A stretch of 64,000 bases of DNA from Chloroflexota bacterium (GTDB lineage Bacteria > Chloroflexota > UBA11872 > VXOZ01). The DNA lies in the NCBI GenBank assembly GCA_965220175.1, contig OZ244814.1:1952390-2016389 (forward strand), in the 5' to 3' direction. The position numbers were made by a program, and so were the translations under genes. Shown in pieces: positions 1 through 64,000 of the stretch; the stretch's first letter is position 1, and every line of letters begins with the position of its first letter. The notes below the pieces were generated by a model. It had not been told where the DNA came from, made no database searches, and saw only the letters and a list, made by a program, of their open reading frames with translations.

Positions 1-1
1 C

Positions 2-370
2 GGCAGACTAGACGTCATTCACGGCTATGGATCGAGCGGCGCCGGCGGCGTGCTGCGCAAGCGCTTGCGCAACTTTCTGCAGGAACACGCGGCCCAAGGC
101 CGCCTGGAATTCACCCCCGGCGAACACACTGACGCCAATCCGGGCCACACCCTAGTGCTGCCAATCCAGCCACTACCGGTGATGGACGAGTTGCTGGCAG
201 CAGAAGTCTTAGCCTACTGCGTGCGCCCGCGCACTCTCAGCAAGATCAGCGGCAAGTTCCGCCGCCACGGCGAACCCGCGGTCAAGGCCGTCATCGCATC
301 TCTCGTCAGGCGCCGCCGCCTGCGCATGGTCGGTAAAGGCAGTCGCAAAACGTATGAGGCTATAGCCTAA
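2..370 (+). CDS. Smr (small MutS-related) domain protein, 5'-truncated by window edge
   Basis: Frame from base 2 reads GRLDVIHGYGSSGAGGVLRKRLRNFL...NPGHTLV, containing the Smr IHGxG and NxGxT motifs. Confidence 0.75.
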   Translation, partial: GRLDVIHGYGSSGAGGVLRKRLRNFLQEHAAQGRLEFTPGEHTDANPGHTLVLPIQPLPVMDELLAAEVLAYCVRPRTLSKISGKFRRHGEPAVKAVIASLVRRRRLRMVGKGSRKTYEAIA

Positions 371-390
371 GTAAGCAACGATTGGTGTGA

Positions 391-1677
391 TTGTATCCAA
401 TGTCTTTAAAACGACCGATTGAATTTGGAACGACCTTTGACAGCTTTACTGCCACCAAGATTATTGGGGAAGGTGGTGCTGCACGTGTCTTCAAGGCAAC
501 CGATGGTGATGGAAAACTATGCGCTGTCAAATTGCTTAAGCCACAGAATGCAACCAAAGAGAAACGTAAAAGATTCAAGAATGAGATAGACTTCTGCTCT
601 CGCATCAACCACAAGAACATAGTTTTGGTTGATGACCACGGTAGACATTCTGAAGGCGAGAGTGAAACTATCTTCTACGTCATGCCCCTCTACTCTGGAT
701 CATTCAGGGATGTCTTGAATCAAGGTGTGCTGCCCGACAAGGCACTAGTCCACTTTGTGCAGATGTTGGACGGCGTTGAAGCGGCCCACCTAAAAGGTGT
801 GGTCCACCGAGACCTAAAGCCGGAAAACATACTGTTTGACGACGCAAACGACCAGCTTGTCATCTCGGACTTTGGCATAGCGATGTTCCAAGAAAATGAG
901 CTATTCACAGCAGTTGAAACCAAAGACACTGACCGCCTCGCAAACTTCCGATACGCAGCTCCTGAGCAGCGTCATCCTGGTAAGAGCGTCGACCAACGTG
1001 CAGACATCTTTGCTTTGGGGCTAATTCTAAATGAGATGTTCACGGAGGAGGTCGTGTCTGGAATTGGTTACACGACCATCGCTAGCGTGGATCAGGAGTA
1101 TGGTTTTCTGGATGAAATCGTAGAAAAGATGATCCAACAAGATCCCCGTGCCCGTTTCTCGTCCATTGGAGAAATCAAGGTTAGGATCAGCGCCAGTCAA
1201 AAGACCTTCGTTTCCCAGCAAAAGATAAGTGAGCTCAGTGGCGAAGTGGTGCCCGAAAACGAAATAGACGATCCTTTAGTGTCCGAACCTCCTAGGCTTG
1301 TAGATGTCGACTGGAATGAGGGTCGCTTGATTCTGTACTTGAGTTGCTCTGTTAATGATGATTGGGTCCAGGCGCTGCGAAACCCCGAAGTGGGTGGTAC
1401 TGTTGGAATAAACCACGGAGGGATAGAAATGGGTCTTTCAACCCTCAGTGTATTTGAGAACGTCGTTTCAACTAGAGCACCCGATGATGAGAGGACAATT
1501 CAAGATGTCATTAATCTGATGAGAGATGAGTGGTTGCCCAACGCTAATAGGGCCTATAGGAGTCGAAAAGAGACTGAGCAAAGGCAAAGGGAAGAGCGCA
1601 TTCGCGCAAGCCTCCAGAAACAGTTAGAGATGGAGAAGGCGCGCAAGAAGATTCTCGACAATGTTAGCATAGGCTAG
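391..1677 (+). CDS. Hanks-type Ser/Thr protein kinase with unknown C-terminal domain
   Basis: IGEGGAARV, AVKLL, HRDLKPEN, DFG and APE motifs; no TM segment; visibly AT-richer than flanks. Confidence 0.92.
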   Translation: MYPMSLKRPIEFGTTFDSFTATKIIGEGGAARVFKATDGDGKLCAVKLLKPQNATKEKRKRFKNEIDFCSRINHKNIVLVDDHGRHSEGESETIFYVMPLYSGSFRDVLNQGVLPDKALVHFVQMLDGVEAAHLKGVVHRDLKPENILFDDANDQLVISDFGIAMFQENELFTAVETKDTDRLANFRYAAPEQRHPGKSVDQRADIFALGLILNEMFTEEVVSGIGYTTIASVDQEYGFLDEIVEKMIQQDPRARFSSIGEIKVRISASQKTFVSQQKISELSGEVVPENEIDDPLVSEPPRLVDVDWNEGRLILYLSCSVNDDWVQALRNPEVGGTVGINHGGIEMGLSTLSVFENVVSTRAPDDERTIQDVINLMRDEWLPNANRAYRSRKETEQRQREERIRASLQKQLEMEKARKKILDNVSIG

Positions 1678-1754
1678 GTAGGATCGTTGTTGGAAGCGGA
1701 CATGCAATATCCATGACTCAAATCAAGTGAGCTGAGATTTGGCGAGCGGTACTC

Positions 1755-2561
1755 ATGGATTTTAGTAAACGAGAATGGTCACCTCAGGATTGTTCGGCTG
1801 GCACTCACTTAGTGCGAGATGTTTCCACTCCTCTTGAAAGACGGCATGGCAACTATGCGCTGCGTTTTATGATGGATGTGAGCGTGCCGCATGTTGCCCG
1901 TATAGCAGGGGCACGGAAGCCCCGATCCTATCGTCACGGCAGGTCTGCAGTCGGTCGGGCAGGAGCGCCCGATGGCCGACAGGTTGGCAGGACTAATGGA
2001 GACTACCCGCCGGACGTGCGGCGGATGGTCTTCTGGGATACGGAGACGACCGGTCTGGGTGGGCCGGGTACGTATGTCTTTTTGGTGGGTCTGGGATACT
2101 TGGAGGATGACGCGTTCGTGGTGCGGCAGCACTTTATCCGCAGTCCCGACGAAGAGCCTGCCATGCTGCAGGCGGTAGCGGATTCCCTCCCCCAATGGCC
2201 GACGATGACCACGTTCAACGGCGTGAGTTTCGATCTGCCGCTGCTGCGCTCCCGCATGAAGGCTCATGAAGTAAAGCTTGGCATTCAGGACGTCCTCCAT
2301 TGCGATCTGCTCTACGGCGCGCGGCGCCTTTGGCAACGGCGGTTGCCGAATTGCAGATTGCAGACACTTGAGAAGCACATTCTCGAGTTCGAGCGGCAAG
2401 GCGACGTGCCTTCCAGCGCAGTCCCAGGCCTCTATTTCGACTACCTTAAGACCGGTGACCTCGAGTCCTTGGATGGCGTCTTCCATCACAATGTACTCGA
2501 CATAATCTCGCTCGCCGGTCTCATGATCGCGATGCACGAGCAGGTAGTGGATGCGGGCTGA
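1755..2561 (+). CDS. YprB-like RNase H-fold (DnaQ/PolB-like) exonuclease
   Basis: FWDTETTGL, TFNGVSFDLPLL, HCDLL, HNVLDI motifs; true start uncertain. Confidence 0.85.
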   Translation: MDFSKREWSPQDCSAGTHLVRDVSTPLERRHGNYALRFMMDVSVPHVARIAGARKPRSYRHGRSAVGRAGAPDGRQVGRTNGDYPPDVRRMVFWDTETTGLGGPGTYVFLVGLGYLEDDAFVVRQHFIRSPDEEPAMLQAVADSLPQWPTMTTFNGVSFDLPLLRSRMKAHEVKLGIQDVLHCDLLYGARRLWQRRLPNCRLQTLEKHILEFERQGDVPSSAVPGLYFDYLKTGDLESLDGVFHHNVLDIISLAGLMIAMHEQVVDAG

Positions 2562-2689
2562 GCTTAGCGTGGGTGGATGCTCGCTAGACCCTCCCTGCAA
2601 TTGCGAGTACGGCACTTACCCTTCTCCGAGTTCATTCTCATCAAGAGAGCGCCCAGCCTCTGCTTGAATCTCGGCAAAATTGGCATTCC

Positions 2690-2712
2690 CTGGATTCCGG
2701 CTTTCGCCGGAG
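2690..2712 (+). repeat. REP-like hairpin (left part), split by IS110; remainder at 3899-3907
   Basis: Rejoining flanks gives CTGGATTCCGGC-TTTC-GCCGGAATGACGG with a perfect 8-bp stem. Confidence 0.8.
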
Positions 2713-2737
2713 TATCTGTGTTAGAAGTCAAGTTAAT

Positions 2738-3679
2738 TTAGGGACCTGCAGCAAGGTAGTCCTGCCACGGTGTGCCGCGCCGGACGATGGCGTTGAGTTG
2801 CAGGAGCATTTTGCGCATTACCGCCACCAGGGCGACTTTGCCCGGCTTACCCCGCTGGCGCAGACCTTGGTAGAAGCGCTGCAGGCTGTTGTCCTGGCGG
2901 ATAGCAGACAAGGCGGCGAGGTAGAGAGCGCGGCGCACGACGCCCCGGCCGCCGCGGATGGCGCGATAGCCGCGCTGCTGTCCGCTGTCCCGTGACCACG
3001 GTGCGAGACCTGCCAGCGCGGTCAAGGCCTTACCGGAGAGCTGACCGAGTTCGGGGAGGAAGGCGGTGAGGATGGCGGCGGTCAAGTCGCCGACGCCGCG
3101 CATGCTGCCGAGCAGTTGGGCGCGCTGGCGCAGGTGCTGGCTGCGCTGCAGGGTCGCTTGATACTGCTGGTCCAGCCGTTCTATCTCCTTATCCAGCCAG
3201 CGGATGTGGCGTGTGACGGAGCATTGGCTAACGGAGGAGAGGCCTTTGTCCAGACGGTTCTGTTCCTGCACACGTTGCTTGACGAGTTGCTGGCGGCGCT
3301 GCAGCACATCTTGGAGCTGTTCACGTTCCGGGGAGGGCGCCGGAAGGTCCTCCAGCGCCATCACAGCGCCGTACCGGGCGAGCACCTGCGCATCCAGGCG
3401 ATCGGTCTTCGCTTCCTTGCCACAGGCGCGGGCAAAGGCCCGCACCTTGTTGGGATGCGCCACCTCCACTGAGGGCAGCGCCGTGTGCAGACGCTTTACC
3501 ACTTGGCGCTCATACCCGCCGGTCGGCTCACACACTGCCACCGTGACGCCTGCAGCTTGCAGCCAACGCACCAGGGCGGTGATACCCACCGTGGTGTTCG
3601 CGAAACGCCGCACGGGGCCGCCCGCTACCGACACATCGAGTTGCGCTTTCCCAACATCGATCCCTGCCACAACTTTCAT
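2738..3679 (-). CDS. IS110 family DEDD recombinase/transposase
   Basis: GIDVGK, CEPTGGY, AKTDRLDA, GLAPWSRDSG motifs; ATG at 3679 preceded by AGGAGAG (ORF-track start 3814 runs into the ncRNA). Confidence 0.95.
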   Translation of the reverse strand: MKVVAGIDVGKAQLDVSVAGGPVRRFANTTVGITALVRWLQAAGVTVAVCEPTGGYERQVVKRLHTALPSVEVAHPNKVRAFARACGKEAKTDRLDAQVLARYGAVMALEDLPAPSPEREQLQDVLQRRQQLVKQRVQEQNRLDKGLSSVSQCSVTRHIRWLDKEIERLDQQYQATLQRSQHLRQRAQLLGSMRGVGDLTAAILTAFLPELGQLSGKALTALAGLAPWSRDSGQQRGYRAIRGGRGVVRRALYLAALSAIRQDNSLQRFYQGLRQRGKPGKVALVAVMRKMLLQLNAIVRRGTPWQDYLAAGP

Positions 3680-3689
3680 CCCGCTCTCC

Positions 3690-3885
3690 TTCCTGGCATA
3701 CTGGTGGTGTCCTCCACACTTGCAGATGCGGGCCATTGGTCTGCCCAGGTATCTGTTCGGAGCGACATTCTGGCGCGAGGGGTGTCGTACTCCGGCGCGA
3801 TGCAGCCAGGCCACTGCCTCGGCTCACCTAATGACGGACGACGCGCCCCTCGCGTTGCCACTCAACTTCGCTCATTTGCCCGCCT
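3690..3885 (-). ncRNA. Bridge RNA of the IS110 element
   Basis: Four guide segments matching target flanks and element ends in the order LTG, RTG, LDG, RDG, enclosed by stems; ends approximate. Confidence 0.85.
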
Positions 3886-3890
3886 TTTTC

Positions 3891-3896
3891 AACATA
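3891..3896 (-). promoter_or_regulatory. -10 half (TATGTT) of IS circle-junction promoter; -35 (TTGACT) at 2726-2731
   Basis: Joining the element ends gives TTGACT-N17-TATGTT pointing into the bridge RNA and transposase. Confidence 0.75.
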
Positions 3897-4054
3897 CAAA
3901 TGACGGAGCGTGGGTCCACGCCGTTCGTGAAGGGGAAGGAAAGTTCCAGGCTTGACTACGTCCCTATTGCGGACTAGAGTTAGGTTAGCAGGAGCCGAGG
4001 GTGGGCTCCCAATCTATGAGCAGAAGCTATCTGCTCTCACAAGAGGAGACTGAG

Positions 4055-5482
4055 ATGCGTGCAGAGCTAGAAGAAGGATCTGTTACCGGACTTACGCGCC
4101 GCAACCTGCTGGCCGGTATCGGCATTGGCGGGCTGGGTGTGACCATTCTGGCGGCTTGCGGCACTGCCACGATGACTATGGAAGGTGAGCCCGAAGCCAA
4201 GGAGGAAATGGCGGAAGAGAAGCAGGCGGAAGAGGCTCCCGCAGCCGAGGAAGTGACGATCCGCTATTACTCCTGGTTTTCGGAGCGAGACCTGGGCAAT
4301 GTGGAAGACGTCATGCTGAATCCGTTTGCCGAGGCGAACCCGGGGGCTACCGTGGAGCTCGTCGTTGCCCCTGGCAGCCTGGTTGGACAGGGCATCGAGT
4401 TGACAACCATGTTGGCCGGCGGTGTGCTGGTCGACTGTTTCATGTGCCTGGCGCCGCCGTTGTACGTGCGCAACGGTCTCGTGCAGCCGCTCGATGACCT
4501 CATCAAGCGCGACAACTACGACATGACGCAATTCGCCAGAGACGGCCGCACGACGTTCTCCTCGTTCGAGGGCAAAGTCTACGGTCTGACCACCTACCAT
4601 CACGGCGAGGCGATTGCGCTGCTCTACAACCGGCAGCTCTTTACCGACGCCGGTGTCGATGAACCTTCAGAGGACTGGGACAACTCATGGACGTGGGACG
4701 AGTTCCGCGACACCATGCAGCAACTCACCAAGGAATCCGGCGGCAAGTACACCCAGTACGGCCTGGACCGGGTTGGCATCAACTACTATCCCAATACGCC
4801 CATGCTCTGGGAGGGCGCGTGGATTTCGGATGACTTCCAGTCCATCACCTGCGATTCGCCGGAAGTGATCGAAGCGTACGAGTCCTACATCGCGCTGCAG
4901 CTTCAGGATAGGTCCTGGCCCTCGCGCGACCAGGCCAACGAGAATCTGGGCGAGCCGCAGCGCGGCTTCACCCACTTTACGTTGGGTAAGACCGGCGTGA
5001 TCAAGATGGGGTCCTGGCAGCTTGGCGGTTACCGTGACACGACGGATATCGACTGGGCGTTCACGCCCTTCCCGAAGGCCGCGGTCTCGCTGCCCGAATT
5101 CAAGATTTGGGGCTATGGTGTCGGCACACAGTCCAAGGCAACTGACGTGGCCTGGGAGTTTGTGAAATTCCACATTCCCGAAGACCGGTGGGCGTTGCTT
5201 ACCAGCAACATCCCGGCACGGTTGGAAGGCGCGGAGAAGTTCCTGCGCGATCTGTATGAAGAGCGACCGGGTGTGCGCGTGGATGCTTTCATCAACTCGC
5301 TCCCGCTCGGCGGCAACGGCGGCGACCCCGTGCTCGTTACTTCGGCGTGGCCGCGGATGCTCGAGGAAGCGGTCAGGCCGCTCTGGAGCGACATGATCGC
5401 CGGTACGGTGGCCCCGGCCGATGGTCTCAAGAATGTCAAGCCGATTTTGGAGAACATCTTGGCGGAAGAGGCAGCCAAGTAA
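4055..5482 (+). CDS. ABC transporter extracellular solute-binding lipoprotein (carbohydrate family 1), Tat-type signal
   Basis: TRRNLL twin-Arg, LAAC lipobox, LLYNRQLF..AGV and WTWDEF motifs; ATG 4055 after GAGGAG. Confidence 0.88.
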   Translation: MRAELEEGSVTGLTRRNLLAGIGIGGLGVTILAACGTATMTMEGEPEAKEEMAEEKQAEEAPAAEEVTIRYYSWFSERDLGNVEDVMLNPFAEANPGATVELVVAPGSLVGQGIELTTMLAGGVLVDCFMCLAPPLYVRNGLVQPLDDLIKRDNYDMTQFARDGRTTFSSFEGKVYGLTTYHHGEAIALLYNRQLFTDAGVDEPSEDWDNSWTWDEFRDTMQQLTKESGGKYTQYGLDRVGINYYPNTPMLWEGAWISDDFQSITCDSPEVIEAYESYIALQLQDRSWPSRDQANENLGEPQRGFTHFTLGKTGVIKMGSWQLGGYRDTTDIDWAFTPFPKAAVSLPEFKIWGYGVGTQSKATDVAWEFVKFHIPEDRWALLTSNIPARLEGAEKFLRDLYEERPGVRVDAFINSLPLGGNGGDPVLVTSAWPRMLEEAVRPLWSDMIAGTVAPADGLKNVKPILENILAEEAAK

Positions 5483-5540
5483 GCGTAGCCAAGAATTCCA
5501 CCATACTCGGTTTTGCGCCTGGCAAACGCTTGACAATAGA

Positions 5541-5572
5541 AGAGCCGCCCCAATTGGGGCGGCTCTCTCTTT
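5541..5572. terminator. Intrinsic terminator between convergent genes
   Basis: AGAGCCGCCCC-AATT-GGGGCGGCTCT perfect hairpin followed by a pyrimidine tract. Confidence 0.8.
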
Positions 5573-5646
5573 GTACTGTACGTGGAATCGCATTCTTGGC
5601 AGCTACACTGGCATATCGTTGCAAGTCCTCCGCAGGTTGAGTGACC

Positions 5647-6651
5647 TTACAAGTGCTTCGCGAACCAGGACAGCAGCTGCTTCCAAGCGTCTGTGGCGGA
5701 CTCGGCATGGTAGCGCGAGCTGGTGTCGTTGTGAAAGGCGTGGTTGGCGTTGGGGTAGACGATCTTCCGGAAGGTCTTGTTGTGTTCCCGCATTGCGGAC
5801 TCGATAGCTTCGATGCCGGCGTTGATGCGCCGGTCCTGCTCGGCGTAAATGGCAAGGACCGCGGCCTGGATGCTCGGTACGTCTTCCAAGGGCGGGTTCG
5901 GGCCATAGAACGGCACGGCTGCCTTGATCTCTGGGATCTGGGTGGCAAAGCGCCAGGTCACGCCGCCGCCAAAGCAGAATCCCGTCATGCCGATGCGACC
6001 CGTGGCCACATGCGGCAGCGACTCAAGGTGCTGCAGGCCTGCCTTGAAGTCATCGACGAACTGCTGCGGAGGAATGTTGCTGAGCAAGCCCGGCGCGCTT
6101 GAAGCACCGCCTGCCGCCTCGGTGCCGCCCTGCCGCGAGAGCATGTCGAGTGCGAGCGCCACGTAGCCGTCCCTGCCGAAGCGCCGCGTTACGTCCCTGA
6201 TGTGCTCATTCAACCCGCGATTTTCATGGCACACCAGCACGCCGGGAACGGGGTCGCTGCCAGAGGGCCTGGCGAGATACCCGAGCAGCGTCACGTCTCC
6301 TACTGCGATCTCTACCGCACCGGCCTCGATGCTCGGATCGTTCGGCGACACGGTAACGCCTGGCGGCAAATCCTCTGAGGCTGCCGTTTCTGCGGTTGGC
6401 GTGGGTTGGGCTGCGGATTCCGCCGCAGTTTCTGCGGACGTTGCCCGTTCTTCCTCAGCCCCGCAAGCCGCAAGGATGCTACTGGCAATGGCAACGCTGC
6501 CTGTGATCCCGGCGATGCGCTGGAGCGCTTCCCGCCGGTTTATCTCACCCTCTTGATAGTCTTCTATGAACTCCTCGAGAATGTAGTCGCGCAAGCTGGT
6601 ATCCTGACCGGCGCCATTCTTCCCTGCCTTTGCCAATTCACGCACGTCCAT
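5647..6651 (-). CDS. Dienelactone hydrolase family protein with Tat/lipoprotein-like N-terminus
   Basis: HENRGL, GFCFGG nucleophile, HAFHND; NRREAL and LAAC in the N-terminus. Confidence 0.9.
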   Translation of the reverse strand: MDVRELAKAGKNGAGQDTSLRDYILEEFIEDYQEGEINRREALQRIAGITGSVAIASSILAACGAEEERATSAETAAESAAQPTPTAETAASEDLPPGVTVSPNDPSIEAGAVEIAVGDVTLLGYLARPSGSDPVPGVLVCHENRGLNEHIRDVTRRFGRDGYVALALDMLSRQGGTEAAGGASSAPGLLSNIPPQQFVDDFKAGLQHLESLPHVATGRIGMTGFCFGGGVTWRFATQIPEIKAAVPFYGPNPPLEDVPSIQAAVLAIYAEQDRRINAGIEAIESAMREHNKTFRKIVYPNANHAFHNDTSSRYHAESATDAWKQLLSWFAKHL

Positions 6652-6768
6652 TGCCTACCTCCGGGTATGCTAAGGTCGTCGTTTGCCAGATACCCTACCG
6701 CGTTAGCCTAAGAGCAGCCTGAGCGCACGGACCTCATTTGGCGTACATAGCGCATGTGGGAGGCTGGG

Positions 6769-7719
6769 TTATCCGACGGGGTCTGTGCGATGGCGCACGG
6801 CGTCTGCCAGCGCGCGGTTCACGAGATGGGTGTAGATCTGCGTCGTGGAAAGACTGGAGTGCCCGAGCAATTCTTGAATAACACGCAGGTTTACGTCGTT
6901 GCGCAGCAGGTCCACGGCAAAGCCGTGCCGCAGCGCGTGGGGGGCCAAGTGGCCCACGCCGGAGCGTCGCGCGTGCTGTGTAATGATCTTGCGCACCATG
7001 CGCGGCGAAAGTCTCTTTTCCTTGTCCTCGGCGTCGTCTTCCGCCGTCATGCCCGGACGATAACGGATGAAGAGCGGTGAGAACTCATCCTCGCGGGTTG
7101 TCAGATACTCGCGCACGGCCAATTGCGCGCCCTGCTGCAGAAAGACCGGCCGGTCCTTGTCGCCTTTGCCGCGAATGATGATTTGCATCAATTCGTCGCT
7201 GCCTAAGCGCTCAATGGGTAGATCGGATCGGTCGAGAGCACAGAGTTCGGCCAAGCGCAGCCCGGTTGAGAAGAACAACATGACGAGCGCGCGATCGCGC
7301 CTGCCTTGAGGCGTGTCCTGTGGAATTGAGCGGAAGAGATGCACGATGTCTTCAGCCGTAGGCACATTGCGGGGCGCGTGGCGTTGCAGCTTGGGGAGTT
7401 GCACCTTGTCGTAGGCGATTACCTCGCGGTCTTCGTGCAGGCTGAAGTAGCGGAGCATGCTGCGCAGGCACGAGGCGTACTTCGCCAAGGTAGATGCACT
7501 GGTGTGTGTGCGCTTCCACGCCAGGAATGCCGTGATTACCGGTAGCGTGAGGTCCTCAACACGCTCCACAGGGCGGTTCGTCTTGGTGCAATACGCAACA
7601 AGGTCGGTCAGCATCTGCTTATACGTGCGAACCGTCTGCGGCGAACGATTGAGATAGCCGCAATAGTCTAGGAATTGGCTGCAGTCCTGCCAAAGGGGTG
7701 GCGCTTCAGAGACGGTCAT
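6769..7719 (-). CDS. XerC/XerD-like tyrosine recombinase
   Basis: TGLRLAEL, GKG, HALRH, LGH, TQIY catalytic set; SAM-like N-terminal domain. Confidence 0.92.
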   Translation of the reverse strand: MTVSEAPPLWQDCSQFLDYCGYLNRSPQTVRTYKQMLTDLVAYCTKTNRPVERVEDLTLPVITAFLAWKRTHTSASTLAKYASCLRSMLRYFSLHEDREVIAYDKVQLPKLQRHAPRNVPTAEDIVHLFRSIPQDTPQGRRDRALVMLFFSTGLRLAELCALDRSDLPIERLGSDELMQIIIRGKGDKDRPVFLQQGAQLAVREYLTTREDEFSPLFIRYRPGMTAEDDAEDKEKRLSPRMVRKIITQHARRSGVGHLAPHALRHGFAVDLLRNDVNLRVIQELLGHSSLSTTQIYTHLVNRALADAVRHRTDPVG

Positions 7720-8068
7720 GAAGGCGTCCTATGCGGGAATGTGAGTGAGAGTGAATTGCTGCAAGAACTGTTCCGTCCCTTGCGTGGCAGCTTGCATCAG
7801 GCAAAGCTAACTCGGATTAGAGCCCGAAGGAAGATGCTCTTGGCAGCACTTTGGGACTTGACAAAGCAAGGGCTTAGAACTACCGGATGCTCTTGCTCCA
7901 GTGCAGAAATCAGATTGGATTGGAGATATTCACACCAAAGTCAGGGGCTCTCAACCGAACGATCCGCACAATTCACCGCGCGCCTGACGCACTCCCATTG
8001 TCCAAAGTATTGCGCAACCGCTGGAACAAGCGATGCCTACTGCTTGCTCCAGCGGTATTGATTAGCGT

Positions 8069-11068
8069 CTATTCATCTTCCTTTGGGAAGAGCACGACGC
8101 GAATATACTCGTCAAGCGTGATATAGCGCTCGGCGGCTGCGGATATCTCCTCCAAAGTCACTGCATCCAGGCGGTCCAAGTAGCTATTGACTGTGTCGAG
8201 CGGCAGGCCTCGTTGCAGAAGTGTTCGCATTTGGCCAATCCAGAAGGAATTCTCCTCCACCTGCTCTTCACGAGCGGAGCGGAAGAGCTCCTTCGCCGTA
8301 TCGAGGTACTTCTGCTCGCCGCCATTGATCAGCCAGTTCAGTTCTCGCTGAATTGCGGCAAAGAGTTCCTCAACACGATCGGGATCGCTGCCAAAGTAGG
8401 CGTAGATCTGGTACTCGGAATCTGGAATGGATGAAGTGGAAGCACTCACGCTCACACCGTAGGTACCACCGAGCTCCTCGCGGATCTCTTCACGCAAGCG
8501 AATTTGCAGGATTTCACCCATGAGGGCGACAGTCATGGCTTCGTCGAGGCTCCAATCGAAGTCGCCGGCAAATATCAGGATTGTCGTGCTGCGTGGCTCA
8601 ATGCCGAAGTAGACGGATTCGTCGGTAAGGCCGGACGGCGGGTCGATGTTGGGGTCGCTCCACTGCTCCGTGCGCCCGCTCGTAGGCAAGCTGGCTATGT
8701 ACGTCTCAGTTAGCGCGCGCAGTGCATCCCAGTCGAAGGCGCCCACGAACATGAATGTCGAGTCGCCCAGATCGGCAAACCGATCACTATATACGGTCAG
8801 AGCGGTTTCCATGTTCAATTCATCGAGCAGTTCAGCGGTGAGCGGGCGGCGCCGGTAGTGATCCTGGAACAGGATTCTCCGTACCTCATCGAAGAACAGT
8901 GTATCCGGATCCAAGAGGCGGTTCTCTGCTGCGTCGCGCAACCGGTCAACGTACGTGTCAAAGTAGACAGGGTCAATCATCGGCTGCGTAGCATAGAGTG
9001 TCATCAACTGGAACATCGTCTCCAGGTCCTGCGGCGAAGCACTGCCGCTGAGGCCCTCAAACTGCGCGCCAATGTAAGGCGACACCGAGACACGCTTGCC
9101 GGCCAATAGCTTATCGAGAGCAACGCTGTCGTGCGGGCCCGCGCCACTGCCGGCAACGAGCGAAGCGGCGTGCGTGGCGGAGTAGTAGTCCTCATCTGGT
9201 ACCAGTGAGTTGCCACCCGGGCTAAACGACCGGAAGATCACCTGATCGTTGTTGAAATCGGTTTGCTTTGCGTACACAGTGATGCCGTTGGAGAGGGTCC
9301 ACTTCACGGCATCGATAGATTCGATCTGCGCTTCCGCAGTAATAGAACCGGCAGCCGGGACATTCGCCAAGAGGGTCTGGTCGGCGGCTTCATCCTCATA
9401 GCCGGCCACTTCCAACGCGTGTGCGTTCACAAGCTGCTGGGTTACCGCCTCCTTCAGCTCGTCCGCGGTGCCGGGTCCAATGTCTTCGGGACCGGTTACC
9501 AGCAAGACGGTATTGCCGGGTTCGGTCCAGAAGGTCGCCAAGGCGTCGACCTCATCCAGGGTGATCTGCGGCAGGAGATGCTGGGTAAGTTCCCACTCCA
9601 TCTCGATGCCCGGTGCGACGATGCCGCTCAAGAAGTGCTCGATATACTCGTTGGCAAGCGATCTGGACTCCAGTTGGCCGCGCCTCTCAAAGTAACTTTC
9701 CATTTGGCTGAGCAGATTGGCTTTTTCACGCTCTAGCTCCGAAGTAGTGAAGCCATGCTGGCGTACCCGTTGCATCTCCTCGAGCATGGCGTTCAGGCCG
9801 GTCTCGACTCCGTCTTTTTCAACCCCAACCCCGAAGACGAGAATGTCCGCCGTATCCGAAAGACCGCTGCGGTAGGCGCTGGCACCAAGGTACGGGGGGT
9901 TTGGTGTACGGCTGAGCTCAAATAACCGCGCGTTGAACATCATGAATGACAACCGCTCTACCAGAATCCCCCGGTACGCTGCCAGCGTTTCGCCGAAACC
10001 CGATGGTATGGTGCGCACGACGAATGTGCTCGTGCCGGTTGCCTCAGGGTCGGTAAAGACCGTTACCCGCGGCTCGGCGTGGCTCGGCACTGGATAGCTG
10101 GGTCGTTCCGTAGGCGGCTGCACGGCGGCGCGCGCTTGCATCGCTTCGCCTTCCGGAGGCGGCGCAAAGTGGCGCTTCACCATGGCTTCCATTTCGGCGA
10201 CGTCGATGTCACCCACGACGACTACTGCCATCAGATTAGGTCGATACCAGCGCTCGTAGAACCCCCGCAGGTCGTCAGCGGTCGCCACCTCCAGAACCTC
10301 AAGTAGTCCGATAGGCAGACGCTCGGTATAGCGCGAAGTGCCAAATACCAAGGGTATCCAATGGTTGAGGAAGCGGTCTCCATATCCCAGTCTCGTTCGC
10401 CATTCTTCAATGACCACGCCGCGTTCCTTTTCGACCTCTTCCGGATCGAAGGTGATGGCGTAGGCCCAATCGCTGAGGATTTGGAATGCGGTTTCCAAGA
10501 CTTCAGGATCTTCTGTTGGAACCTCAAGATAATAGTTCGTAGTGTCAAAGCCGGTGGAGGCATTGAGGTCCGGCCCAAAGTTGACCCCGAGTGACTCGAG
10601 ATATTCAACGATTTGCTGCTTTTCAAAGCGCTCAGTGCCGTTAAAGGCCATGTGCTCGACGAAGTGCGCCAGACCACGCTCGGACTCTTCCTCGAGGACG
10701 GAGCCGGCACGCACGACCATCATCAATTGCACACGGTTCCTGGGTTCTTCATTGTGCCGGACGTAATACGTCATGCCGTTGCTGAGCTTGCCGAACGTCA
10801 CCACAGGGTCAAGCGGCAACACAGAGTCAGGTGTAAGCTCCGCCACCGGAATCGGCGTCGGTGCGACAGGCTCAGGCGGCGGCGTGGGTGCCGGGACTTC
10901 CGTGGCGGCCGGCGGGGCCGTCGGCGCCGGTGGGGGCTCCGCTACCGGCTGTACGCTGCACGCGGCGAGCCATGCAGCCAAGAACACAAACAGAAGGGCA
11001 ACGAACGATGACTTTATATTCTTAGGCACCGAAAACTCCTTGCTGTGACCACTCAAGAGCGACGTCAT
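8069..11068 (-). CDS. M16 (insulinase/PqqL-like) zinc peptidase, lipoprotein
   Basis: GLAHFVEHMAF (HxxEH), ERGVVIEE, second half with LRLREEIREELGGTY-like motif; LAAC lipobox and Pro-rich linker. Confidence 0.92.
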   Translation of the reverse strand: MTSLLSGHSKEFSVPKNIKSSFVALLFVFLAAWLAACSVQPVAEPPPAPTAPPAATEVPAPTPPPEPVAPTPIPVAELTPDSVLPLDPVVTFGKLSNGMTYYVRHNEEPRNRVQLMMVVRAGSVLEEESERGLAHFVEHMAFNGTERFEKQQIVEYLESLGVNFGPDLNASTGFDTTNYYLEVPTEDPEVLETAFQILSDWAYAITFDPEEVEKERGVVIEEWRTRLGYGDRFLNHWIPLVFGTSRYTERLPIGLLEVLEVATADDLRGFYERWYRPNLMAVVVVGDIDVAEMEAMVKRHFAPPPEGEAMQARAAVQPPTERPSYPVPSHAEPRVTVFTDPEATGTSTFVVRTIPSGFGETLAAYRGILVERLSFMMFNARLFELSRTPNPPYLGASAYRSGLSDTADILVFGVGVEKDGVETGLNAMLEEMQRVRQHGFTTSELEREKANLLSQMESYFERRGQLESRSLANEYIEHFLSGIVAPGIEMEWELTQHLLPQITLDEVDALATFWTEPGNTVLLVTGPEDIGPGTADELKEAVTQQLVNAHALEVAGYEDEAADQTLLANVPAAGSITAEAQIESIDAVKWTLSNGITVYAKQTDFNNDQVIFRSFSPGGNSLVPDEDYYSATHAASLVAGSGAGPHDSVALDKLLAGKRVSVSPYIGAQFEGLSGSASPQDLETMFQLMTLYATQPMIDPVYFDTYVDRLRDAAENRLLDPDTLFFDEVRRILFQDHYRRRPLTAELLDELNMETALTVYSDRFADLGDSTFMFVGAFDWDALRALTETYIASLPTSGRTEQWSDPNIDPPSGLTDESVYFGIEPRSTTILIFAGDFDWSLDEAMTVALMGEILQIRLREEIREELGGTYGVSVSASTSSIPDSEYQIYAYFGSDPDRVEELFAAIQRELNWLINGGEQKYLDTAKELFRSAREEQVEENSFWIGQMRTLLQRGLPLDTVNSYLDRLDAVTLEEISAAAERYITLDEYIRVVLFPKEDE

Positions 11069-11368
11069 TGTCTAGGTTGCGGCCCGGCACTAGCACCTGC
11101 CTTGACCGTGTAGCGCGGGGGTTCATGTGTTGCTCAGCTCTTGCTGCGAATCATGAATCGTGCTCGACACGAATCTATGGGCAAATGGTATTCGGAAATG
11201 CACCCGAGCACCTTCGTTCGCGGTGCTCATACCACATAGATTCAACCCAGACTAAGTGCTGGATTGACTTCCTGTCAGGCCCAAATACATCCCCAATGCA
11301 AGAGCCTTACGATTTAATTGTAGCATAGCGTTACGCAATGAGCGTCGCGCGCCGCAGGGGAATTCTGC

Positions 11369-12472
11369 CTAGGGGCCGCCAAGGCGCAGGCTGCGATCCT
11401 CTAGCGGCAAATCCAGACGGCGGCCGCTGCGGTAAGACTCGCGGATGGCGATGCCGATCTCCAGGGCTTCGCGGCCGAATTCGCCGGGGCAGGACTCTTC
11501 CACGCCGGCTTCGATTGAGCGGGCGATGCCTTCGATGGCATCGGTCATGGAGCTGCGGGGGCGCCACGGAAACGGGAATTGCCGTTGATGTTCGCCGTCT
11601 AATTCCTCTTCGCCAAGTCCCCAGAGCTCGAACCAGGCGTGGTGGTTGCGAGTGAAGACGCGGCCGCGCTCGCAATTGAACTCCATGGTCCAACTCCGCC
11701 AGGGCGCTTGGGAGTTCACGAAGCCCAACACGCCGTTCTCGTAGCCGAACATGCCGGAGCCCCTCTGGTCCTCATTAGTCATCGCTAATTCAGGGTCGTC
11801 CATGTGCCCTTGTACCCAGCGCGCGGGTGAGCCTACAAACAACGCGAAGAGGCACAGCACATGGCTGTAGATATTCGACAGCGGCATGGGGCTTTGGCAG
11901 ACTACCGACCGTAACGGGCCAAGCTCACCGCTGTCGATGAGAGCCTTCGCATTGACATAAGGACCATACCAATTGAGGTGGGCCGCGATGGCAAGGATAG
12001 TGCCGGTGCGGCGGCAGACTTCGATCATGGCATCGGCCTCGGCAAGTGTGCGGCACATAGGCTTGGTGGCGTAAATGGCTTTGACGCCGGCCTCGGCCAA
12101 TGCGGTAACGGCCTCCGCGCGTTCCACCGGTCCCGTGGTGACGCAGACAATGTCGGGTTGTTCCTTGGCCACCATCTCGCTCAGGTCGGTGTAGAGCGCT
12201 TTCACACCCCACCGTTCGCTAAAGTAATCAAGCCGCCTTTGCTCAAAGTCGACACCGGCGACAAGCTCCACGTTGCGGGCTTCTATGATGGCCGGTGCAT
12301 GTGCCCACGGCCAGGGATAGTGCGGCTTACCGACGTGCTCGTCGTCTATGGTGCTGCCCATGCGGCCACAGCCGACGACCGCGGCGCGATAATGGCCTTT
12401 GGGCGCCGATGCGGCCGCTACCAGATCGGCGCGGGGTCCTTCCCAATCCGGATCGTTGGAACGAATTCTCAT
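11369..12472 (-). CDS. Gfo/Idh/MocA family oxidoreductase
   Basis: VVGCGRMG Rossmann motif, PDIVCVTT, TKPM variant of EKP. Confidence 0.88.
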   Translation of the reverse strand: MRIRSNDPDWEGPRADLVAAASAPKGHYRAAVVGCGRMGSTIDDEHVGKPHYPWPWAHAPAIIEARNVELVAGVDFEQRRLDYFSERWGVKALYTDLSEMVAKEQPDIVCVTTGPVERAEAVTALAEAGVKAIYATKPMCRTLAEADAMIEVCRRTGTILAIAAHLNWYGPYVNAKALIDSGELGPLRSVVCQSPMPLSNIYSHVLCLFALFVGSPARWVQGHMDDPELAMTNEDQRGSGMFGYENGVLGFVNSQAPWRSWTMEFNCERGRVFTRNHHAWFELWGLGEEELDGEHQRQFPFPWRPRSSMTDAIEGIARSIEAGVEESCPGEFGREALEIGIAIRESYRSGRRLDLPLEDRSLRLGGP

Positions 12473-12550
12473 TGCATAACTCCAGTTTCTTGCTGATGGA
12501 TGCTAGATACTGGGCCAGGATACGAAAACATGGTGAGTTTGCCGCACAGA

Positions 12551-13222
12551 CTACTTGCGCCTCGACCCCGCATAGGCTACAAATCCACCCGCACCGACGA
12601 TGAGTAGTGCGCCGGCTAGGACTAGCGCAAAGATCCATCCTGCGCTGATGTCAGTTGCAGCGACTTCAGAGTCCGCAGGCGCCGGTCCTTTTGTCCCGGC
12701 TTTCGGAGCTTCACCCGCTCCGAGCGCTTCGAGGTCGGCTTGCGCTGCGCTCAGGAGAGCGGTGCGGCTGCAGATGCTGGCCGTGTAGCTATCGTCGCCA
12801 TAGTGGCTGTCAGACGCGTAGACGATGTACTCCTCACCTTCCACGAACGTGTAGCCGCAACTGCCGCCGGTTGGCGGCGTCGTGATGTACGTGGTTTCGT
12901 GGACGACGCCCTTCCAAACTGCACTGACCTCGAACCCGATGGTGGAGCGGTCATCGGGAGTGACCGTCTTTCCCTCCGGGTCGTAGGAGTGTTGTACTGA
13001 GATGACCTTGCCCGCGAAAACCGCGTCGAACTTTCCAATCTCTTCCAAAGGAGGGCCCGGCTCGGCACACTTGCAGGCGTACGCTTGCCCTGCGGAAACG
13101 AGAAACCAAGCGAGACTAATCACGAAAGCAAGTAACAGTACATAAATGGGCGCAAAATTGAAGCCAAGACTTTCACGCCTAACAATTGAAGTCTGCATCA
13201 GTGACTCCTGAACTGTCCGCAT
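12551..13222 (-). CDS. Secreted, C-terminally anchored TIMP/NTR-like protein
   Basis: Signal peptide AYA|CKC, VFAGKV, FEVSAVWKG, SCGYTF..GEEYIVYA, SICSRT; C-terminal TM with basic tail. Confidence 0.75.
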   Translation of the reverse strand: MRTVQESLMQTSIVRRESLGFNFAPIYVLLLAFVISLAWFLVSAGQAYACKCAEPGPPLEEIGKFDAVFAGKVISVQHSYDPEGKTVTPDDRSTIGFEVSAVWKGVVHETTYITTPPTGGSCGYTFVEGEEYIVYASDSHYGDDSYTASICSRTALLSAAQADLEALGAGEAPKAGTKGPAPADSEVAATDISAGWIFALVLAGALLIVGAGGFVAYAGSRRK

Positions 13223-13437
13223 TCCCTGTGGTAAGGCAGCGATCGGGTTCGTTGCTAATGCTCAGTATATTGCATAGACGCGTGAATCGTAAGTGTGCCT
13301 TTGCTGCCCTTAACAGGCAAAGTGTACTCAGGTTCTTCGTGCCCAGTCCAAGTCCTTCGAGCTTGAGAGTCATGCATCAATGATGGTATATACTCTTGGG
13401 GCTGGTTTCAAAGCACGAATAGAGAGGAGAAGGGTGT

Positions 13438-13884
13438 ATGCCTGTCGTAAGATTCATAGCGGCATTCGTCGTTTACACGGTGATTGACATAGGGTGGAAC
13501 TTCTCGCCCATTGCGCAGAACATGTACGAGAGTCTGTATGCGGAGAGCGGCAACAACGAACTCTTCGATAGCTTTGGTAAGCAGCCGGATACGTGGGGCG
13601 GGGGCGAGTTGGTTTCTTTGCTAGCATTTCTCTTGCTGATTGCGCTCGCCAATAGCTACCTGGCGATTGAGCCGGCTGTGAAGGAACGCAACCTGCGCAA
13701 AGCGATGCAGAATAGCTTTGTGCTGGGCTGCGCGGCCTACGCTACCTACATCGTGCCGATCTTCCTGATGATTTCCACGTGGCCGGGCATTCTGGTGCCT
13801 GTGGACATTCTCATCGGCGGCTTGCTGAGCCTCATTACCTCGACGGTCATAACCTATGTGACTCTGCGGCGAACGAGCGCCTAG
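13438..13884 (+). CDS. Small multi-TM membrane protein (DUF2177-like)
   Basis: Four hydrophobic segments, LGCAAYATY and W...VDI..G patterns; AGGAG RBS. Confidence 0.6.
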   Translation: MPVVRFIAAFVVYTVIDIGWNFSPIAQNMYESLYAESGNNELFDSFGKQPDTWGGGELVSLLAFLLLIALANSYLAIEPAVKERNLRKAMQNSFVLGCAAYATYIVPIFLMISTWPGILVPVDILIGGLLSLITSTVITYVTLRRTSA

Positions 13885-13996
13885 AGTCGTGCAAGAACAA
13901 CTGACCCGGATGAGGGCGCATAGTCATTGATCGCTCCGTGGCGTTGGCGAAGCTTGCCTACCGCAAATGACTCTAAGTGTGACGGGGAAAAGTGAG

Positions 13997-14638
13997 CTAC
14001 GCAGTTTCGGCTTCTTCACCGGTGTAGAACGCGGTCGTGTTCCCTGCCGCGGCCTGCGCGTTCTCCGTGCCGGTTCCGGCTGCAATTGACGCTTGCGCCC
14101 AGCCCTCGCTGCTGCCGGTGATAAAGGCCTTGCCGTCTGCTGAGGTGGCAAACTCCATTTCGTCCGGTTTGGTCCAGTCCGGCTGCGCGAGATAGAGCGC
14201 GAGTCCCAGGAAACCCATCTCCCAGCCGACGCCGACCGCGCCCGGGCCGAATTGATCCCAAAACGGCGACAGCAGGGCAGTGTGCGTCAGTGACAGTTGC
14301 GCGCTACCATCCCCAGTGGCTTTCGAGCGCACCTCCACCCAACTCACATCCCCGGCAAACTCCCAGGTGAGGGCAAAGTGCGCCAGCGGCTCGCACGCCG
14401 TGACCGTACCGCTCGCATTGCCCTCAATTTGGTAACGCCCGCCAAGCGCAAGCTCGCCGCTGACCCCCGCAAACCAGCGCGGAATGCGCTCGGCATTTGT
14501 CACGGCATCCCACAGGTCCTCAAGTGATGTTGCAAACTCACGCGAGAGTGTCACCCCGCTGGCGGGCTTCCCGTCACGCTCCTGGTAACTCACCGTGCGC
14601 TTCATCGCGTTGAGGTGGCTGCTTACGTCAAGTTCCAT
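13997..14638 (-). CDS. SRPBCC/AHSA1 (START-like) domain protein
   Basis: DLWDAVT.AERIPRWF, GGRYQIEGNASG, GPGAVGVGWE. Confidence 0.88.
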   Translation of the reverse strand: MELDVSSHLNAMKRTVSYQERDGKPASGVTLSREFATSLEDLWDAVTNAERIPRWFAGVSGELALGGRYQIEGNASGTVTACEPLAHFALTWEFAGDVSWVEVRSKATGDGSAQLSLTHTALLSPFWDQFGPGAVGVGWEMGFLGLALYLAQPDWTKPDEMEFATSADGKAFITGSSEGWAQASIAAGTGTENAQAAAGNTTAFYTGEEAETA

Positions 14639-14745
14639 AGTCTTATCCGAAAGTCCTATTGGTATCGACTGTTTCGCTGAATTACGGTGTTGACTGTTAA
14701 GGTTTTTCGTGCATTGAAACGCGGTTGCATCTCTAGTGAACGAAT

Positions 14746-15261
14746 CTACATCCGCGCATCCGCGAATACATCCAAGAGCTTTTCCCTCAGCGGGCTAGCG
14801 GCGGAGAGAAGACCACAAAGCCTTTCCGCTACTGCGCTCTTGTCAGGAATCTTCCAGTCGGGGTACACGAACACGTGAGAGTGGATGTGCTCTCTCAGTC
14901 CATCCTCGTTGTACATCTGTTTGGCCGCCAGAAGCTCCTCGAGTAGAGCCAGATGGTGCGCGTCTCCGTGTTCTCTGCCGGCCCGCTTGTGGCAGATCTC
15001 AGTGTGCTCATGGAATGCGCCTAAATCTGCACGCGTTGGGTCGGCTTGGACATAGCTCCTAGCAACATAGATGTTGCCGTCATGATCATATATCGCCATG
15101 TCAGGCCCAAGAGGCGCGAGAGGCCAAGGGTCGCAGGTCGAATACGTGATCTCAATCCCGGCAACAACCGTCGTTCGCGTCTCTTGGACGGCTTCCTTGG
15201 TCTGGCGCAAAATTCGGTCGATCTCTTCGCCTTCGTGAGGCAGTCGTATCTTGCGAGCCAT
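14746..15261 (-). CDS. Hypothetical protein with HExxE/His cluster
   Basis: 171-aa ORF co-oriented with neighbours; AFHEHTE...AHHLALLEE. Confidence 0.6.
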   Translation of the reverse strand: MARKIRLPHEGEEIDRILRQTKEAVQETRTTVVAGIEITYSTCDPWPLAPLGPDMAIYDHDGNIYVARSYVQADPTRADLGAFHEHTEICHKRAGREHGDAHHLALLEELLAAKQMYNEDGLREHIHSHVFVYPDWKIPDKSAVAERLCGLLSAASPLREKLLDVFADARM

Positions 15262-15412
15262 GTCATCCCTGCCCTGCTAGTTGTGTCGGGCTCTCGGCTT
15301 AGTCTCAGAATCTTCAGCGCAGGCAAGAGCAGTTTTGTACGTTTTGCATCCGAATCTACCGACCCTTGCGTACAATCTGATAGTCGTTTCACCAACTAAT
15401 TTGAAAGAGGCA

Positions 15413-17053
15413 CTAGTCGAACTTTGACCTGCGCCCTTCCATATTGCTATGGACGTCCAACACTACGGTCTTACCGTCGGCGTTCAACTGTTGGGCCTCC
15501 ATCAGGGCGGGCGCTATTTCAGCGGGGGCCTTAACGGTGATGCCCACCGCGCCCATACCCTCGGCGATTTTGGCGTAGTCGCCGCCCATTTTGGTGAGGT
15601 CGTAGCGTGCTCGCGCTTCCGGATACCCTCCCGGGTAGGTAGCCATGTCGCCGTTATTCAAGACAACCGTTGTGATCGGAGCATTGGCGCGCACGGAAGT
15701 TTCGATGTCGAGGCCGGACATGCCAAAGGCGCCGTCTCCCATGAAATTGAGACAGAATTTGTCGGGCTTTGCCATTTTCGCGCCAATCATCAGGGGAATG
15801 CCGAAGCCGAGGTGGGTTGTTTTTCCCCAGCCGATGTAGCTGTGCGGGACCGTTGCCGTATAGAAGGGCATGATCGAGTCGCGGGGCGCGCCGGCATCGT
15901 GGGTGACGATGCTGTTCTCTTTGTCCAGCGTCCGCTCAATCTCTCCGATCACACGGTAGGTATTGATGGGCACTTCATCGGACTCCAGGAGCGGCCGCCA
16001 CTCGGCGAGCCACTGCTCTCTCAGCGCACTGATCTCCGTGGCGACCTGACCGGTGTTCTCCCGCCCGGATTCGCCGATCTGCGCTTTCACCTCTGCGATC
16101 ATCATCCGCAGCGTGAGCTTCGCGTCCCCCGGCAGACCGACGGCAACGGAATAATCCTTATTAATGTCCTCAACGCGGTCGACGTTGTGGATGATGGTCT
16201 TGCCATCCGGAATGGCCTGGCCGTACGTCGTTCTGGTCATGCTCGAGCCGACGGCAAAGAGCACGTCGGACTCTTGCAGCCAATGCCAAGCCGGCAAGGT
16301 AGTGGCGAGGCTGCCGGCGCCGAGCGCCAGGGGATGTCGCTCGTCAAAGGAAGACTTGCCGGGCATGGTGCAATACACCGGAATCTGGGTAAGTTCTGCC
16401 AACTCCCGCAATTCTTCGGTTGCGCCCGCAAACAAGACTCCCATACCGGACCAAATAACCGGCTTCTTGGCGTCCAGGAGCAGCCGGACGGCATCCTTGA
16501 CGTCGCCTTCCGACGGTTGTTGCGGAGAACTCTGGGGCGATTGATAGTCTGCTGCCCCATCCGGGACTTCCTCAGTGTCCATATTGTAGGGAATCTCAAC
16601 AATCACGGGGCCGGGAGGTCCGTTGTGGAGCGCATGGAACGCCCGCCGCATCGTGCTGACTACCTGGCTGGGATGCAAAATGACTTCGCCGCGTTTCGAG
16701 ACGCTTTGATAAGTGCGGACCGGTGAGAAATCCGGCCGTACGGCATAGCGGTTCAACAGCGGGCCTGCAGTGAAGTACAGTATCGGTACGTTATCGGCGA
16801 AGGCCTGCGCCAGCCCGCCCATGGAATTCTCCCCGCCAGGGCCGCCCTGGGTGATCACGACGCCAAACTTCGAGCGATCGTTGACGCGGCTGAAACCGTC
16901 GGCGGCCATGATGGCGCCCCGCTCCTGCCGGAACATGACGGTCCGAATGCCTTCCCGGGCAACCACCTCGATGAGCTCGTTGGAGGGGAAACCCGAGACC
17001 CACTCCACGCCTTCGGCTTTCAGTATTTTGGCGACGGTCTCCAGCACGTTCAT
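15413..17053 (-). CDS. Thiamine pyrophosphate-dependent enzyme (acetolactate synthase-like)
   Basis: RQERGAIMAADGFSR, GPGGEN, GDGAFGM...VLNN TPP motif. Confidence 0.92.
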   Translation of the reverse strand: MNVLETVAKILKAEGVEWVSGFPSNELIEVVAREGIRTVMFRQERGAIMAADGFSRVNDRSKFGVVITQGGPGGENSMGGLAQAFADNVPILYFTAGPLLNRYAVRPDFSPVRTYQSVSKRGEVILHPSQVVSTMRRAFHALHNGPPGPVIVEIPYNMDTEEVPDGAADYQSPQSSPQQPSEGDVKDAVRLLLDAKKPVIWSGMGVLFAGATEELRELAELTQIPVYCTMPGKSSFDERHPLALGAGSLATTLPAWHWLQESDVLFAVGSSMTRTTYGQAIPDGKTIIHNVDRVEDINKDYSVAVGLPGDAKLTLRMMIAEVKAQIGESGRENTGQVATEISALREQWLAEWRPLLESDEVPINTYRVIGEIERTLDKENSIVTHDAGAPRDSIMPFYTATVPHSYIGWGKTTHLGFGIPLMIGAKMAKPDKFCLNFMGDGAFGMSGLDIETSVRANAPITTVVLNNGDMATYPGGYPEARARYDLTKMGGDYAKIAEGMGAVGITVKAPAEIAPALMEAQQLNADGKTVVLDVHSNMEGRRSKFD

Positions 17054-17147
17054 GATGTTTCTCCTTTAGGACCTAAAGGGCTGCTCCGCGGGGCTAAACC
17101 CGGACTGACATTCAGACTAGTTGCAGGTGAGGGTGCGCGATCCGCGC

Positions 17148-18158
17148 TCAGGTCTGCCACTTCAGCAGGCCCGACCCGGCTAGCACCGACGGATTGACAC
17201 AAGATAGAGGCTGGCGGCCGCTCAAGACCAACGCAACCTCCATGCCCACGCGACGCTTGCTCACTGCGAGCACCCTGGATGACGCGGAAGCGATGTGAGG
17301 TGTCAACGTCACGTTCTCCATGCTGAAAAGGGGATTTTGGGGATCGGGTGGTTCTTGCTCCAGCACGTCCAAGGCGGCGTGCGCTATCCACCCTTCGTCA
17401 AGCGCCCGTATCATCGCCGCCTCATCTACGGTCGTTCCCCGACCGGTGTTAACGAAGATTGCGGTGGGCTGCATGAGCCTGAATTGCTCCTCACCAATCA
17501 TCTTGGTGGTGCCGGCGGATCCCGGGAGATGGTTGGCGATGATATCCGACCGCTGTAACAGCTCTGTGAGCCCGACCGGTTCCACGCCGTATTGGATCAT
17601 AAGGGTCTCCATGACGTAAGGGTCATGGGCAAGGAGACGGAGTCCGAACGGCTTTAGCAACGGCACGACGGCCCTGGGAATGTTGCCAAAGGAAACAAAC
17701 CCAAGCGTCCGGCCGAACAGCCGCGGCAACAGACGCATGGGTGCATGCCCTTCCCACCAGTACCCCTGCCTGACCGTCTTGTCCATTAGCAGCAGCCGGC
17801 GATGGGCGGCCAGGATAAGCGTAACCGTGTGCTCTGCAACCTCCTGGACATTGATATCCGGGCAGTTGGTTACCGGGATTCCCTTGGCCGTGGCTGTGGC
17901 AACGGCGACGTGGTTGGTGCCAACGCTGTCCAACGCGATGATCCTACACTTTGTGAGGCCAGCGATCACCTTCTCCGAAAGCCCATGCCCACTGAGGATG
18001 AGAGCGTCGGCGTCTTTGGCTTTCTTCAGGAATTCCTCGTCAGTCTCCGCTGCAACTTCCACAATCCGGGCATCAACGCCCTGCAACGCTTCCAGCTCGC
18101 ATGTGTAGTCGCCAGGCGCGTTGGGTCGGCCCCAGGACACGATCGTGTACCTCGCCAC
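17148..18158 (-). CDS. D-isomer-specific 2-hydroxyacid dehydrogenase (CtBP-like)
   Basis: EVAEH, FVNTGRG, LDVLEQEP, LTPHIAS. Confidence 0.9.
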   Translation of the reverse strand: MARYTIVSWGRPNAPGDYTCELEALQGVDARIVEVAAETDEEFLKKAKDADALILSGHGLSEKVIAGLTKCRIIALDSVGTNHVAVATATAKGIPVTNCPDINVQEVAEHTVTLILAAHRRLLLMDKTVRQGYWWEGHAPMRLLPRLFGRTLGFVSFGNIPRAVVPLLKPFGLRLLAHDPYVMETLMIQYGVEPVGLTELLQRSDIIANHLPGSAGTTKMIGEEQFRLMQPTAIFVNTGRGTTVDEAAMIRALDEGWIAHAALDVLEQEPPDPQNPLFSMENVTLTPHIASASSRVLAVSKRRVGMEVALVLSGRQPLSCVNPSVLAGSGLLKWQT

Positions 18159-18343
18159 ATTATCCCTCCGACGATCACTCTTGGATCACTCTGCTAGGCC
18201 GAAAAATGGGGTTTGGCGTAGCCTGTGGTATGGCTCCGCAATTCACGACTGTGGGAAGTTCGAAGCTTCCGATCCCGAGCCCAACTTAGCCGCAAATTCA
18301 ATGCTGCCTCATTTGCCGACCGGATGAGCAGTCACTCCATTCA

Positions 18344-19210
18344 CTACCGCTGTCGGAACGCGCTTCGAATTGTCTCATCCGGAAAGAGGCTTGGCACTAC
18401 GCCGCTGGCGGCGTAGCTGTAAAGAGCCGCTTTGTATATACCGTCCAGCGTTGCGAAAACCAGCGCTACACCGATCAACATAATTATTGAGGCAAGTACG
18501 GCGATCACTATTCCTGCTGCGCCTAACGGCAAGAGCACTAAGAAGAGCAGCGCGGAGATTGCGGCGGCAATCAGGAATGCGATTAGTGCCGCGATGCCGA
18601 GGCTGAAGTTGGCCGTCACTTGGTCGCCCCAGGTGCTGCGGATCATCGACAGAGACGTCTTGAACGCTTCGCTAAAGGGCCTGCGCTCTATGACAATTAG
18701 CGGTACTACAAAGAAAGTGAGAAGCGACCACGCCGCACCCAACAGCGCAACAACAATTGCGCCAACGATCCCCAGTACTCCTTGGCGCTCGCTTGCCTGA
18801 TTGGCCAGTATGCGCAATATGAGCCCCACGGTGCCGGCGATGACGGCCCACGCAAATATCGGGCCAACGCAACTGGACGCGCCGCTCAAGCCGGAGCGGA
18901 TGTTGGGATCGCCTCCGGCCAGCCGTTCATGGGCGGCAAACACGAGGGCGCTATTGAAGAATATGATGACAAACGAGGATAGTATGTAGAACGCCAGAGC
19001 CACGGCAAGATCGATGACGCCAAGACTGCCCGCCTCCAGGCGGTCGAGCGCCCCGATGCCAAATCCCACCCCAAAGAACGTCAAGACGACGATTCCGGTG
19101 CAAATCGACGAGAACACCGGAAAGAGCACGAGCTCCTTGTCCGCCGCGAGTACGCGAAGGCAGAGCTTTACCAACTGAAAGCTCCTGCGGATGGTGCGAA
19201 ACATGACCAC
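18344..19210 (-). CDS. Integral membrane protein (DUF6159-like)
   Basis: DKELVLFP, FFNSAL, FFVVPLIVIE, IYKAALY; ~6 TM. Confidence 0.75.
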   Translation of the reverse strand: MVMFRTIRRSFQLVKLCLRVLAADKELVLFPVFSSICTGIVVLTFFGVGFGIGALDRLEAGSLGVIDLAVALAFYILSSFVIIFFNSALVFAAHERLAGGDPNIRSGLSGASSCVGPIFAWAVIAGTVGLILRILANQASERQGVLGIVGAIVVALLGAAWSLLTFFVVPLIVIERRPFSEAFKTSLSMIRSTWGDQVTANFSLGIAALIAFLIAAAISALLFLVLLPLGAAGIVIAVLASIIMLIGVALVFATLDGIYKAALYSYAASGVVPSLFPDETIRSAFRQR

Positions 19211-19495
19211 CTTCCTTCTCGCCCCAACTACTATTGAACAGAACTACCTAGACCGCAAACACTCGCTCTTGTACACGAATTCTAAAGGAAGTCACGCGAC
19301 ATGTCATAGTTATGGGACTGTGGAGACGCCAACGCTGGCGGCAGTCCGCAGTAGTCTGCCTGCCAGAGACCGGAAAGGGCTATCTTATGGCTCCGACAGG
19401 ACATTTGAGCGTTGCAGATCAAGAGTGCGTTGGTGGAGGAAAGTTGTACTTGGCAAGGCCCATAGGATTGCGTATTGGCCCAATCGGCTAAGCTA

Positions 19496-19870
19496 CTACA
19501 ACTGCTCGCAGTGAGGCATGAAGGCGGCTCCCAGGCCGGCCACGGTAAATCCGGTGAGACCCAATGTCATGTCGCCGAGCGTGTCGACGTAGGCCGTTGC
19601 TAGCTCTACAGAGAAGCGGATGAAGGCAATGTGTTCCGCAATCTCCCAAAGGATCGCCGTCACCGCGCCAAAGCCCACCACGTATGCCAGGGTTTGCCCC
19701 TTGGGGATTCTGTTTCGCCACGCCAGCGCCCCCACGGCGCCGGAGAGCAGCGCCCAGTTGACGAGGTGGTTTACATCGTCCCACCACACGATGGTGTCAT
19801 AGAAGTCTGCGGCGTTGCCAGCGGTGTCTAGATAGAAGAGCAAGGCGAACAGAATGCCGGCGGCGTAGGG
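19496..19870 (-). pseudogene. 5'-truncated paralogous copy of the 22797-23405 membrane protein
   Basis: Shares WWDDVNHLVNWALLSGAVGALAWRN...TLAYVVGFGAVTAILWEIAE but lacks the first ~75 aa. Confidence 0.75.
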
Positions 19871-19985
19871 TACTATCACCCGGCAATGAAGCCTACTCAC
19901 CACTTGCCAAAATCGATTTTGGACACCGTGAAACGCCTGAGCACTTAATCTCTACAGCAAATGCATCACGGCAGCGGCCGTCAGT

Positions 19986-22259
19986 CTATTCCGCGAGGCC
20001 GAGACTCGCTAGGATGAAGGCATATTCCTCGGCGATTTCGTACCAACGGGCAAAACGGCCCGACCTGCCGCCATGCCCGGCGCCCATGTCGGTCTTCAGC
20101 AGTACCAGATTGTCATCTGTCTTGACGGCGCGCAATTTAGCCACGTACTTGGCGGGTTCCCAATACGTCACCCGCGGGTCGTTCAGTCCTGCCGTCACCA
20201 TTATCGGCGGATACTCGCCCGGCATAAGCTGATCGTAGGGAGAATAGGAACGGATGTACTCGAATGCGGCCTTATCTTCGATGGGGTTGCCCCATTCGGG
20301 CCACTCCGGTGGCGTCAATGGCAGGTCGGCGTCGAGCATGGTGTTCAGAATGTCCACGAAAGGTACATTGGCAACTGCCGCGCCCCAGAGTTCCGGAGCT
20401 TGATTGATTACTGCCCCCACCAGGGAACCGCCCGCGCTACCCCCGGCGATAGCGATGTGTCCCTCCGAGCCATAGCCCCGGTCTATCAGGTGTCGCGCCA
20501 CGTCCACGAAATCATTGAAGGTGTTGGTGCGCTCGAACAGCTTGCCGGCCTCATACCAGTGGTAGCCCAAGTCGTCGCCCCCGCGCACATGGGCGATAGC
20601 AAAGATGAACCCCCGCTCCAAGAGCGAAAGTCTGGCGGTGGAAAAGTACGGGGAGATGGCGTAGCCGTACGCGCCGTAGGCGTAGATATACAGAGGCGCG
20701 GAACCGTCCACCGGGGTATCCTTGTGGCGGACAATCGACACCGGCACCTGCACGCCGTCCCTGGCGGGCGCCAGTTCTCGGTAAGTCACGTACGCCGCGG
20801 CGTCATGTCCGCTGGGGATTTCCTGTACCTTCCGTACTTCCAGTTCCCCTGACTCTACGTGGTAGTCGAAGTCAGTCCACGGCGTGCTCAGTGACGTGTA
20901 GATCACCCGGATGGCGGAATCGTCGAATTCCGGAGCGAAGTCAATGTACGCGGTGTAGGCTGCCTCGGGAAAAGCGACGTGCCTCGACTCCCCGGCACGA
21001 TCGATGATGCGCACCTGGTCAAGGCCATCGATCCGCTCCTCAACCGCGATGTAGTCCTCGGTCAGGTAGAAGTCCTTGATGTACAAAGATTCCGTGCCCT
21101 GCAACAAGGTCTCCCATGCCGCCTCGGTCGGATCATCTTCCGGCGCGACTGCCAAGCGGAAATTCTGGTGATTGTCGTTGGTCCTGATGACGAAGCGGTC
21201 GCCCTGATGGTCTATAGAGTATTCGTGCCCCGGCCGGCGGGGTGCTACCAAGACCGGTTCAGCCGCGGGGTCATCAGACAAGACCAAGCGCACCTCGGAG
21301 GTCACATGGTCGCCGGCGCCAATGATGACGTACTTCTTTGAGGCGGTGTTCGCTATCCAGATGAAGAAGCCCGGTTCGGTTTCCTCATGCACCACGACGT
21401 CCTGTTCGACCGGTGTGCCCAGGACATGCCGACGCACCTGCCAAGGACGCCAATTTTCGTCCAGCTTGGTGTAGAAGAAAGATGAGTCATCGGCAGACCA
21501 CACGGCACTCCCGCTCGTCTCCTCGATCTCATCCTGCAACAACTCACCGGTTTCCAGGTTCTTGATCACCAAGGTATATCGTTCCGAGCCGTTAGTGTCG
21601 GTGCTATACGCCAACTGGGAGCCGTCGTTGCTCACGGAAAGGGAACCCAAGCGGAAGTATTCCAGGCCCTCGGCCAACGCCGGTTCGTCTAGGAATACCT
21701 GAGCATTTTCGGTGGGGCCTTCGCGCGCGCCGGGGTCGGAGGCGGGCCAGCGCAGCCATTCGCGGTACTGGCTCCCTTCGCCGTACCGCCACTGGTAGTA
21801 CCACTGTCCTCTCCGCTGGGGCAAGCTGGTCAATTCCGCCGGCTGGCGCCCCTCGATTTCCTTGTAGATGGTGTCGACCAGGTCCTGGTATGGCGCCATG
21901 CTTGCGGCGAAGTAGTCGTTTTCCGCCTCCAAATACGCCAGCACGTCTTCGTCATCCACTGTCGGGTAGTCTTGGTCCCGCAGCCAGTTCCACGGGTCTT
22001 GCACGGTAATCCCATGATGGGTGAAACTGTGCGGACGTTCCCCGGCAATTGGCGGAACAGGCGCAGCATCGGTTGCGGAGGGAGCGGCAACGGGCGTCGC
22101 GGCGAGTTGCAGCGGCACGGTTGCGCAGCCAACCAAGGCGAACGCAGCGAAGGCGAGGACGGCCAATACGACCAAGGCACGGTGCATTGAAGACAACATC
22201 AATCTCTCCCCGGCATTCAAAGAGCAAAACAGGCCGAATCTCATGCTATAGTCTCGCAA
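19986..22259 (-). CDS. ptrB: Oligopeptidase B (S9A) with lipoprotein signal
   Basis: DPWNWLR, HVRGG, GGSAGG, DPRVTYWEP, GAGHGG; LVGC lipobox; true start probably a later Met. Confidence 0.92.
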   Translation of the reverse strand: MRDYSMRFGLFCSLNAGERLMLSSMHRALVVLAVLAFAAFALVGCATVPLQLAATPVAAPSATDAAPVPPIAGERPHSFTHHGITVQDPWNWLRDQDYPTVDDEDVLAYLEAENDYFAASMAPYQDLVDTIYKEIEGRQPAELTSLPQRRGQWYYQWRYGEGSQYREWLRWPASDPGAREGPTENAQVFLDEPALAEGLEYFRLGSLSVSNDGSQLAYSTDTNGSERYTLVIKNLETGELLQDEIEETSGSAVWSADDSSFFYTKLDENWRPWQVRRHVLGTPVEQDVVVHEETEPGFFIWIANTASKKYVIIGAGDHVTSEVRLVLSDDPAAEPVLVAPRRPGHEYSIDHQGDRFVIRTNDNHQNFRLAVAPEDDPTEAAWETLLQGTESLYIKDFYLTEDYIAVEERIDGLDQVRIIDRAGESRHVAFPEAAYTAYIDFAPEFDDSAIRVIYTSLSTPWTDFDYHVESGELEVRKVQEIPSGHDAAAYVTYRELAPARDGVQVPVSIVRHKDTPVDGSAPLYIYAYGAYGYAISPYFSTARLSLLERGFIFAIAHVRGGDDLGYHWYEAGKLFERTNTFNDFVDVARHLIDRGYGSEGHIAIAGGSAGGSLVGAVINQAPELWGAAVANVPFVDILNTMLDADLPLTPPEWPEWGNPIEDKAAFEYIRSYSPYDQLMPGEYPPIMVTAGLNDPRVTYWEPAKYVAKLRAVKTDDNLVLLKTDMGAGHGGRSGRFARWYEIAEEYAFILASLGLAE

Positions 22260-22796
22260 TCATGCCAGTCAACTGAAGTGCGCCCAGGATTCAACACACC
22301 CAGGCTTGTAGTTTCTAAGGCAACGATTCCGGTGACTTCGAAGCGGGCAGGTGCCCCGTGTTCTTCGTGGGAGGAATCTAAGAGGCGTCCGATTCTAAAG
22401 TGTTCGTCGCGGAGTTGATCCGGAGCTTGCCGAGGGGAACCCTGGAATGACAGTTGGAAGTTGACTCAGACCAAGGGCCGGCAATGGATCTACCCTTGGT
22501 CATCCCTCGCGCATAGCTACTGAACCAACGCGCTCAAACCGGCACGTCTCAAATAGCTCGAGAATCCAAAGGCCACGGTGTGGGTGGGGCTATGGCACGG
22601 CTTAAAATGTGATCTAGGGTCCGCAGTCTCCGCCTCGCCCATTCCCTCTCCATTGTGCATGCGAAAGCCTGACAGAAGGAGTGGGTTGCGCCCCAGCGTG
22701 CATGGGCGATTTTGGTGGACGAGGATGAAGCCGGGATGGGAGCGCTCGTTGATTAGTGACATTTGGGTCTGCAAAGCGAGACGGGGCACGATTCGA

Positions 22797-23405
22797 CTAT
22801 GCCTGCTGGCGGCGGGGAGACAGGGCGGCTATCAGTCCGGCCACGGCAGATCCGGCGAGACCCAGTGCCATGTCGCCCAGGGTGTCGACGTAGGCGGTTG
22901 CAAGCTCTTCTGAGAAGCGAATAAAGGAAAAGTACTCGGCGATCTCCCACAGGATCGCCGTCACCGCGCCAAAGCCCACCACGTATGCCAGGGTCCGCCC
23001 CTTGGGGAGTTGGTTGCGCCACGCCAAGGCCCCAACGGCACCGGAAAGCAGCGCCCAATTCACGAGGTGATTGACGTCATCCCACCACCAGATTGTGTCG
23101 TAGAGATCCATGGCGTTGCCGGCGGTGTCTATGATGAACGGCAAAGTGAGCAGTATGTCGGCGGCGTACGGGTAGGCAGTATCTCGCGCGCGCATTGCCC
23201 AAATCACGGGCACCACAAAGGCGGCTATCGGATAGGTGGCGAGGCGCCAGGCAAAGGCTTTGCCCTCAAACTGCTGTAGACCGGAGAAAGCCCCGATTGC
23301 CAAGAGGCCGATCAAAAGGACCTTAATGGAGAGATTGATCCAGAAAGCCGGTGGTTGGCCTCGCAGGCCTGAGACTAGCCGATATCCCATAGCTGACACT
23401 TCCAA
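22797..23405 (-). CDS. Membrane protein, DUF2238/VanZ-like
   Basis: ~6 TM; WWDDxxH, WExxE, DTxxD pattern. Confidence 0.7.
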   Translation of the reverse strand: MEVSAMGYRLVSGLRGQPPAFWINLSIKVLLIGLLAIGAFSGLQQFEGKAFAWRLATYPIAAFVVPVIWAMRARDTAYPYAADILLTLPFIIDTAGNAMDLYDTIWWWDDVNHLVNWALLSGAVGALAWRNQLPKGRTLAYVVGFGAVTAILWEIAEYFSFIRFSEELATAYVDTLGDMALGLAGSAVAGLIAALSPRRQQA

Positions 23406-23498
23406 TGTCTTGGTGAAGTTCGTGTTACATGCTTCTTGATCGAGGGTGCGAGAGAGTTGAGATTAGGTGGGTAGAGCTCTTGCCAACTTCCTTAGCAT

Positions 23499-24611
23499 CT
23501 ATCCCCATACGTTACGGGCGGTTTCGGCGACTATGCGGAGTTTTGCGTTTTGTTGTTCGATCGAGATGGGATTGCCAACGATGGATGAGGCGAACCCGCA
23601 CTGCGGACTGATGGCGAGTTGCTCCAGGGGGAAATGGCGAGCGGCCTCGGCAATCCTGGACTCAAGCGCGGCTGGGGTCTCCAATTGCGGAGACTTGGTC
23701 GTGACCAGCCCCAGCGCCACGAGCTTGTCGTCGGGCACGCCGCGCAGGGGCTCGAACGAGCCTGAGCGGGGATCGTCGTATTCCAGCATGAGCCGCTGCG
23801 CGTTGATGCGCTGGAGCACCGGCTCGACAATCCGGTCGTAACTGCCTTCGACCAGCCAACGGCCGCCTTGGTTCCCGCGTCAGAGATGGAATGCGAACAT
23901 TACTTCCGAGAAACCGTCCATCACGGCGTTGTCCAGCTCGATGCCCTGGGCGATCCAGTCCTCCGCGGACGAGCCCTGGGCTTCATAGAAGGCCGCCCAC
24001 TGCGGATCCAGCACGAGCGGGTAGTGCGGAGCGTCGAGTTGGATGTAGTTCGCCCCCAGCCTAATCAGCTCTGTGATCTCCTCACGGACAATCTGCGCGA
24101 CGTCGGCCAAGAACGCATCCAGCGTGGGATACGCCGCGGCGGACTGCACCGGCGACCAGAAGTTGGCGAACAGGCTGGGGCTCGGCAATGTCACCTTTAC
24201 GATGCGCGTGGTGCGGCCGCGCAGGTAGGTGAACTCCTCCGCCGACAGGTGGCGCTTCCGTTCGAGTCGGCCGACGACTCCCAGCGTCGCGGGACGTTCC
24301 TTGTGTACGTCTCCTACCTGTGCGTCGCCCTGCCAATCGCCCCAGAGGAACGCGTCAATATCGAATTCGCCAAAGCCTGCGACTGCCTCGGGCATCTGGC
24401 TTTGGAACGAGAGCCTGCGCATTTCGCCGTCGGTGAGGATCTCAAGTCCGGCTTCCTCTTGAGCAGCTACGGCGCTATCGACGGCGGCGTCCTCGGCGTG
24501 CTTGAATGCCGCGGGCGAGATGCGCCCGACTGTAAACTCCTCGCGCGCGGCGAGCAACTCCGGCGGCCTAATGAGGCTCCCAACGATGTCGGCATGGGGG
24601 AGATCCAGCAT
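23499..24611 (-). CDS. Cobalamin-independent methionine synthase II-like (single-barrel) protein with in-frame UGA, candidate selenoprotein
   Basis: VGSLIRP, TDGEMRR, IQLDAP, HL(TGA)RGN, LEYD, SPQCGF; the two track ORFs are in one frame separated only by TGA at 23880-23882. Confidence 0.88.
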
Positions 24612-24724
24612 GGTACATAGTTTCTCATACTTTGGCGGTTAATGGCGGACAAGACTGGCAGGCCTGCCGTCGTCCAAGCGGGTGTCACGAAGTCCGATGC
24701 TGCTTCCGGAAGATAGTTCAAACG

Positions 24725-25396
24725 TCATGGTGCCGCTTCCAGGTACTCCTCCCAGAGATCGACGTACACGGCGCTGTTGACGTCGGCGGACTCGCCCCAG
24801 AGCTCGCACGCAGCGAAGCGCACGCAGTAGAGGTGGCGTCCCTCTACCACGCCTTCCGCGCTGAGGTCCGGGTACACTTGCGACCCATAGTGCTCGTCAA
24901 TCGTTCCGACGTGGCCGCGAACGTAGCGCGGCTCGCGGGTGTGTCCGCGTAGGTGGCGGTTACGGGCCCGTACGCGGTCGCCCGGAGCGAACCGGGCCGG
25001 CCCCGGCGCGGGACGGCGGTAGCTCGTGGTCATGAACGGCTTGGCTCGCACCTGTTCGGCGCGCATTACGCGCTCGAGGATGGCTCCGGAGACGGCCAAT
25101 GACGCCCCGCCCGTCCGCAGCTCCTCATCCGAAACCAGACCGGACTCGACAAGTTGCATCCGCAAGGCTGCGAACCAGATCTCGTAATAGGAATAGGCGA
25201 GGTAATCCGCGGGGGGCAGACTCTCCCGGGTGTGGCGCACCATGTCCAGGTTCCACAGCGCCAGGCCCCCGATGAGCCGGACCATGGCGTACACCCGGCC
25301 CTCCCACTCCTCATGGAAGACCGGCTCTACCAACTCCGGCTCGGGCCGCACCGGCCCGAATCCCTGCATCCCACCGAGGTCGTGGATTCTGTTCAT
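24725..25396 (-). CDS. nthB: Nitrile hydratase beta subunit
   Basis: [46 protein letters not shown]; ATGA overlap with alpha. Confidence 0.95.
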
Positions 25397-26010
25397 GGGG
25401 TTCCCGTCGTTGCCGGCCGCTGCGCCTCTTCCACGCCAATCATGGAGTTGCGGGTCACGAGGTCTTGGAGTTCCTCCTCGCGCCAGCCCTCCGTGCCTGG
25501 GGGACGCTGGGGGAGGACGAGGTAGCGCATCTCGGAGGTGGAGTCCCACACGCGCACTTCTTTCTCGGCTCCTATCTCTGAACCAAACTGCCGCATTACG
25601 CCGCGCGGGTCGGCGACTGCCTGCGCCCGGTACGGCGCGGACTTGTACCACACCGGCGGCAGTCCCAAGAGCGGCCAGAGATAGCAGGAGCACAGCGTGC
25701 AGACTACGAGATTGTGGACGTCAACCGTGTTCTCGACGACCCGCAGCACTTCGCCTTGCGAGCTCACGTACCCCAGCGAAGCGATGGCGGCGTTGGGGTC
25801 ATTCAAGAGCCAGCGCTTGAATTCCTCATCCGCCCAGGCTCTCGCCACCACTCGCTTGCCGTTTGACGGGCTAATCTTGTCTTCGTACAGCGCAAGGAGC
25901 GCGTCAACCGCTTCCGGGTCGAGCAGCCCCTTTTCCACCAGGAGGGACTCGAGCGCCTTCACGCTCAGCTCGATGTCGGAGGGTGGCGCCGGGTGGTGGT
26001 CCTTCGTCAT
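25393..26010 (-). CDS. nthA: Nitrile hydratase alpha subunit, cobalt type
   Basis: [14 protein letters not shown] metal motif, [18 protein letters not shown]; start at MTKDHH. Confidence 0.95.
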
Positions 26011-26104
26011 AGCTTGGCTCGCGTACTCCGTGCGAACGCTCAAGGTGAATGGTTTTCTCCAGGAGGGCATCGGCAGGGCTGGTCTTGGCAGAAGATGCCG
26101 GACG

Positions 26105-26180
26105 TGGTGGAGATGAGGAGACTCGAACTCCTGACCCCCTCCTTGCAAAGGAGGTGCTCTCCCAACTGAGCTACATCCCC
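26105..26180 (-). tRNA. tRNA-Ala(UGC)
   Basis: GGGGATGTAGCTCAG...TTGCAA...GTTCGAG...CCA cloverleaf. Confidence 0.97.
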
Positions 26181-26232
26181 GTGCGGCGGCTCTGAATACA
26201 AAGCGGTGGAAACTGAGTACCGACGCCGTTTA

Positions 26233-26309
26233 TGGTGGGCCACTGTGGATTTGAACCACAGACCTCGCCCTTATCAGGGGCGCGCTCTAACCAACTGAGC
26301 TAGTGGCCC
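26233..26309 (-). tRNA. tRNA-Ile(GAU)
   Basis: GGGCCACTAGCTCAG...CTGATAA...GTTCAAATCC...CCA cloverleaf. Confidence 0.97.
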
Positions 26310-26341
26310 TTGAGACGAACAAGACCGCCTCTTCACGGTCT

Positions 26342-26350
26342 ATTGTACCA
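26342..26350 (-). promoter_or_regulatory. Putative extended -10 promoter for the tRNA pair
   Basis: TGgTACAAT about 30 nt upstream of tRNA-Ile. Confidence 0.5.
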
Positions 26351-26654
26351 CTCTTCGCACGGCCTGTACGTTGCTACACCAACGGTAGACACTGCGCGGA
26401 GCACAGGAGGAATATAGCGCAGCGTACGGCACGATGCAACTATTCCTCTCCCCTCAAAGACGGTCGGACATAGGGCGAAAGCTGGCTGACGCAGCGGTGG
26501 ATTGGCTGCCGAGCTTGTGCGGGTAGATGTGCTTATCGGTGGGAAATTGTTGGCCGGGAGGCAGTGTGAAGACGTTTGGCGGAGCGCTGCCAACTCGCGC
26601 TCGTAGTCTCCGCGGGGGTAGACATGGGGATAGTGTTGGGTAGGGGACAACAGC

Positions 26655-26678
26655 AAAAGCCCCTCCGGAAGGAGGGGG
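26655..26678 (-). terminator. Intrinsic terminator downstream of 16S rRNA
   Basis: CCCCTCC-TTCC-GGAGGGG-CTTTT on minus strand. Confidence 0.65.
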
Positions 26679-26801
26679 TAATGGGGTTGCTTGTATTTGT
26701 AAAGCAGGCGGGATTTAGCAGGTAAAGGGTGATGAAGGGGGGAGAATGGGTAGGGAGTGGGGTGGGCAAATGTGGGATAGGAGGTAATGGGTGTAAACCC
26801 T

Positions 26802-28330
<1,529 letters not shown>

Positions 28331-28464
28331 CAAAAGGGAAAACAGAGTTAAGGAACCGCCGTATCCCGGAAAGCCCGAAGTCCCGCTCACCTACGAAAAA
28401 ACGCCCTTACCTTCATCACTCTTCACCTGTTAAGGAGCCGCCTGCTGAAAAACAGGCAAAGGTC

Positions 28465-28494
28465 ATAGTAGCACTCCTCGGAGTAATGAGTCAA
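28465..28494 (-). promoter_or_regulatory. 16S rRNA promoter
   Basis: TTGACT-N18-TACTAT with TG extension; boxA-like GCTCCTTAACA downstream. Confidence 0.7.
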
Positions 28495-28758
28495 GTGCAA
28501 GTGCCGTCCTTTACCAGCAAACCGTGACTCATGGCTCGCAGGCTCGCCCAATAAGAGCTAGCGAAATCGCCGGCTGATTCCGCGGGAGAAACGATGCAAG
28601 GCTTCGGCAAAGAGCAAGGGTGTAGACTCCTGTGGGAAGTTGCGGTGCAATCGTGAATTAGGGGTCGTATCGCAACTGAGGCGCACCGCAAGTCGACGCG
28701 CGACTGAGTGCAGTGCATGATACAATGGGCGCGCGTTCAGAACGGCTGAGGAACAGGG

Positions 28759-29712
28759 GTGGTCGTGAGGGTATTGATTGCCGGCGGAGCGGGCTTTGTT
28801 GGCTCGCATCTTTGTGATTACTTTGTCGCACAAGGGCACACTGTCACCGCGCTCGATAGCGGCATCACCGGCCGCGCCAAGAATGTAGCCCATCTTGCAG
28901 ACAACAGCCTCTTCTCGCTCGTTGAGCAGGACGTGACCGAGCCGTTTGCATGGCGCGGCGACGCGATTTTTCATCTCGCAAGCCCTGCCAGCCCGGAAGG
29001 CTATCTGCGATTCCCTTTGGCAACGCTGCGCGTCAATTCTGTCGGCACGGAGAACCTGCTCGAATTGGCGCGGCAGAATAACGCCAAGTTTCTCTTTGCC
29101 TCCACCTCGGAAGTGTACGGCGATCCTCTTGAGCATCCTCAGTCGGAAACGTACTGGGGAAATGTCAATCCGGTGGGGCCGCGGGCGTGCTATGACGAGG
29201 GCAAGCGCTTTGGTGAAGCCTTGACAATGGAGTACGTGCGTCAATACGGTCTCAATGCTCGCATCATTCGCATCTTCAACACATACGGCCCGCGGAATGA
29301 CCCGCGAGACGGACGGGTGGTGCCTAACTTTATCGCGCAGGCGCTGGTAGGGCTGCCGATTACGGTCTACGGTGACGGCTCTCAGACGCGCTCGTTCTGT
29401 TTTGTAGGGGACCTCGTGCGGGGCATAGCGGCGGCGATGTTTACCGCCGATACGCAAGGAGAGGTCTTCAACCTTGGGAACCCCGATGAGAGGACAATTC
29501 GGGAATTTGCCGAACTCATCGTGCGCTTGACCGGCATGGATGTGCCCATCGTTCACAAGCCGCTACCGGCTGATGATCCCAGGCAGCGGCGGCCTGATAT
29601 TGCCAAGGCGCAGGCGTGTCTCAACTGGTCACCGCAAGTATCCTTGGAGGAGGGACTGGCGGAGACTATCGCCTACTTTCGCCAGGAACTTGCTGCGGAG
29701 CCGCTGTCGTAG
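28759..29712 (+). CDS. UDP-glucuronate decarboxylase-like NAD-dependent epimerase/dehydratase
   Basis: GGAGFVGSH, HLASPASP, STSEVYGDP, YDEGKR, DDPRQRRPDI. Confidence 0.93.
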   Translation: MVVRVLIAGGAGFVGSHLCDYFVAQGHTVTALDSGITGRAKNVAHLADNSLFSLVEQDVTEPFAWRGDAIFHLASPASPEGYLRFPLATLRVNSVGTENLLELARQNNAKFLFASTSEVYGDPLEHPQSETYWGNVNPVGPRACYDEGKRFGEALTMEYVRQYGLNARIIRIFNTYGPRNDPRDGRVVPNFIAQALVGLPITVYGDGSQTRSFCFVGDLVRGIAAAMFTADTQGEVFNLGNPDERTIREFAELIVRLTGMDVPIVHKPLPADDPRQRRPDIAKAQACLNWSPQVSLEEGLAETIAYFRQELAAEPLS

Positions 29713-29823
29713 AGGCGGTTTTGCCAGGATACCTCTAGGCAATCATTGTAGGAACCTCAGTCCTTGCCAGCCTCCGGCCAGTCAATCCGGGCCTGTGAGG
29801 TCAATGATTTCCAGTGATGGTCA

Positions 29824-29853
29824 TTGACATAACACGAAATCGCAGGGTAATAT
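29824..29853 (+). promoter_or_regulatory. Putative sigma70 promoter
   Basis: TTGACA-N18-TAATAT upstream of FAA-hydrolase gene. Confidence 0.55.
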
Positions 29854-29927
29854 TGCATCTCATGCGAAGAATCACTATCCTAGTTTGGGGATAAATGGAG
29901 ATCACGGAGAGAGAAGGAGCAAGACAG

Positions 29928-30689
29928 GTGAAATTCGTGCGCTATCAGGACGGATCGTGCCCGGCGTGGGGAATAGTGGAGGGCGATACGGTAACACCAG
30001 TGCTAGGAGATCCATTTACGGGTTGGACAAAGACAAACCGAACACTCGCTCCGTGGGACCTGCACGTATTGCCGCCCGCGACACCGACGAAGGTGATCTG
30101 CGTTGGACTGAACTACAAACTGCATGCAGAAGAGAGCGGGATGGAGATTCCCAAGGAACCGATGCTCTTCTTGAAGCCGCCCACGGCCGTTATCGGCCCG
30201 GAGGAAGGGGTGATCTATTCCCACCTCACGTCGCGGTTGGACTACGAATGCGAGTTGGCAATCATAATCGGCAAGACGGCGCACCGAGTATCGGTCGATG
30301 ATGCGTATGGAGTGGTAGCCGGATACACCTGTGCTAATGACGTTAGCGCACGCGATCTGCAGCAGCAGGACGGCCAATGGGCGCGAGCGAAGGGCATGGA
30401 TACGTTTTGCCCCCTAGGTCCGGTCCTCGTCAATGAAATCGATCCGGTCGGCCTGCGCATTCAGACCAAGCTCAATGGTGAGACAAAGCAAGACAGCAAC
30501 ACGGCCGACATGGTTTTCAAGCCCGACTTCATTGTGCACTTCGTGTCACAGGCATTCACGCTGTTTCCGGGTGACGTGATCATTACCGGAACGCCGAGCG
30601 GAATAGGCCCTATGCAGGTTGGTGACCGCGTGGAAGTGCTCATCGACAATATCGGTACGCTCGCTAACCCAATAGTGGCGCCGGAGTAG
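29928..30689 (+). CDS. Fumarylacetoacetate hydrolase family protein
   Basis: KVICVGLNY, FLKPP, DYECEL, NDVSARD, TGTPSG; GTG start after AAGGAG. Confidence 0.93.
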   Translation: MKFVRYQDGSCPAWGIVEGDTVTPVLGDPFTGWTKTNRTLAPWDLHVLPPATPTKVICVGLNYKLHAEESGMEIPKEPMLFLKPPTAVIGPEEGVIYSHLTSRLDYECELAIIIGKTAHRVSVDDAYGVVAGYTCANDVSARDLQQQDGQWARAKGMDTFCPLGPVLVNEIDPVGLRIQTKLNGETKQDSNTADMVFKPDFIVHFVSQAFTLFPGDVIITGTPSGIGPMQVGDRVEVLIDNIGTLANPIVAPE

Positions 30690-30958
30690 CCTTGGGGCGT
30701 CCCGGTTTTGTAACTGAGCGCGCGCTTGCGGCGAAAGTGCCGATCACAAGCTGAAGGACCATTGCGCTTGCGTCCTAAGCTCATGAAATGGCTGCATCCC
30801 TAGCCGTCACGGTGGCTGGTGAACCGGCGCCATGTACGTGCTTCGTGTCGTTGGCTGTGGGACGTCAGCGCTGTCTCCGCACCCTAAGTCTGCATAGAGT
30901 ATCCTGTACTGCTCCTTGTAGGCTCAACCCGCAGTCTAATATGTCAGCGTTAGGCGGA

Positions 30959-31657
30959 CTATCCCAGAAAAACGGGAATCCGCTGACTCAACTGTGCGGA
31001 GTGCAAGGTGATCTCGCAGCCATAGGCGATGAGTTCTACGCCGGCGCGATGAGCGGCTTGAAGGGCTAGCGCAAATTCCGGGTCGGTGCGGCTGTTGGCG
31101 GCGACGCTACACGCATCCCCGCGTTGGACGACGAACAACGTAACTGCCCGCGCGCCGGAGAGCCTGAGCCTCGTCAGTTCCGCCAGGTGCTTGCGCCCGC
31201 GCTCCGTTGGCGCATCGGGGAAGAGGCCTTGCCCGTCCTCCACGAGAGTGACCGATTTTACCTCCACCCAGCAGTCTTCGTTGGCGTTCGCCAAGAGGAA
31301 GTCCAGGCGGCTGTGGCCGGCCCGGCGTTCGCGCTCCCAGGTAGCGTAGCGCTTGAATTCGGGCAGTTTACCTTGTGCCAACGCTTCCTCGACGAGCAGA
31401 TTAGGCAGGCTCGTATTCAGCGACACGAGTGTTTGACCTTGCTCCACGAGCCACACTTGGTAGGGCGTTTTGCGGTGCGTCCCAGGCTTTGGTTCCAGCC
31501 ACATGCGGGCGCCGGGCAACAGCAACTCGCGCAGCCGACCGGGATCCGGCAAGTGAGCGGAGACGGCTTTGCTCCGGTTCGGAAGCTGCACGAGGCACGT
31601 GAATCGGTTTGGCCGCGAAAGGAAACAAGCCTCTTGCAGGGGGGTGGGTAACTTCAA
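30959..31657 (-). CDS. sfsA: DNA/RNA nuclease SfsA
   Basis: RPNRF, DPGRLRELL, SRLDFLL, VEVKSVTL, FPDAPTERGRKHL. Confidence 0.93.
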   Translation of the reverse strand: MKLPTPLQEACFLSRPNRFTCLVQLPNRSKAVSAHLPDPGRLRELLLPGARMWLEPKPGTHRKTPYQVWLVEQGQTLVSLNTSLPNLLVEEALAQGKLPEFKRYATWERERRAGHSRLDFLLANANEDCWVEVKSVTLVEDGQGLFPDAPTERGRKHLAELTRLRLSGARAVTLFVVQRGDACSVAANSRTDPEFALALQAAHRAGVELIAYGCEITLHSAQLSQRIPVFLG

Positions 31658-32607
31658 GAGTAGTCGCTGGCAAGGCTATGGAGCTGATCGGCCAGATCCA
31701 CGAATGCGTCCACGTCTTCCAAGCGCTGCCACCAGCGATCCGGCAAGCCGGACAGCCCGTGTGAGGCGCCGACGAGCGCACCGCAAACGGCACCGGTCGC
31801 CTGACTTGCTCCTCCCAGGTTTATGGCCTCGACAACCGCGGACTCCGCGGTTTCCGTGCGCAAGAGGCACACAATTGCCGCTTCCAGGGCATCAAATGCC
31901 ATGGTGGAGGGGTGAATGTAGGAAGTAGCTTCCAATTGCGACAGACGCTCCAGGACCGGAACGGGAACGTCGTAGTCTTCCATGTGATCTACTATGAGCT
32001 TGAGGGAGTCTTTGATCGAATTGTCGGCTATGAGCGCGGAGATAATGAGATTGAGAGTGACGGCTGCCCAGCTCCACATGCGATCATAGTGTGTGAGCCT
32101 GGCGCTGCTGTAGGTGGCGGCGATGTTTTGCTCCGGATGTTGGGCGAATATCAGAGCCAGGGGGGCGCAACGGCCGACGACGTGGATGCCTGTCGTCTTG
32201 CCGCCGGACTCCCAGTAGGTCAATGACGATGCGTGTTCCCACATCATCCCGGTGGCAACTTTCGCAAGCGTACGGTTGGTGACGTCCTGGGAGAGGACGC
32301 CCTGGGAACTGAACGACCAGGCAACCAAGCGTTGCAAGGCGTCTTCCGGATCATACTCGCCGCAGGCTACGAGACTCTCCGCAAGGCAGCGCGCTTGATT
32401 GGCAATTTCACCGGCACACGCAGCCGGTCCTCGTACGTCGCGCAGTACACCAAAGCGAGCGCGGATGTCCGGCCGTGTCATGCCTTCTGTCGTTGCGCCG
32501 AGGAATTCCCCAATCGCGAGCCCGACGAGCGTTCCCCGAAATCGGTCGAGTTGTTTCATACTCTTGACGGTACTCGGTCTATTATCTCGCTCATTCATGC
32601 AATGCAA
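31654..32607 (-). CDS. ADP-ribosylglycohydrolase-fold protein, catalytic motifs degenerate
   Basis: DRFRGTLVGLAIG..LG, ARLTH, AINLGG...GAVCGALVGASHG..GLPDRW. Confidence 0.82.
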   Translation of the reverse strand: MHCMNERDNRPSTVKSMKQLDRFRGTLVGLAIGEFLGATTEGMTRPDIRARFGVLRDVRGPAACAGEIANQARCLAESLVACGEYDPEDALQRLVAWSFSSQGVLSQDVTNRTLAKVATGMMWEHASSLTYWESGGKTTGIHVVGRCAPLALIFAQHPEQNIAATYSSARLTHYDRMWSWAAVTLNLIISALIADNSIKDSLKLIVDHMEDYDVPVPVLERLSQLEATSYIHPSTMAFDALEAAIVCLLRTETAESAVVEAINLGGASQATGAVCGALVGASHGLSGLPDRWWQRLEDVDAFVDLADQLHSLASDYS

Positions 32608-32620
32608 TCACACATCTCGC

Positions 32621-33358
32621 CTAATTGCGAGAGAAGTGCAAGCGAAAGACTATTGAACGTACAACGTCCTGACACATGCTGCAAAGAAGCGGAGAGTCGT
32701 CTTCTCTCGCGGTTGCGGCTGCCATCAACTCATCGATCGACTGCGCTTCATACATGATACAGGTCATGGCGCATGGGCGTGCGGGGGCGCGCGGGGGATC
32801 AGCTCTTCGCTTTGCGCGGCGCTGATCCGCACACTGTGATCCCGTAGATAGACCGACCAAGAGTCCAAAGTTGTGCATAACGAGACTGCGCAGACACTTG
32901 AGGCGCAAGTCGCTGTCGGCAATCTGGGCAAGGTGGCGCAGGGAGATTACGGCAACCAGATCAGGCTCGGTACATGCAAATACCGAGGGAAAGTCGCCGC
33001 TCGTTTCCGTGATGTCATTCCGCAACTCTGTGTGCAAGAGTGCGAGGTCCAGGTGGGGATCGACATGCTGCCAGGGTTCAAAGCGCACGATTTCAATGAA
33101 CGTCGCGGCAGAGACCTGTCCTGTGTTGTGGTCGAGGCTGGATTCCCAATACCAACGAAACGAATGGTAGGCTTCCTCACCGGCCGTGCCCTTCAAGATC
33201 CAGTTGCCGTACGGACGGAGCACGATTGGCGCGAGTCCGATATCCTGCTCGCTGGCGACATCCTGCAGATAGCGGAGAAAGTCGCGCATGGCGCCAATGG
33301 ACTCTTTGGCTTCAGCTTCGCTCACACCGTCGGACCAGAGGATGGTGATCGGTTTCAT
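32621..33358 (-). CDS. Hypothetical protein, archaemetzincin-like with degenerate Zn motif
   Basis: AVIS..., MHNFGLLVGL, TCIM, LCSMCQ spacing resembles peptidase M54. Confidence 0.55.
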   Translation of the reverse strand: MKPITILWSDGVSEAEAKESIGAMRDFLRYLQDVASEQDIGLAPIVLRPYGNWILKGTAGEEAYHSFRWYWESSLDHNTGQVSAATFIEIVRFEPWQHVDPHLDLALLHTELRNDITETSGDFPSVFACTEPDLVAVISLRHLAQIADSDLRLKCLRSLVMHNFGLLVGLSTGSQCADQRRAKRRADPPRAPARPCAMTCIMYEAQSIDELMAAATAREDDSPLLCSMCQDVVRSIVFRLHFSRN

Positions 33359-34428
33359 GACCGCATCGCTTGTTCGAAGGATTGGATCTCCTGTGAGCCG
33401 TCCAACACGCCGATTTCCAGGTGAAACTCCTGCACCTCTCCCGGTTCCAAGGTGTGCAACCTGCCTTCGCTGCGCTCAATTGCGCGCCCGAGCGTCAGGC
33501 TATTGCCTGGTTCCAAGCCAACGACATACTCATCGCTGTTCATCATCTTCCACTCGGTAAAGCACGGCAGCTCGAGCGGGTCGTAGCGCAGGTAGACGCC
33601 AATGCCGTCGCCTAGGCCGGGATTGACGATGGCGGCTTGCACCTGTCCCGCAGCATTAGGCTTCATCGCATGGAAATATACCCGTTCCGCATAATCTGAA
33701 GTCGGGTCCTCGAAGCGATCGTACCGTTCGCGCCCCACTTGAGCGGCCTCGTCACGCGGCTCCACGTGATCGGTAGGCAAAAGCAGGCGCGACTCTGGGT
33801 GTACTAAGGGAAACCCCAGGTTGAAGTGATAGAGCAACATGAACGGACTGGGCTTGCGCCCCCTGTTCTCCACGCGATCGTGTAAAAAGAAGCGCGGCTC
33901 ACCCAGACGCGCTGTAATCGTGCGTGTAAGCACCAGTGTGTTGCCGAAGACGGTGCTCTCCGTTAGACGGCCTTGGACGCGCATGACGTAATCGTCGCCG
34001 TCCCAGTCGTTGTCGACCAGGACATTGCGCGCCGCGGTATAGGATATGCGACCGTGAATGCCGAACTCTTCTTCCCGGTCCGTGCTGGGCGCGCCCATGT
34101 AGGTCAGCCCGCAGGTGGTGAGGAGGCCGCCAAAGAACCCACGGAGCCAACCCATTCCCTGCGGTTCGAAGTAGGCGCTATGTACATCGCCGGTGCGCGA
34201 GCGCCAGGCAAGAGGAATGCCCTTATACTCGGCGTGTACGATGTCCAGGCCGCGTGTCGGCGCAACCCAAAGATTCAGTCCCGAGCCCGTGCGCAATTCC
34301 GCGGCAAGCATGGCGTCCTCCGGCCCTTCTTCCCAACGGAGACGCCGGGCCCCACCCACCTGGTCCATGCTTCCGACGCGTGAGAGCAATTCCTCGCGTG
34401 AATACGACCTATTCCATAGCGTGGGCAT
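33355..34428 (-). CDS. Aldose 1-epimerase-like protein (DUF4432)
   Basis: RGLDI, GGLLTTCGL, GIHGRIS, LYHFNLGFPL, YVVGLEPG. Confidence 0.9.
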   Translation of the reverse strand: MPTLWNRSYSREELLSRVGSMDQVGGARRLRWEEGPEDAMLAAELRTGSGLNLWVAPTRGLDIVHAEYKGIPLAWRSRTGDVHSAYFEPQGMGWLRGFFGGLLTTCGLTYMGAPSTDREEEFGIHGRISYTAARNVLVDNDWDGDDYVMRVQGRLTESTVFGNTLVLTRTITARLGEPRFFLHDRVENRGRKPSPFMLLYHFNLGFPLVHPESRLLLPTDHVEPRDEAAQVGRERYDRFEDPTSDYAERVYFHAMKPNAAGQVQAAIVNPGLGDGIGVYLRYDPLELPCFTEWKMMNSDEYVVGLEPGNSLTLGRAIERSEGRLHTLEPGEVQEFHLEIGVLDGSQEIQSFEQAMRS

Positions 34429-34433
34429 GGTAT

Positions 34434-34808
34434 TCAGTTTGCCTCCACAGCACTGCGAATGAGCGTGATTTCAGGTGATGACTTTGGGCCGCCCAAGACA
34501 GCGACTACGTCAATGCGCCAGTTGCCCTCGATCTGTGCAGTGTCCTGCAAGTAGTGCTGCGCTGCCGCAATGATGTGGGCAGCCTTTGCCGGGGTTACTG
34601 CCTCTTGAGGAGGGCCAAAGCTGGACGTGCGCCGGGTCTTCACTTCAACGAAGACGATGGCATCACCTTCTTGCGCAACAATGTCTAATTCTCCGGCAGG
34701 CGTGCGATAGTTTCGCGATAGGACGGTGTAGCCCTGCTCGGTGAGGTAGCGGGCGGCGACTTCCTCTCCCCAGCGTCCGATGGCCAGGCGCTGCCTGCTT
34801 GCATTCAC
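34434..34808 (-). CDS. yraN: YraN family endonuclease
   Basis: GRWGEEVAARYL, GELDIVA, FVEVKTR, RIDVV. Confidence 0.93.
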   Translation of the reverse strand: MNASRQRLAIGRWGEEVAARYLTEQGYTVLSRNYRTPAGELDIVAQEGDAIVFVEVKTRRTSSFGPPQEAVTPAKAAHIIAAAQHYLQDTAQIEGNWRIDVVAVLGGPKSSPEITLIRSAVEAN

Positions 34809-35644
34809 AGTTCCGCACTTCTCCGGAAGGTCGATTCGTCGTAGATTCTTGGCGCCGTGGTTTCTGCGGGGTCGTGGCTAGGGACTTGGTGATTGTAAGC
34901 AGGGACGGTGCCGGCAGGAGAAGTGAGCGTTGATTGAGATGCGGGGAAAAGTTCCGACGCTGCCCGCATCACCGGCTGGAATGACATGCGGTGAATGGCA
35001 CACGGTCCAACGCGAAACAGGGCCTGCTGGTGTTCGCGCGTCCCATATCCCTTATTCTTGGCAAAAAAGTAACTTGGGTAGACCGTATCGAAGCGCTGCA
35101 TCAACCGGTCGCGATGCACTTTGGCCAGAATCGAGGCCATTGCCACTGAGAGGCAACGCTGATCGGCCTTGGGATGGGATTCAGACGGAATGGGAGAGTC
35201 GGACAGTCTCACAGCGTCTGTAAGGAGAACGTCAGGCGCGAGCGGGAGTCGCGTAGAAAGATCATCGTAGGCTCGCCGAATGGCGAGACGGATGGCAGCG
35301 CCGAAGCCGTCTTCCGCGATTTCGCGGGAGGAAGCGGCGCCGAGGCCCCAAGCGTCAACGTGGGCCACAATGTGCGGTACAAGCGCCACGCGCTGCTGCG
35401 GAGTGAGTAGCTTAGAGTCGTTAATCTCATGCAGGTCCGCGGGAAGCGAGCAAATGAGGTTGCTACGAATGGCGACCATGCCTGCGACGACGGGTCCGGC
35501 CCAAGCGCCACGCCCTACTTCATCCGTACCGGCAATCGACGAGGCGCCCCGGTGCAGCCACGACCGTTCAATCGCGAGGTTATCAAGGTGAGCGGATGTG
35601 CGCATGACACAATAATGCCCGCTTGACGTAACGCGAGCGGGCAT
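34805..35644 (-). CDS. rnhB: Ribonuclease HII
   Basis: GTDEVGRGAWAGPV, DSKLL, ASILAKVHRD, NKGYGT; start uncertain. Confidence 0.95.
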   Translation of the reverse strand: MPARVTSSGHYCVMRTSAHLDNLAIERSWLHRGASSIAGTDEVGRGAWAGPVVAGMVAIRSNLICSLPADLHEINDSKLLTPQQRVALVPHIVAHVDAWGLGAASSREIAEDGFGAAIRLAIRRAYDDLSTRLPLAPDVLLTDAVRLSDSPIPSESHPKADQRCLSVAMASILAKVHRDRLMQRFDTVYPSYFFAKNKGYGTREHQQALFRVGPCAIHRMSFQPVMRAASELFPASQSTLTSPAGTVPAYNHQVPSHDPAETTAPRIYDESTFRRSAEL

Positions 35645-35664
35645 TCCTTCTAGCTGTGTACCGA

Positions 35665-36015
35665 CTACCGGCGTTCCTTGATGCGTGCTGCTTTGCCGAC
35701 GCGGTCTCTGAGATAGTAGAGCTTGGCGCGCCGTACTCTGCCGCGCCGCACCACGCTAAGGCTCTCAATGCGTGGGGAGTGAAGCAAGAACGTTCGCTCT
35801 ACGCCAATGCCATGGGTTGTGCGCCGCACGGTGAAGTTCTCGTTAATTCCCGATGCGCGACGCGAAAGCACGACGCCTTCAAACGCTTGCGTGCGCTCAC
35901 GACCGCTCTCCACCACCTTTACGTTTACACGTACGGTGTCCCCAGGGCCGAATTCCGGCAAATCAGACTTTAGCTGCTTGCCAACAATGTCATCAACTAT
36001 CGTAGCCATCTTCAA
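35665..36015 (-). CDS. rplS: 50S ribosomal protein L19
   Basis: [25 protein letters not shown]. Confidence 0.98.
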
Positions 36016-36058
36016 TTCTCATGGTTATTGCAACTGTCACTCTTGCTACAGTAGCACA

Positions 36059-36799
36059 CTAGCTGGATGACTCGCAATTGGGCTTGGACGCAAGGTAGGT
36101 TCTGTCTTCCTCACTGAGGTCGGCACTCGCGAGCAGATCGGGGCGGCGTTCACGCGTGCGCAGGAGCGACTGCCGGCGGCGCCAGTTGGCAATCTGTGCG
36201 TGATTGCCGGATAGGAGAATGTCGGGCACTTTCTTGCCCTGGAAGGCGGCGGGGCGCGTATAGTGAGGATATTCCAGGAGGCCTGCTGCGAACGACTCCT
36301 CACCCACGGCCGCCGCGCCGCCGCCGAGCACGTCGGGCACGTGCCGGACCGCAGCATCAAGCAACACGAGGGCCGGCAACTCGCCACCGCTAACTACAAA
36401 GTCGCCGATGGATACCTCGTCATCTACCAGGTGGGCCGCTACACGTTCGTCCACCCCTTCATAGCGGCCGCAGAGCAGGATGAGATGCCCATGGCGTGCC
36501 ACGTCCGTGGCGATGGGCTGGTCCAGCAGCCGACCGGCAGGACTGAGCAAAATGACGTAGGCTTCCGGTGTCTTGAGGTCCGCAACGGCTCTGAAGAATG
36601 GTTCCGGCTTCATGACCATGCCGGTGCCGCCGCCAAATGTATAGTCGTCGGTAACCCGGTGTTTGCCTGCCGCCCAATTCCGTAGATTGTGCACGACAAC
36701 GGTGACGTGCCCGCCGCGCACCGCGCGGCTGATGGTGCCGTGGTCAAGCGGACCGCGAAAGTACTCGGGAAAGAGGGTGAGGATGTCTACGCGCATCAT
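36059..36799 (-). CDS. trmD: tRNA (guanine-N1)-methyltransferase
   Basis: LTLFPE, CGRYEGVDER, SIGDFVVSGGE, YPHYTRP. Confidence 0.98.
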   Translation of the reverse strand: MMRVDILTLFPEYFRGPLDHGTISRAVRGGHVTVVVHNLRNWAAGKHRVTDDYTFGGGTGMVMKPEPFFRAVADLKTPEAYVILLSPAGRLLDQPIATDVARHGHLILLCGRYEGVDERVAAHLVDDEVSIGDFVVSGGELPALVLLDAAVRHVPDVLGGGAAAVGEESFAAGLLEYPHYTRPAAFQGKKVPDILLSGNHAQIANWRRRQSLLRTRERRPDLLASADLSEEDRTYLASKPNCESSS

Positions 36800-36962
36800 G
36801 GGAGCCGGTTGCGGACTGAATGGTATTCAGCCGGAAACGCGATCGCTGGGTGTACCTCGTGGATCTTGCAAATCTCAGCGCCGCACCGAAAACCAAGAAC
36901 TTCTTGCTCCGATGCACAACGGGCGCTTGGTTCGGGAGCGTCGGGTGCACTGGATGAGAGCA

Positions 36963-37577
36963 TCAATCGGGGATCAGCCCGGGGATGAGGTTGACGACGA
37001 TGCGTTGGGATTCTACGTCGATGGTGCGCACGACTTCCGTTGTAGCCGGCAAGAGGATTTCGCCGCCGTCTTCGTTACGCACAATGTATACGTCGTTACT
37101 ACCGGTTGTAATGATCTCCGTGACGGTGCCGAGAAAGCCACCATCATCCGCGTAGACCTTGATCCCCTTGATTTGGTGGTGGTGAAAACTGCCGGCGGGG
37201 AGCGGCGCCAGTTCTGACTCAGGGAGCGCAACATAGGAGCGTGCAAACAGACCGGCCTTGTCGCGAAAATCTACGCCAACGAGCTTGAGCAGCACGCCCT
37301 TCGGCGTAAAGCGCGCCCTTTCTACGTCGTAAGGAGTGTGAGAGTCTCCAATGTACAGCCGCTTGAATGCTTGAAAGCGTTCGGGAAAGTCGGTGAGCAC
37401 CTCAACCCGTAGTTCTCCCCGCACACCGTGGGGAGCTCTTATCCGGCCAATAATGATCCATTCGTCGTATGGATCGCTCCGCTCTACCCTAACCGCTTCC
37501 CCGCTGCCACTCCTGCCGGTCGGCGGCTTAGATGATGTCAAGCGCGACACGGCGGCTCGACTCTCCAGCCGCGGCAC
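36963..37577 (-). CDS. rimM: 16S rRNA processing protein RimM
   Basis: IGRIRAPHGVRGE, TGSNDVY; start uncertain (overlaps khpA). Confidence 0.95.
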   Translation of the reverse strand: MPRLESRAAVSRLTSSKPPTGRSGSGEAVRVERSDPYDEWIIIGRIRAPHGVRGELRVEVLTDFPERFQAFKRLYIGDSHTPYDVERARFTPKGVLLKLVGVDFRDKAGLFARSYVALPESELAPLPAGSFHHHQIKGIKVYADDGGFLGTVTEIITTGSNDVYIVRNEDGGEILLPATTEVVRTIDVESQRIVVNLIPGLIPD

Positions 37578-37863
37578 GCATCACCGTGCGCAGCGCCTGC
37601 GCAATGCGGCCGTCTTTGCCAATGACTCTGCCCTTGTCTTCCTCGGCCACGCGCAACTCGTAGACGACGGCCTGGGAGCGGACAATTTCGCGCACCTGGA
37701 CTGCATCAACGTTGCGCACCAAGCCGTACGCCACGAATTCGATGAGGCCTGTCAAAGCGGGAATCGTGCCGCTGTCTCCACGATAGTCGCGACCCCCACC
37801 GCCATATTGCCGGGGCCCGCGGCGTCCGCCGTCCCGCGGCCTGCCTGATCGCCGCTGATACAT
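37528..37863 (-). CDS. khpA: KH-domain RNA-binding protein KhpA with RG-rich N-terminal extension
   Basis: DKGRVIGKDGRIAQALRTV; position between rpsP and rimM. Confidence 0.92.
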   Translation of the reverse strand: MYQRRSGRPRDGGRRGPRQYGGGGRDYRGDSGTIPALTGLIEFVAYGLVRNVDAVQVREIVRSQAVVYELRVAEEDKGRVIGKDGRIAQALRTVMRAAAGESSRRVALDII

Positions 37864-37865
37864 CT

Positions 37866-38108
37866 CTAGGCCTCCAGTCCCGCAATTGCAAGCAGCTTCC
37901 GCACGCGTTCCGTAGGCTGCGCACCCTTCTGCAACCACTCGTTGGCGCGCTCCGTGTCGATTTCAACGGTAGAGGGCTCGGTCCGTGGGTTGTAGTGTCC
38001 CAACAAGTCAACGTGGCTCCCATTACGCGGCATCCGAGAGTCCGCCACGACGACCCTATAGTGGGGTTGCTTTCGTTTGCCAATTCGCGCAAGCCGGATC
38101 TTAAGCAA
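37866..38108 (-). CDS. rpsP: 30S ribosomal protein S16
   Basis: LKIRLARIG, YRVVVADSR, GAQPTE. Confidence 0.98.
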   Translation of the reverse strand: MLKIRLARIGKRKQPHYRVVVADSRMPRNGSHVDLLGHYNPRTEPSTVEIDTERANEWLQKGAQPTERVRKLLAIAGLEA

Positions 38109-38199
38109 AACGCTCTTCCTCCTCGATAGAAAGTCTCAGTTCATTCGTCTTTACATTACAAGCATCGTAGTAACTTGATGTCAATTGTAGTGCCGCCAG

Positions 38200-38556
38200 T
38201 CAGTCTTTGTAGTCTTCGCGCGGCGGGGAAAATATGTCCAGAACAACAGTTGGTTCATCGGCCGTCGCGGCATGCGGTGTATTGCCGGGGATTACATAGG
38301 TCTCGCCCGGCGCCAGTTCCAGGAGATCCTCGCCGATGGTCAATTTCAGGGTGCCTTCCAACACATATCCGGTTTGCTCATTGGGGTGATGGTGCAACGG
38401 TACATCGCCACCCGGCGCAAACGTAATCTGGCAGATCATGGCTTTGTCACCGTATGCCAGAGTCCGGCGGTGTACGCCGGCAAACATCTCAACCGGATCG
38501 ACCTGGGCGGCACTCGCACGCATAGACTTTGTCTCGCTAACACTCAATTGACTCAA
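38200..38556 (-). CDS. Cupin domain protein
   Basis: [28 protein letters not shown]. Confidence 0.9.
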
Positions 38557-38630
38557 GACACACCAAGCTAACGCCTCACGTATGGCGTCTGGTTAATCGT
38601 AGCAAAAGCGCTCTCTAACGACAAGTAACA

Positions 38631-39362
38631 TTGTTATTTCGCGGGTGGAGTGCTACGATGGGTGTGGTCACACTTCTGCTATTCAGCCTGTCTGACGCGA
38701 GGTCGGTTTTGTTTGCCCAATTGGCAGACCCTGCGGTATTTCTCGGACTGCTCCTTGCGCTTATCGTTGGCATTTCCGTGCATGAGTTCAGTCACGCGTG
38801 GATGGCCAATAGACTTGGTGACCCTACTGCCGCATCTCAGGGCAGGTTAACGCTAAACCCCCTATCCCATCTTGACCTGCTGGGCACCATCATGATCTTT
38901 CTCATCGGCTTTGGCTGGGGAAAGCCGGTGCCCTACAATCCTGCCAACCTACGCAATGGCCCTATTTCCGGAGGTGCGATGGTGGCAATAGCGGGTCCTG
39001 TCGCCAACATTGTGACTGCGGCTGCCATTGGGTTTCTTTTTCAGAACTTAATCACACTCTCGGGCGCTTCCCTTGATGCTACGTCTGAAGCGATCGCAAC
39101 CATCCTCGCGATTGTCGTCCAGATTAACATCGCATTGGCTGTCTTCAACATCATCCCAATTCCCCCGTTGGATGGCTATCGCGTGCTCTTGCGCTTCTTG
39201 CCGCCGCACCTTGTGCCTTCCATCACCCGGTTTGAAATACAGGGACCGTTTCTGTTGCTTCTCATCGTCCTCCTGGACCAGTGGTTCCTGCGGATTGGGA
39301 TCTTCAACGCCATACTTGGCCCACCAGTGTTCTTTCTCAGGGGCCTCTTTCTAGGGATTTAG
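38631..39362 (+). CDS. Site-2 protease (M50) family membrane metalloprotease
   Basis: HEFSH, GRLTLNP, AGPVAN, FNIIPIPPLDG. Confidence 0.93.
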   Translation: MLFRGWSATMGVVTLLLFSLSDARSVLFAQLADPAVFLGLLLALIVGISVHEFSHAWMANRLGDPTAASQGRLTLNPLSHLDLLGTIMIFLIGFGWGKPVPYNPANLRNGPISGGAMVAIAGPVANIVTAAAIGFLFQNLITLSGASLDATSEAIATILAIVVQINIALAVFNIIPIPPLDGYRVLLRFLPPHLVPSITRFEIQGPFLLLLIVLLDQWFLRIGIFNAILGPPVFFLRGLFLGI

Positions 39363-39363
39363 A

Positions 39364-40152
39364 ATGGGTTCTCCGCTGCCCAATGTCCGGCTCGCCGTAT
39401 TTGACGGCCCTCTGGAAGTCTTACTGCGGCTTGTGCAAGAGCAGAAACTTGACATAACCCAGCTCTCATTGTTTGCGGTGACCACGCAGTTTCTCGCGCA
39501 TGTCCGCGCCATGAATAAGCAAGACGGCCCGTTGCTTGCGGCATTTCTTCGAGTCGCAGCCCTACTCATGCATGGCAAGTCGCGGGCGCTCCTCCACGAG
39601 CCGCAAGAGTCTCTCGACGAGTTGGAAGAGTCCTTGGAAGATCAACTGCGGGGCTATGATCGCTTCAAGCGATTGATGGAAGCGGTCGCCGCCTGGCAGG
39701 AAGATTCCGACGTGGCGTACCAGCGCACGGCGGCTGCCCCTGTGGCACTGCCCATGCCTCCGGCCGACCTCGTGAACTATGCACCTGAAGACTTGATGAG
39801 TGCGCTGGCAGCGGTGTTGGAGGAGAAAGAAGAGGATCTGCCGGCCGTAGCGCGACGCACGGTGCACATCGAGACGTACATTGACCGCATCGGGACGCTG
39901 ATAGTGCTGCACGGCCGGACCGGATTCCGCGAACTCATCGAGCCCGCCGAATCGTTGGAGGAGATCGTAGTGGCCTTCTTGGCGGTGCTGGAGTATCTGC
40001 GTTTGGGCACGGCGACCGTCCGGCAAGCCGAACTCTACGCGGACATCCTAATAGTTGCGGCTGACTCCGAGCAGGCTGAGATGACTGCGGAGACTTCACT
40101 GACCGCCGAGTCTGGCGACACTGCCGCCGGCATATACGAAGAGGCGTGGTAA
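39364..40152 (+). CDS. scpA: Segregation and condensation protein A
   Basis: FDGPLEVLLRLV, KSRALL, FLAVLE; adjacent to scpB. Confidence 0.93.
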   Translation: MGSPLPNVRLAVFDGPLEVLLRLVQEQKLDITQLSLFAVTTQFLAHVRAMNKQDGPLLAAFLRVAALLMHGKSRALLHEPQESLDELEESLEDQLRGYDRFKRLMEAVAAWQEDSDVAYQRTAAAPVALPMPPADLVNYAPEDLMSALAAVLEEKEEDLPAVARRTVHIETYIDRIGTLIVLHGRTGFRELIEPAESLEEIVVAFLAVLEYLRLGTATVRQAELYADILIVAADSEQAEMTAETSLTAESGDTAAGIYEEAW

Positions 40153-40156
40153 GCGC

Positions 40157-40723
40157 ATGCCCTTGCAACTCGCCGCCGTGCTTGAGGGGCTCTTGTTTGT
40201 CGCAGAGCGGCCGCTTACTATCCAGGAGATGGCACGGCTAACGCGCCAGCCGGCGCGAGGTGTGAAGTCAGCGCTCGAGGAGCTCAGGGTCGTTTGGCAG
40301 GACAGAGGGATGGTGCTGCAGGAGCAGAGCGGGGCATTCTTGCTCGTTTCGCATCCGGACGTGGCGCCGTATATTCGCGAATTGCTCGGCGTGCACCGCA
40401 ACGAGAGACTCTCCCGTGCCCCCCTCGAGACCCTTGCCGTAATCGCTTACTACCAGCCGGTAACGCGCGCAGAGATCGAACGTATACGCGGAGTGAATTC
40501 CGATCACACGCTGGCGGTGTTGCTTGGCCGGGAATTAGTTGTCGCTGGAGAGAGGCGCCCGACGCCGGGAAGACCGATTGAGTATAGCACTACCTTTGAA
40601 TTTTTGAAGTACTTCGGTCTTACCAGACTGGAAGACTTGCCGGAGCGAGAGCGGTTCCTCGCCGAATTGGCGGAATCCACGGCAGGCGCGGCCCCTGAGG
40701 TAGAGATGGGGCGGGATGCCTAG
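40157..40723 (+). CDS. scpB: Segregation and condensation protein B
   Basis: [37 protein letters not shown]. Confidence 0.95.
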
Positions 40724-41118
40724 CGCTTGGTATACTGCGGAGCCTTACGGGCTCGCTTCAGGCCGTACTTCTTGCGCTCTTTGACGCGCGCGTCGCGGGT
40801 GAGCAGACCGGCCTTTCGCAAACTCAGGCGGTACTGGTCATTCGCGTTGACCAGAGCTCGCGCCACACCATGGCGAATTGCTTCCGCCTGGCCGCTGATA
40901 CCGCCGCCTACTACTTTCGCGGAAACACGAAAGCTCGCGCCCACGAGATCCAGGGGTTCTTGCACGACATTTTGATGCATGATGCGTGGGAAGTAGTCTT
41001 CGAATGGGCGGCCGTTGACCACGATGCCGCGCTCGCCGCTATACAAACGGATGCGGGCTACCGCCTCTTTGCGCCGCCCAACCCCAACGTAATAGGCCGC
41101 GTTACCATCGCTACTCAT
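40720..41118 (-). CDS. rpsI: 30S ribosomal protein S9
   Basis: [35 protein letters not shown]. Confidence 0.98.
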
Positions 41119-41575
41119 CGGCAATTGCTCCTGTCATGCTCTCTTGAAATGGCACGGGCTGTTGGGCCTCGTGTGGATGCTCGGGTCCGCCGTAAACCTT
41201 GAGCTTCTTGAACTGCGCACGTCCCAGGCGATTGTGGGGCAGCATGCCCCGCACGGCGTGCTCTATGACGCGATCCGGATGCCGCTCCAACTGGTCTTCC
41301 AAGAGAATTGCGGAGAGGCCGCTTGGATACCCGGAGTGGCGGTAATAGGTCTTCTGCTCGCGCTTACGCCCGGTGACGGCGATTTGGGCGGCATTCACGA
41401 CTATCACATAGTCACCCGCATCGACATTTGGCGCGAATTGTGGCTTGTGCTTGCCACGCAGTACGTGCGCGATTTGCGAAGCAAGCCTGCCGAGTGTCTG
41501 TCCCGCAGCGTCCACAAGGTACCAACGGCGATCTACGTCGCCGGGACGCGTAACGGGAGTTGCCGAGGTCTTCAT
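41111..41575 (-). CDS. rplM: 50S ribosomal protein L13
   Basis: [27 protein letters not shown]. Confidence 0.98.
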
Positions 41576-42330
41576 GTCTGTTGGTCCTCTTCTGTCGTCT
41601 CTAAGCCGAGCGTATCAGGGTAAGTTACCCGGATCAAGAATAACCCTTTGGCCGGGGCCGTTGGCCCTGCCAGTGCTTTGCACTTTGATGTCAAAACTCG
41701 TTCCATGTGTTCGGTCGGTTGGCGGCCGTCTCCAATTTCCAAGGCAGTGCCGACGATCCGCCGCATCATATGGCGCAGAAAGGCATTCGCTTCCACCGTA
41801 ACGTGCACCATGTCGTCGCAGCGCCTGCAAGTGATGTCCGTCACAGTGCGTACGGTGCTGGCGTCGGGATCCTCTCCCGCGGTGAACGCTCGAAAGTCGT
41901 GCGTGCCCACGAGAGACTGCAGCCCAGTGTGCATTGCGTCGGCGTCCAGCGGTCTACTTCGATGTAGGGCAAAGCGGTGCTGGATCGGAGATCGGGTCGC
42001 GCAATTCAATACTGCGTACCGGTACTGTCTGCTCACCGCGCTGTAGCGGGCGTGGAAGCCTGCTACAGCTTGTTCCATTCCAGCTACGGCAATCGTGGGC
42101 GGCAACACCGCGTTCATTCCCCGCTCCAGTGCGTCGGGCGGATGGGGCCACGCCGCGCGAAAGTGAATTACTTGCCCGGTGGCGTGTACACCGGCGTCCG
42201 TCCGACCGGCAGGTACAACTCGAGCCGGTTGCCGCGTAATGCGCTCAATTGCCTTCTCCAACACTCCCTGGACTGTGGGTCTGCCGATCTGCAACTGGAA
42301 GCCACAGTATGGTGTGCCGTCGTACGCCAC
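41572..42330 (-). CDS. truA: tRNA pseudouridine(38-40) synthase; true start lies upstream
   Basis: [33 protein letters not shown]. Confidence 0.96.
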
Positions 42331-42474
42331 AATACAGCGGAATGTCTCAAGTTCACTTGCCGCTTTGCGAGCGCCTATTATGTTTTCCTTCCTGCGTGCC
42401 CTTTCGTTTGCTGCGTGCCTATGTTACAGGATGCGAGAGCGATTTGGGCCCTCCAAGATTCCAGATTGAGAGGA

Positions 42475-42828
42475 TCACTCTACCAGTTGGACCATCATGA
42501 GTTGCGCGCCGTCGCCGCGCCGGGTGCCGAGCCGTAGAGTTCGCGTATACCCACCCGGTCTCTCAGCATACCGCGGGCCCAGCTCATCAAAGAGATGATG
42601 GACAGCCTCTTGATGAGGAAGGCGCGAAAGCGCTATACGCCTGGCGTGCAGATCGCCGCGCTTTGCCAATGTAATCAGCCGCTCAACACGTGAACGAACT
42701 TCCTTGGCGCGGGCAGACGTAGTATGGACTTCGCCGTTCAGCACGAGCGTACTGAGCAAGCTGCGGCACAGCGCTTCGCGCTTGCTTTTGTCCCGGTTTA
42801 GCCTGCGGACGTAAACCCTCTTTCTCAC
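42475..42828 (-). CDS. rplQ: 50S ribosomal protein L17
   Basis: ERLITLAK, RPGGYTR, RRGDGA. Confidence 0.97.
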   Translation of the reverse strand: MRKRVYVRRLNRDKSKREALCRSLLSTLVLNGEVHTTSARAKEVRSRVERLITLAKRGDLHARRIALSRLPHQEAVHHLFDELGPRYAERPGGYTRTLRLGTRRGDGAQLMMVQLVE

Positions 42829-43790
42829 ACGGGCACCTCCTCAATTTCCTCGGCACCGCCGGTGCCATTAGATTCCGTAAGGAAGAGGTCACTCTGTGCC
42901 AGTTTCTCTTTGACCTCAGATAATGTCTTCGCACCGAGGCCCTGGATCTTCAGGAGGCTATCTTCATCCATGGCGAGCAATTGCTCGACGGTGCTGATGC
43001 CTCCGCGCCTTAGCGCATTGTACGCGCGGTTCTGGAGCTGCAGTGATTCCAGCGGCGTTGTGGTAACCGGATCCGGCCGAGCAATCCCTACTTCAATGCG
43101 TTGTGCAAGGGGGTGGAAGTCGCGGACAAGCGAAAAGTAGTCGCACAGAATCTGTCCGCTCTGGCCCAGGGCGGTCTCCGGCGTGAGCGTGCCGTCAGTC
43201 CACACACGCAGGATGAGAGCGTCCAAGTCGGTCATCTGACCGACGCGGGCATGTTCCACCCGGTATTCGACGCGGCGGATCGGCGTGAAAATGGCGTCTA
43301 CGGGAACGACACCGATCGGCGTGTCTTCTTGCGTATCGGACAGTGTAAAGCCGATGCCCTGTTCCACCGTCAGATACATCTCCAATTCCGCGCTCTCCGA
43401 GTCCAGCGTTGCGATTATCTGCTCAGGATTGACGATAGTGACCTCGGGCGGGCACTGAATATCCGAAGCCGTCGCAACGCCTTCACTATTGACGGAAAGA
43501 TAGAGCTCCACCGGATGATCGGCCGCACAAGTCAGTCGAATGCGTTTGATATTGAGTATGATCTGCGTGACGTCTTCAGTCACCCCGGGAATGTCAGCGA
43601 ACTCGTGAAGTACTCCGGTAATGCGGATAGAAGAGATGGCAGCGCCGGGAAGCGATGAGAGCAACACTCGCCGCATAGCGTTTCCCAACGTGTGGCCGTA
43701 GCCGCGCTTTAATGGCTCAACGCGAAAGTGGCCGTAGTTTTCTTCACTTTCGATAACTCTGACTTCAGGCTGTACTTCCTGCAGTTCCAA
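42825..43790 (-). CDS. rpoA: RNA polymerase alpha subunit
   Basis: EPLKRGYGHTLGNAMRRVLLSSLPG, VDAIFTP, alpha-CTD. Confidence 0.98.
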   Translation of the reverse strand: MELQEVQPEVRVIESEENYGHFRVEPLKRGYGHTLGNAMRRVLLSSLPGAAISSIRITGVLHEFADIPGVTEDVTQIILNIKRIRLTCAADHPVELYLSVNSEGVATASDIQCPPEVTIVNPEQIIATLDSESAELEMYLTVEQGIGFTLSDTQEDTPIGVVPVDAIFTPIRRVEYRVEHARVGQMTDLDALILRVWTDGTLTPETALGQSGQILCDYFSLVRDFHPLAQRIEVGIARPDPVTTTPLESLQLQNRAYNALRRGGISTVEQLLAMDEDSLLKIQGLGAKTLSEVKEKLAQSDLFLTESNGTGGAEEIEEVPV

Positions 43791-43877
43791 TGGGAATTAC
43801 CTCCCAGTAAACGGATATGCTCGTAATTTATGCAAAGTGTGGCTGCCGTACCCGGGCACTTTAGTAGAGCGGTCGGA

Positions 43878-44513
43878 CTACCGCCGAGAGTAGTACTCGA
43901 CGATCAGTTGTTCGTTGAGGTCAGCGTCGATTTCCTGACGTGCCGGCAACGCAAGCACCTTGCCTTCCAGTTTCTCGCGGTCAAGGGTGAGCCAGTTCGG
44001 CACTGCCACAGAATCCAGCCGCTCGGCGGCAGTCTTGAAGTACTCGTTATTGCGGCTGTTTCCATTCACGGATACCACGTCGCCTTCCGCCAGGAGGGCC
44101 GATGGGATGTCGCACTTCCGGCCATTGAGGGCGAAGTGACCGTGTCGCACAATCTGGCGTGCCGCAGCGCGCGAGGATGCAAAGCCGAGGCGATAGACAA
44201 CATTATCCAGCCGACTCTCAAGCAATTGAAGGAGAGTTGCACCGGTAACACCGGGACGGGAGGTCGCAAGCGCAAAATACTTCCGAAACTGGCGCTCAAA
44301 TATGCCATACATGCGCCGGGCCTTCTGCTTCTCCCGCAAGCGCGTGCCGTAGTCTGACAGCCGGCGGCGCATCGCACCTGCACCGTGCATGCCCGGCGGG
44401 TTCTTGCGCTTTTCAACCGGGCACTTGGGTGTGAAGCACTTGTCGCCTTTCAGGAACAGCTTCTGTCCTTCCCGGCGGCACAGCCGACACACGGGGCCAA
44501 CATATCGTGCCAT
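43878..44513 (-). CDS. rpsD: 30S ribosomal protein S4
   Basis: [33 protein letters not shown]. Confidence 0.98.
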
Positions 44514-44540
44514 ATCCTCTCCTCAGAACTCCTGTATTTA

Positions 44541-44930
44541 CTAAACGCGCCTGCGCCGGGGCGGGCGTGGGCCGTTGTGTGGCACTGGCGTGACGTCGAT
44601 GATGCTCATAACTTGCAGGCCACCTGCCTGGAGCGATCGGATAGCCGATTCTCGCCCCGATCCCGGCCCCTTGATGGAGACTTCCACTTGCCCCATGCCA
44701 AAGTCCGCTGCTTTTCGTGCTACCGTCTCTGCGGCAACTTGGGCCGCGTACGGCGTTCCCTTGCGAGAACCCTTGAATCCAGCCGACCCGGAGCTCGCCC
44801 AGCACAGCGTATTTCCGTTCATGTCGGTGATCGTAATCAGAGTATTGTTGAACGTGGACTGTATAAACGCCTTACCGCGTGCAACGGTGCGTCTTTCTCG
44901 TCTGCGTGGACGTGAGCGTGTTTCCGGCAT
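44541..44930 (-). CDS. rpsK: 30S ribosomal protein S11
   Basis: [22 protein letters not shown]. Confidence 0.98.
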
Positions 44931-44949
44931 TAGCTGAATTCCCCAATAA

Positions 44950-45333
44950 CTACTTCTTCATAACTGCCCGTTTGCGGCCGGCCACGGTCTTGGGCCGACC
45001 CTTACGCGTGCGCGCGTTCGTCCGCGTGCGCTGGCCGTGGGCAGGCAGGCCGCGCCGGTGGCGCATGCCGCGGTAGCAGCCAATTTCGATGAGCCGTCCG
45101 ATGTTTTGTTGCACTTCCCGCCGGAGGTCGCCTTCCACAATGTGGTTGGCGGTAATCACCTCGCGAATGCGGTTGACCTCATCTTCCGTGAGGTCCTGCA
45201 CCTTAGTATCCGGCATGACTTGGGCGCGCTCCAGTATCTTGTAGGACGTGGTGCGCCCAATACCGTAAATATACGTAAGCCCCACCCAAATGTGTTTCTC
45301 GCGCGGCAGGTCTACGCCGACAATCCGTGCCAT
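44950..45333 (-). CDS. rpsM: 30S ribosomal protein S13
   Basis: [29 protein letters not shown]. Confidence 0.98.
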
Positions 45334-45386
45334 GCTGCTCCTCCTGTGAACGGCTTCAAGTCCACTGTGGCTCGCAGTTCTCCTGA

Positions 45387-45503
45387 TTAACCCTGTCGCT
45401 GCTTGTGCTTAGGATTGGCCGTGCAGATGATGCGCACAACCCGTTTGCGGCGCACCACCTTGCACTGTTCGCAGCGCGGTTTAACTGATGCTTGTACTTT
45501 CAT
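45387..45503 (-). CDS. rpmJ: 50S ribosomal protein L36 (not in ORF track)
   Basis: Hand translation [38 protein letters not shown]. Confidence 0.97.
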
Positions 45504-45508
45504 GTCTG

Positions 45509-45733
45509 TTATCTCCTCCCTCGCCACGTAATCCTGCCACGGGTGAGATCATAGGGCGAGAGCTCCACCGTAACGCGATCTCCCGCGCCAACCCGAATGA
45601 AATTCAACCGCAGCTTGCCGGAGAGATGTGCTGTGACTTCATGTCCGTTATCAAGTTCGACACGAAAGACTGCATTGGGTAAGACGTCTTGCACGACGCC
45701 CTCGATTTCAATCGTGTCTTTCTTCTTCGGCAC
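45509..45733 (-). CDS. infA: Translation initiation factor IF-1
   Basis: [32 protein letters not shown]; GTG start. Confidence 0.97.
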
Positions 45734-45756
45734 CGCAAACTCCATGCATATCCCGG

Positions 45757-46521
45757 CTACGCTACTTGCGTAAGGATCTCCGGGCCGTTGCTTGTTATCG
45801 CTATCGAGTGCTCGTAATGGGCAGAGAGGCTGCCATCCGCGGTCACGGCAGTCCAACCATCGTCGAGCACCTTAACATGCCAATCCCCGACAGAAACCAT
45901 TGGCTCGATTGCAATGGTCATGCCGGGTTGCAGCCTGACCCCCGCTCCCGCTTCACCGAAGTTCGGCACTTGCGGGGCTTCATGCATCACTTTCCCAATG
46001 CCATGTCCGACAAAGTCCCTTATTACGGCAAGACCTTGTGCCTCCACCCAAGACTGGATGGCGAAACCGATGTCGCCAAGGTGATTGTCCGGCACGGCGG
46101 CCGCAATTCCGCGGTGCAGCGCTTCCTTCGTCGCGCCCATGACGCGAGCCGCTTCTGCGCTCGCCGGGCCGACCGCATGGGTCACTGCCGCGTCGCCATG
46201 CCACCCTTTGTAAATGGCACCTACGTCAATACTGAGAATGTCACCTTCTTCCAACCGATACTCGCCCGGAATTCCGTGCACAATCTGCTCATTGACCGAC
46301 GCGCATATCGTGCACGGGTACCCGTGGTACCCCTTGAAAGACGGCACAGCCCCGCGCTTCTTTATCTCGGCTTCTGCCAGTGCGTCCAACTCTGCCGTTG
46401 TCGCGCCAGGCACAATATGCTCGCCGAGGAGCGCAAGGACTTCTGCTACTATCTTACCCGCCTGACGCATGATACGCAACTGTCGCGGTGTTTTGAGTTG
46501 TATCGCCCGTGTCATCTGCAC
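45757..46521 (-). CDS. map: Methionine aminopeptidase type I
   Basis: [30 protein letters not shown]. Confidence 0.97.
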
Positions 46522-46548
46522 CTGCTCAGCACCTGCACAATGGTGGAT

Positions 46549-47301
46549 TCACTGCAAGCCGATCTCGCTCAGCACGCATTCGATCTTCTCTGTAACGTCC
46601 TCGATTGACCCGCTCCCGTCAATACTTCGCAACAAGTGTCTGTCCGCATAGAACTCAAGGAGCGGTTTCGTCTGGGCGTTATACGTTGCAATGCGTTTCC
46701 GCACTGTTTCGGGTCGGTCGTCAACCCGCTGCTGGAGGGGAAGACCGTCCACGTCGCACCGGCCGGCAACGGCCGGCGGGTTCTTTACGGTGTGGAACGT
46801 ATGGCCTTCCGGGCAAACGCGGCGTCCCTGGGCACGTTCTACGATTTCTTCCGTTTCAGTGATGAGAACGATGGCTGTGCCGATCTTCTGCCCTAGTTCA
46901 GCGAGCATTTCTTCGAGCGCTTCGGCTTGCGCCACGGTTCGAGGAAATCCATCCAGCACAGTGCCTCTTCCAAAGCTGTCGAGAGAGAGTTCCTCTCTGA
47001 CCATGGCGATTACCAGATGGTCCGGCACATACTCTCCCTTGTCGTAATGGACCTTGGCCTGGAGTCCTAACGGCGTCTGTTTCTGCATGTTTTGGCGAAA
47101 GAGCTCACCTGAGGAAATATGGCGCAATCCGAGACTTCCGGCAATGGCATGCGCCTGCGTGCCTTTCCCGGCGCCGGGCGGGCCCAGCAGGATGAGGTTA
47201 CACGTCTGCGGCTCATTGGTCCGCTGAGAGCCGGAAACTACCTGCTCTCCGGATGAAGCGTGCGGCACAGTCTGTGTCTCAGATGAATTCAGCTTGGGCA
47301 C
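46549..47301 (-). CDS. adk: Adenylate kinase
   Basis: GPPGAGKGTQA, LDGFPRT, LID domain. Confidence 0.97.
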   Translation of the reverse strand: MPKLNSSETQTVPHASSGEQVVSGSQRTNEPQTCNLILLGPPGAGKGTQAHAIAGSLGLRHISSGELFRQNMQKQTPLGLQAKVHYDKGEYVPDHLVIAMVREELSLDSFGRGTVLDGFPRTVAQAEALEEMLAELGQKIGTAIVLITETEEIVERAQGRRVCPEGHTFHTVKNPPAVAGRCDVDGLPLQQRVDDRPETVRKRIATYNAQTKPLLEFYADRHLLRSIDGSGSIEDVTEKIECVLSEIGLQ

Positions 47302-48638
47302 TAGCGCAAGAATCCTTCGTATTGGCGCATCATCAACTGAGCTTCCAAATTCTTCATGGTATCTTGCACGACTCCAACAACGATCAGCATTCCCGTACTG
47401 CTAAGCATGAGGGCCTGTACGCCGGTGAGTCCCTGAATGATGAAGGGCGAAACCGCAATGAGACCGAGAAAGAATGCGCCCGCCAGTGTTATGCGAAAGA
47501 TAACGCTATTCAAGTATGTGGCTGTGGGCCGGCCGGGCCGTATGCCCGGAATGAAGCCGCCATTCTTTTGCAGGACCTCCGGGATATTTTGCTGCTGAAA
47601 GATGATGGCGGTGTAGAAGAACGTAAAGGCGACCACGAGTAAGAAGTACAGGGTCCAGTAAAGCGGCGCTTGCGGGTCGAAGGCACGTATTACAAAGGCT
47701 GCGACACTCCTGATCCAACCGGCATCCGCCGCTTGGAAATAGCTGGCTACCGTGCTGGGGAAAATCAAGAAAGATATGGCAAAAATCAGGGGGATCATGC
47801 CCGCTGAATTGATCTTGAGCGGTATGTGGGTCGTTTGCCCGCCGTACTGGCGGCGGCCGTGCATGCGCTTGGCGTAATGAACGGGTATGCGACGCTGCGC
47901 CTCATACATCACCACGATACCGACCACGATGAGAATCGCGAGCGCGCCGATGATGAATAGGGTCAGGGTAGCCGTGCCGCCGGCTTGGCCGAACACGGCC
48001 TGGCCGATGGTAGTGGGCAAGCGCGCCACAATGCCGGCGAAGATGATGAGCGAAATGCCTTGGCCGATGCCGTTCTCCGTAATCAGCTCGCCAAGCCAGA
48101 CGAGAAACATGGTGCCGGCGGTCATGCTGACGATGAGGGCAAGACTGCTAAGAAACGTCGGGCCGCTGAAGAGATTGAATCCGCGAATGACGCCCATTTG
48201 CGAAAAAATCGTCGCCTGTCCGAATGCGGACATGACCGCCAGCGGCACGGTGCCGATGCGCATGTATTGATTCATCTTGGCCCGGCCGCTCTCGCCGCCT
48301 TCTCGTGACAGCGCCTGCAACTGCGGGATGACCGGTGTCATGAGCTGCATGATGATGGTGGCGGTAATGTACGGATACACGCCCATGGCCACGATGGAGA
48401 AGTTGGCGAGCGCTCCTCCCGAGAACATGTCGAGCAGTCCAAGGAACTGTTGTTGCTGAAAGAGTTCCCTGAGCGCCTGACGATCCACGCCCGGCACGGG
48501 AATGTGCGCGGCGAACCGGAATACGGTAAGCAAGCCGAGAGTGAAGATCAGCTTGCGCCGGATATCGGGGAGCTTGAACGCGTTATAGGCGGCCTGAATG
48601 AGTGACGGCGACTTCTGTGAAGGGGTGGAAACTGCCAC
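47301..48638 (-). CDS. secY: Preprotein translocase subunit SecY
   Basis: MGVYPYITATI, GIGQGISLIIF, IPGIRPG. Confidence 0.98.
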   Translation of the reverse strand: MAVSTPSQKSPSLIQAAYNAFKLPDIRRKLIFTLGLLTVFRFAAHIPVPGVDRQALRELFQQQQFLGLLDMFSGGALANFSIVAMGVYPYITATIIMQLMTPVIPQLQALSREGGESGRAKMNQYMRIGTVPLAVMSAFGQATIFSQMGVIRGFNLFSGPTFLSSLALIVSMTAGTMFLVWLGELITENGIGQGISLIIFAGIVARLPTTIGQAVFGQAGGTATLTLFIIGALAILIVVGIVVMYEAQRRIPVHYAKRMHGRRQYGGQTTHIPLKINSAGMIPLIFAISFLIFPSTVASYFQAADAGWIRSVAAFVIRAFDPQAPLYWTLYFLLVVAFTFFYTAIIFQQQNIPEVLQKNGGFIPGIRPGRPTATYLNSVIFRITLAGAFFLGLIAVSPFIIQGLTGVQALMLSSTGMLIVVGVVQDTMKNLEAQLMMRQYEGFLR

Positions 48639-48644
48639 GCGGCG

Positions 48645-49088
48645 TTACCCTTCCGTTGCGGTGCCGTCAGCAGCCTCAATCTTGGCGCGTGCGGACTGAG
48701 AGAACTTGGGTGCCTGCACGTTAAGCGAGTGAGCGAGGTCACCGCCTCCAAGCACCTTAATCTGTGTGGAACGGGCCAAACCCTGCGCCACCATGTCAGG
48801 CGGCGTTACCGTTGAACCGGCTGGGAACACGCGGGCAAGATCACCCACATTGACCGGTTGGTAAACGACGCGAAATCGGGCATTGCTGAAGCCACGCCGG
48901 TGCGGCAGTCGCCGCACAAAGGGGGTCTGCCCGCCTTCAAACCATGCAGGTATGCTGGCACCGGAGCGGGACTTCTGCCCTTTGGTACCGCGCCCGGCAG
49001 TCTTGTGCCCGTGTCCGCCATGGCCGCGGGCGACGCGCTTGCGGCGACGCCTGGCGCCGTCGGGAGCGCGGAGCGCATGTCTTTCCAT
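48645..49088 (-). CDS. rplO: 50S ribosomal protein L15
   Basis: GRGTKGQKSRSG, FEGGQTP. Confidence 0.97.
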   Translation of the reverse strand: MERHALRAPDGARRRRKRVARGHGGHGHKTAGRGTKGQKSRSGASIPAWFEGGQTPFVRRLPHRRGFSNARFRVVYQPVNVGDLARVFPAGSTVTPPDMVAQGLARSTQIKVLGGGDLAHSLNVQAPKFSQSARAKIEAADGTATEG

Positions 49089-49140
49089 GCGAGCTTCTTC
49101 CTCTTCTACTTCCTGAATGCCTACGAGAATTCCTTGAAGT

Positions 49141-49200
49141 TTACGAGGTCTCCTCGACGTCTACGAGGTCTCCTCGACGTCTACGAGGTCTCCTCGACGT
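49141..49200. repeat. Three tandem 20-bp repeats overlapping the rpmD stop codon
   Basis: (C/T)TACGAGGTCTCCTCGACGT x3. Confidence 0.95.
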
Positions 49201-49402
49201 CCACGAGATGAGCGACTTTCTTGATCATCCCGCGCACGGTCGGTGATTCGTCGTGTACTACAGACTGTTCGCGTTTCTTCAGTCCCAGGGCTGCTACCGT
49301 CTGCTTCTGGTCTTTCGAAAAGCCAATGGGACTCTTGCGCAAGGTAATGCGCAGTGTTTTCGACGAAGTCGGCGTCTTTGACGAAGTCGGCTTAGCTGCC
49401 AT
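49181..49402 (-). CDS. rpmD: 50S ribosomal protein L30
   Basis: [29 protein letters not shown]. Confidence 0.97.
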
Positions 49403-49976
49403 TGTCTTCGTCCTCTGCCTCGGCTACCGCCACAACGGCGGCGGCTGCGTCGGCACTAACTTCCTCCGGCTGCCGCCGCTGAGACTTGAGCCTGCCAAGG
49501 CGGGAGTATGCCTGGTCCGGACTCTGCAGTTGCTCAAGCGCCGTCATCGTTGCTTTCACCACGTTTATCGCGTTGTTGGATCCGAGCGACTTGGTAAGGA
49601 TGTCGTGCACGCCAGCGCATTCTACAACCGCGCGCACCGGACCGCCGGCAATCACGCCCGTGCCTGGCGCCGCTGGTTTGAGCATCACTCGCGAGGCGCC
49701 GTACTTTGCGGTTATATCATGGGGGATGGTGGTGCCCGCCAGAGGTACGCGCACAAGGGCCTTCCGCGCCTTTTCACCGCCTTTGCGAATTGCTTCTGAC
49801 ACTTCGCGCGCTTTCCCAATGCCGATGCCAACGTGACCGGCCTCGTCGCCTACCACGACAACTGCGTTGAAACTGAAGGTGCGCCCGCCCCGCACGACCT
49901 TAGCCACACGATTGACATTGACCAGGCGCTCTACAAGGTTCAACGACGCTGGATCGATGGTAACGCTCTCTGGCAT
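49392..49976 (-). CDS. rpsE: 30S ribosomal protein S5
   Basis: [27 protein letters not shown]. Confidence 0.98.
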
Positions 49977-49997
49977 AGTACTCTTTGCCTCACTCAG

Positions 49998-50375
49998 TTA
50001 GAACTTTAGTCCCGCTTCCCGGGCCGCTTCCGCAAGGGCCCGGACCCGGCCGTGATACCGGTAGCCTCCGCGATCAAACACCACGGTTTCAACGCCTTTT
50101 TCACGCGCTCTCTCTGCCACGATACGACCGACCACGGCGGCCTGCGCATGCTTTGGCTGACTCTCTTCAAGCGCTTCCCGCACTGACGCATCGAGGCTAG
50201 AAGCCGCGGCGACGGTGTGGTGAGACGTATCGTCGACGATCTGAGCATAGATGTGTTGGTTGCTGCGAAAGACGTTAAGACGGGGCCTCGCCGCCACGCC
50301 GCTGACCTTCGCGCGTACCCGGCGCTGCCGCCGCGCCCGGGCGCCCAGCGCTTTTCTTCCTCGCATCAAACGCAT
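49998..50375 (-). CDS. rplR: 50S ribosomal protein L18
   Basis: [30 protein letters not shown]. Confidence 0.98.
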
Positions 50376-50443
50376 ACTTTATTTCCATCCAAGAGTGCTT
50401 GCGAAGCGGACCTGTGTTTCTCGCTCGTTCTGACCGACGACCG

Positions 50444-50995
50444 CTACTCGCCGGCGCCGACCTTGCCGGCTTTACCGGCTTTGCGGCGCACGTACTCGCC
50501 GCGGTAGCGAATACCCTTGCCAAGATAGATTTCCACCGGACGCGCGGCGCGGATGTCTGCCGCAACCTGACCGACCAGCTTCTTGTCAATACCGTCAATG
50601 TGAATCGTGGTTGGATTCTCGACCTCAAGGCTGATGCCTTGCGGTGGACTGAATTCATCGGGGTGCGAATGACCCAATTGCATTACCAGCTTGCTCCCGG
50701 CGAGCTGGGCACGATATCCCGTACCATGCAATTCTAGGGTTTTCCGATACCCTTGCGTAACCCCCTCAATCATATTTGCGACCAAGGCGCGAGTGAGACC
50801 GTGGAGGGCACGGACTTCCCGGCTCTCATCGGAACGGTCAACACGGACGGCTCCCTCTTCAACGGCCACGCTGACGGAGGGTACTGTTTCAATCTCCAAC
50901 TCGCCTTTCGGTCCCTTTACGTGAACGGCTGACGCTCGCACGTTCACCTCCACGCCGCTGGGTATCGGAACCGGTTGTTTACCAACTCGAGACAT
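50444..50995 (-). CDS. rplF: 50S ribosomal protein L6
   Basis: MSRVGKQPV, VKGPKGEL, GKGIRY. Confidence 0.98.
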   Translation of the reverse strand: MSRVGKQPVPIPSGVEVNVRASAVHVKGPKGELEIETVPSVSVAVEEGAVRVDRSDESREVRALHGLTRALVANMIEGVTQGYRKTLELHGTGYRAQLAGSKLVMQLGHSHPDEFSPPQGISLEVENPTTIHIDGIDKKLVGQVAADIRAARPVEIYLGKGIRYRGEYVRRKAGKAGKVGAGE

Positions 50996-51006
50996 TGCGA
51001 TTTACC

Positions 51007-51408
51007 TTACCAGACGTAACAGAGAACTTCCCCGCCGACTTTGCGCTGCCAGGCCTCGCGACCGGTCATGACGCCTGAGGAAGTTGACAGAATAACCGTG
51101 CCAATGCCGCCCATTACTCGAGGGATTTCGTCCTTGCCCGCGTAAACGCGCAGTCCCGGCTTACTCACGCGTCGCAAGCCAAGCAGCACCGGCGCACGTT
51201 CATCAGTATATTTAAGGCTAACCTTAAGCATGGCCTGCGGGCTCTGTTGTTCCACGGTCTCGAAGGAACCGATGTATCCTTCCCTCTCGAGAATAGACAA
51301 GATTGCGGACTTCATCTTCGATGCCGGAATGGTCACGTGGGTATGTCGCGCCTGGATGGCGTTGCGGATCCGCGTCAGCATATCGGCAATGGGATCGGTC
51401 ATGGTCAT
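51007..51408 (-). CDS. rpsH: 30S ribosomal protein S8
   Basis: [30 protein letters not shown]. Confidence 0.98.
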
Positions 51409-51432
51409 TGTTGCATTACTCTCGCGTGTGCA

Positions 51433-51642
51433 TTACCAGCTTGACTTTGTAACTCCAGGCAGCAAGCCTTGCAGCGCCGCTCCCCGAAAGCAGATGCGGC
51501 AGAGTCCGAACTTGCGCATGTACGCCCGCGGCCGCCCGCACTGATAGCAGCGGTTGCGAAACTTGACGGGATGCTTCATCCGGCCTTGTTCCAGCAGTTT
51601 CCTCTGTTTGCGCCACTTGGCAATCTTGGATTGCTTTGCCAC
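51433..51642 (-). CDS. rpsZ: 30S ribosomal protein S14, zinc-binding type
   Basis: RCYQCGRPR...[18 protein letters not shown]. Confidence 0.97.
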
Positions 51643-51655
51643 GGGACTGCGTCTC

Positions 51656-52225
51656 CTAGCTTGCTAATTGGCTGGCTTCCTGGGCGAGCGGCATGCCCAG
51701 CGCTCTCAGCAGGTAGCGTGATTCTTCATCGGTTTGCGCGGTTGTCACAATGGTTATTTCCAGACCGCGAACGCGGTCGACTTTGTCGTAATCGATCTCC
51801 GGAAAGACGAGCTGCTCGCGCAGCCCCACCGAGTAGTTACCACGACCGTCAAATGCGTTGGGCGACACACCCCGAAAGTCGCGAATACGCGGAAAGACCA
51901 CGTTGAAGAGTTTCTCCAAAAAGTGGTACATGCGGGTTCGCCGCAGGGTCACCTTCGCCCCAATTGCTTGGTTTTCGCGAAGCTTGAAGTTGGCAATACT
52001 CTTCTTGGAGCGCGTCACGATTGGCTTCTGTCCGGTTATGGTGGTCAGATCGCCAACGGCATTATCCAGCGCCCGCGCGTCTTGCAGCGCTTCTCCCAGA
52101 CCGATATTCACCACTACCTTGGTGATCTTCGGCGCCTGCATTACGGAATCGTAGCTAAACTCATTGACAATTGCCGGCAGCACTTCATCTTCGTAAAGCT
52201 GCTGCATGTGCGCTTTTTCCGCCAT
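51656..52225 (-). CDS. rplE: 50S ribosomal protein L5
   Basis: [30 protein letters not shown]. Confidence 0.98.
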
Positions 52226-52234
52226 CGGACGTCC

Positions 52235-52555
52235 TTATTCTTGACCTATGATTTCCTGGCACTGTTTACACACGCGACCCTTGCTGCCATCGTCGAGGAT
52301 GCGAAAACCGATGCGTGTCGCCTGGTCGCAGTGCGGGCACACGACTTTGACATTCGATTCCGACAAGGGCGCGGGCATCTCGATGATGCCTCCCGGTTGC
52401 ATGGGCGGCATCGGCCGCTGGTGACGCTTGACCACGTTGATGCCGTCAACCACCACGGCACGATCCGCTGAGATCACCCGCATAACCTGGCCGCGCTTGC
52501 CGCGGTCCTTGCCCGTGGTAATCTCCACTTGATCGCCGGATTGAATTCGCTGCAT
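52235..52555 (-). CDS. rplX: 50S ribosomal protein L24
   Basis: GDQVEITTGKDRGKRG KOW motif, SNV. Confidence 0.97.
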   Translation of the reverse strand: MQRIQSGDQVEITTGKDRGKRGQVMRVISADRAVVVDGINVVKRHQRPMPPMQPGGIIEMPAPLSESNVKVVCPHCDQATRIGFRILDDGSKGRVCKQCQEIIGQE

Positions 52556-52557
52556 GG

Positions 52558-52926
52558 TTAGAGCACCTCCGGCGCCTGGGAGATTATGCGCATGAAACCC
52601 ATTTCGCGCAACTCCCTGGCAACGGGTCCGAAAATGCGCGTACCTCGGGGCATATTCAGCGGTCCCAGGAGCACAGCCGCATTGTCATCGAAGCGGATGC
52701 TGGAGCCGTCGGCGCGCCGATACTCTTTGGCTGTGCGCACGATGAGCGCGCGCACCACTTCGCCTTCCCGTACCTGGCCGATGGGCACCGCTTCCTTCAC
52801 CGAAGCAACCACAACGCTGCCAATACCGCCATACTTGCGTCGGGACCCTCCCAATACGCGGATACACATGATTTCGCGGGCGCCGCTATTGTCGGCAACG
52901 CGTATACGTGACGTTTCTCGGATCAT
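52558..52926 (-). CDS. rplN: 50S ribosomal protein L14
   Basis: [27 protein letters not shown]. Confidence 0.98.
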
Positions 52927-53237
52927 TCCACAGCCTCTGCGAGTTCTCCCGCTTCCGCAACGTCTGCCTGCTCGCCTTTTTCAAGTACCTCGAGCACGCG
53001 CCAATGCTTGCGCTTGGAAAGGGGTCGTGTTTCCTCGATGAGCACGCGATCACCCGTATGGACGTCGTTTTTCGGACTGTGCGCAAGGTAATTCTTGGCG
53101 CTCCGCACGGTCTTCTTGTACAGCGGATGGCGGCGCACACGCGTTACGGAGACGACGACGGTTTTATCCATCTTGTCGCTAACGACAACGCCTTTACGCT
53201 GCTTTCGACGGCCGGTTGATTTTGTCGCTTCACTCAT
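52923..53237 (-). CDS. rpsQ: 30S ribosomal protein S17
   Basis: [29 protein letters not shown]. Confidence 0.98.
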
Positions 53238-53258
53238 AGTTTTATTCTTTGCTCTTCT

Positions 53259-53462
53259 TTACCCGGTGATGCCAAGCGCTTTTTCATGCAATATTGTCTT
53301 GATGCGTGCAATTTCGCTAAAGAGGATGCCAAAGCGAGCTGGGTTCTCCATTTGCACCGTTGCCTGCTGTGACCGCAGATTGAATAGTTCAGCTTGCGCT
53401 TCTTCAAGCCGTGCCTGCAGGTCTTCCGTACTCAGTGCGCGCAATTCCGCTGGTTTCGTCAT
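53259..53462 (-). CDS. rpmC: 50S ribosomal protein L29
   Basis: ELFNLR, IARIKTIL; synteny. Confidence 0.96.
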   Translation of the reverse strand: MTKPAELRALSTEDLQARLEEAQAELFNLRSQQATVQMENPARFGILFSEIARIKTILHEKALGITG

Positions 53463-53483
53463 CCAAGGCGTTCCTAACTCTGA

Positions 53484-53906
53484 CTAGATAATCTCCGGTG
53501 TTTCCCGGGAGATGAAGCGTGTCTTTACGGACAGTTTGTGGGCGGCACGAAGCATGGCTTCTTGGGCCACTTCCTCCGGCACGCCGGTCAGCTCAAAGAG
53601 AATTCGGCCGGGCTTGACGATGGCGACCCACTGTTCCGGCGGCCCTTTTCCACCGCCCATTCGCACCTCGACGGGCTTTTTGCTAAGCCCTTTGTCGGGA
53701 AAGATTCGGATCCACATTTGTCCGCCGCGACGGATGTGGTGTGTCACGGCGCGTCGCGCCGCCTCAATCTGCCGATTATCAACCCATCCGCCTTCCAGTG
53801 CCTGCAGGGCAAAGTCGCCAAAGGCGATAGTAGAACCTCGGTGGGCTTTGCCGCGCCGGTGGCCGCGGTGCATTTTGCGGTGTTTTGTGCGTCTAGGCAT
53901 CAACAT
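53484..53906 (-). CDS. rplP: 50S ribosomal protein L16
   Basis: [23 protein letters not shown]. Confidence 0.98.
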
Positions 53907-53914
53907 GGGTTATG

Positions 53915-54766
53915 TTACTCGCTCGCTTCGCCTCTACCGGCTCCGCCGTTATCAGATTCGCCACGCTGTCGCGTGCCTGGCCCCCGGTCTCTGTCCGGAG
54001 AGCGTTCCGACACTCGCCGCGGTCGCCTTCGCCGTCGTCTTGGCGGCGGCGAGGGCGCTTCTTCCGGCGCTGCGGTTTGCTGCCGGGCGTAAAACTCTTC
54101 TGGCGTTACGTCTCCCGTGTATATCCACACCTTCACACCCAGAATGCCGTAAGTTGTGACGGCCTGGGTGAAACCGTAGTCAATGTTGGCGCGAAGCGTT
54201 TGCAAGGGGACGGTGCCCCGGATTTCCTTCTCGCTTCGAGACATTTCGGCGCCGCCCAGGCGGCCGCCAACCATTAGCTTGACGCCAATGGCGCCGGAGC
54301 GTACTACGCGGTCGGCAGCCATCTTGATGGCGCGGCGGGGCGACACCCGGCGCTCCAACTGTTCGGCCACCGCCTGTGCGACGAGGTAGGCATTCGTTTC
54401 AGGCTGTCTAATCTCAATAATGTTCGTGCGGACGTTCTTGCCGGTGAGGTCGCGCAGGTCCTTGCGGAGTTGGGCCTGGGCAGCGCCGCCGCGTCCGATT
54501 ACAATTCCGGGTCGCGCCGTATGTATGTCCACCTTGATTGTCGTGCCGGCACGCTCGATGTCTACCTGGGAGATCCCCGCTCCCATGCCAGAGCGCCTGC
54601 CGCCTGTGGCACCGCCACGTGGCTGCTCGAATTGCGCAAGGACCATCTTGCGAATCCGGCTGTCCTCTTCAACGAGGCTCGCATACTCTTTGCCGGCATA
54701 CCACCGGCTGCTCCACGTTCGGTTGAAGCCCAAGCGAAAACCGACTGGGTGAACTTTACGCCCCAC
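53915..54766 (-). CDS. rpsC: 30S ribosomal protein S3
   Basis: MGRKVHPVGFRLG, ARPGIVIG, PLQTLRANIDY. Confidence 0.98.
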   Translation of the reverse strand: MGRKVHPVGFRLGFNRTWSSRWYAGKEYASLVEEDSRIRKMVLAQFEQPRGGATGGRRSGMGAGISQVDIERAGTTIKVDIHTARPGIVIGRGGAAQAQLRKDLRDLTGKNVRTNIIEIRQPETNAYLVAQAVAEQLERRVSPRRAIKMAADRVVRSGAIGVKLMVGGRLGGAEMSRSEKEIRGTVPLQTLRANIDYGFTQAVTTYGILGVKVWIYTGDVTPEEFYARQQTAAPEEAPSPPPRRRRRRPRRVSERSPDRDRGPGTRQRGESDNGGAGRGEASE

Positions 54767-55109
54767 TACTCAAGTTCTCCTCATTCTCAACGATCACGGT
54801 TACATGGCTTGTTCGCCGTCTGATCAGTCCCCACTGTCCACGAGACTTGGGGTCTATCCGTCGAAATGACGGGCCTTTGTCTACGAGCACGCTTGCTACC
54901 GTTAGTTCAGTTGGATCCAAGTTATAGGTGTTTTCTGCATTTGCCATGGCCGAGCGTACCACCTTTGCCAGCGTACGTGCGGTTGGGCTTGGCAGGAAGC
55001 GTAGAATTGCCAACGCTTCTCCGGCACTCCTGCCAGTCACCGTCGCGGCGACGCGCCGCGCTTTCCGTGGGGACACGCGGAGGTATTTTGCTGTCGCTTG
55101 TATCTGCAT
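54756..55109 (-). CDS. rplV: 50S ribosomal protein L22
   Basis: SPRKARRV, SAMANAE, RTSHVTVIV. Confidence 0.98.
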   Translation of the reverse strand: MQIQATAKYLRVSPRKARRVAATVTGRSAGEALAILRFLPSPTARTLAKVVRSAMANAENTYNLDPTELTVASVLVDKGPSFRRIDPKSRGQWGLIRRRTSHVTVIVENEENLSSGA

Positions 55110-55127
55110 CCGTGTTGTCCTCAGTTG

Positions 55128-55409
55128 TTAGCGTACAGTGGTGGCGCGATCTTCGCGCGAATGACCCCGGAATTGCCGTGTCGGCGCGAATTCGCCCAGC
55201 TTGTGTCCGACCATGTTCTCGGTAACGTAGACCGGCACATGGCGTCTACCGTCATGGACCGCAATGGTGTGTCCAACCATATCCGGGAAAATCGTGGACG
55301 CCCGGGACCATGTGCGCAATACTCTTTTCTGCCCGCTCTCATTCATGGCTTGAATGCGCTTTAGCAGTTTTTCTTCGACAAAGGGTCCCTTTTTCAGCGA
55401 CCGCGACAT
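55128..55409 (-). CDS. rpsS: 30S ribosomal protein S19
   Basis: [26 protein letters not shown]. Confidence 0.98.
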
Positions 55410-55424
55410 ACCGGAATACTCCTC

Positions 55425-56255
55425 TTAGCGTGCGTTACGCCGCCGCAAAATAAACTTGTCCGATGGTTTGCGCTTGCGCGTGCGCAGACCGAGCGCCGGC
55501 TTTCCCCAGGGAGTCTTCGGCCCTGGCATGCCGATGGGCGCCTTGCCTTCGCCGCCTCCGTGGGGATGGTCCCGCGGCGTCATGGCAGAACCACGTACCG
55601 ATGGTCGCCGTCCCCGCCAGCGAGCGCGCCCCGCTTTGCCGGTGGTAGTGCTCATGTGGTCGACATTGCTTGCCTGACCGATGGTGGCTTTGCACGTCAA
55701 GTGCACGCGCCGAATTTCCCCGGACGGCATCCTGATGACGGCAAACTCACTTTCTTTCGTCATGAGCTGTACAGACGACCCGGCGCTACGCGCCAACTGG
55801 CCGCCGCGCCCGGCCTGAAGCTCCACGTTGTGCACTGCCGTACCCGCCGGAATATTTCCCAACGGCAGGCAGTTACCTGGGCGAATCGGCGCCTCAGGTC
55901 CCGACATCACCGTGTCGCCGACGTTCATTCTGGCCGCAGCCAGGATGTAACGCTTCTCTCCGTCTCGATATGCGATCAGCGCAATTCTCGCGCTGCGATT
56001 CGGGTCGTACTCGATTGCCTTAACGGAGCCCGGAATCCCTATCTTATCACGTTTGAAGTCGATTGTTCTAAAGCGGCGCTTGTGGCCGCCGCCGCGATGC
56101 CGTACGGTGAGTTTGCCGGAAGCGTTGCGGCCGGCATTTTGCTTCTTGCCTTTGGTAAGCCGCCGCTCCGGCTTTGTCTTGGTAACGTCATCGTTGGCTA
56201 CCGTTATCAGGCCGCGTCGTCCGGCGGAGGTGGGCTTATAGGATTTTATTGGCAT
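55425..56255 (-). CDS. rplB: 50S ribosomal protein L2
   Basis: [28 protein letters not shown]. Confidence 0.98.
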
Positions 56256-56269
56256 TGGCGCATCCTCCC

Positions 56270-56557
56270 CTAGACGCCGCTAAACAGATCGATGGACTGA
56301 CCTTGCGGCAGCGTCACGATCGCCTTGCGCCATCGCGCCGTTCTATAGCGGTGCCTGCCAAACCGTTTTTCCTTGCCGGGAACATTCACGACATTCACTG
56401 CGAGCACCGTCACGTCAAAGGTCTGTTCCACCGCGCGGCGGACATCGATTTTGGTTGCGTCGAGCGCCACCGCGAAGAGATACTTGTTCTGGTCCGAGAG
56501 CAACGTGCCCTTCTCCGTAATCAGCGGCCGAATGAGCACTTCTTGTGCAGTTTTCAT
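56270..56557 (-). CDS. rplW: 50S ribosomal protein L23
   Basis: [17 protein letters not shown]. Confidence 0.97.
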
Positions 56558-57180
56558 GAGTGCCCCCAGAGTAGCTCTAGCGCGGCGATGGCTTCCGTGT
56601 CGAAGATGAGAAAGTCGAATACGACCACGTCGCGGACGCTAAGTGTATGCGTGCTGGAAAGTGCAACATCTGGCAAATTGCGGATGGAGAGTTGTAATTC
56701 CGGCGTTGGCGACTCCGTCACGTAGAGGGCGCTGGTCGGCACATCGAGCGCATTCAAGAACGCTACCTGGCCTTTGGTGCTGATTTCCTCGTTGGGAAAT
56801 CCTTCGATAACAAGCACGCGATCGGCCTGTACCTTGGCGGACAACGCCGAGAACATCGCTTTACGCCACATTTTGCGCGGCATAGCCAGATGGTAGTCTC
56901 GGGGATGAGGGCCAAACGTGACGCCGCCGGTGCGCCAGATTGGCGATCGCCGGCTTCCATGCCGTGCCCGCCCCGTGTGTTTCTGGCGCCACGGCTTCCG
57001 TCCGCCGCCACGGACTTCGCTGCGGGTCTTCGTGCTTGCGCTACCGAGACGATGGCCGGCTTCATCGCGGATAACCGCCTGATACACCAGGTCTTGTCGC
57101 GGCTCTATACCGAAGATATGGTCAGGAAGCGTCGCTTCCCCGGCTGGGCTTCCTTGGTTGTCGAGAACCTTTACATCCAC
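56554..57180 (-). CDS. rplD: 50S ribosomal protein L4
   Basis: TKTRSEVRGGGRKPWRQKHTGRARHGS. Confidence 0.98.
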   Translation of the reverse strand: MDVKVLDNQGSPAGEATLPDHIFGIEPRQDLVYQAVIRDEAGHRLGSASTKTRSEVRGGGRKPWRQKHTGRARHGSRRSPIWRTGGVTFGPHPRDYHLAMPRKMWRKAMFSALSAKVQADRVLVIEGFPNEEISTKGQVAFLNALDVPTSALYVTESPTPELQLSIRNLPDVALSSTHTLSVRDVVVFDFLIFDTEAIAALELLWGHS

Positions 57181-57198
57181 TGCACTTCGCTCTCTGAA

Positions 57199-57852
57199 CT
57201 ACGCTGATTCGGGAGACTTCACTGCCGGCCGCACGGTAACGAGAGTGCCCGGCCCCCCTGGGATCGCTCCTTGAATCAACAGGACATTCTGTTCAGTTTC
57301 TACTCTGACTACTCGCAGGTTTTGAACCGTTACCAGATCCTGACCCATTCTGCCGGCCATTCTCTGGCCTTTCCACACCCGACCGGGGGTAGTACCCATG
57401 CCAACGGCACCGGGCGCCCTCCAGCGGTCGGACTGGCCGTGGGTCTTCTGTTGTCCGCTAAAATTATGCCGGCGCATCACTCCCGCGAATCCTTTTCCCT
57501 TGGAGGTGCCGGTCACGTCCACATTCTGACCTTCGGCGAATAAGCCTACGTCGAGTGTCTGGCCCGCTTCATATTCACTGGGGTCTGTGACCCGAAACTC
57601 GTGGAGGTCTCGCGGAATGGCGGCATCGTCACCGAGATGCTTCTCGATGTGGCCGCGCGCCGGGCGTGAAATCCTCTTCAATCTTTCGCCAAACCCGAGC
57701 TGCACAGCATTGTAGCCATCCGCTCCCTCGGCACGCTTAATCTGCACAACGGTGCACGGTCCGGCCTGCACGACGGTAACGGGCACAGCCGCGCCATCGT
57801 CGTCAAAGACCTGTGCCATGCCGATTTTCTTACCGATCAAACCGATTGACAT
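57199..57852 (-). CDS. rplC: 50S ribosomal protein L3
   Basis: GKKIGM, GYNAVQLGF, GTSKGKGFAG. Confidence 0.98.
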   Translation of the reverse strand: MSIGLIGKKIGMAQVFDDDGAAVPVTVVQAGPCTVVQIKRAEGADGYNAVQLGFGERLKRISRPARGHIEKHLGDDAAIPRDLHEFRVTDPSEYEAGQTLDVGLFAEGQNVDVTGTSKGKGFAGVMRRHNFSGQQKTHGQSDRWRAPGAVGMGTTPGRVWKGQRMAGRMGQDLVTVQNLRVVRVETEQNVLLIQGAIPGGPGTLVTVRPAVKSPESA

Positions 57853-57865
57853 GCCGTTGGCATCC

Positions 57866-58177
57866 TCACATGGACTTCATTTCAATGTCTACACCCGCAG
57901 GCAACTCTAAGCGCAGCAACGCATCCATGGTCTTTGCATTTGGCTCAAGCACGTCGATGAGTCGCTTGTGTGTGCGCACCTCAAATTGCTCTCGCGAATC
58001 CTTATCAATGAACGCGGAACGAATGACCGTGAATTTGTTGATCTCCGTTGGCAGTGGGATGGGGCCCGCTATGCGTGCGCCCGTCCCCTGAGCCGCGCTC
58101 ACGATCTGCCCCGCAGACTGATCGAGGACCTTATGGTCGAATGCCTTGAGACGTATGCGGATGGTCTGCTGCGCCAT
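57866..58177 (-). CDS. rpsJ: 30S ribosomal protein S10
   Basis: [31 protein letters not shown]. Confidence 0.98.
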
Positions 58178-58180
58178 AAG

Positions 58181-59383
<1,203 letters not shown>

Positions 59384-59422
59384 CCTCTTGCTCTCTCCTT
59401 GCTGTTCCTTCCGAAAAGTGGG

Positions 59423-61495
59423 CTAGTTTCTGCCAGCTTTTGCTATCAATTCTCGTGCGCTGTGAAACACTTCCTGGTAATGCGAGAATTGCATCGAATA
59501 GGTGCCGCGTCCCTGCGTACTGGAACGCAAGTTATTCACATACCCAAACATCGTGGCCAAAGGCACCTTGGCCTGGATCACTTTGGTTCCGAGCCGCGTC
59601 TGAATGTCGTCAATGCTGCCCCGCCGGGCATTCAAGGCGCCCGAGATCTCGCCGAGGAATTCCTCGGGTATCATCACTTCCACCTGCATGATTGGCTCCA
59701 GCGTCACCGGCCGGGCCTTCTCCAGCCCTTCGCGCATGGCGATCACTGCGGCGTTATGGAACGCCAACTCAGACGAATCCACGGGGTGGTACGACCCATC
59801 GAATATAGTAACCTGGACGTCAACTACCGGATAGCCGAGTGGACCGGCAAGCAGGCTATCGCGTATGCCCGACTGCACCGCGGGAATGTACTCTTTCGGG
59901 ATAGTACCGCCGATAATCTTGTTCTCGATTTGAATCCCGGCACCGCTTTCCAACGGTTCAATGCGTAGCCACACGTGCCCGTACTGGCCTCTGCCTCCGG
60001 TCTGGCGAATAAAGCGGCCTTCCTGTTCAAGAGAGCCTTGAATAGTCTCCTTGTAGGCCACTTGCGGAGCCCCAAGCGATGCTTCGACGTTAAACTCCCG
60101 CAACAAACGGTCCGCAATCACTTCCAAGTGCAACTCGCCCATGCCGCCGATGATGGTCTCGCCGGTCTGCGGGTCCTGACCCGCACGGAATGTGGGGTCT
60201 TCCTCAGAAAGACGACGGAGCGCGGTGGACAGTTTGTCTTCATCCAGGCGGCTGTTGGGTTCAATTGCCATGTGCAGGACGGGATCGGGAAAACTGATCG
60301 ACTCGAACGTAATCGGGTGATTGACCTCACAAAGGGTATCACCGGTAAAGGTGTTCTTGAGCCCAACAGCAGCCACGATTTCACCGGCGTAAATGCTCGA
60401 AACCTCTTCTCTCTTGTCCGCATGCATGAACAACAGACGGCCGAGCCGCTCGCGACGGTCGTGGCTGGCATTGAGCATCTGCATGCCCGCGCTCGCGGTG
60501 CCGGAATAGACACGGAGATAGACCAAGCGCCCGCTGAACGGATCAGTTACTACCTTGAAGGCGAGTGCGGCAAAGGGCGCGCTATCGTCCGATGGGCGCG
60601 ACTCCTCCATCCCGGAAATGGGCACCACACCCTCAATCGCCGGTACTTCAGTTGGAGAAGGCAAGAAGTCCACCACGGCATCGAGAAGCGGCTGCACACC
60701 TTTATTGCGGAGCGCGGCGCCGCACAGGACAGGCACCAGCGCGACCCGGCAGGTCGCTCGGTGTAGCGCTGCCTTCAACTCCTCGATGGAGATCTCTTCA
60801 TCGTTAAGGTATTTCAGCAGGAGGTCTTCATCGTGTTCGGCGACGGCCTCAATCAGCTCGTGCCGGCGTTTCTCCGCTTCGTCGCGCAACTCCTCAGGAA
60901 TGGCCGTAATTGTAGGATTCGCGCCGAGTTCGTCCGTAAACGTGACCGCCTGCATCGTAAAGAGGTCGATCATGCCCACAAAGGTGTCTTCCGCGCCGAT
61001 TGGAATCTGAATTGGCACGGGCCGCGCTTGTAAGCGATCGCGAATCTTGTCGATGCAATTCCAAAAGTCGGCACCCACGCGATCCATTTTATTCACGAAG
61101 CAAATGCGGGGCACGCGATACCGATCCGCTTGCCGCCACACGGTCTCCGATTGCGCTTCGACTCCCGAAACGGCGTCAAACACTACCACGCCTCCGTCGA
61201 GGACGCGCAGGGAGCGCTCTACTTCAGCGGTAAAGTCAACGTGCCCGGGTGTATCGATGATGTTGATGCGGTGGTCCCGCCACATAGAAGTGGTGGCCGC
61301 CGCCGTGATCGTAATCCCGCGCTCGCGCTCCTGGACCATGAAGTCCATGGCGGTAGTGCCTTCGTGCACCTCGCCCATGCGGTGAATACGCCCGGAGTAG
61401 AAGAGCACCCGTTCGGTCGTGGTGGTCTTGCCGGCGTCAATATGGGCGATGATGCCGATATTGCGGTAGTTTTCTATGGGGAATTGGCGTTCCAT
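59423..61495 (-). CDS. fusA: Elongation factor G
   Basis: [28 protein letters not shown]; start at MERQFP. Confidence 0.99.
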
Positions 61496-61567
61496 GTGCT
61501 GAGTTCTTGTTATTCCGTTTTGACTGCGATAACAATGAGTTGGTTGCTCGTTTGGCAGCTTCTCCAA

Positions 61568-62038
61568 TTACCAACGATAGTGGGAGAATGCCTTATTGGC
61601 CTCTGCCATGCGGTGCGTTTCGTCGCGTCGCCGGATAGACGCGCCCTGACCGTCCGCGGCGTCTATTAGCTCTTCTGCAAGCTTTATCGCCATGCTCGGC
61701 CCCCGACGCTCGCGAGAATAGCGCACTATCCACCGCAGCGCCAAAGAAAGCCGCCGGCCGCTGGGTATCTCCATCGGCACTTGATAGGTGGCGCCGCCGA
61801 CACGGCGTGGTCTCACTTCTACCAGAGGCGTAACGTTGCGCACGGCTTGATCAAACACGTCCAAGCCGGACCGACCCGTGCGCGCTTCTATAATGTCGAA
61901 CGCGCCGTAGACGAATCTCTCCGTCGTGCTCTTCTTGCCGCACTGCATCAGCTTGTTGATGAACTGCTGCAGCGTAACACTGCGAAACTTGGGATCCGGC
62001 GGAATTCTCCGCTTTGTCACTCTTTCTCGCCGTGGCAT
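61568..62038 (-). CDS. rpsG: 30S ribosomal protein S7
   Basis: [30 protein letters not shown]. Confidence 0.98.
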
Positions 62039-62144
62039 TCTCAACTGCCCCTTACACACAACAGCGTTGTCAGCTTCGATGTCGAGGCCAACAACTGCTG
62101 TAAACAAATAATGGTCGTGTATCTCGTGCGACGGGTGTGCGCCT

Positions 62145-62603
62145 CTATGAGGCAACGGCACCCGCAACCGGTCGTGAACGTCTGGTGCCGTACTTGGAAC
62201 GACTCTTGTTCCGGTCCTGCGGGGCGCCCGCGTGCGTGTAAACGCCCTCCGCGTCCAGCGTGCCCCGCACAATATGGTAGCGCACGCCGGGAACGTCCTT
62301 CACGCGGCCGCCGCGGATCAGGACCACCGAGTGCTCCTGCAAATTGTGGCCCTCACCGGGAATGTACGCCGTCACTTCCCTGCCGTTGGTCAACCGCACG
62401 CGCGCCACCTTCCGCAGTGCGGAATTCGGCTTCCTTGGCGTCAGTGTCCGCACGGAAATGCAGACTCCGCGCTTCTGTGGCGAACCATCGGTGCGCACAG
62501 ACCGATTCTTAAGCGCGTTAAAGTTCCAGTGCAGGTCCGGAGACTTGCCCTTAACTGTCTTGGACTTTCGCCCTCGCCGCACAAGCTGATTAGTCGTCGG
62601 CAC
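62145..62603 (-). CDS. rpsL: 30S ribosomal protein S12
   Basis: [32 protein letters not shown]. Confidence 0.98.
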
Positions 62604-62656
62604 GGTTCAAACTCGCTACATTTCAACTTCTAGAGTCACAATACACGCAAAGATAG

Positions 62657-62685
62657 AGTTTATCATTTGCAGATTCCAGTGTCAA
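62657..62685 (-). promoter_or_regulatory. Promoter of the str/S10 ribosomal operon
   Basis: TTGACA-N17-TAAACT with TG extension about 50 nt upstream of rpsL. Confidence 0.75.
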
Positions 62686-63119
62686 CAGATGGGCGGACTT
62701 TCGTTGACTTACGCGAAGCCGAGGCCGACCCATTTGTCTTGGCAGCTTGGGTCCCTCAGGAATGGGCACGCCGGCGAAATCGATAATTGTGGGAGCAAAG
62801 TTGAGGAGCCCCACTACCGTTGAGCACATTGCGGCGTTTCGATGGAGACTGGACATTGTTCCTCGATATGTTTCGGCACGCACAGAAGCGGTCGGATTTT
62901 GCCGCGACGCAAAGAGGCCAATGTTATATGGATGTCATTGCGAGCGGCGCGCTGGGCATCGTATCATTCACACTGTCCATAGGCAATAGAAGCGATAGGG
63001 GCCGCCGTTGAAGCGTCCCATCAGCGACGCTGGGCCTATGCAGAGGTAGCACCGATTGGAATTGGAACGTAGACTGCATAATGGATCTGCATTACCGGAA
63101 AGACTAGGAATCCAGGCAG

Positions 63120-63692
63120 TTGCGAGCGGGGGTACAGGTGGGAGAGTCTTCATTAAGGCTGAACGACATTCGAGAAGACGCGCGCGATAGTGTTTCCCGT
63201 CAAGAATACGGCGCCGCGTCCAAGATTGACGGCGTGCAGATCCTGCCCATCCGGACGTTTGTAGAGGATGGCGGGACGTTCACAGAACTTGGCCGCTTGG
63301 CGGAGGGGATGCTAGTAGGGCTCGACGGGTTTGAGTTGCGCCAGATCAACTGCTCCCTGATGGCGGCGGGCGCCGTCAAGGCGTGGCATCTGCACTTCAA
63401 CCAAGAGGATGTGTGGTTTGTGCCGCCATCGCAATCGCTTCTGGTCGGCCTGTGGGACGTGCGCGAGAACTCCCCGACATCGGGCGGCACGATGCGGTTC
63501 GTTTTGGGGCGAGGGCGCAGTCAGCTCCTGTATATTCCGCGCGGCGTCGCCCATGGCGCCGCCAACTTGGGGTCCGGCGATGCGTTCCTCATCTACTTCG
63601 TAAATCAGCAATTCGACGCCCAGGACCCTGACGAGCGCCGCTTGCCCTACGATGCCTTGGGCAAGGACTTCTGGGAAATCCGTCCGGGATAG
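63120..63692 (+). CDS. dTDP-4-dehydrorhamnose 3,5-epimerase (RmlC)-like cupin
   Basis: IDGV, DGGTFTEL, VKAWHLH, DVRENSPT, IPRGVAHG. Confidence 0.88.
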   Translation: MRAGVQVGESSLRLNDIREDARDSVSRQEYGAASKIDGVQILPIRTFVEDGGTFTELGRLAEGMLVGLDGFELRQINCSLMAAGAVKAWHLHFNQEDVWFVPPSQSLLVGLWDVRENSPTSGGTMRFVLGRGRSQLLYIPRGVAHGAANLGSGDAFLIYFVNQQFDAQDPDERRLPYDALGKDFWEIRPG

Positions 63693-63782
63693 GTTGACGG
63701 CGCGCATTTGCTGTGCCGCGGAGTGGTCAGAGAACGGAGCCCCATTAGACCTGGCGGTTAGGCAGCACGTGCCCAGCGGCGA

Positions 63783-64000
63783 TTAGACCGGGCTTGTCCA
63801 CTGTATGATGGTTGCTCCCCAGGCGAGACCGGCGCCAAACGCGACCATGGCAACCGTGTCCCCCGGTTTGAGGTGGCCTTCTTCAATTGCCTCGCAGAGC
63901 GCCACCGGAATTGAAGCGGCTGATGTGTTGCCATACTTTTCGACGTTTGTGAAGACCTTCTCTAAGGGTACGCCGAGGGTTTGGGCGGCAGAGTGGATAA
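63783..64000 (-). CDS. fabH: 3-oxoacyl-ACP synthase III, 3' end only
   Basis: Hand translation ...[15 protein letters not shown]...[10 protein letters not shown]... Confidence 0.92.

What the first reader, a model, noticed from the sequence alone, without database searches (positions are those of the whole stretch)
3690..3885. IS110 bridge RNA with all four DNA-guide segments readable against its own insertion site
Seen: on the transposase (minus) strand the non-coding end carries, 5' to 3', four segments. UCCGUCAUU (3838-3830) is a 9/9 match to the flank at 3899-3907. CGCCGGAGUA (3797-3788) equals plus-strand 2705-2714, so it pairs with the opposite strand of the other flank. ACAGAUAC (3756-3749) is identical to the element end 2712-2719. 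UGCAAGU (3724-3718) pairs with the circle junction ACTTGTA with one G-T wobble. The first pair is closed by a stem (3774-3788 with 3838-3854) and the second by TGTC-CTCC/GGAG-CGACA. Known: this is the LTG-RTG-LDG-RDG layout of the IS621 bridge RNA. Inference: an intact programmable RNA-guided recombinase with target TCCGTCA-TT-CCGG and donor ACAGATA-CT-TGTA, from a lineage far from E. coli.
Basis: partly seen in the sequence, partly recalled or inferred. Interest (0 to 1): 0.92.

Follow-up and report, generated by a model that had tools for sequence, protein, structure and literature searches.

The report
IS110 element with canonical bridge RNA
This is an intact, multi-copy IS110-family insertion sequence whose upstream non-coding RNA has the two-loop "bridge RNA" layout already described for IS621, with guide segments that match its own insertion site and its own ends, so it is a genuine but ordinary new member of a known class.

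Summary
Window 2711-3898 (minus strand) is a 1188-bp IS110-group element: six identical copies plus one copy at 79% identity in this genome. It encodes a 314-aa DEDD/Ser recombinase related to IS621 and ISCro4. The 216-nt leader carries all four guide segments at the stated coordinates.

Across 27 homologous leaders the guides lie in the two internal loops of a covariation-supported fold. The target guides covary with flanking DNA: 231 of 286 positions match, against 136 when guides are permuted, with 0 of 20000 permutations as high. A covariance model built only from other genomes hits window 3854-3709 at 134 bits.

The target is a REP-like hairpin with core TT; the donor core is CT. Handshake dinucleotides and a junction promoter are also present.

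Expression and activity are untested: no RNA run is listed. This is a new member of a known kind, so novelty is low.

A side observation may be new. Solo 78-bp left-end stubs end exactly at the DNA that encodes the left target guide, in two genomes.

The parts
3899..3907 (-). Left target half plus core (TCCGTCA-TT), target positions 1-9. It is flanking DNA, not part of the element.
   Evidence: The same 9-mer precedes TGTATG in 6 of 7 copies in this genome; the seventh has one mismatch. It is identical to the LTG.
2711..3898 (-). IS110-group insertion sequence, 1188 bp, from TGTATG... to ...ACAGATA-CT.
   Evidence: Six copies at 100% identity and one at 79% in the genome. The boundaries are set by where the copies stop being alike and by the empty REP sites.
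3894..3898 (-). Right donor half (TGTAT), donor positions 10-14.
   Evidence: TGTATG is invariant in 27 of 27 aligned leaders.
3891..3896 (-). -10-like hexamer TATGTT of the junction promoter.
   Evidence: It lies 17 nt from TTGACT once the right and left ends are joined. Junction promoters are described for IS621.
3709..3854 (-). Bridge RNA core: target-binding loop module plus donor-binding loop module.
   Evidence: Covariance model R1, built from 24 homologs of other genomes, matches here at 134.3 bits, E 1.2e-23, over its full length 1-144.
3840..3854 (-). Target-binding loop, outer stem, 5' strand.
   Evidence: It pairs with 3786-3774. Seven of these 12 pairs show compensatory changes.
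3830..3838 (-). Left target guide (LTG), UCCGUCAUU, on the 5' side of the first internal loop.
   Evidence: 9 of 9 identical to the left flank. It covaries with the flank across homologs.
3799..3828 (-). Target-binding loop, inner hairpin.
   Evidence: Six of 9 pairs show compensatory changes.
3790..3797 (-). Right target guide (RTG), CGCCGGAG, on the 3' side of the first internal loop.
   Evidence: It is complementary to CT-CCGGCG at the right junction and covaries with right flanks. The 79% copy has TACGGGAG next to a CT-CCCGTG flank.
3788..3789 (-). Target-loop handshake dinucleotide, UA.
   Evidence: It is complementary to donor positions 6-7 (TA). Its position, just 3' of the RTG, is as in IS621. 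AGT is invariant in 27 of 27 leaders.
3774..3786 (-). Target-binding loop, outer stem, 3' strand.
3759..3766 (-). Donor-binding loop, outer stem, 5' strand (GUCGCUCC).
   Evidence: It pairs with 3715-3709; 97% of cells are paired, but most pairs never vary.
3749..3756 (-). Left donor guide (LDG), ACAGAUAC.
   Evidence: 8 of 8 identical to the right end plus the first core base. The A/G state at guide position 3 tracks the right end in homologs.
3730..3746 (-). Donor-binding loop, inner hairpin (GGGC...GCCC).
   Evidence: 100% of cells are paired; 1 of 4 pairs is compensatory.
3719..3727 (-). Right donor guide (RDG), AU-(CU)-GCAAG.
   Evidence: CAAG pairs with CTTG, there is a G.T pair at donor T12, and AU pairs with A13-T14. 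This is the same discontiguous scheme with a G.T pair as in IS621. AU is invariant in 27 of 27 leaders.
3717..3718 (-). Donor-loop handshake dinucleotide, UG.
   Evidence: It is complementary to target positions 6-7 (CA). Its position is as in IS621.
3709..3715 (-). Donor-binding loop, outer stem, 3' strand (GGAGGAC).
2738..3682 (-). Recombinase gene, 314 aa, preceded by GGAGAG.
   Evidence: Pfam DEDD_Tnp_IS110 at 1.1e-21 and Transposase_20 at 2.9e-15. IS621 chain 8wt6 matches at 2.9e-38 and ISCro4 chain 9t56 at 1.3e-39; the catalytic residues are aligned.
2726..2731 (-). -35 hexamer TTGACT in the right end.
   Evidence: My scan anchored on TTGAC found the right end in 81 of 87 loci.
2711..2719 (-). 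Left donor half plus core (ACAGATA-CT), donor positions 1-9.
2688..2710 (-). Right target half (CCGGCG) and the rest of the REP-like hairpin (CCGGCG-AAA-GCCGGAAT-CCAGGG). It is flanking DNA.
   Evidence: This stretch recurs at many places in the genome. It belongs to a REP-like family.

Best explanation
The region is the left end of an IS110-group insertion sequence and encodes an IS621-type bridge RNA.

Inferred life cycle, by analogy with IS621. After excision, the joined right and left ends form a promoter (TTGACT, 17 nt, TATGTT) that transcribes the leader. The RNA folds into two stem-enclosed internal loops.

The first loop reads the target, a REP-like hairpin site TCCGTCA-TT-CCGGCG. [quoted passage not shown] The second loop reads the circle junction ACAGATA-CT-TGTAT in the same way (LDG 8 nt; RDG discontiguous with one G.T pair).

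Two bases 3' of each right guide (UA and UG) are handshake guides. They pair with positions 6-7 of the partner DNA after top-strand exchange.

The 314-aa DEDD/Ser recombinase then exchanges strands 3' of the core. The left junction keeps the target's TT and the right junction keeps the donor's CT.

What is shown here: the sequence matches, the fold with covariation, guide-flank covariation, the copy number and the conserved catalytic residues. What is inferred: transcription, RNA-protein binding, the chemistry and the order of steps.
For: Recombinase.
- Pfam finds both IS110 domains.
- The protein matches IS621 and ISCro4 chains at about 1e-38 to 1e-39. D9, E52, D94, D97 and S233 align to chain residues 13, 62, 104, 107 and 243. 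These are IS621 D11, E60, D102, D105 and S241 if the deposited chain carries two extra N-terminal residues.

Copies.
- Six copies are 100% identical and one is 79% identical. All seven have the junctions ...CATT|TGTATG and ACAGATACT|CC....

Guides in the window.
- The matches are 9 of 9, 10 of 10 and 8 of 8. They occurred in 2, 11 and 51 of 20000 shuffles.

Fold.
- RNAalifold on 27 leaders places the guides in internal loops; 25 of 43 pairs have compensatory changes.
- For a stated structure on 24 leaders from other genomes, 96.2% of cells are paired and 15 of 32 pairs are compensatory. No shuffle of 500 reached this, and sliding the partners dropped pairing to 41-51%.
- Model R1, built without the window, hits 3854-3709 at 134.3 bits and E 1.2e-23. 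It is the only hit in the 64 kb.

Guide-flank covariation.
- There are 68 unique insertion events from 80 usable loci and 22 guide types.
- Taking one event per guide type, 231 of 286 non-core positions match, against a permuted mean of 136 (sd 11). No permutation of 20000 was as high.
- Non-REP targets are included, for example LTG TCCACAACT with flank TCCACAACT, and RTG TTCAGAAG with flank CTTCTGAT.
- Inside this genome, the 79% copy has a changed RTG that matches a different REP subfamily.

Core.
- The LTG core guide equals the left-junction core in 66 of 69 unique events (TT/TT 52, CT/CT 14).
- The RTG core guide is AG in all 68 events where the RTG was found, and the right-junction core is CT in 68 of 69 events.
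- Among empty REP sites of the CCGGCG subfamily, a TT core goes with a GGAAT arm in 34 of 34 cases, and CT with GGAGT in 26 of 28. The four copies with a readable 3' arm all have an A-type arm (three GGAAT, one GTAAT), so their targets had TT.

Mechanistic fit.
- IS621 cuts the top strand between positions 9 and 10 and places its handshake guides just 3' of the right guides.

Promoter.
- The junction promoter spacing is 17 nt.
Against: - No transcript evidence exists: no RNA run is listed for this sequence.
- No Rfam 15 family matched the region, even at E up to 10.
- The single-sequence minimum-energy fold is not exceptional (z -1.67; 14 of 200 shuffles fold as well). It pairs part of the LTG with part of the RTG and misses the donor-loop stem.
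- The donor-loop stems are almost invariant, so covariation says little about them: 8 of 11 pairs never vary.
- The ninth LDG base (C) does not match core T, and the RDG needs a G.T pair.
- Donor guides and element ends are inherited together, so their agreement is weaker evidence than the target-guide covariation.
- The 5' hairpin kept in most homologs aligns poorly in the window's subclade. This is my reading of the rows and was not quantified.
- Flanks of some homologs match their guides only partly. For example, the GTGACCGCT type has flanks with 4-7 of 9 matches.
Confidence: 0.9

Rival explanations
1. The element is a real IS110 with a bridge RNA by sequence, but it is no longer active in this genome. 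The six identical copies would then come from a recent burst or from duplications, and the RNA is no longer made or used.
For: There is no RNA evidence. No contig in four DNA runs joins across the element to show an empty site or a circle junction (contigs cannot show rare forms). Forty perfect TT-core targets remain unoccupied.
Against: The six copies are 100% identical over about 1.2 kb and sit in six different flanks. The reading frame is open, the catalytic residues are kept, and every guide still matches.
Confidence: 0.07
2. The leader is only a 5' untranslated or regulatory region. Its matches to the flanks arise because a fragment of the REP target was captured into the element, or because the ends carry protein-binding repeats. 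On this view there is no RNA guiding.
For: The target-loop guides look like a split REP unit. The minimum-energy fold of the single sequence is unremarkable.
Against: Homologs that sit in non-REP sites carry different loop sequences matching their own flanks on both sides. No permutation of 20000 reaches the observed agreement. The flanks are not part of the element, so shared descent cannot explain this. The stems around the loops show compensatory changes.
Confidence: 0.02
3. It belongs to the IS1111 / seekRNA branch, where the guide RNA lies in the right end, and the left-end matches are secondary.
For: None was found here beyond membership of the same IS110 family.
Against: The non-coding left end is 216 nt. 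The right end after the stop codon is 27 nt (2737-2711), too short for a guide RNA. The IS110 group is defined by a long left end holding the RNA.
Confidence: 0.01

Closest known systems
IS621 (E. coli) bridge RNA and recombinase: Durrant et al. 2024 (PMC11208160) and Hiraizumi et al. 2024 (PMC11208158). I read passages only.
   Same: - The RNA lies in the left end, upstream of a DEDD/Ser recombinase.
- There are two stem-enclosed internal loops.
- A 9-nt LTG sits on the 5' side and is identical to the top strand of the left target plus core. The RTG sits on the 3' side and is complementary to core plus right target.
- The donor loop is built the same way, with a discontiguous RDG and a G.T pair at donor T12.
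- Two-base handshake guides lie 3' of each right guide.
- The donor core is CT.
- A promoter is rebuilt across the joined ends.
- The target is a repeated extragenic palindrome.
   Different: - The protein similarity is distant: phmmer E 2.9e-38 over residues 6-306.
- The RTG is 8 nt including the core, against 4 in IS621. Durrant et al. note that some orthologs have a longer RTG.
- The natural target core is TT while the donor core is CT. The LTG reads UU, but the RTG keeps AG, which gives a G.T pair on the target.
- The 5' hairpin looks degenerate in this subclade.
- The host is probably Chloroflexota.
ISCro4 transposase (PDB 9t56)
   Same: It is the best solved-structure match, at E 1.3e-39, with the same domain order and catalytic motifs aligned.
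   Different: Only the protein was compared. I did not see its RNA or any paper on it.
ISPpu10 (Pseudomonas putida) and its target stem-loop: bioRxiv 10.64898/2026.03.19.712850. I read the abstract only.
   Same: It is an IS110 element whose insertions all fall in copies of one repeated intergenic sequence that forms a stem-loop.
   Different: In ISPpu10 the stem-loop is described as a GC-rich 5' extension acting as an extra specificity determinant. Here the hairpin overlaps the core and right target half and extends 3' of the site. Whether the structure matters here was not tested.
Half-match recombination and partial circles of IS110 elements: bioRxiv 10.64898/2026.08.31.748434 (abstract only) and 10.64898/2026.08.14.744561 (abstract and section 9).
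   Same: Both describe recombination that uses only one canonical half-site, and recurrent internal endpoints within IS110 loci. This is the closest described process to the left-end stubs noted in this report.
   Different: The passages I read do not tie an internal endpoint to the DNA that encodes the LTG. They also do not describe 78-bp chromosomal scars.

Membership tests
IS110 family, IS110 group (bridge recombinase) | Recombinase with an N-terminal DEDD RuvC-like domain and a C-terminal Tnp domain carrying the catalytic serine. | tested here: met
   PF01548 matches at 1.1e-21 and PF02371 at 2.9e-15. D9, E52, D94, D97 and S233 align with the IS621 catalytic residues and are invariant in 18 homologs.
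IS110 family, IS110 group (bridge recombinase) | Long non-coding left end and short right end, with no long terminal inverted repeats. | tested here: met
   The left end is 216 nt (3898-3683) and the right end after the stop codon is 27 nt (2737-2711). Inverted repeats were not searched for specifically.
IS621-type bridge RNA | Two internal loops, each closed by an outer stem and an inner hairpin, supported by covariation. | tested here: met
   96.2% of cells paired, 15 of 32 pairs compensatory, 0 of 500 shuffles as high. The donor-loop stems are nearly invariant, so most of the support comes from the target loop.
IS621-type bridge RNA | LTG on the 5' side equals the top strand of left target plus core. 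RTG on the 3' side is complementary to the top strand of core plus right target. | tested here: met
   Window matches are 9 of 9 and 8 of 8, or 10 of 10 with the handshake bases. Homologs match at 231 of 286 positions against a permuted 136, with 0 of 20000 permutations as high.
IS621-type bridge RNA | LDG and RDG match the joined right end and left end in the same strand arrangement. | tested here: met
   LDG matches 8 of 8. The RDG gives 6 Watson-Crick pairs plus one G.T pair in the discontiguous scheme. Covariation is limited: LDG position 3 against the right end gives A/A in 13 types, G/G in 7, G/A in 2 and A/G in 0. One further row is a mis-hit of my pattern and was set aside.
IS621-type bridge RNA | A shared CT core in target and donor, read by all four guides. 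| tested here: inconclusive
   The donor core is CT. The target core is TT in 52 of 69 unique events, where the LTG reads UU and the RTG keeps AG. IS621 tolerates TT, GT and AT cores when reprogrammed, so this is a variation rather than a failure.
IS621-type bridge RNA | Handshake dinucleotides 3' of the RTG and RDG, complementary to positions 6-7 of the partner DNA. | tested here: met
   UA (3789-3788) faces donor TA, and UG (3718-3717) faces target CA. The donor-loop UG is invariant even in homologs whose targets have other bases at positions 6-7.
IS621-type bridge RNA | A sigma-70-like promoter rebuilt across the joined ends. | tested here: met
   TTGACT, a 17-nt spacer, then TATGTT. This is a sequence-level result only.
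IS621-type bridge RNA | The RNA is expressed, binds the recombinase and directs recombination. | not testable with these tools
   No RNA run is listed.
Rfam family for bridge RNA | A match above the gathering score. | tested here: not met
   There is no match in 2500-4200 at E up to 10, apart from three chance-level hits elsewhere. I cannot tell whether Rfam 15 holds such a family.

The most novel reading that the evidence does not exclude
The DNA that encodes the left target guide is, by construction, a copy of the left half of the target. I propose that the element's own recombinase-RNA complex sometimes uses this internal half-site together with the right-end junction (LD|RT). That would delete everything except the first 78 bp and recreate a full target.

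The solo left-end stubs would be scars of such self-directed partial excision. There are 7 in this genome and 10 in a second genome, about as many as or more than the full copies. Each ends exactly at the guide-coding 9-mer fused to a REP right half.

If so, this is an intrinsic decay route of bridge-RNA elements and a natural record of half-match recombination.
Probability: 0.3. Interest if true: 0.55.

Novelty: new member of a known kind. Interest (0 to 1): 0.33.

Why it matters
Bridge recombinases are being developed as programmable tools for DNA insertion, excision and inversion. This element adds a compact (314-aa), apparently recently active ortholog from a lineage far from the characterised ones.

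It comes with unusually rich natural data: 68 independent insertion events across 22 guide variants. These show which guide positions track the target. The LTG and a 6-nt non-core RTG covary with the target. The RTG core guide AG and both handshake dinucleotides stay nearly fixed.

The data also show that in nature a TT target core is routinely recombined with a CT donor core. The left junction always keeps the target core and the right junction the donor core. This is the outcome expected from top-strand exchange 3' of the core.

None of this changes the known mechanism. The left-end stubs, if they are recombinase-made, would matter for understanding off-target and self-directed reactions.

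Tried and rejected
- Rfam 15 scan of 2500-4200 at E up to 10: nothing in the leader, and three chance-level hits elsewhere.
- Single-sequence RNA fold: z -1.67. The target-loop stem was found but the donor-loop stem was not. I relied on comparative folds instead.
- Sequencing runs: no RNA holder is listed.
- Laying contigs of four DNA runs on 2300-4300. Contigs break at the element's ends, as expected for a repeat. No contig joins across the element and no circle junction was seen. Two small joints (2732-2811 and 3539-3743) have short sides of 24-26 letters and were not interpreted. Contigs cannot show rare forms, so this says nothing either way.
- The first table (REP units with a perfect 6-bp stem) printed no rows; I did not work out why. 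I used the second table (CCGGCG subfamily) instead.
- In one search, one LDG row (the L094 type) is a mis-hit of my pattern and was set aside.
- In some searches, 7 of 87 loci were not usable. Their left end, RTG or right end was not found by my patterns: L068 has no left end, L044 has an internal deletion, and L046, L047, L057, L088 and L097 have no right-end match or a cut contig. Twelve loci with the same flanks as another locus were then dropped as non-independent, which leaves 68 events.
- I considered that the left TT / right CT asymmetry was anomalous. I rejected this after reading that IS621 exchanges top strands between positions 9 and 10, which predicts exactly this outcome.
- I considered that the stubs are a self-amplifying miniature element. 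Each stub is as close or closer to one of the two IS variants (72-92%) than to any other stub (62-88%), which argues for separate origins. Deletion by 9-bp microhomology with a downstream REP gives the same product and is not excluded.
- Literature: a search for 'bridge RNA' together with 'Chloroflex' found 1 paper, in which the two terms are unrelated. An earlier, looser search was uninformative. The ortholog tables of Durrant et al. could show that this family was already in their set.
Full report
WHAT IS THERE

On the minus strand of the window, a 314-aa open frame runs from ATG 3682 to the stop codon at 2738-2740. The longer 358-aa frame that starts at GTG 3814 is a mechanical extension through the leader. 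The protein has both Pfam domains of IS110 transposases: DEDD_Tnp_IS110 at 1.1e-21 and Transposase_20 at 2.9e-15. Its best solved-structure matches are the ISCro4 transposase (9t56, E 1.3e-39) and the IS621 transposase (8wt6, E 2.9e-38).

In the IS621 alignment, D9, E52, D94, D97 and S233 face chain residues 13, 62, 104, 107 and 243. These correspond to IS621 D11, E60, D102, D105 and S241, the catalytic set named, if the deposited chain has two extra N-terminal residues. All five offsets agree on that. The same residues are invariant in an alignment of 18 homologs.

COPIES AND BOUNDARIES

A search of the window's own 3.35-Mb genome with 2650-3960 found six copies at 100% identity and one at 79%. 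A protein search found the same seven and no other paralog.

All seven have the left junction ...CATT|TGTATG and the right junction ACAGATACT|CC.... The element is therefore 2711-3898, or 1188 bp. It is flanked on the left by TCCGTCATT; one copy has TCCGCCATT. It is flanked on the right by CCGGCG..., or CCCGTG... at the 79% copy.

The right flank continues as CCGGCG-AAA-GCCGGAAT-CCAGGG. That short stretch recurs at many places in the genome. A pattern scan found 222 sites of the form TCCGTCA-NN-CC, of which 134 have NN = TT and 51 have CT. This is a REP-like hairpin family. The genome holds 40 exact TCCGTCATTCCGGCG sites and 32 with CT in place of TT.

THE OBSERVATION

- UCCGUCAUU (3838-3830) equals the left flank.
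- CGCCGGAGUA (3797-3788) is complementary to TA-CT-CCGGCG at the right junction.
- ACAGAUAC (3756-3749) equals the right end.
- UGCAAGU (3724-3718) is complementary to A-CT-TGTA with one G.T pair.

In 20000 shuffles of the leader, the first three strings appeared 2, 11 and 51 times.

COMPARISON WITH THE PUBLISHED RULES

Durrant et al. (PMC11208160; passages) state the following.
[quoted passage not shown] - The core is included in all four pairings.
- Some orthologs have a longer RTG than IS621.

Hiraizumi et al. (PMC11208158; passages) add the following.
- The sites are 14 nt, with the core at positions 8-9.
- The top strand is cut between positions 9 and 10.
- Two-base handshake guides lie just 3' of the RTG and RDG and pair with positions 6-7 of the other DNA after exchange.
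- The RDG is discontiguous, with two flipped bases and a G.T pair at donor T12.
- TT, GT and AT cores can work.

The window fits every point.
- The LTG is 9 nt and identical to the top strand.
- The RTG is 8 nt and complementary.
- UA after the RTG faces donor TA at positions 6-7.
- UG after the RDG faces target CA at positions 6-7.
- In the RDG, CAAG pairs with core CT plus TG, G3723 faces T12, and A3727-U3726 can pair with T14-A13 if C3725-U3724 are flipped out.

The last point is supported by conservation. The A-U is invariant in 27 of 27 aligned leaders, while the one or two bases after it vary.

HOMOLOGS AND FOLD

The protein has thousands of relatives: 4466 at E up to 0.001 among the 8000 candidates scored, the best at 90% identity. 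A scan of one genome per species returned 80 loci, nearly all from records titled Chloroflexota or Dehalococcoidia and many multi-copy.

I aligned 27 distinct leaders. RNAalifold gave a 5' hairpin and then two modules, each with an outer stem, an internal loop and an inner hairpin. The four guide segments lie on the unpaired sides, and 25 of 43 pairs show compensatory changes.

I then wrote out a structure for 24 leaders from other genomes, leaving out the window and its two closest relatives.
- 96.2% of cells are paired.
- 15 of 32 pairs have compensatory changes.
- No shuffle of 500 reaches any of the five measures.
- Sliding the 3' partners by 1-3 columns drops pairing to 41-51%.

Most of the variation lies in the target-loop stems. 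The donor-loop stems are nearly invariant, so covariation says little about them.

A covariance model built from those 24 sequences hits the window once, at 3854-3709 on the minus strand. The score is 134.3 bits, E 1.2e-23, over the full model length.

By contrast, the single-sequence minimum-energy fold is unremarkable (z -1.67) and misses the donor-loop stem. Rfam 15 has no match.

GUIDE-FLANK COVARIATION

I used anchoring patterns to extract the guides and junctions from 87 loci: 80 fetched loci plus the 7 own copies. Of these, 80 were usable, giving 68 unique insertion events and 22 distinct LTG/RTG pairs.

Taking one event per guide type, 231 of 286 non-core positions match the cognate flank. 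Permuted guides give a mean of 136 (sd 11.3, maximum 195), and 0 of 20000 permutations reach the observed value.

Examples:
- LTG TCCACAACT with flank TCCACAACT, and RTG TTCAGAAG with flank CT-TCTGAT.
- LTG TAGGCAACT with flank CAGGCAACT, and RTG TCGAACAG with flank CT-GTTCGG.
- RTG GCTCGAAG with flank CT-TCGAGC.

Within this genome, the 79% copy keeps the LTG but has RTG TACGGGAG next to CT-CCCGTG.

The flanks are not part of the element, so common descent cannot produce this agreement. Some types match only partly. The GTGACCGCT type, for example, sits in flanks with 4-7 of 9 matches.

For the donor guides the signal is weaker, because guides and ends are inherited together. LDG position 3 against the right end gives A/A in 13 types, G/G in 7, G/A in 2 (a G.T pair with the bottom strand is possible) and A/G in none. 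One further row was a mis-hit of my pattern. Two types have T at LDG position 7 against A in the end. Durrant et al. describe position 7 as mismatch-tolerant.

THE CORE

One search gives these counts.
- The LTG's last two bases equal the left-junction core in 66 of 69 unique events (TT/TT 52, CT/CT 14).
- The RTG's core guide is AG in all 68 events where the RTG was found.
- The right-junction core is CT in 68 of 69 events.

Among empty sites of the CCGGCG subfamily, a TT core goes with a GGAAT 3' arm in 34 of 34 cases, and CT with GGAGT in 26 of 28. The four copies whose 3' arm is readable all have the A-type arm (three GGAAT, one GTAAT). Their targets therefore carried TT, and the right junction's C came from the donor.

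So the natural reaction joins a TT-core target to a CT-core donor. Positions 1-9 stay with their own left arm. That is what top-strand exchange between positions 9 and 10 predicts.

The fixed G in the RTG fits the reported contact of that base with the protein main chain. On a TT target it would form a G.T pair. This is a detail within the known mechanism, not a departure from it.

PROMOTER

Joining the right end to the left end places TTGACT (2731-2726) 17 nt upstream of TATGTT (3896-3891). TGTATG is invariant in the 27 aligned leaders. My scan anchored on TTGAC found the right end in 81 of 87 loci. Junction promoters that drive the RNA are described for IS621. This is sequence-level evidence only.

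WHAT IS NOT SHOWN

No RNA run holds the sequence. The four DNA runs are contigs that simply break at the element's ends. Transcription, binding and recombination are therefore inferred by homology.

A SIDE OBSERVATION

The first 78 bases of the query that begins at the left flank are the 9-nt flank plus 69 nt of left end, which ends with the LTG-coding 9-mer. This stretch matches seven further places in the genome at 74-86% identity. In all seven, the match stops at the LTG-coding 9-mer and continues directly into a REP right half, for example ...GCGCGTCG-TCCGTCAT-TCCCGCGAAAGCGGGAATCC.

A second genome, that of locus L038, has five full copies, two diverged or truncated copies, ten such stubs ending at the same position, and one irregular stub.

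Each stub is as close or closer to one of the two IS variants (72-92%) than to any other stub (62-88%). This argues for separate origins rather than a self-amplifying miniature element.

The LTG-coding DNA is necessarily a copy of the left half-target. One explanation is therefore recombination between this internal half-site and the right-end junction. This would be a natural case of the half-match or partial-circle reactions reported in two 2026 preprints (abstract; abstract and section 9). The passages I read do not link internal endpoints to guide-coding DNA. Deletion by 9-bp microhomology with a neighbouring REP would give the same product and is not excluded.

VERDICT

It is a new member of the IS621-type bridge RNA family, which has been described since 2024 and mined at scale. 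It is probably from a Chloroflexota genome. A library search for 'bridge RNA' with 'Chloroflex' found no paper on such elements in that phylum. The supplementary ortholog tables, which I could not open, may already include this family. Interest is modest.

Noticed in passing
G000 loci L008-L013 and L016 (genome positions about 455.7k, 1310.9k, 3099.2k, 1023.6k, 1248.3k, 3061.1k and 1122.0k); also G001 loci L125-L135: Solo 78-bp left-end stubs. Each has the left flank 9-mer, then the first 69 nt of the element ending with the LTG-coding 9-mer, fused directly to a REP right half. There are seven in this genome, and ten plus one irregular stub in a second genome, about as many as or more than the full copies. 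They may be scars of recombination at the guide-coding DNA, or microhomology deletions.
   Followed up: partly
Whole genome G000; for example window 2688-2712 and the flanks of all IS copies: A REP-like hairpin family, TCCGTCA-[TT or CT]-CC(G/C)G(C/T)G-loop-...GGA(A/G)T-CCA. The pattern TCCGTCA-NN-CC gives 222 hits. The first core base covaries with the 3' arm (TT with GGAAT 34 of 34; CT with GGAGT 26 of 28). The same repeat type flanks homologous elements in other Chloroflexota or Dehalococcoidia records.
   Followed up: partly
G000:C1:297077-298311 (locus L007): The 79%-identical sister copy keeps the same LTG but has a different RTG (TACGGGAG). It sits in a CCCGTG-type REP. This is natural retargeting of one half-guide within a single genome.
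   Followed up: yes
L044, upstream leader: One homolog copy has an internal deletion that joins the RTG region to the LDG region (...GAGCGG|ATACATGG...). This removes the 3' strand of the target-loop outer stem and the 5' strand of the donor-loop stem. It is presumably a defective bridge RNA.
   Followed up: no
L095, L102, L111, L114 and L115 (and L107, which has a repeated right end): Several copies in one Dehalococcoidia record share identical flanks on both sides, so the element there lies inside a larger repeated unit. L107 shows a right end followed by a second partial right end. These loci were treated as non-independent in the counts.
   Followed up: no
window 391-1677 (+) and 4001-5482 (+): The neighbouring open frames look like a Ser/Thr protein kinase (motifs HRDLKPEN and DFG in the translation) and a secreted solute-binding protein with a twin-arginine-like leader. 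This is read from the translations only. The element sits in the intergenic REP between unrelated genes.
   Followed up: no

Follow-up and report, generated by a model that had tools for sequence, protein, structure and literature searches.

The window, by which we mean the whole 64-kb stretch of DNA analysed here, belongs to the genome of an uncultured Chloroflexota bacterium, assembled as a single contig of 3.35 Mb (97% complete), and carries on its minus strand a gene that reads from an ATG at 24611 to a TAG at 23501..23499, with one in-frame TGA at 23882..23880. The gene and the codons that matter most for its interpretation are:

23499..24611, minus strand: coding sequence of the candidate MetE-like selenoprotein, with 370 codons, a TAG stop and a single PF01717 domain
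23886..23888, minus strand: codon of His242, the His of the H-x-C motif, invariant
23880..23882, minus strand: UGA codon 244, read here as selenocysteine (Sec), at the Cys of the H-x-C zinc motif
23781..23783, minus strand: codon of Glu277 in MLEYDD, the putative Glu ligand of zinc, invariant in 48/48 family members
23598..23600, minus strand: codon of Cys338 in SPQCGF, the distal Cys ligand of zinc, invariant in 48/48

The translated context of the UGA is ...FAFHL-U-RGNQGGRW..., and the 126 codons 3' of it include both MLEYDD and SPQCGF. The Pfam domain PF01717 (cobalamin-independent synthase catalytic domain, Meth_synt_2) is matched straight across the TGA (residues 10-342, E 2.8e-16, 60.2 bits against a cut-off of 21), and the nearest solved structure by sequence, 1YPX from Listeria, aligns with residues 6-370 of the query at E 1.1e-48. 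HLURGN aligns with HICRGN of 1YPX, the UGA aligns with the Cys of the H-x-C motif of C. albicans MetE, and SPQCGF aligns with SPQCGF of 1YPX and NPDCG of the C. albicans enzyme. A preliminary description of this DNA had proposed a MetE-like gene with UGA exactly at the Cys of H-x-C, followed by a continuation of 126 residues with LEYD and SPQCGF intact and no other lesion; the frame, the PF01717 match and the alignments to 1YPX and C. albicans MetE all agree with this placement, and there is just one in-frame TGA in the 370 codons. TGA is an ordinary stop elsewhere in the genome, where it ends 636 of the 1936 open frames of at least 300 codons.

An internal TGA could mark a pseudogene that arose by nonsense mutation, or an error of sequencing or assembly, and two facts lean that way: a single base separates TGA from TGC and TGT, and the 120 best full-length database homologues, the named ones of which are called methionine synthase, have Cys at this position in 120 cases out of 120. 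The closer relatives point elsewhere. The preliminary description had suggested a search for homologues in which TGA and Cys alternate at this column, and this is what we found: across 102 related loci (14 genomes of the window's genus, 8 MAGs labelled Dehalococcoidia and the best 80 of 312 metagenome relatives), codon 244 is TGA in 35 and TGC or TGT in 67, amounting to 32 distinct TGA forms and 61 distinct Cys forms. Within the window's genus, which is the sole genus of its order among the genomes examined, an orthologue at 88-100% identity occurs in 14 of 17 genomes (11 with TGA, 3 with TGC or TGT), and completeness is 95-99% in the three genomes that do not have the gene. The 8 further Dehalococcoidia-labelled MAGs, at 68-85% identity, came from a scan of GTDB species genomes and comprise 4 TGA and 4 Cys forms, and the best 80 of the 312 metagenome relatives (60-79% identity) contributed 20 TGA and 60 Cys loci. 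All 22 genes from genomes have 370 codons, align without gaps and carry no other lesion, and each of the 20 metagenome TGA forms stays open for 126-136 codons past the TGA. The TGA loci, which lie in separate assemblies and share 60-93% identity with the window's gene, show no further lesion.

A maximum-likelihood tree of the 102 sequences requires a minimum of 13 switches between Sec and Cys, at least 6 of them forced by well-supported branches; when the labels were shuffled on the tree the mean was 29 changes, and none of 500 shuffles came as low as 13. Purifying selection acts on both sides of the UGA and in both kinds of gene, with dN/dS over codons 245-370 of 0.183 in the 15 genome TGA forms and 0.164 in the 7 Cys forms, and upstream of codon 244 of 0.124 and 0.120, respectively. 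As for the nucleotides themselves, which the preliminary description wanted confirmed at the level of the reads, the gene is matched without a single difference by Logan contigs of two sequencing runs, which probably derive from the source sample. Contigs from coral and sponge metagenomes span the UGA site at 85-97% likeness, and none among the matches listed differs at 23880..23882. Because of the alternation, the intact downstream frames, the switches on the tree and the dN/dS values, we take pseudogene and sequencing error to be excluded for practical purposes, the probability left to them being negligible. In runs that contain this genome, a contig of another organism at >100x matches the gene only at 23828..23888 and 24220..24254, suggesting that a relative of the family is abundant in that sample.

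The genome has what is needed to decode UGA as Sec. The genes selA (577 bits), selB (375 bits) and selD (381 bits) all score over their family cut-offs, and a tRNA-Sec with anticodon TCA is found over cut-off at 67 bits (ARAGORN: tRNA-SeC). The selD gene (C1:1460026-1460952) carries an in-frame TGA of its own, in the motif CAG-U-AGK, and 31 nt past this UGA lies a hairpin of 6 bp with a GUG loop, comparable to hairpin A of the MetE-like gene described below. Outside the genus, selA is over cut-off in all four of the further TGA genomes tested. The preliminary description had allowed for the opposite outcome, a genome that lacks the Sec machinery and a TGA confined to the one assembly; selA, selB, selD and tRNA-Sec are all present in the genome and the TGA is found at 35 loci. 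The alternation, the machinery and the downstream dN/dS of 0.183 together support its proposal that the gene is a selenoprotein candidate and not a pseudogene.

Two hairpins can form downstream of the UGA, and their elements are:

23850..23868, minus strand: hairpin A, proposed core of the SECIS, nt 15-33 counted from the U of UGA
23865..23861 paired with 23857..23853, minus strand: the 5-bp stem of hairpin A, with apical loop GUU at 23860..23858
23832..23855, minus strand: hairpin B, CUGGUCG-N10-CGACCGG, 24 nt past the UGA

Hairpins A and B are mutually exclusive because both use nt 28-33. The base of hairpin A consists of G16.U32 and A15/C33 beneath a 1x1 internal loop. The bSECIS model, as summarised in PMC13188914, has an apical loop of 3-9 nt with a G in its first two positions, an upper stem of 4-16 bp, a distance from UGA to loop of 16-37 nt and a free energy of -7.5 kcal/mol or lower (PMC13188914). 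Hairpin A agrees with the model in stem (5 bp), loop and loop G (GUU or GGU) and spacing (19 nt). Its energy in the window is -6.4 kcal/mol over nt 15-33, and the best fold of nt 12-38 reaches -7.0, so that the bSECIS prediction suggested in the preliminary description comes out favourably for geometry and short of the -7.5 kcal/mol threshold for energy in the window itself. Across the 32 distinct TGA forms, the threshold is passed by 25 on nt 15-33 and by 27 on nt 12-38.

Comparison among loci argues for hairpin A as the element under selection. All five pairs together with a G(G/U)U loop are found in 32/32 distinct TGA forms vs 12/61 distinct Cys forms, the RNAalifold consensus of the 32 TGA forms is hairpin A, and 98.4% of its cells are paired among the 14 distinct genome TGA forms. 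The contrast is carried by synonymous positions: the Arg251 codon is CGT or CGG in 32/32 TGA forms and CGC in 41/61 Cys forms, Leu253 is CTG in 32/32 vs 37/61, and the third base of codon 249 is C in 32/32 vs 42/61. Third-position entropy in the 15 genome TGA forms has its gene-wide minimum at codons 247-258 (0.19 vs a mean of 0.62), and the sequence of hairpin A is kept across loci whose G+C ranges from 0.45 to 0.65. No compensatory change on both sides of the hairpin was found at any of its 9 pairs (0/9), so the support for hairpin A is one of differential synonymous constraint and not of covariation. The Fisher test of the TGA vs Cys contrast gives p 2.4e-15, a value that overstates the case because the sequences are related. 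All five stem pairs are also kept in 42/61 Cys forms, the peptide (G/S)RWL itself favouring the stem, and the 86-nt region folds no better than its shuffles (z 0.64).

The hairpin put forward as SECIS in the preliminary description was B, and it lies exactly where it had been placed (23855..23832, 24 nt past the UGA). It is present and, at -8.7 kcal/mol, more stable in the window than A. The role assigned to it fares less well: all seven of its pairs are complete in 8/10 distinct TGA forms of the genus and in 0/22 outside it, whereas hairpin A is complete in 32/32. Among the genome TGA forms 7 of 98 cells of hairpin B are broken, and the U-to-C change at nt 32 seen in four of them breaks hairpin B and turns the G.U pair of hairpin A into G-C. 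The conserved peptide G(G/S)RWL at codons 249-253 (23853..23867) can by itself encode most of a SECIS-like stem. Judging from these codons, a hairpin present beforehand may have eased the repeated gain of Sec.

Decoding of the UGA could also proceed without selenium, either by read-through with Cys or Trp or by use of the codon as a true stop, which would leave a fragment of 243 residues and possibly a separate C-terminal piece started from GTG 23819. An open reading frame of 106 codons does begin at this GTG within the downstream part, and hairpin A is weak in the window itself. The truncated product would be without two of the four zinc ligands, yet purifying selection downstream of the UGA equals that in the Cys forms; moreover Cys is the sole alternative to TGA, selA is present in every one of the genomes concerned, and constraint on the synonymous sites of the hairpin is confined to TGA forms. 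We consider decoding without selenium improbable, with a chance of about one in twenty.

Turning to the product, its fold and motifs are those of the catalytic domain of cobalamin-independent methionine synthase. The 370-residue protein is without the folate-binding N-terminal barrel, and TIGR01371, the model for two-barrel MetE, gives 47 bits against a cut-off of 929.95 and matches residues 9-195 only. The best models are the single-barrel NCBIfam entries PRK06233 and PRK06520 ('B12-independent methionine synthase'), both under their cut-offs (227.8 vs 313 and 208.6 vs 576), and the protein matches no NCBIfam selenoprotein model; the NCBI family name is 'cobalamin-independent methionine synthase II family protein'. 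The fold predicted from 48 homologues has a pLDDT of 88.7 and a pTM of 0.90, and Foldseek returns 1YPX as its best match (E 2.5e-19) and T. maritima MetE at a TMq of 0.72-0.73. Seven residues, S12, E63, D193, H242, C/U244, E277 and C338, are invariant in 48/48 family members, in Sec and Cys forms alike. S12, E63 and D193 align with the GS, GE and D motifs of C. albicans MetE; we take them to be the equivalents of E. coli Ser433, Glu484 and Asp599, an assumption drawn from the motifs together with the residue list of PMC7857596. In E. coli MetE, zinc is held by His641, Cys643, Glu665 and Cys726, and Ser433, Glu484 and Asp599 bind homocysteine (PMC7857596). Glu277, at the end of a predicted strand (273-277), would be the Glu ligand of zinc, an assignment that we infer and do not read directly from the alignment because the HMMER alignment to MetE is ambiguous at this residue.

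The protein most like that of the window is 1YPX. Proteins of this single-barrel type have about 370 residues, the same domain, an end-to-end alignment and the best fold match, and share the motifs HxCRGN, LEYD and SPQCGF with the window's gene; they differ in having Cys at H-x-C, as do the 120 best database homologues, where the window's gene has UGA. We know of no characterised substrate for the 1YPX family. MetE of E. coli, T. maritima and C. albicans has the same (beta-alpha)8 catalytic barrel, and the corresponding motif positions are invariant here. In contrast, MetE is a protein of about 750 residues with a folate-binding barrel, whereas the window's protein has 370 residues without it, Sec in place of the equivalent of Cys643 and an insertion between H-x-C and the Glu. 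The core methionine synthases MesA-MesD, as far as they are described in PMC7857596, likewise have one catalytic barrel in which the zinc and homocysteine residues are conserved, and take the methyl group from a donor other than methyl-folate (PMC7857596). A MesD identity for the window's protein was considered and set aside, the match to 3RPD, which is named a MesD in PMC7857596, reaching just 31.5 bits. MesX (PF08908, DUF1852) was not found in the genome, and the control genomes likewise gave no match.

From these comparisons we consider it probable, at roughly 0.8, that the product of the gene is a true selenoprotein whose Sec occupies the position of a zinc ligand. As we picture its synthesis, SelB and Sec-tRNA(Sec) would bind hairpin A, 19 nt past the UGA, and selenocysteine would be inserted, giving a single-barrel enzyme of the MetE catalytic-domain type in which Sec244 would stand in for the first Cys of a His-x-Cys...Glu...Cys zinc site. 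On the model of MetE, the thiol of the substrate would be bound and deprotonated by zinc and would then attack a methyl donor; homocysteine, or a comparable amino-acid thiol or selenol, is the probable substrate. A selenolate ligand could make the zinc site more electron-rich than an all-sulfur site, or easier to restore after oxidation. A zinc-selenolate thiol methyltransferase is, on this reasoning, the most likely activity, and our confidence in this specific zinc-selenolate chemistry, which we infer, is below that in selenoprotein status.

A different role for the selenium has to be weighed against that of a passive zinc ligand. The zinc-bound Cys of Ada-type proteins is a methyl or alkyl acceptor, and Sec at codon 244 could similarly be a reactive methyl or alkyl acceptor, a carrier in the demethylation of S- or Se-methyl compounds, or the ligand of another soft metal. 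The missing folate-binding domain and the NCBIfam scores under equivalog cut-offs would suit such a role, and the selenoproteins surveyed in PMC13188914 include other non-redox alkyl-transfer Sec enzymes and, in several new families, Sec as a metal ligand (PMC13188914). Against it, the four zinc-site positions and the three positions aligned with homocysteine residues are invariant in Sec and Cys forms. Furthermore, Sec and Cys interchange freely, with the switches, at least 13 in number, unaccompanied by change elsewhere in the protein: we found no protein column that tracks the Sec/Cys state beyond phylogenetic signal. Since the switches are free and go without accompanying change, the same role is suggested for Sec as for the Cys ligand, and we regard a reactive Sec as unlikely, with odds of around one in eight.

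Sec as the ligand of a catalytic zinc has partial parallels among known selenoproteins. FdhA (Mo/W-Se) and the [NiFeSe] hydrogenases (Ni-Se), as presented in PMC13188914, also have Sec for a metal-ligating Cys and coexist with Cys homologues; these are redox enzymes with redox-active metals, whereas the site proposed here would hold zinc and serve non-redox group transfer. The Sec forms of arsenite methyltransferase and of methylated-DNA-protein-cysteine methyltransferase are, like the present candidate, non-oxidoreductase selenoproteins of methyl or alkyl transfer (PMC13188914), but they have unrelated folds (SAM-dependent methyltransferase and PF01035, respectively) and their Sec does not lie in a MetE-type zinc site.

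To our knowledge, very few prokaryotic selenoproteins are anything other than redox enzymes. Table 1 of a 2026 review (PMC13188914) names 119 prokaryotic selenoprotein families and subfamilies, none of them MetE-like or assigned to PF01717. Nor did we find a MetE-like selenoprotein in the text of PMC13188914, PMC12013277, PMC2398784 and PMC8318568, the supplementary tables of which could hold unlisted candidates. In the collection of papers searched, none combines 'selenoprotein' with 'methionine synthase II', and the one that combines 'selenocysteine' with 'PF01717' is a study of the plant selenomethionine cycle. In our assessment, therefore, both the selenoprotein family that the gene represents and the use it makes of Sec, which would bind the catalytic zinc of a non-redox enzyme, are new. 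We also lean, by a narrow preference, towards the broader proposal that this is the first natural family with a catalytic zinc-selenolate, that a ligand of the Cys643 type has been swapped repeatedly between Sec and Cys in Chloroflexota and in uncultured organisms of many metagenomes, and that the hairpin encoded by (G/S)RWL was perhaps pre-adaptive.

If true, Sec as a zinc ligand in a group-transfer enzyme would widen the known uses of selenium and bear on the old question of why Sec is used over Cys. The many recent Sec/Cys switches amount to matched pairs of natural enzymes for biochemistry, and with the pairs at 90% identity or above the contribution of selenium to a non-redox metal site could be tested directly. 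Annotation would be corrected as well, since gene callers split or truncate UGA genes of this kind.

The distribution of the gene is patchy. A phylum-wide sample of 401 genomes yielded 39 with a match at E <= 1e-100, and TGA forms were confined to the window's genus; because of this, the breadth of the family in Chloroflexota is set by the GTDB and metagenome scans and not by the 401-genome sample. Searches at order and class level found no orthologue beyond the genus, all of the 81 other genomes of the window's own class being without a match at E <= 1e-55. Seven of the 8 Dehalococcoidia-labelled MAGs share 80-85% protein identity with the window's gene, the exception standing at 68%. Identities this high in Dehalococcoidia MAGs, in combination with no match in 81 genomes of the gene's own class, suggest horizontal transfer between Chloroflexota lineages.

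Within the cell, the gene would appear to be an accessory paralogue and not the main methionine synthase. Two adjacent pairs of Meth_synt_1-type and Meth_synt_2-type genes (C1:2230118-2232078 and C1:195080-197550) look like a split MetE, and a full-length MetH was not found in the genome. We base the accessory role on these two split-MetE pairs elsewhere in the genome and on the three of 17 genomes of the genus that do without the Sec gene.

Directly upstream of the gene, also on the minus strand, lie genes for the alpha subunit (with the motif VCTLCSC) and beta subunit of nitrile hydratase (24725..26148). Only 4 genus members show this adjacency (7 loci out of 116, with duplicates counted), and for that reason nitrile hydratase is probably not a functional partner. 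When the flanking ORFs of 103 loci were clustered, no neighbour was common to more than 8 loci, barring the gene itself and overlapping shadow frames, and none was a conserved neighbour hinting at the methyl donor; no corrinoid protein or other partner was found beside the gene. The neighbourhood was tried as a functional guide and set aside. At two metagenome TGA loci the neighbours are unrelated ones, namely histidine kinases, an MFS transporter, a pentapeptide-repeat protein and DUF6909. Further along the window, at 26105..28331 on the minus strand, a 16S rRNA gene (26804..28331) has tRNA-Ile and tRNA-Ala after it, with protein genes immediately beyond them; an Rfam scan of the 64 kb found no 23S rRNA, and the rRNA genes for that reason appear to be unlinked.
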